A DNA stretch of 20,222 bases. Origin: a candidate division FCPU426 bacterium. Its GTDB lineage: Bacteria > Oederibacteriota > Muellerivitia > Muellerivitales > Muellerivitaceae. Every line of letters begins with the position of its first letter. The first letter of the stretch is position 1. The notes under the pieces were generated by a model. It saw only the letters and a program-made list of their open reading frames with translations, searched no databases and was not told the origin of the DNA. The translations under genes were made by a program, and so were the position numbers. Positions 1-20,222 of this stretch are shown here, piece by piece. The stretch is taken from assembly GCA_963738405.1 (NCBI GenBank), contig CAVTWJ010000015.1, positions 1-20,222 on the forward strand, in the 5' to 3' direction.

Positions 1-480
1 CCCTCAATCGGGCCCGAGGAAACGACAGGGGAAGTTCACGACCGGCTTTCCCAATTGGGGGCACAAGGCCTGCTGGAGGCATTGGAGTTACTGGCGATGG
101 ACAAGGCGCCCCGAATACCCCAGGACCACGTATTAGCCAGCTTTTCTCCCAGTATCAAGCGGGAACAGTGCCGAGTGCGGTGGGAGAAGAACGCGCAGGA
201 AGTGGTGAACCAAATTCGAGGCCTGTCGCCCTGGCCGATTGCCGAAACGCAATGGGGTGATTTAAACCTGCGGCTTTTTTCCGCGAAGGCTTTGGAGACC
301 GGACTGGGGCAGGGCGCGCCCGGTGAAATTCTTTCGGTCACAAAAGAGGGAGTGGAAGTATCGGCTGGCCAGGGACGTGTGCTTTTAAAAGAAATACAGC
401 CGCCGGGGAAAAAACGCATGGGCGCATTCGATTTCACATTAGGTCATCCGGATTTCAAGTCAGGTGAAAGGTTGTCATGA
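1..480 (+). CDS. fmt: Methionyl-tRNA formyltransferase, C-terminal part (5'-truncated by the window edge)
   Basis: Frame 1 is open from base 1 (PSIGPEETTGEVHDRLSQLGAQGLLEAL...). It has Fmt C-domain motifs 'IRGLSPWP', 'PGEIL', 'V.AGQG.V.LKEIQPPGKKRM.A.DF..G'. It lies directly upstream of rsmB, the classic fmt-rsmB synteny. Confidence 0.95.
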   Translation, partial: PSIGPEETTGEVHDRLSQLGAQGLLEALELLAMDKAPRIPQDHVLASFSPSIKREQCRVRWEKNAQEVVNQIRGLSPWPIAETQWGDLNLRLFSAKALETGLGQGAPGEILSVTKEGVEVSAGQGRVLLKEIQPPGKKRMGAFDFTLGHPDFKSGERLS

Positions 481-2528
481 CACCCCCGCCGCGCAAACCC
501 TCTTCGAAGGGTCCTCGTAAACTCAAAGGGCCCTTTAAACCAAAAGGCCCATATAAAACAAAAGGGCCGAACGGCCTCAAAGGACCGACGGGGGCAAAAA
601 AAGTCTATAAACCCAGGGGAGAGAAGAGGTCTTACAAATCTCAAGAAACAAGCGGCCCCAAAGGCCCTGAAAATACTTTTGTGCCTATGAGCTTTCCTGT
701 CGCCCCTTCGGCTCAACCTGCTGTTGATATAAAAACACCGAAATTGCCGACGGTTAAAAAGGCTCCTCCGGCCCCAATCGGGGCTCCGGCACAAAGTCCT
801 GCGCCTCCTACTTCAAACGCGCCGAAATTTTCTCCCAATCCCAAATCTTTCGAGCGGCCTAAGGGGCCCTATAAGCTAAAAGGATCCTATCGTCCTGGGT
901 CGTCCGGATTCCGGCCTTCTGGCCAACGGCCGACTGGACCCGGCGGAGTCAGACCTCCTTTTCGCGGACCCCGCAAACCCGGCTCTTTTCGGCCAAGACT
1001 GGGTGCTCCGTCCTCGTCTGAACCGTCCAGCACAAGGCCTTCTGGCCCAAAACCCTTCATCCCACGCCCGTCCAGTTCTGGAGCCTCGGGTCAAGGGCCA
1101 TCCGGCCCAAGACTCTTTACCCCGAGACCCTCTGGCCCACGGCCTATCGGTTCAAGGCCGTCTAGTCCTCGACCCTCAGGGCCTCCTAGTGCTAGCGATA
1201 CCATTTCGCCTTCCCGTATGGAATCGGCAAAGGCGCTTTTGAAGATTGAAAAGGGTGCAAAGGTAGCGGATGTGATGGAAGTGAGGGGATTGATCCCCGA
1301 GGACATGGCCCTTTTCCGCGAATTGGTTTACGGCTGTACCAGACAAAAAAGGCTGTTGGATTACCACCTGGACAAACTTTGCCAATCGCCCTTCGCCAAA
1401 CTGCCCGTGGAGGTCAAGATTTCCCTGCGGTTAGGCATTTACCAGCTTTTGTTTCTAACTAGGGTACCGGCCCACGCGGCAGTGCATGAGGCGGTGAACC
1501 TGGTCAAGGGCGCGGGGCAGGAGGCGCTGGCGGGCTTTGCCAACGCGGTTTTGCGAAACGCCGAGATTAAAAAGACCGAATTTAAAATCGTGGGTGAGGA
1601 TGAAATGGACACCTTAGCCATCAAGTATTCCCACCCTACCTGGCTAGTCCGTCGCTGGGCCACCGGTCTTTCTTTGGATGGTTTATCGAGTGAAAATTTG
1701 GAAGGAGTTCTGGCGGCCGATAACAAACCCCATCCTGTTTTCTTAAGATCCAAACCCGACATGGGACAAAAAGTTCAGGATGATTTGAAGGTTCAAAATA
1801 TCCGGGTGGAACAGCTTCTTTGGCCGCCGAACAGCCTTCGGCTGCAAAGCCACGAGGGCGGGCTTTTTTCCGGCGACAGTTTCGGCCAGGGGGATTGGTT
1901 TGTGCAGGATTGGACTCCACAGGCCATGCTGGAGATGCTCCCTTTTGCCAATGTCTTCAGGGCCTGGGACGTCTGCGCGGCGCCCGGCGGCAAAACTGCG
2001 GGACTGGCCTGGAAACTGGGCGACAAGGGCGAGGTTTGGGCCACCGATTTTTCGAGCGTCCGGCGGGAAAAACTACACGAAAATCTGCGCCGTTTGGGCT
2101 TAACAAAGGTGCGGGTTTACGAGGAAATGATTAATAAAATTCCACCCTCCCAAAAATTTGACCTGGTGTGGGTGGACGCCCCGTGTAGCGGAACTGGGGT
2201 CTTGTCCCGCAGAGCTGATTTGAGGTGGAAACTGAAGCCCGAAGAGATTAAAAACCACGCCGGGCAGCAATTGATCCTTTTAGATGAGGTGCACGGGCAT
2301 TTGTATCCCAAGGGCTATCTGGTTTACAGCACCTGTTCTTTGGAAAAGGATGAAAACCAGGAAGTGATTCAGAAATATTTGGATTCCCACCCGGGTTGGG
2401 ATGTGGCGGTACCGGAGCCGCCTGTCGGCGTGACGCATGTGATGAAAGACAAGTGGGGTGTGACCTTTTTGCCGACCGAAGACCGAGACGGGGGCTTTTT
2501 ATCGGTGCTTCAGAAAAACAGAAATTAA
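477..2528 (+). CDS. rsmB: 16S rRNA m5C967 methyltransferase RsmB/Sun (NusB-like domain + SAM methyltransferase) with a long low-complexity N-terminal extension
   Basis: NusB-like 'RELVYG..RQ..LLD', 'LRLGIYQLLFL.RVPAHAAVHEAV.L', 'FANAVLR'; then 'YSHPTWLV', 'VQD', 'DVCAAPGGKT', 'DAPCSGTG' and 'YSTCS' (both catalytic Cys present). The start overlaps the fmt stop (ATGA, 477-480). Confidence 0.95.
   Translation: MTPPPRKPSSKGPRKLKGPFKPKGPYKTKGPNGLKGPTGAKKVYKPRGEKRSYKSQETSGPKGPENTFVPMSFPVAPSAQPAVDIKTPKLPTVKKAPPAPIGAPAQSPAPPTSNAPKFSPNPKSFERPKGPYKLKGSYRPGSSGFRPSGQRPTGPGGVRPPFRGPRKPGSFRPRLGAPSSSEPSSTRPSGPKPFIPRPSSSGASGQGPSGPRLFTPRPSGPRPIGSRPSSPRPSGPPSASDTISPSRMESAKALLKIEKGAKVADVMEVRGLIPEDMALFRELVYGCTRQKRLLDYHLDKLCQSPFAKLPVEVKISLRLGIYQLLFLTRVPAHAAVHEAVNLVKGAGQEALAGFANAVLRNAEIKKTEFKIVGEDEMDTLAIKYSHPTWLVRRWATGLSLDGLSSENLEGVLAADNKPHPVFLRSKPDMGQKVQDDLKVQNIRVEQLLWPPNSLRLQSHEGGLFSGDSFGQGDWFVQDWTPQAMLEMLPFANVFRAWDVCAAPGGKTAGLAWKLGDKGEVWATDFSSVRREKLHENLRRLGLTKVRVYEEMINKIPPSQKFDLVWVDAPCSGTGVLSRRADLRWKLKPEEIKNHAGQQLILLDEVHGHLYPKGYLVYSTCSLEKDENQEVIQKYLDSHPGWDVAVPEPPVGVTHVMKDKWGVTFLPTEDRDGGFLSVLQKNRN
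507..596 (+). repeat. Five tandem KGPxxx hexapeptide repeats (18-bp period) in the RsmB N-terminal extension
   Basis: KGPRKL-KGPFKP-KGPYKT-KGPNGL-KGPTGA read directly from the translation. Confidence 0.85.
1035..1185 (+). repeat. RPSGP-type pentapeptide repeats in the RsmB extension
   Basis: RPSGPKPFIPRPSSSG...GPSGPRLFTPRPSGP-RPIGS-RPSSP-RPSGP. Boundaries are approximate. Confidence 0.75.
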
Positions 2529-2542
2529 ACCGTGAGGTTTTT

Positions 2543-4102
2543 TTGAAGAAACTCATATTTCTTTTTATTTTATTTTTGGTGGTTGGCCCCATCTTCGCCG
2601 AGGACCCGGTTGAGTATGACCTGGTTTTGCTCAACGGCACCCTGGTGGATGGATCCGGGTTACCACCTTATCAAGGCGATATCGCCTTCAGGGACGGCAA
2701 GATCGCGGATGTGGGGAAATTACCCCCCTATGTAGCCAAGCGTGAAGTGGATGTGAAAGGGCTGGTGGTGGCCCCTGGTTTTATCGACCTGCTTTGCCAT
2801 AACGACTTGTTATGGTCCTTGGCTGAACAGCAGAAAGCTCTCCGCAGGGGGGTGACATCGGGTTTGGCGGGCAATTGCGGCTTTTCCATTCTCGACGTTG
2901 AAAAGAACCTTCAAAAACTGCAAAAACACCGGGGTCTGCTGAACCTTGGCACCCTATTAGGTCAGGGGAGCGTTCGCGATTGGTTCGTGAAGACGCAAAA
3001 ACAAAAAGTCCCCGATGCCATGGCCATGACCAAGATGAAAAATTTCGTCGAGGTCGGGTTGAAAGCGGGAGCTTTCGGCCTTTCCAGCGGTTTGGGCTAC
3101 GAGCCGGGGGAATGGTGCCAGAGCGCGGAGCTGGAGGATTTGGCTTCTGTTCTTTCCAAATATCCCCATGCGGTTTATTACACCCACATTCGAAATTACC
3201 GTTCAGGGGTTTTGGACGCCATTAGGGAAGCGCTTCATCTGGGAGAGGCGGATAAGGTGCCGGTAGTGATCCAGCACTTGCTGTTTAAACTTCCCAGCAA
3301 TTGGGACCAGACGGAAAGCGGTTTGCGGTTGCTCGAAGAGGCGAGAGGGAAGGGCCTGGAAGCTTACGCCACGGTGTACCCATACGATTTTTGGGGAAAC
3401 GAGGTTCAGATTCCTCTTTATCAGTTCCTCTACCTTCCCGAAGACTCGGCGGGATGGAATTTATACCATAACGAGGACAAGACTGAGGATGTGATGGCCC
3501 GCATCAAGCGCAGGCTTCAGGAATATGGGGGCGGGGATAAAATTGAAATTACCCGGGTGCGGGCTAAATCTTCCAAAACCGCTTTGGGCCTGACCTTGAA
3601 ACAACTGGCAGCGCAAAGGAAATTATCCGAAGAAAACACGGTCCTGGCGCTTTTGCTGGAGAACGGCAAAGACGTCAAGATTTGTTACCACGGCCTCTCG
3701 GAAGAGGGGTTGATCAAAAAGATCCAATCACCCTTCGTGCTCTTCGGCTCCGATTCCGCCGCCACCATCCCCCATCCCAGGGATGTGGGGGCTTTCCCAA
3801 GGCTTCTGGGCACCTATGTGAGGGACCGCCAGGTGATTCGGCTTTCGGAGGCCATTGAGAGGCTTACGAAAGAACCGGCGGCCATCCTGGGTTTGAAAGA
3901 CCGGGGCCAGCTTAAGAGCGGTTTTTGGGGCGATGTGGTAGTCTTCGACTACCAAACCATTGGCGATAGCGCAACGGCCGTGAACCCTGGGGTGCCGCCG
4001 ACTGGCATGAAGATGGTTTTCGTCAACGGACAGGAAGTTTTTGGCAAAGGCGGTTTTTTGAGCGGCTATCCCGGACAGGTTCTTCGGCGCACGGATAATT
4101 AA
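2543..4102 (+). CDS. N-acyl-D-amino-acid deacylase (D-aminoacylase)-like amidohydrolase with N-terminal signal peptide
   Basis: Motifs 'NGTLVDGSG', 'VVAPGFID', 'GVTS...GNCG', 'GAFGLSSGLGYEPG', 'THIR', 'IQH', 'GSD', 'HPR..GAFPRLLG.YVRD', 'L.DRG.L..G..GDVVVFD'. Start reassigned to TTG 2543 (GAGG RBS at 2534-2537; MKKLIFLFILFLVVGPIFA signal peptide) instead of 2396, which lies inside rsmB. Confidence 0.88.
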   Translation: MKKLIFLFILFLVVGPIFAEDPVEYDLVLLNGTLVDGSGLPPYQGDIAFRDGKIADVGKLPPYVAKREVDVKGLVVAPGFIDLLCHNDLLWSLAEQQKALRRGVTSGLAGNCGFSILDVEKNLQKLQKHRGLLNLGTLLGQGSVRDWFVKTQKQKVPDAMAMTKMKNFVEVGLKAGAFGLSSGLGYEPGEWCQSAELEDLASVLSKYPHAVYYTHIRNYRSGVLDAIREALHLGEADKVPVVIQHLLFKLPSNWDQTESGLRLLEEARGKGLEAYATVYPYDFWGNEVQIPLYQFLYLPEDSAGWNLYHNEDKTEDVMARIKRRLQEYGGGDKIEITRVRAKSSKTALGLTLKQLAAQRKLSEENTVLALLLENGKDVKICYHGLSEEGLIKKIQSPFVLFGSDSAATIPHPRDVGAFPRLLGTYVRDRQVIRLSEAIERLTKEPAAILGLKDRGQLKSGFWGDVVVFDYQTIGDSATAVNPGVPPTGMKMVFVNGQEVFGKGGFLSGYPGQVLRRTDN

Positions 4103-4184
4103 AAACCTTTAAAACCGGTGGTTGGATCAAGTTTTAGCTGTTTTGGCCGTTAGTCTATTCATGTTAAGGCTGGATACCCATTCA

Positions 4185-6587
4185 ATGACGACCTCAAGGT
4201 GTTTGTTTTTCCTCGCTTTGGTTGGCTTGTCTCTAGCGTGGGTTCGGAGGAGCTATGCGGCCCCAAGCCCCACACCTACCCTTACGCCGACAATTACCAA
4301 CACGCCTCTGCCTTCAAATACTCCGACGATTTCCTACACCCCAACCGATTCTCCCACCGCCAACCTGACCCTGACTCCGCCCTGTGGCGCCTCGGCGACT
4401 TATTTTGGCAATATCAACAGCGGTTCGGGAGGAGGGCCGGCGGCTGTTAGCCCAGGCATTTATGGAAGTATGTTTACGCTCAGTTATCCGGCTTCCATTT
4501 ACAGCTTGTCCGTTTACAGCGCGGCGCTCAGCGGCAGTAGTTCTATCATCGCGGGTATTTACAACGGCGGTGCCAGCGCAATTGGCTCCCTGGCGGTTCA
4601 ATCCTCTGCCCAACTCAATGTGAATGGATGGAATGGCCTCGCGCTTCCGGCAACCCAATTAAATCCCGGTACCTATTGGCTGGTTTATATGTATAGCGAA
4701 TCAGGTTATCCCGTAAATTATGTAAGCGGATCCGGCAGCATTGTTTATTCTACGGGGGCTCAAACCTTTGGCAGTCTTCCCCCCAACACACCCGTTAGCA
4801 TCGCTTATGGGGTGGGCAATGTTCCCATCTATGCCAACTTTTGCCGTATTCCCACGGCAACTCCAACCGTGACCCCTACGATCACCCAAACCTACACCCC
4901 AACCGTAACCCCGACATCCACCGTTACTTCCACGCCCACGGTGACAGGCACCATCAACACGAACACGCCGACACCCACGAATACCCTTACTCCTAGCCCA
5001 ACCTACACGGGTACCGCGACCAGCACCTCGACAGCGACTCCCAATCTTTCCATAACTCCGGATTGCGGCGCGTTAGCTATGAACTTTGGAAATACAGACC
5101 CAACTGATGAAACTAGCGGCCCTATTACGGCAGGTTATCTTTATGGATTCAGAGCTTGTGTTTATAATTTGCCGGTAACGGGTAACATCGAAGACATTTC
5201 CATATATTGCTTACCTCAAAGCAAAGGCGAGACGGCCATCGTGGGAATCTATTCTTCCCAATCCGTTTCAATGGGATCCCTTATTGAACAAGCAGCTCCA
5301 GCCAACCCGGCCTTGTCGGCTGGCTGGAATACCTTTAACGTTCCGGCAACGTTATTGCCGCCTGGAAACTATTGGTTGGCCTATATATTTTCTGCCCCAA
5401 CTAGCTTTGTTTTGGATTACCAATTATCCGGTCCAGCCAGTACTTTGGCTTATGCTCCTTCGAGTTCGGTTACTTCATTTGTCATGGATCAGAATGCTTC
5501 CAGCTATCCAGTTTTGTACAACACTGGGTCCGGAATTCACGATCTGATATATGCAAGCTATTGCCCGGCTTCCTTGGTTACCAATACACCCACGGTTTCC
5601 CCCACCCCGACCAATTCTCTGACCATTACTCCCAGCCCTACAATCACCAATAGCCCCACAAACACCTCAACATTTACCATTACCGATACCCCCACCATTA
5701 CGCAGACTCCGAGTTGGACCCCAACCCTCACTTTCACTCCAACGACAACCAATAGCCCGACCGCAACATTGACCTATACCCCTACCTATTCACCGACTGT
5801 GACCCAAACCTTTACCACTACCATGACCCCGACCTGGTCCCCAACGAGCACCTTGACCTCCACGGGGACCCAAACCCTGACGGTGACTTTGACCGCAACC
5901 GTTACAAATACGCTTACTTTCACCCTTTCCCCTACCAGCACTTTTACTGCCACCAACACGGGAACAGTGACCAACACTCCGAGCACGACCTTTACCCCCG
6001 TAAATACCAGTACCACCACCTTGACCGCGACCTTAACACAGACGCCCCCAACCACCTCTACATCAACCCTGACTCGGACGGCCACCCCGACCTTCACGGT
6101 TTCGCCCACCCAAACCGATTCTCCCACCTGGACCTCAAGCCCTACACCTACGGGAACGGTGACCGCTACGCCCACCCAGACTTCCACCTTGACGGTTTCG
6201 GACACGCCCACCTACACCCCATCCACGACGAATAGCCCGACCCCGACTTGGTCCGCGACTTCAACCGCGACATCTGGCTTGACCTTCACCCCTACGACCC
6301 TGCCCCTGGCAAACCAAACGCCCGTTTTGTACCCCAATCCGGTAAAAGGGAACGGGCCCCTTCAAATTTCGGCGGCCTTCAGCCAGCCCCATGATTATGT
6401 GACGATTAAAATTTTCACGACGGCCTATCGAAGAATTTACCAGCGCACTTGGACCTTTGTTCCGGCTGGGACCTATAGCTTCAGCCTGGATGATTTCAAC
6501 CTGGGGGCAACCAGCAACGGTCTTTATTACGCGGTCGTCACTACGCCTTCGGACCGTTGGTTATCTAAATTGTTGATATTGAGGTAA
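4185..6587 (+). CDS. Large secreted Thr/Pro-rich surface protein with two repeated Cys-bracketed beta-rich domains and a T9SS type A-like C-terminal domain
   Basis: Signal peptide-like 'MTTSRCLFFLALVGLSLAWVRRSYA'; T/P linkers; two homologous domains; C-terminus 'VLYPNPV...IKIFT...GLYYAVV...KLLILR'. The start could be ATG 4161 or 4185 (the ORF track gives TTG 4122). Confidence 0.8.
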   Translation: MTTSRCLFFLALVGLSLAWVRRSYAAPSPTPTLTPTITNTPLPSNTPTISYTPTDSPTANLTLTPPCGASATYFGNINSGSGGGPAAVSPGIYGSMFTLSYPASIYSLSVYSAALSGSSSIIAGIYNGGASAIGSLAVQSSAQLNVNGWNGLALPATQLNPGTYWLVYMYSESGYPVNYVSGSGSIVYSTGAQTFGSLPPNTPVSIAYGVGNVPIYANFCRIPTATPTVTPTITQTYTPTVTPTSTVTSTPTVTGTINTNTPTPTNTLTPSPTYTGTATSTSTATPNLSITPDCGALAMNFGNTDPTDETSGPITAGYLYGFRACVYNLPVTGNIEDISIYCLPQSKGETAIVGIYSSQSVSMGSLIEQAAPANPALSAGWNTFNVPATLLPPGNYWLAYIFSAPTSFVLDYQLSGPASTLAYAPSSSVTSFVMDQNASSYPVLYNTGSGIHDLIYASYCPASLVTNTPTVSPTPTNSLTITPSPTITNSPTNTSTFTITDTPTITQTPSWTPTLTFTPTTTNSPTATLTYTPTYSPTVTQTFTTTMTPTWSPTSTLTSTGTQTLTVTLTATVTNTLTFTLSPTSTFTATNTGTVTNTPSTTFTPVNTSTTTLTATLTQTPPTTSTSTLTRTATPTFTVSPTQTDSPTWTSSPTPTGTVTATPTQTSTLTVSDTPTYTPSTTNSPTPTWSATSTATSGLTFTPTTLPLANQTPVLYPNPVKGNGPLQISAAFSQPHDYVTIKIFTTAYRRIYQRTWTFVPAGTYSFSLDDFNLGATSNGLYYAVVTTPSDRWLSKLLILR
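5580..6300 (+). repeat. ~240-aa Thr-rich stalk with degenerate T-P-T-x-T-x hexapeptide periodicity
   Basis: TNTPTV SPTPTN SLTITP SPTITN SPTNTS TFTITD TPTITQ TPSWTP... with Thr/Ser at nearly every second residue. Confidence 0.85.
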
Positions 6588-6625
6588 GGACGGGATTGGG
6601 AATGGAATAGCCGGGTCGGGGAAAT

Positions 6626-6660
6626 AAAAAAGGCCGCTTCCTGAGGGAGGCGGCCTTTTT
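6626..6660. terminator. Bidirectional rho-independent terminator
   Basis: AAAAA-AGGCCGCTTCC-TGAG-GGAGGCGGCCT-TTTT: 11-bp GC-rich stem flanked by A and T runs, between convergent genes. Confidence 0.92.
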
Positions 6661-6678
6661 GTTTAACAGGGGAATGGT

Positions 6679-7824
6679 TTATATCTTTTTGGAGTAGACC
6701 CTGTATTTCTTGATGATTTTACCGCCCATGGCGGCGATGCCACTGTTAATACCCTCGTTGTCCTCAAGTGTCCAGGAAAGCTCTCCCCCCTTGATTTTGC
6801 GCTTCTTTCCAGTTTTGAGGGCTTCCAGATAAAGAACGGCCTCCAACCCTTTTTTTCGGTAATCGGGATGGATTCCCATGGCCATCTCCCGGGTGTCGTT
6901 GATCTTTCCAATGTTTGTGAGGAAAGTGATGAGGGCAAAGGGGGTTTTCAAAGAAAAAAGTTCCCCATCCATCTTTTTCAGAACCTGATTGACGTCTGGG
7001 ACCACCAGGTTAAAGCCGATGGCTTTATCATCCACTTCCGCGAAAACCACGAAATCGGGCCAGACGATGTCCTTTAGCTTATTGACCTGGTACTTGAACT
7101 CCGCATCGGTCATAGGCACAAAGCCCCAGTTTTTTTCCCAGATCTTGTTGTAAAGATCCTGAAGCACCTTCGCGTCCTCATAGAGCCGTTTCATGTTGAG
7201 AGGGCGGATGGTGATCCTTTCCCGCTTCTTGGTGCGCTCTGCGATTTTAACAATGCGTTCGGGGAGGTCAATTTCCGCCGAAAGATACCAGGCGTAGAGG
7301 TCCTTGGCCTTGGTATAGCCCGCTTTTTCAGCCAGAGGGAGGTAATAGGGCGGATTGTAGGTCATAGCGATGCGGGCGGGGGAATCGTAGCCTTCCAAAA
7401 GGAACCCGAAATAATCGTCATTGGAGGTAAAGCTGGCCGGCCCCCGTACTTCGCTGACGCCTTGGGATTTGAAAAACTTTTCCCCTTCCTGGAAGAGGGC
7501 GTTCGCCACGGCCTGGTCGTTGACGCATTCAAACCAGCCGAAAAAACCGACCTTCTCGTTCCAGAATTTATTGAAATTATCGTCCACGCTGGCGGAGATG
7601 CGGCCGACCAACTCGTTTTGATCGTTGAATGCCATGAAGAGTTGGGAGCGACTGTGCTGGTGATAAGGGTTTTTTTGCGGGTTCAGCAGGCTGCGCTGGT
7701 CATCCAAAAAGGGAGGGACCCAGTTCGGATCGCGTTGACCGCCGGGGGCGTAAATTTTCCAGGGCAAATGAAGGAAAATTTCGATTTCCTGTTTGGTGAC
7801 TGCGGTTTTAATCGTGATGCCCAA
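6679..7824 (-). CDS. GNAT-fold N-acyltransferase, bacterial ceramide synthase (bCerS)/YghO-like
   Basis: Family motifs 'F..LPW.IY...DPNWVPP....L.P.KNP', 'GRISA', 'GFFGWFE', 'RGP', 'G.L.EG', 'M.YNPPYY', 'W..NWGFVPMT..EF', 'PD.NQ', 'G..P.YR.KG', 'E.SW.LEDN', 'K.YR.Y'. TTG start with AAGGGGG RBS; immediately downstream of the spt-like gene. Confidence 0.8.
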   Translation of the reverse strand: MGITIKTAVTKQEIEIFLHLPWKIYAPGGQRDPNWVPPFLDDQRSLLNPQKNPYHQHSRSQLFMAFNDQNELVGRISASVDDNFNKFWNEKVGFFGWFECVNDQAVANALFQEGEKFFKSQGVSEVRGPASFTSNDDYFGFLLEGYDSPARIAMTYNPPYYLPLAEKAGYTKAKDLYAWYLSAEIDLPERIVKIAERTKKRERITIRPLNMKRLYEDAKVLQDLYNKIWEKNWGFVPMTDAEFKYQVNKLKDIVWPDFVVFAEVDDKAIGFNLVVPDVNQVLKKMDGELFSLKTPFALITFLTNIGKINDTREMAMGIHPDYRKKGLEAVLYLEALKTGKKRKIKGGELSWTLEDNEGINSGIAAMGGKIIKKYRVYSKKI

Positions 7825-7937
7825 GGTATCCCCCTTGAATAGAAAAGGTGATTCAAATAAGGCAAGATTTTATAGTTTTTAAGAGGAGGAGGACAAGTTT
7901 TTATGGAGCCGGGAAAGGGAATTAACCTTCTTGGAAC

Positions 7938-9122
7938 CTATCCGTGGATAACCCCGAACTTTTTGCCCACTTTTCGGAAGCTGTCGAGCACATGGCTTAA
8001 CTGGCCATCCGTGTGGGTGGCGGTATAGGAGGTGCGAATGAGGGTTTGATCCGGCGGCACGGCTGGCGCGACCACGGGCGTGACAAAAACGCCCATTTCG
8101 CCCAGTTCTTTGGTCATGGCGAAGGTTTTTAGGTTGTCGCCCACCATGAGGGGAATGATGGCGGAGTTGGTGTTGAGGGTGTTCCATCCCATGGTCTTGA
8201 ATTCCTCCCTCATGCGTTTGACGATGACCCAAAGGCGTTCCCGGCGTTCCGGCTCGCGTTTGATGATCTCGAGGCTTTTTAAAACCGCGGCGGTATCGGC
8301 GGGGGAAAGACTGGCGGAAAAAATAAGGGGACGGCTGTTGTGGCGCAAATAGTCGATGACTTTATGGGTGGAGGCGATAAAGCCGCCAATGGAGACGAAT
8401 GATTTGGAAAAGGTGCCCATAATCATATCCACGTCTTTTTGAACCCCGAAATGGGCGCCTGTACCCTCGCCGTTGGGCCCCAGGACACCTATGGAATGGG
8501 CCTCGTCCACCATTAATCGGGCTCCGTATTTGTTCTTCAGTTCGACAATTTTGGGCAGGTTACAAACATCCCCGCCCATGGAAAAGACCCCGTCGGTCAC
8601 GATCAGTTTGGGGGCATCGGCATGATTGGACAGGACACGCTCCAAATCTTCCATGTCGCTATGGCCGTATTTGACCGTCTTGGCGAAGGAAAGCTTTTGG
8701 CCGTCCACGATGGAGGCATGGTTGTCCCGATCAGAAATGATATAGTCCCCCCGAGTGGCGATGGTGGAAAGGGCCCCCAGGTTGGCCAAAAAGCCAGCGG
8801 AATAGACCAGAGCGGATTCCATATGAACGTAATCGGCCAGTTTTTCTTCCAACTCCACGCGGATATCCAGGGTTCCGTTCAGGAAAGGTGAGCCAGTGCA
8901 GGCCGAACCGTATTTGCGGACGGCTTGGACCATGGCTTCCAAGACCTCAGGATGGGTAACGAGCCCCAGGTAGTTGTTGGAGCCCACCATGATCATTTTT
9001 TTGCCCCCGATGGTGACTTCGGTGCCCATTTGGGATGTATTGGGACGGAAATAGGGATAAAGACCCGCATTTCGAACATCGTCCGCCGCAGTCCAAATGT
9101 TAGCCTTTTCAAAAATATCCAT
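7938..9122 (-). CDS. spt: PLP-dependent alpha-oxoamine synthase, most similar to bacterial serine palmitoyltransferase
   Basis: 'GLYPYFR', 'GSNNYLGL', 'GS.CTGS.FLNGTLD', 'D..NHASIVDG..LS', 'DGVFSM.GD', 'VDEAHS.G..G', PLP-lysine motif 'MGTFSKS', 'IFSASL'. The N-terminal YPYFR and the GTFSKS motif match Bacteroidota-type SPT better than BioF or KBL. Confidence 0.82.
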   Translation of the reverse strand: MDIFEKANIWTAADDVRNAGLYPYFRPNTSQMGTEVTIGGKKMIMVGSNNYLGLVTHPEVLEAMVQAVRKYGSACTGSPFLNGTLDIRVELEEKLADYVHMESALVYSAGFLANLGALSTIATRGDYIISDRDNHASIVDGQKLSFAKTVKYGHSDMEDLERVLSNHADAPKLIVTDGVFSMGGDVCNLPKIVELKNKYGARLMVDEAHSIGVLGPNGEGTGAHFGVQKDVDMIMGTFSKSFVSIGGFIASTHKVIDYLRHNSRPLIFSASLSPADTAAVLKSLEIIKREPERRERLWVIVKRMREEFKTMGWNTLNTNSAIIPLMVGDNLKTFAMTKELGEMGVFVTPVVAPAVPPDQTLIRTSYTATHTDGQLSHVLDSFRKVGKKFGVIHG

Positions 9123-9242
9123 GGTTCCTCTTGTGATCAGGGTTGGTTCGGTTGTTTATCTATTTTCATTTTCCGGCTTGCCCTTGGGGCGAATCCAGAA
9201 CCGATCGGTAGGCCGAATTTCACGTAAATACATGTCGAAAGG

Positions 9243-9291
9243 TTGTTGCCAGAAGCGGGTGCATTATAATGGTGCCCGCTTGGCAGTTCAA
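9243..9291. promoter_or_regulatory. Divergent sigma70-type promoter region with overlapping -10 boxes
   Basis: ATTATAAT (9263-9270) gives TATAAT on both strands. Minus strand: TTGAAC (9291-9286)-17 bp-TATAAT (9268-9263), toward spt. Plus strand: TTGTTG (9243-9248)-16 bp-TATAAT (9265-9270), toward the SDR gene; this one is weaker. Confidence 0.6.
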
Positions 9292-9318
9292 ACTTTTTGA
9301 CCCCCTTCCAGGAACAAC

Positions 9319-10311
9319 ATGAAATATTCATCCCCAGTTTTGGTCACCGGCGCCAGCGGTTTTGTGGGAAGCCATTTGGTGGAAAAACTGGCTCAGAACA
9401 AGGTTCGAGTCCATTTGCTGGTCCGCAAGACGAGTAAAATACCCTTTAAACCGGGGCCCCTGATGCGATTGTGTTATGGGGATGTGACGGACCTAGATTC
9501 GGTGAAAGCCGCCGCAAAGGGCGTCAAAGTTATTTATCATCTTGCCGGAATTCTTCGAGGGTCGAGCTTTCAGAAATTAAACGAGGTCAACGCAGAGGGG
9601 ACCCGAAATGTCTGCGAGGCGGCCTTGGGGGTGAAGGGCCTCGAAAGGCTTGTTTATGTCAGCTCGTTATCGGCGGCGGGACCCAGCCGGGATGGGAAAC
9701 CCTTGAAAGAAAGTTTGCCTTGTCAGCCGGTTTCGCTTTATGGTGAGACGAAACTGAAGGGTGAAGAAATCGCATTGGCCTACCGAAAAAAACTGCCGGT
9801 TACGGTTTTAAGACCCGGCGCCGTTTATGGGCCGCGCGAGACGGACATATTGGCGTACTTTAAAATGGTCAGGGACGGTTGGGTTCTCGTTCCGAGCTTA
9901 AAACAGAAAGTCAGTTTTGTTTATGTGGAGGATCTGGTAAATGCCATTCTCCTGGCCGGGCAATCGGCCAAGGCCATCGGACAAATTTATTTTGTCTCAG
10001 ACGGAGAAACTTTCACCTGGCAAGAATTAACCGAAAGAATTGGAAAGACGACGAACCGAACCTTTAAGACCCTGGCCATTCCCATGGGAATGGTAAAAGT
10101 CGTCGCGCACTTGGGAGAACTGGCTGAAAAAATAAGCGGGAAAGCGTCTATGCTCAATGTCGACAAGGTGAAGGAAGCTTTTTATACCGATTGGACCTGT
10201 GACAACGGAAAGATTCGTTCCCAACTCGGGTTCAAACCGGCCTGGGACATTGAAAAGGGAGTAGGGGATACAGCCGCTTTTTATCTTAAAGAGGGTTGGA
10301 TCAAAAATTAA
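9319..10311 (+). CDS. NAD-dependent epimerase/dehydratase (extended SDR), candidate ceramide/3-oxo-sphingolipid reductase (CerR-like)
   Basis: Rossmann 'VLVTGASGFVG', 'YHLAG', 'VNAEGT.N', 'VSSLSA', catalytic 'YGETK' (YxxxK), 'RPGAVYGP'. The specific function is inferred from adjacency to the spt and bCerS-like genes. Confidence 0.85.
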   Translation: MKYSSPVLVTGASGFVGSHLVEKLAQNKVRVHLLVRKTSKIPFKPGPLMRLCYGDVTDLDSVKAAAKGVKVIYHLAGILRGSSFQKLNEVNAEGTRNVCEAALGVKGLERLVYVSSLSAAGPSRDGKPLKESLPCQPVSLYGETKLKGEEIALAYRKKLPVTVLRPGAVYGPRETDILAYFKMVRDGWVLVPSLKQKVSFVYVEDLVNAILLAGQSAKAIGQIYFVSDGETFTWQELTERIGKTTNRTFKTLAIPMGMVKVVAHLGELAEKISGKASMLNVDKVKEAFYTDWTCDNGKIRSQLGFKPAWDIEKGVGDTAAFYLKEGWIKN

Positions 10312-10344
10312 TGAAGCAAGAGGCTAAACCCATTGGAGGAGCGC

Positions 10345-11418
10345 ATGTCTAATTGTATGAAAGGTCTGATCATTTTGGCGGTTTTGACGTGGATCGGTAT
10401 GCCGGGCCGGAGTTTGGCGCAGGATTCACTGACGGATTCAGTTCTTCCGAAGGATCATTTACTCGAGAATTTTCCGTGGTTATCTGATGATGGAAAGATC
10501 GAAAGCAAGGGGCTTTTTGATTTTGAGGATGTAAGGGGACTGAATCAGCGTGATTTAGTTTTGATTTACCGGCAGACGGTTCCGGTAAGCGATCTGGATA
10601 AACCCCATAGTCAAACCTTAGCCGTTTGCTTCTACGACCCAACCCAAAAGAAATATGTGAAGAATTTCACGGATGACGGCGGACCTATCCTATGGGTCAA
10701 GATTTTTACGGACAGTGAAAAACGCCATGTTTTTCTAACTTATCAACGGGATGACTTAAAAGGAAACCAGGTTATTCGGACCTATACCTATTTGGCTGGT
10801 GCGCTCAAACCGGTGCTGGAAGTTTCATCACCCCAGCTTTATGCCAACGTCAATCCTAACGATCCAAAGGCCGAAATCCTTTGCTCCGCCAAAGCAACAC
10901 CCAAGGATCACGCGACCGCCGATCATATTTTCGATTGGGACGAAACCCAGTCGCAATTCACGGATCAAATCGTGGTTCAAAGCGCTGGTGGTTGGTCGGG
11001 AAGCTCCCTCCGGGTCGCCACACCCCTTCCCACTGCGGCCCCGGTGGTTGCCGCGGCCTCTTCCACACCGGTGGTCGTAGCGGCGGTTTCGAAGAAATCA
11101 GCCAATGGCTGGTGGGACGAACCTTTGAACGCCCAGGCGTCTCTTGTGGAGCTGAAAACTGAAATAGTTCCTGATCTCATTGGAAAGAATAAGATTATCC
11201 AATTGGGTCAGGAAGCCAGTTCTTTCTTTCAGGAAGTCCACAAAAGCGGAGTTGGAGGAAAGGATTTCGCCTCCATGCGCGCCACTTATTACGCGGCAGT
11301 GGCACAGGCGCTTTTAGACAAGGGGGCGAAAAAAGATTCGGCCTTTTATTTGAAGACCGCCCTGACCTTCCAAGGCGATAACCCGGACGCTTTGGCAGTA
11401 CAGGCTAAGATGAAATAG
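10345..11418 (+). CDS. Secreted hypothetical protein: signal peptide, N-terminal beta-rich domain, A/P/T/V linker, C-terminal helical TPR-like segment
   Basis: GGAGGA RBS (10335-10340) before ATG 10345 (alternative ATG 10357); 'MKGLIILAVLTWIGMPGRSLA|QD'; C-terminus 'YYAAVAQALLDKG....AFYLKTALTFQGDNPDA'. Confidence 0.75.
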   Translation: MSNCMKGLIILAVLTWIGMPGRSLAQDSLTDSVLPKDHLLENFPWLSDDGKIESKGLFDFEDVRGLNQRDLVLIYRQTVPVSDLDKPHSQTLAVCFYDPTQKKYVKNFTDDGGPILWVKIFTDSEKRHVFLTYQRDDLKGNQVIRTYTYLAGALKPVLEVSSPQLYANVNPNDPKAEILCSAKATPKDHATADHIFDWDETQSQFTDQIVVQSAGGWSGSSLRVATPLPTAAPVVAAASSTPVVVAAVSKKSANGWWDEPLNAQASLVELKTEIVPDLIGKNKIIQLGQEASSFFQEVHKSGVGGKDFASMRATYYAAVAQALLDKGAKKDSAFYLKTALTFQGDNPDALAVQAKMK

Positions 11419-11444
11419 AAAGTCGAACAGAAGAATCCCCCCAT

Positions 11445-11487
11445 ATACAAAAGCCGTGAAACCTTATCGGTTCCACGGCTTTTGTAT
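11445..11487. terminator. Long hairpin, probable bidirectional terminator between the hypothetical gene and tRNA-Leu
   Basis: ATACAAAAGCCGTGAAACC-ttatc-GGTTCCACGGCTTTTGTAT: 19-bp arms with one mismatch, with T tracts on both strands. Confidence 0.8.
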
Positions 11488-11496
11488 GATAAAAAA

Positions 11497-11580
11497 TGGT
11501 GCCCGAGGCGGGACTCGAACCCGCACGGGTTTCCCCATACGCACCTCAAGCGTACGTGTCTGCCATTTCACCACCCGGGC
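11497..11580 (-). tRNA. tRNA-Leu (anticodon GAG), CCA encoded
   Basis: Reverse complement GCCCGGGTGGTGAAATGGCAGACACGTACGCTTGAGGTGCGTATGGGGAAACCCGTGCGGGTTCGAGTCCCGCCTCGGGCACCA: acceptor stem, anticodon stem TACGC/GCGTA with loop TTGAGGT, long variable arm, GTTCGAG T-loop, discriminator A. Confidence 0.98.
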
Positions 11581-11623
11581 TTCGATCGGTAGAAGGTTGA
11601 TTCCTTCCAACGAAAGGAAGCGT

Positions 11624-11651
11624 ATTATACTTTTTGAAACCCGATTGTCAA
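11624..11651 (-). promoter_or_regulatory. Consensus sigma70 promoter for tRNA-Leu
   Basis: Minus strand TTGACA (11651-11646)-16 bp-TATAAT (11629-11624), about 43 bp upstream of the tRNA. Confidence 0.9.
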
Positions 11652-11684
11652 ACCAACTGGTAATTCTGGATTAAAGGCCTTGGA

Positions 11685-13844
11685 TTGACCCAAACCATTA
11701 TTTCTTCCTTCTTTTTCCTCCTCTCTCTTCTAGGAACCAAGTTCTCTTTTTTGCATCCATCCTTACGGGCACTGACCGATACCTTGTGGAACGCAAGTCT
11801 CGCGGGCGGAACTTGGAGTCAAAGGTTTCCGGCACTTCTGATGTGTGTCCCCATTTTGTTGGGATGGTTAGGTTGGGCGGAAATGCTTTCGAGATTATTT
11901 TTATCGAAATTTGACAAGAAATTACGGAGCCCCTTTGTTTACGCTTCGGTCTTGTGCTTTTTTTCCTGCTATTGTTTTGGCTGGTCGGTTAATGAGCTTC
12001 TTTCTCCCTACAGTGCGGTTTCCTTCTTTCTGCCCTTCGTTCCCCAAGGCTTTTTAAGCCTCATTTCCCGTTTGGAAAAAGGGACACTACCTTCTTTAAA
12101 CCCATGGCTATTCGGAATAGGAATTCTTGCTCTTGTGGTTTGGGTCTCGGATTTATTGTCTCCGCCATTGATTTGGGACGCGGTTTTAGATCATTTCAGA
12201 TTTGCCGAGGAAGTAGCCCGGCAGGGGGAAGTCCCCTTTCGTTGGACGAATCATACGGGGGACATGCCCAAATTCACCGAAATGATTTGGGCGGGTTTTT
12301 GGGCCATGGGGGGCGAGTTTTTATCGAAGGCATCCATGGGCATCTCGATCTTTCTGACGCTTTGGATTTTAATGGCTTACCCACGCTCCAAAGGAATGCC
12401 CGGATTCGTGGGGCCCCTTTTGTTTTTAACGGGACCCTATTTTTTAGCCCTCTTTACCTGGGGATATGTTGAAGGGCATTTGGCCTTGTTCGAATGTCTG
12501 TCCGTGATAGGTTTTTTGGAGTTTTACGAAAACCCTAAGAGAAAATCTTGGTTGTTGATTTCCTTGTTTTTTATGGGCGCAGCGGTTGGAACCAAATACA
12601 CCGCATTCATGATGATCTTAGGAATTTTTTTATTGTCCCTTCTTTTAGACTACGGCAGGTATAGGCTGAGTTTGAATGGAAAAGGGATATTTCTTCTGGC
12701 TTTTTTTCTTTGTCCCTTGCCCTGGTATTTGCGAAACGAATTGGCCAACGGGAACCCCTTTTATCCCTTGTTGACGGGTCTTCTGGGAGGCCCCCCTGGA
12801 TTTGATTCCGGCATGGAAACAGCCCTTTGGACTGATACAGGAAGAGTTTTTGGAATAAAAATTTTAGATTTATTACTTCGTTACTGGCATGCTTTTTTTA
12901 CAGTGGATAACGGAATCGGGGCTTTTTGGCCTCCCCTCGTGTTCATGTCCTTGCCTTGGGTTTGGAAAGGGCTGGTAGAGAAAAGTTTTCAACGACTGTT
13001 GATTTTTTGCGGTATTTTTTTGGTGACATGGGGTTTCCTCTGCACAAACCTGCGCCACGCCTCTGGAGGGTGCATAGCCTTGGTGCTGACTGCGTCCTTT
13101 TTGTGGGGGAAGGCCCTGCAGGGAGGAAAAATCCAAAAGGGTCTATTTATTTCAGCCGCTTTCTTTTCATTAGGGATGACCCTTTTAGCACAAATCCAAA
13201 CAACCGCTCCTTACGCATCCGCCATGGGTATGGAAGATCCATTGATGCGCTTGAAGCGAAATTACTCTTTTGATTTCGACACCTATCGCGCTTACCAAGC
13301 CATTGAAAATTTTTCTATCCCCCGGGATAAGGTTTTGGCTTTCGGTGTTTTCCAGACCTACCCCTTGCGCAGGACTTCCTATGTTGATTTTTTTTGGAAA
13401 AAACCCTTTCTTCTTAAGTGGGCTTCCACTTGTTCCGTGGCCTCCGATTTAGCCTTGAAACTAAAAGAGGAAGGCGCCACGTACATTCTTTATCAAAGGA
13501 AAGAGGCGGTCGCCATGTCCGGAAAGGAGAAAGATTTTGTTTTGACAGGCATGCCTGAAAAACAATATGTTGAATTTTGGGAATATTACGCAAAACTCGT
13601 TATAACCTTTGGGAATTGTTCGGTTTATCAAGTTTTGGATACACCCTCTCGAACCGCTTTTAAACTTAATGATTTGCCTGGACTGCAAGAAAACCTGATC
13701 CGTTTGATTCAATCGAATCCGGGTAAAGGTTGGATCGAAACAAGAGCTTTTTTAAAGCGTTATCCCGCTTGGCATTTGGGTTATGAATTAGAAAAAAGTT
13801 TTTCTAGGGAGAGTGTCAAAGGGAAGCGGTTTTCGATAAACTAA
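11685..13844 (+). CDS. Multi-pass membrane protein, probable GT-C-fold (ArnT/PMT-like) glycosyltransferase
   Basis: Many hydrophobic segments; first-loop 'PPLIWDAVLDH', 'GTKYT', 'PWYLRN....GNPFYP'; soluble C-terminal domain 'LKEEGATYIL'. The start codon is uncertain. Confidence 0.65.
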   Translation: MTQTIISSFFFLLSLLGTKFSFLHPSLRALTDTLWNASLAGGTWSQRFPALLMCVPILLGWLGWAEMLSRLFLSKFDKKLRSPFVYASVLCFFSCYCFGWSVNELLSPYSAVSFFLPFVPQGFLSLISRLEKGTLPSLNPWLFGIGILALVVWVSDLLSPPLIWDAVLDHFRFAEEVARQGEVPFRWTNHTGDMPKFTEMIWAGFWAMGGEFLSKASMGISIFLTLWILMAYPRSKGMPGFVGPLLFLTGPYFLALFTWGYVEGHLALFECLSVIGFLEFYENPKRKSWLLISLFFMGAAVGTKYTAFMMILGIFLLSLLLDYGRYRLSLNGKGIFLLAFFLCPLPWYLRNELANGNPFYPLLTGLLGGPPGFDSGMETALWTDTGRVFGIKILDLLLRYWHAFFTVDNGIGAFWPPLVFMSLPWVWKGLVEKSFQRLLIFCGIFLVTWGFLCTNLRHASGGCIALVLTASFLWGKALQGGKIQKGLFISAAFFSLGMTLLAQIQTTAPYASAMGMEDPLMRLKRNYSFDFDTYRAYQAIENFSIPRDKVLAFGVFQTYPLRRTSYVDFFWKKPFLLKWASTCSVASDLALKLKEEGATYILYQRKEAVAMSGKEKDFVLTGMPEKQYVEFWEYYAKLVITFGNCSVYQVLDTPSRTAFKLNDLPGLQENLIRLIQSNPGKGWIETRAFLKRYPAWHLGYELEKSFSRESVKGKRFSIN

Positions 13845-13902
13845 ATATAGATTGATTTGAGCCAGGACAATTTTTGTTTTGACTCTTAAATAGGGAGGAC
13901 GC

Positions 13903-14256
13903 ATGAAATGGCTTTTGGCGTTTAGTGCTTTTTTAGTTTTTTTGCCCTGTGTTGTTGAAGCCCAAAGCGCCAGCTTTAACTTGGACCATAACGTTCTCCA
14001 AGAAGGGCCGAATGCGATGGTGAACGTTGTTATTTCTGCGCCCTATGATGGCGATATGTCCCTCGAAATATTTAATTCCGCCGGCGAGTTGGTGAAGAAT
14101 TTTAAGAATAACTCAAGCGTTACCGCTAATGTTCCTGTAACCATTCAATGGGATGGAACGAATACAGGCTCTAACCTGGTAGCTTCCGGAGTTTATTTTT
14201 TTCTGCTTAAACTGCCGTTAGGCACCCAAACCAAACGACTGCTTGTTATTCATTAG
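13903..14256 (+). CDS. Small secreted protein consisting only of a FlgD-Ig/T9SS-CTD-like domain
   Basis: GGGAGG RBS; signal peptide MKWLLAFSAFLVFLPCVVEA; 'LEIFNSAGELVK', 'WDGTN..S.LVASGVYFF.L', 'TKRLLVIH'. Confidence 0.8.
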   Translation: MKWLLAFSAFLVFLPCVVEAQSASFNLDHNVLQEGPNAMVNVVISAPYDGDMSLEIFNSAGELVKNFKNNSSVTANVPVTIQWDGTNTGSNLVASGVYFFLLKLPLGTQTKRLLVIH

Positions 14257-14259
14257 GGC

Positions 14260-15579
14260 TTATTTTTGGGAGTATAGAAGCGGATTGGGTGTTAGGACGC
14301 ACTCGGTTGCAATGCGAAGATTCTTTATTTTCCTCGTGTGCCTCAGCTCGTAAAGACGGGGAACAACCATATCACGTAGAGCAACCGGGGATATGGGGTT
14401 GATATAGATTTTGGTTCCGCCCTCAAAACCCGCTTGATTGACGGTTCTCCATTTGATCAGTATGTGCCAAGGCATCACATCCACCGCGTCCCTGGGTGAG
14501 TAATACCATTCCTCATTGCATGGGATTTGGCTTCCCATGGCGGCATGGCAGGCATGGACCAAATCGGAGAATCCTCTCAACTCCTCTTGGGTATGGTCTT
14601 CGGGTCTGGCATTTTTGCTTTTGGAATAGACCGCCAGTGTGGGATAACGGTGGCCCAATTCGGCTAAGGCGATGGCATGGTCGTTTTCAGCGAAAATGAG
14701 ATTATGCTGGATTGAAAAATTAATGATGGCTTCGTTATAGATGTTTGGGCGTTCATGGGCGATTTCGACCTCGGCTTGAATGGAGGTGCCCCATTCGTCC
14801 AAACCCACTAATTGTTTATGAAGATGGTCGAGTGAGGCGCCGGCGGGTTGCAGCCAATTTTGAAAAATGGTTACGTAACGGATATGCGGATTATGTTGGT
14901 AGATGTCCATCAATGCTTCAATTGTAAATTTCATGAACCGAAAATGCTCTTCGTCTGACATTTCACCGGAGGAATAGAATTCGTTATCAACGGTAGCCCC
15001 AGGCTTGAAATGACGGCCCGCAATGATGAGTTCGTGGGCACCTCCAAAAAAAGAAGCGGATAATCTCCTCATTTCTTCTGGCGGAATGGATTCGATTTCC
15101 TCGGGCGTTTTTCCCACCAACCGGAGTTTCGTTTGAATGATTTTCAAGACGTGTTCCCACCCTCTGGGATTATCCAAATAGTTTTGCATCCAATGGGATT
15201 GGGAACTCGATAGGTTGAAGCCGTGATTCTTAACCCAATAATCGATGGTTACGATTTCAAAAAGGTTAGCTACCCTGCGGAAAATTGACTTTGTGGAGTC
15301 AATCATGTCGGGATTGACCTTATCGAGCCTCTGGAAATGCCCATCCCAATTTTGGATTAAACGTGATTTTTCTGGCGGGGTTAAAAAATAATTGGAGGAA
15401 CAAAAGTCGCAGTAATTTTCCTTGGAAAGCGGCTCAATGGATTTAGGGGGGGGGGAGGACCGATTCGAGGGTCGGTGAGCCCGGTCGGGCACAGTCCAAA
15501 CCTCCGTGCCGGTAAGGGGATTGATGTGTTTTAAGGTTCCATCCGGCATGGATAGGTAAAGATTTTCAAACTTTCTCAT
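14260..15579 (-). CDS. DUF4921-family protein (GalT/HIT-like nucleotidyltransferase fold)
   Basis: 'MPDGTLKHINPLTGTEVWTVP.R.HRP', Zn-like 'CDFC', 'TPPEK.R', 'NLFEIV', 'FQNWL.PAGASLDHLHKQL' (GalT-like HxHxQ), 'AGFEGGTKIYIN'. Confidence 0.85.
   Translation of the reverse strand: MRKFENLYLSMPDGTLKHINPLTGTEVWTVPDRAHRPSNRSSPPPKSIEPLSKENYCDFCSSNYFLTPPEKSRLIQNWDGHFQRLDKVNPDMIDSTKSIFRRVANLFEIVTIDYWVKNHGFNLSSSQSHWMQNYLDNPRGWEHVLKIIQTKLRLVGKTPEEIESIPPEEMRRLSASFFGGAHELIIAGRHFKPGATVDNEFYSSGEMSDEEHFRFMKFTIEALMDIYQHNPHIRYVTIFQNWLQPAGASLDHLHKQLVGLDEWGTSIQAEVEIAHERPNIYNEAIINFSIQHNLIFAENDHAIALAELGHRYPTLAVYSKSKNARPEDHTQEELRGFSDLVHACHAAMGSQIPCNEEWYYSPRDAVDVMPWHILIKWRTVNQAGFEGGTKIYINPISPVALRDMVVPRLYELRHTRKIKNLRIATECVLTPNPLLYSQK
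15446..15455. repeat. G10 homopolymer (C10 on the coding strand) near the 5' end of the DUF4921 gene
   Basis: atttaGGGGGGGGGGaggac; encodes S-P-P-P in the minus-strand frame. Confidence 0.9.
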
Positions 15580-15720
15580 CTAACCTTCTTGGGGTCATTT
15601 GGTGGGTGGAAAATGTTATATTGAATTGTAAATTAATGAAGAACTTGAAGCAATGCGACAGATTAGAAATAGGGACAATTTTATTCCGGTTTGAAGAAAC
15701 GCCGATTCGGGGGTCTCAGG

Positions 15721-16491
15721 GTGAAATTTCTTTGTCTTTCAGATTATCAGGGAGCGACCAAATACCTCCCGCTCATACCACTTTTAGTTCGAAATGAAGA
15801 ACCGGATTTTATTTTCTATTGCGGTGGCTCCATGCGCGGGGAGAAACGCTTGTCGGAATATACGACCGCCCGACGGTTTCACAGCAAGCCTGACCTTGAT
15901 TCTCCTATTATTCAAAAGGAACTGCTGGAGGATAGCATCCACCTTCAACAATTCCTTTTGGCGTTAGCGGACACTCAAAAAACGGTTTATGAAATACCCG
16001 GTTTGGAGGATGCCCCTGAATCACTTTATTTTAAAACCATTTACAACCTCTCAAGCATCTATCCTAATCTGCAACCGGCACACGAAATGCTGCATCATGA
16101 GGAGAATTTTTTGGTGACCGGTTTTGGCGGGGAAATCACCTTGGGTGAGGATCACCGGGAACTGACGCTTCAATTTTCAAAATCGTGGGCGGAATTTTCA
16201 CTTCGCCGGCTGCAATATTTTCCCGGCGAAAAGATTTTAATTTTTCACACCCCGCCGGTAAGCCGCTTGGATTTATCCGATGGCGAACATTGCGGGATTT
16301 TGCTGGTGAATGAAATTATTGAATTGGTATCTCCGGGTTTGGTTTTGTGTGGAAGGGCCAAATCCGGTCAAGGTGTCGTTAAAATGGGCGGCACGACGGT
16401 TGTGAATCCCGGGCCCCTTTTTGAGGGAAATTACGCCATGATCGATTACCCTTCCAAAGAAATACGATTTGGCAATTTGAACGATTTTTAG
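15721..16491 (+). CDS. Calcineurin-like metallophosphoesterase-fold protein (TT1561/aq_1956-like, Metallophos_3 type) with degenerate metal ligands
   Basis: 'KFLCLSD', 'PDFIFYCG', 'IPGLEDAP', 'YPNL..AHE', 'VTGFGGEI', 'IFHTPP', 'H.G...VN.II....P', 'VVNPG.L.EG.YA'. GTG 15721 is preferred over TTG 15691. Confidence 0.8.
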   Translation: MKFLCLSDYQGATKYLPLIPLLVRNEEPDFIFYCGGSMRGEKRLSEYTTARRFHSKPDLDSPIIQKELLEDSIHLQQFLLALADTQKTVYEIPGLEDAPESLYFKTIYNLSSIYPNLQPAHEMLHHEENFLVTGFGGEITLGEDHRELTLQFSKSWAEFSLRRLQYFPGEKILIFHTPPVSRLDLSDGEHCGILLVNEIIELVSPGLVLCGRAKSGQGVVKMGGTTVVNPGPLFEGNYAMIDYPSKEIRFGNLNDF

Positions 16492-16512
16492 CTTTTATTC
16501 ATAAGGACTCCT

Positions 16513-17487
16513 TTGCCGCCAGTATTGGAGATTAAAAACTTAAAAGTCGGACTCTTTGACAAGGCGGGGAAGATTCACGGCCTCATTCTCCGAGGCTTTG
16601 ACCTTCACTTGAATGTAGGTGAAAAAGTTGCGTTGGTCGGCGAATCGGGATGCGGAAAGAGCATTTCCGCCCTGGCCGTAATAAACCTTTTCCCCTCGGA
16701 TAAAATAAAAACGATCGATGGGTCCATTTTACTTAACGAGAAAAACCTGGTTGATCTTGACCCGAACGCATGGGGCGGGATCAGAGGAAAAGAAATTTCA
16801 ATTATCTTTCAGGACCCGATGGCAGCCTTGAATCCGATTATGACGGTCGGCGAACAAGTGATGGAATCCATAAGGGCGAATCGAAAGAATATGTCTGCAG
16901 CTGATTCTTTTTTGGAGGTTATGCGATTATTTAGGGAGATGGGACTGCCGGACGGGGAACGGATATTCAAGCAATTTCCTCATCAACTCTCCGGAGGAAT
17001 GTGTCAACGCATCTGCATCGCGATGGCCCTCGCATCTTCGCCCAAACTTTTAATTGCGGATGAACCGACCACGGCATTAGACGTCACGGTCCAAAGCCAG
17101 ATTATTCAACTTTTGTCCAAAGAAATATCTAACTTGAAGTTTCCTTTGTTGTTTATCACTCATAATGTAAGGCTCGTGGATGGTTTTTGCGAAAGGGTGG
17201 CGGTTGTTTACGGTGGGCAGGTGGTGGAAGAGGGGAAGACTTCGGATGTTTTATCAAGTCCTAAACATCCGTACACGGAACAGCTTTTAAGCTCGGTTCC
17301 AAAAATTGGAGAAAAGAAGAAAAATTTAAACATTTTGACCGGTAAAGTTCCGGACCCATCTGATGACATTACGGGATGCGTTTTCGCCTTTCGCTGTACT
17401 AGGTCGAAACCGGATTGTTTCTTGAACCCGCCCTTATTGTTAAAAACCCAAGAAGAGAGAAGGGTGCGTTGCTTTTATCCATTGTAA
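16513..17487 (+). CDS. oppD: Oligopeptide/dipeptide ABC transporter ATP-binding subunit
   Basis: Walker A GESGCGKS, 'IFQDPMAALNP', 'FPHQLSGGMCQR', 'IADEPTTALDVTVQ', 'ITHN', 'HPYT', C-terminal Cys cluster 'GC.FA.RC.....C.......VRC'. Confidence 0.92.
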   Translation: MPPVLEIKNLKVGLFDKAGKIHGLILRGFDLHLNVGEKVALVGESGCGKSISALAVINLFPSDKIKTIDGSILLNEKNLVDLDPNAWGGIRGKEISIIFQDPMAALNPIMTVGEQVMESIRANRKNMSAADSFLEVMRLFREMGLPDGERIFKQFPHQLSGGMCQRICIAMALASSPKLLIADEPTTALDVTVQSQIIQLLSKEISNLKFPLLFITHNVRLVDGFCERVAVVYGGQVVEEGKTSDVLSSPKHPYTEQLLSSVPKIGEKKKNLNILTGKVPDPSDDITGCVFAFRCTRSKPDCFLNPPLLLKTQEERRVRCFYPL

Positions 17488-18413
17488 ATGTAAGCCATCA
17501 ATTCCCAGGTCGAAGAACATTTTGGGGCAGGCCCGATTCCTATGTTCAGGCCCTGTCAGGCGTGTCGGTAAACTTGGATCACGGAGAGATACTAGGTATT
17601 GTGGGTGAATCGGGATGCGGAAAAACAACCCTTGGACGATGCGCTGTAGGCTTGATTCGGCCTTTGCTGGGCGAGGTGAATTGGGGAGGAAATGAAGTTA
17701 ATTCGATGGGCGAGAAAGCTCCTCAATACCTTCGTTCAAAGTTCCAAATGGTGTTTCAAAATCCTTACGCTTCGTTGAATCCACGGCAAAAAGTATTTTC
17801 GATGATTCGAGAAGCACTCGCTCAGAGAGACTCCGCGAATCAAGCCCGCGGGAGGGATGAGAGAATTAAAACCTTAATCGAAAAAGTTGGCTTGTCACTT
17901 TCTGACTTGCAAAAATATCCCCATCAATTTTCCGGCGGACAGAGACAAAGACTTGCATTAACCCGTGTTTTGGCCTTGGAGCCAAAACTCATCGTTTTGG
18001 ATGAGGCTCTTTCAAGTTTGGATGTGTCGATACAAGCTTCGATTATCAACCTTTTGCGCAAAATTAACGAAGACGTTGGAATTGGCTATATGTTCATTTC
18101 TCATGATTTGCAAGTTGTTGGAATTTTAAGTCACAGGGTAGTCGTAATGTATTTGGGGAAAATTGTGGAGTCGGGTCCAACGGAGAATGTTCTTTCCCGC
18201 CCGCTGCATCCTTACACACAAATTTTACTTTCTGCGAGTAGTGGGAAGGCAACCGTGATCACGGGAGATCCGCCGAGTCCAACCCAATTACCCAAGGGTT
18301 GTCCATTCAGTCCCCGGTGTCCAATTGCCGAAAAAAGGTGTACTGAAGAAAATCAAGCTTTGAAAGAGTTGGGACCCAACTGGAAAGTAGCGTGTTGGAA
18401 GGTCCTAAATTGA
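17469..18413 (+). CDS. oppF: Oligopeptide/dipeptide ABC transporter ATP-binding subunit
   Basis: Walker A GESGCGKT, 'FQNPYASLNPR', 'YPHQFSGGQRQR', 'LDE..SSLDVSIQA', 'ISHDL', 'MYLG', 'HPYT', 'GCPFSPRCP...C...VACW'. Likely TTG start at 17469, overlapping the end of oppD. Confidence 0.92.
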   Translation: MLLSIVNVSHQFPGRRTFWGRPDSYVQALSGVSVNLDHGEILGIVGESGCGKTTLGRCAVGLIRPLLGEVNWGGNEVNSMGEKAPQYLRSKFQMVFQNPYASLNPRQKVFSMIREALAQRDSANQARGRDERIKTLIEKVGLSLSDLQKYPHQFSGGQRQRLALTRVLALEPKLIVLDEALSSLDVSIQASIINLLRKINEDVGIGYMFISHDLQVVGILSHRVVVMYLGKIVESGPTENVLSRPLHPYTQILLSASSGKATVITGDPPSPTQLPKGCPFSPRCPIAEKRCTEENQALKELGPNWKVACWKVLN

Positions 18414-18545
18414 GGGAATCTGCCTAAAAGTGGATTAAAAAAGAAAATAGTAGTAAACTGATAATGAATCTCAATTAGACCTGCCCGTCGAAAACCTTTT
18501 ATTCCTGATTAAAATTAACCTAATTACTTCTTTTGGGGAGTTAGC

Positions 18546-20042
18546 ATGAAAACTTTTATAGTAAATCCACCAACCTGCAGTGGGATGAAATATATCCGCG
18601 AGGGGCGGTGTGAGCAACGGTTGAATTCTTTCCAATACGTCATGGTTCCAATATCGCTTCCAATGATCGCTGGTGCATTGGAAGCAAAAAAACATGAGGT
18701 GAAGCTTTTGGATTGCATCGCCAATGACGTGAATGTGGAGGGATTAAAAAAGTCTATACAGGAATTTAACCCGGGATTGATTATTTTCAACATGTCGACG
18801 GCGACATCATCCAGCGATGTTGAAGTCATCAATCTGATGAGGCCTTTATCCAAGGCCCATTTTTCTGTTATCGGAAACCATGCAACATCTTTACCTGAAG
18901 AAGTCCTTTTGGCTTCGGAACTGGATTCGGTTATTCGCCGGGAACCTGAATTGACGGCGCAAGACCTAGTGGATGCTGTTGAGAAGGGGAGGGGCCTGGG
19001 AGAAGTTCTGGGAATCTCTTTTAAAGACAAAGACGGGACGGTGGTAAACAATGAGGATCGGCCGTTCAATGAAAATTTAGATGATTTGCCTTTTGCTGCC
19101 AGGCATCTTTTGGATAACGCTCGATACACCCTGCCGGTGATCAATGAACCCTATACTCTAATCATTACAAGCCGCGGATGCCCATATTCCTGCATTTACT
19201 GTACCGCCCATCAGTATTACGGAAAAAAACTCAGGCTCCGGAGTGCTGAAAACGTTGTTGATGAAATGCAGGAATGTTTAGAAAAATATCATATTCGCAA
19301 TTTTACGATGTGGTCGGATACCTTCAATCAAAACAAAAAGTTTGTTATGGAAGTTTGTTCGGAGATAAAAAAACGTGGATTGGACCAAAAAATCCGTTGG
19401 ATGGCAAATAGTAGAGTTGATCATGTTGATTCGGAAGTTTTGTCCGAAATGAAATCTTCTGGATGTATCGGAGTTTCTTATGGGGTGGAGTCGGGAGTTG
19501 ATGAGATTTTAAACAACATGAAAAAGGGAGCTGATGCCCAGCAGGCAAGGGATGCTGTGCGTTTAACTAAACTGGCTGGGATTGAGGTGTTAACTCACAT
19601 CATTTTTGGTTTGCCGGGGGAAACCCCAGAAACGATTGCCCAAACGATTAAATATGTAAAAGAAATGGATCCTGATTACGCCCAGTTTTATTGCGCGATT
19701 CCTTTCCCTAAAACAGAATTGGAAGAGATGGGCAAAAAAAATGGATGGATCACGACGGAAGATTATGCCAAATACGAGCTTAACCAACCCATATTGAATT
19801 TGCCTACCCTATCTTCGGAACAGCTTCAAAAGGCAAGAATCAGAGCCTATCGGGAGTTTTATCTTCGGCCATCTTATATTTATAAAAGATTGAAAAAAAT
19901 CCATAGCTGGAATGATCTAAAAAAGACCATTTATCAGGCTAAGGATTTTATTGGGAGTTGGATATCCGACGATTCCACAGAAAAAACTCCAATTTACAAG
20001 CCTTCAAAATTGTCGATGGCCACAGCCGAATACTTAAAATAA
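18546..20042 (+). CDS. B12-binding domain radical SAM protein (class B; BchE/HpnJ-like superfamily)
   Basis: N-terminal cobalamin-binding-like domain ('IREGRCEQ', 'P.SL..IA..L', 'GNHAT.LPEE', 'REPE'); 'TSRGCPYSCIYC' (CxxxCxxC); 'RSAENVVDE', 'GVESG', 'IFGLPGET', 'IPFPKT'. GGGGAG RBS. Confidence 0.92.
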   Translation: MKTFIVNPPTCSGMKYIREGRCEQRLNSFQYVMVPISLPMIAGALEAKKHEVKLLDCIANDVNVEGLKKSIQEFNPGLIIFNMSTATSSSDVEVINLMRPLSKAHFSVIGNHATSLPEEVLLASELDSVIRREPELTAQDLVDAVEKGRGLGEVLGISFKDKDGTVVNNEDRPFNENLDDLPFAARHLLDNARYTLPVINEPYTLIITSRGCPYSCIYCTAHQYYGKKLRLRSAENVVDEMQECLEKYHIRNFTMWSDTFNQNKKFVMEVCSEIKKRGLDQKIRWMANSRVDHVDSEVLSEMKSSGCIGVSYGVESGVDEILNNMKKGADAQQARDAVRLTKLAGIEVLTHIIFGLPGETPETIAQTIKYVKEMDPDYAQFYCAIPFPKTELEEMGKKNGWITTEDYAKYELNQPILNLPTLSSEQLQKARIRAYREFYLRPSYIYKRLKKIHSWNDLKKTIYQAKDFIGSWISDDSTEKTPIYKPSKLSMATAEYLK

Positions 20043-20055
20043 ACTCAAATAATAG

Positions 20056-20084
20056 TTGACGATAAGGTCTCTTTTTTGTATAAC
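20056..20084 (+). promoter_or_regulatory. Near-consensus sigma70 promoter for a transcript beyond the radical SAM gene
   Basis: TTGACG (20056-20061)-17 bp-TATAAC (20079-20084). Confidence 0.75.
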
Positions 20085-20222
20085 AAACCTCCCGGCCACT
20101 ATGGCTTGTGGCCCCCCTCTCCCTTGGTGAGTGGTGAAGTTGTTCTTTTAAATACGATACCCACACAATCGAATATTAAGTTTTTCGATTGCGGTGCTTA
20201 CTGCACCGGTGAATATTGCTGT

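Follow-up and report, generated by a model that had tools for sequence, protein, structure and literature searches.

The stretch of DNA analysed here (the window, 20,222 nt) contains three intact open reading frames between positions 6679 and 10311. Two of them are co-oriented on the minus strand: spt (7938-9122; 394 aa, ATG start), encoding a serine palmitoyltransferase-like alpha-oxoamine synthase (AOS), and, 113 nt downstream of it, the gene of a bCerS-like tandem-GNAT N-acyltransferase (6679-7824; 381 aa, TTG start). The third, encoding a CerR-like extended SDR, occupies the plus strand (9319-10311; 330 aa, ATG start) and diverges from spt across an intergenic region of 196 nt (9123-9318). 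In the list of open reading frames, these genes have exactly the coordinates, the co-oriented spt and GNAT pair and the divergent SDR described in an earlier note on this DNA. The sequence motifs quoted there are likewise all present, namely YPYFR (residue 22), FLNGTLD (residue 80) and GTFSKS (residue 236) in the AOS, and DPNWVPP (residue 32), YNPPYY (residue 156) and NWGFVP (residue 232) in the GNAT.

Spt and GNAT are probably co-transcribed, and the 196-nt region presumably holds promoters for both directions. One sigma-70-like site (TTGAAC, 17 nt, TATAAT; 10 of 12 matches) runs from 9291 to 9263 on the minus strand. It is treated as a lead only, because the region contains five sites of this kind against 4.1 expected from shuffled sequences. 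Inspection of the window with Pfam and NCBIfam profiles reveals neither an acyl carrier protein (ACP) nor an acyl-ACP synthetase, as the earlier note had said, and no head-group or transport gene was recognised in it. At the level of the whole genome, a tblastn search with E. coli AcpR gave zero matches at E<1e-5, and E. coli AasR retrieved a weak, generic match on contig C11 (24% identity, E 2e-11).

The homology matches of the three products are strong and above chance, with PF00155 covering residues 42-381 of Spt at 202 bits, PF01370 matching the SDR at 144 bits and E values down to 1e-233 within the GNAT family. For Spt, the top NCBIfam model is NF047600 (SerpalmtaseCFB) at 524.1 bits, followed by the BioF/Kbl model TIGR01825 at 395 bits. 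The score lies below the curated NF047600 cut-off of 640 bits, so the protein is filed as Spt-like, outside the equivalog; the same cut-off is reached in none of 99 genomes of the host phylum. In the comparison with PDB entries, residues 5-388 match the Sphingobacterium SPT (3a2b/8guh) at 420 bits, while BioF/KBL structures score 287 bits and the cysteate-C-fatty acyltransferase 28eh scores 261 bits. The PLP-binding lysine is located within GTFSKS (residues 236-241), which aligns with the same motif of 3a2b.

The phylogenetic analysis is consistent with these scores. In an AOS tree built without HemA and CqsA, the window protein falls among 59 GNAT-linked AOS, including E. coli Spt, and a branch with an SH-aLRT value of 97 separates this group from the Kbl and BioF of E. 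coli and from the host's own BioF. The latter is encoded separately in the host genome and scores 461.8 bits, above its curated cut-off of 426.45. Taking the tree together with the 420 versus 287 bits obtained against the solved structures, the comparison with BioF/KBL proposed in the earlier note places the window AOS on the side of Spt. Its identity to E. coli Spt is 38%; for the latter, cloned from BL21(DE3), formation of 3-oxo-sphinganine has been reported (PMC9386255).

For the second protein, profile methods are less informative: PF00583 gives a weak match at residues 221-356, and none of the NCBIfam models matched. Pairwise searches relate it to E. coli YghO over its full length (residues 1-381; 32% identity), with E values of 5e-60 in tblastn and 1e-70 in blastp. 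In the reciprocal search, YghO returns the window GNAT as its sole match in the host genome (E 2.6e-63). YghO (ECD_02850) is listed together with CC_1154 as N-acyltransferase in the legend of Fig. 9 of PMC9386255, and CC_1154 and CC_1164 correspond to cerS and cerR in the naming of PMC11324152. In a tree rooted on an Ensifer paralogue that is not linked to spt, the window protein nests within the family, which also holds YghO and members from Sphingomonas, Streptomyces and Bacteroidota. The AlphaFold model shows a tandem GNAT fold with a pLDDT of 92.5. The assignment of this protein as bCerS-like is thus supported by homology, through YghO and the published equivalence with CC_1154.

The SDR displays the glycine-rich NAD(P)-binding motif GASGFVG at residue 11 and the catalytic YxxxK, in the form YGETK, at residue 141. 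The reductase of the E. coli cluster, 'epi', finds it as its sole match in the host genome (25% identity, E 1.3e-27), and it shares 36% identity with the reductase of a Streptomyces cluster. In the SDR tree, it groups with cluster-linked SDRs, but with a branch support of only 81; seven of the eight paralogues from the host genome are placed across that branch, and the eighth, the long-branch L196, lies inside an unresolved part. A CerR-like identity is probable, the tie to CC_1164 running through 'epi' and the published work.

The genomic neighbourhood of related genes adds a further line of evidence. Among 80 related loci fetched, 68 were informative, i.e. provided at least 1600 nt upstream, and in 45 of these, spread over many phyla, the gene immediately upstream of GNAT is a co-oriented spt; in 21 of the 68, spt was not found beside the GNAT. 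The exact arrangement of the window, with the SDR divergent from spt-GNAT, is seen in 26 of the 80 loci, and a homologous SDR adjoins GNAT or spt in 38 of the 80, again in many phyla. The annotated trio is also present in records from Streptomyces, Rubrobacter and Aureispira, and the reductase recurs in the E. coli cluster. Furthermore, natural fusions occur: Spt and GNAT form one 777-aa open reading frame in a genome of the same phylum, and a large protein collection contains ten AOS+GNAT proteins and one GNAT+SDR protein (P0184).

Within the host phylum, the distribution of the two genes was followed in 99 genomes, Spt-like presence being defined as a match at E<=1e-110. GNAT occurs in 60 and Spt-like in 52 genomes; 51 carry both, nine GNAT only, one Spt-like only and 38 neither, so the pair is patchy across the phylum. 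Fused Spt-bCerS genes are present in five of the 99 genomes, in sister families. In the host family itself the pair is near-universal, with GNAT in 29 and Spt-like in 28 of 30 other genomes.

The direct results of the analysis are homology, family placement, conserved linkage and natural fusions. Taken together, sequence, trees, synteny, fusions and reciprocal matches uphold the functional reading put forward in the earlier note, a compact, ACP-independent ceramide cluster of Spt, bCerS-like GNAT and CerR-like SDR. The trio very likely specifies the bacterial pathway already described for (dihydro)ceramide. Ceramide is the backbone of sphingolipids. In this route, Spt, a PLP enzyme, would form 3-ketosphinganine by condensing serine with a long-chain acyl thioester, most likely acyl-CoA, given that a dedicated ACP and acyl-ACP synthetase are absent. 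The tandem-GNAT protein would transfer a second acyl chain onto the amine, its predicted structure resembling N-acyltransferases at the level of the fold, and the extended SDR is expected to use NAD(P)H for reducing the keto function at position 3. These are the substrates that we infer for the three enzymes, and a ceramide lipid would be the product made by the host. By analogy, acylation would come first and reduction second, the order put forward for Caulobacter and backed by knockouts in B. fragilis, in which loss of cerS is reported to lead to accumulation of 3-ketosphinganine and loss of cerR to that of keto-dihydroceramide (bioRxiv 10.1101/2023.05.23.541633). The fusions among relatives lend modest genomic support to Spt and the acyltransferase acting back to back.

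The same three enzymes might instead work in the eukaryote-like order, in which the SDR first produces sphinganine and the GNAT then N-acylates it. Olea-Ozuna et al. put this order forward, according to PMC9386255 and PMC11324152, and it is compatible with the window SDR, which has no N-terminal signal peptide and whose Rossmann motif starts at residue 11, so that action of the reductase after export is not forced. The intermediates reported for the two B. fragilis knockouts speak against it, as do the Spt-GNAT fusions, which set the acyltransferase beside the source of the keto intermediate; the fusions nevertheless leave the order unsettled, because the GNAT-SDR fusion P0184 exists too. On balance, reduction before acylation is considered unlikely. 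A different product is conceivable if the synthase used cysteate, giving a sulfonolipid of the capnine or sulfobacin type, or alanine or glycine, giving 1-deoxy or other bases, so that the final compound would be a non-sphingolipid N-acyl amino-lipid. The core of capnine synthesis also consists of an AOS and an SDR, the cysteate-C-fatty acyltransferase 28eh is among the structural matches, and the Spt score falls short of the curated Spt cut-off. Natural 1-deoxy and sulfono-ceramides have been reported (PMC11334938). However, the solved SPT scores far above the cysteate enzyme (420 against 261 bits), the top NCBIfam model is the Spt model, and the window protein shares a clade with E. coli Spt, the enzyme tested in PMC9386255. 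The use of another amino acid is therefore regarded as improbable.

The last alternative concerns the SDR alone, which could be an unrelated sugar or hopanoid-associated epimerase of the HpnA kind, a chance neighbour of spt, with any keto reduction taking place elsewhere. HpnA is the top NCBIfam model for this protein, an HpnJ-like B12 radical-SAM gene is located in the same window (18546-20042), and the support of the CerR-type clade is only 81. Against this, both scores are far under their cut-offs (128 vs 368 bits for HpnA; 272 vs 578 bits for HpnJ), and a squalene-hopene cyclase was not found in the host genome, which is 90.7% complete. A chance association is also difficult to reconcile with the linkage of a homologous SDR to GNAT or spt, seen in 38 of the 80 loci as well as in the clusters of Streptomyces, Rubrobacter, Aureispira and E. 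coli, with the fusion protein P0184, or with the window SDR being the only match of the E. coli cluster reductase in the genome. The epimerase explanation is accordingly given very little weight, and the ceramide route with a CerR-like reductase is retained.

The earlier note had further suggested that this may be sphingolipid synthesis in a lineage not known for it. In this form the novelty is not supported: from Black Sea MAGs, Ding et al. (2024) predicted that 38 phyla include Spt-like producers, and they widened the known phylum range from 9 to 40 (PMC11334938), so that clusters of this type have already been reported or predicted across very many phyla, and the same layout recurs in 26 of 80 related loci and on a plasmid of Aureispira, a cultured member of Bacteroidota. 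The trio is one further, unexceptional case of the described three-enzyme ceramide route, and existing knowledge of the pathway is unchanged by it. What it adds is one more uncultured soil lineage among the many bacteria for which membrane lipids of the ceramide type are predicted. This helps in interpreting lipid biomarkers from the environment and in annotating the many genes of such trios that are labelled 'GNAT family N-acetyltransferase' or 'epimerase'. The uncultured candidate phylum from soil that includes the host may, at somewhat less than even chances, be absent from the published lists of sphingolipid-capable phyla. If so, the phylum would offer a natural series from separate genes through fused genes to loss, usable for studying the means and reasons by which sphingolipids are adopted in bacteria and for testing the disputed order of the pathway.

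With respect to structurally characterised proteins, the GNAT model resembles tandem-GNAT amine N-acyltransferases, i.e. a glucosamine N-acetyltransferase (5kf1), MAB_4324 (7q3a) and the mycothiol synthase MshD (1ozp), with query-normalised TM values of 0.57-0.62 and Foldseek E values of 1e-10 to 2e-15. The acyl-CoA-binding GNAT motif is recognisable in its C-terminal half (residues 221-356). In contrast to this likeness of fold, sequence identity is only 10-17%, and the three enzymes transfer acetyl to sugars or thiol conjugates, whereas the window protein would transfer a long acyl chain to a lipid base.

Caulobacter crescentus employs the same types of enzyme, an AOS (Spt, CC_1162/CCNA_01220), a GNAT of about 380 aa (CerS/bCerS, CC_1154/CCNA_01212) and an extended SDR (CerR, CC_1164/CCNA_01222), the likeness to the window proteins being drawn by way of YghO and 'epi' of E. 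coli, the counterparts that PMC9386255 gives for CC_1154 and CC_1164. The systems differ in that Caulobacter is reported to need also AcpR, a dedicated ACP, and AasR, an acyl-ACP synthetase, whereas the window has neither. Its genes are described as scattered within a locus of 15 genes that includes LptF/G paralogues, whereas the three genes of the window lie together. A further difference is that the tree assigns the window Spt to the non-Rhodobacteria type. The E. coli B-type cluster, lptF-lptG / spt-acpR-epi-aasR / yghO (ECD_02850-02854 in BL21(DE3)), is similar at the level of the individual proteins (38% identity for Spt, 32% for YghO and 25% for 'epi'), and reciprocal searches return the window genes. 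In contrast to the window, it includes AcpR, AasR and Lpt paralogues, and its members branch apart from the window proteins in all three trees.

With regard to Bacteroidota, the window Spt is nearest to the SPT of Sphingobacterium multivorum (3a2b, 8guh; 420 bits) and to the NCBIfam CFB model, but remains under the equivalog cut-off of the latter (524 vs 640). In Bacteroidales, to which B. fragilis with its CerS (BF9343_4218) and CerR (BF9343_4240) belongs, the three genes are reported as unclustered (PMC11334938), in contrast to the clustered genes of the window. The Aureispira plasmid carries the SDR divergent from spt-GNAT in a layout identical to that of the window.

The three genes occupy exactly the positions at which the earlier note had placed a ceramide synthesis cluster, and every motif named there is present in the translations. 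All three open reading frames are intact. The bCerS-like GNAT (6679-7824, minus strand, 381 aa) carries DPNWVPP at residue 32, YNPPYY at residue 156 and NWGFVP at residue 232; the alpha-oxoamine synthase encoded by spt (7938-9122, minus strand, 394 aa) contains YPYFR at residue 22, FLNGTLD at residue 80 and GTFSKS at residue 236; and the CerR-like SDR (9319-10311, plus strand, 330 aa) shows GASGFVG at residue 11 and YGETK at residue 141. The spt and GNAT genes lie in the same orientation with a gap of 113 nt, and the SDR gene diverges from spt across a stretch of 196 nt, in which a promoter scan returned a site count not above that of shuffled sequences. The accompanying statement that neither an ACP nor an acyl-ACP synthetase adjoins the cluster also holds, as none is found in the window by Pfam or NCBIfam. 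Across the whole genome, E. coli AcpR gave no match at E<1e-5, and E. coli AasR gave a weak generic match only.

The top NCBIfam model for the synthase is NF047600, the CFB-type serine palmitoyltransferase, at 524 bits, which is under its curated cut-off of 640; the BioF/Kbl subfamily, Kbl and BioF models score 395, 392 and 385 bits, respectively. Among solved structures, Sphingobacterium SPT (3a2b, 8guh) matches residues 5-388 with 420 bits; BioF/KBL enzymes follow with 287 bits, Sphingomonas SPT with 275 and a cysteate-C-fatty acyltransferase with 261. The host genome (3.18 Mb, 23 contigs, 90.7% complete) encodes a second oxoamine synthase on contig C1, which passes the BioF cut-off (461.8 vs 426.45); the window synthase is therefore not the BioF of the cell. 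In the phylogenetic comparison with BioF and KBL that had been suggested earlier, carried out on 62 synthases by a quick IQ-TREE search with a non-mixture model and with BioF and Kbl as the other synthase types represented, a branch with SH-aLRT support of 97 separates 59 GNAT-linked synthases, among them both the window protein and E. coli Spt, from the BioF and Kbl proteins of E. coli and the host's own BioF. On the model and structure scores, the separate host BioF and the tree, a BioF or Kbl identity is rejected.

For the GNAT, no NCBIfam model matches, and the PF00583 match is weak and confined to the C-terminal half. The family is nevertheless large, with 5038 proteins at E<=1e-5 among 8000 candidates scored, and is spread over at least 579 species in the genome contig collection. 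The link to characterised enzymes runs through E. coli YghO, a full-length homologue (32% identity) that came to light when the plasmid collection was searched at the protein level. Its gene neighbours encode a fatty acyl-AMP ligase, an epimerase-family SDR, an ACP and an aminotransferase that bears the RefSeq name spt, and paralogues of lptF/lptG adjoin. The legend of Fig. 9 in PMC9386255 pairs yghO (ECD_02850) with CC_1154 under "aca" and ECD_02852 with CC_1164 under "epi", and PMC11324152 identifies CC_1154 as cerS and CC_1164 as cerR. A search back into the host genome with YghO finds the window GNAT as its sole match (E 2.6e-63), and one with the E. coli "epi" protein finds only the window SDR (E 1.3e-27); the connection of these two proteins to CCNA_01212, CCNA_01222 and the B. 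fragilis proteins is thus an indirect one, via the E. coli counterparts. A distant Ensifer paralogue (26% identity) has no linkage to spt and was therefore taken as the root of the GNAT tree, in which the window protein is nested in the family together with YghO and with Sphingomonas, Streptomyces and Bacteroidota members. AlphaFold predicts the window GNAT with confidence (pLDDT 92.5, pTM 0.90) as a tandem GNAT, whose nearest folds are amine N-acetyltransferases, for example 5kf1, 7q3a and MshD; such a predicted fold would fit acylation of an amine from acyl-CoA.

Some further observations concern the homologues of this GNAT. On a Sphingomonas plasmid (L087) and a Roseomonas plasmid (L181), the gene adjoins paralogues of lptF/lptG together with a desaturase of the fatty-acid or sterol type, and the Roseomonas copy is annotated as a dATP pyrophosphohydrolase, probably wrongly. 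The lptF/lptG-flanked E. coli cluster of spt, acp, epimerase and acyl-AMP ligase genes with yghO (L084) has a coverage of 80% or more in 4068 of 5426 complete E. coli genomes and, according to PMC9386255, is also present in BL21(DE3), a prevalence that bears on the choice of host for expressing sphingolipid genes.

The reductase is an extended SDR (PF01370, 144 bits), and its top NCBIfam model, HpnA, would point instead to hopanoid synthesis. This reading is rejected, as the HpnA score lies far below the cut-off (128 vs 368 bits) and no hopene cyclase is found in the host genome at its 90.7% completeness. In a tree with eight host paralogues, seven fall beyond the cluster-linked reductases, with a support of only 81, and one long-branch paralogue is placed ambiguously. 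On account of this support and of the stray paralogue, the CerR-like assignment draws mainly on gene linkage, on the reciprocal match and on a natural fusion of GNAT and SDR. That fusion is P0184 (706 aa), a protein of the large collection in which Pfam confirms both a GNAT and an extended SDR.

Fusions also join the other pair of genes. In a genome of the same phylum, one locus (L180, 9607-11940, minus strand) holds a 777-aa open reading frame from ATG, with Spt followed by GNAT. Five of the phylum's 99 genomes (genome and contig G018:C13, which carries L180, and G040:C3, G042:C96, G049:C3 and G050:C1) have matches to both proteins within a single open frame of 797-810 aa. In the large collection, 10 of the longer proteins contain PF00155 as well as the GNAT, and P0193 (794 aa) combines a GNAT with a ketosynthase. 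A further 57 proteins (P0125-P0181, 694-831 aa), some with a Planctomycetota label, have GNAT-type Pfam domains only and score 432-536 bits, far above the single-copy members; they are putative tandem GNAT doublets.

The linkage of the genes was assessed across 80 related loci, 68 of which extend 1600 nt or more beyond the GNAT on its upstream side. Within these 68, spt is present at 300 bits or more in 47, directly upstream of the GNAT and on the same strand in 45, and is not found in 21. An SDR homologue occurs in 38 of the 80 loci, and the exact layout of the window, with a divergent SDR followed by spt and GNAT, in 26. The loci are labelled Ignavibacteriota, Bacteroidota, Zixibacteria, Calditrichota, Gemmatimonadota, Elusimicrobiota and Myxococcota, among others, and the same trio is found in annotated records of Streptomyces, Rubrobacter and Aureispira. 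When the genome contig collection was searched with the host RpoB, all matches were remote ones scattered over many phyla, the 25 best loci reaching about 48-62% identity summed over HSPs. Within the host phylum, at thresholds of E<=1e-30 for the GNAT and E<=1e-110 for an Spt-like match, the GNAT is present in 60 of 99 genomes and an Spt-like match in 52; 51 genomes have both, nine the GNAT only, one the Spt-like match only and 38 neither. In the family of the window, the corresponding values are 29 and 28 of 30 other genomes. These counts are given without a statistic because the genomes of the phylum share kinship.

The genes flanking the trio are collinear within the order only, where the entire region is collinear, and are missing beside it in the other families examined within the phylum. 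The gene for a putatively secreted 361-aa protein (10333-11418, plus strand) starts 21 nt past the SDR stop and encodes a hydrophobic, signal-peptide-like N-terminus; the protein has no Pfam match even at E<=1. Relatives within the family retain it behind the SDR (37-77% identity), and it is not detected in the single genome of the same order or in the other phylum members examined. A tRNA-Leu gene (anticodon GAG, 11497-11580, minus strand) lies between it and the gene for a PMT_2-like membrane protein (11685-13844), which it parts from the SDR transcription unit. Neither these two proteins nor an 821-aa protein find support as parts of the cluster, being collinear within the order only and matching no informative family. 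Elsewhere in the window lie a full-length DUF4921 protein (14260-15579, minus strand, 593 bits) and a B12-binding radical-SAM protein (18546-20042, plus strand) that is nearest to HpnJ (272 bits vs a cut-off of 578), present although the genome yielded no hopene cyclase.

Collectively, the reading of the trio as spt with a bCerS-like GNAT and a CerR-like SDR is very probably correct. According to bioRxiv 10.1101/2023.05.23.541633, B. fragilis accumulates 3-ketosphinganine when the cerS homologue is knocked out and keto-dihydroceramide when the cerR homologue is knocked out. The earlier note had also suggested sphingolipid synthesis in a lineage not known for it; the functional part of this proposal very probably stands; its novelty finds no support in the form proposed. 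PMC11334938 describes the known bacterial ceramide pathway as Spt, bCerS and CerR, often encoded by clustered genes, and reports that, of 5069 MAGs from the Black Sea, 1271 encode Spt-like proteins; these 1271 belong to 38 phyla and extend the range known before, 9 phyla, to 40. Set against these systems, the cluster is a further example of a kind already described, here in a lineage that is uncultured, and novelty is not established.
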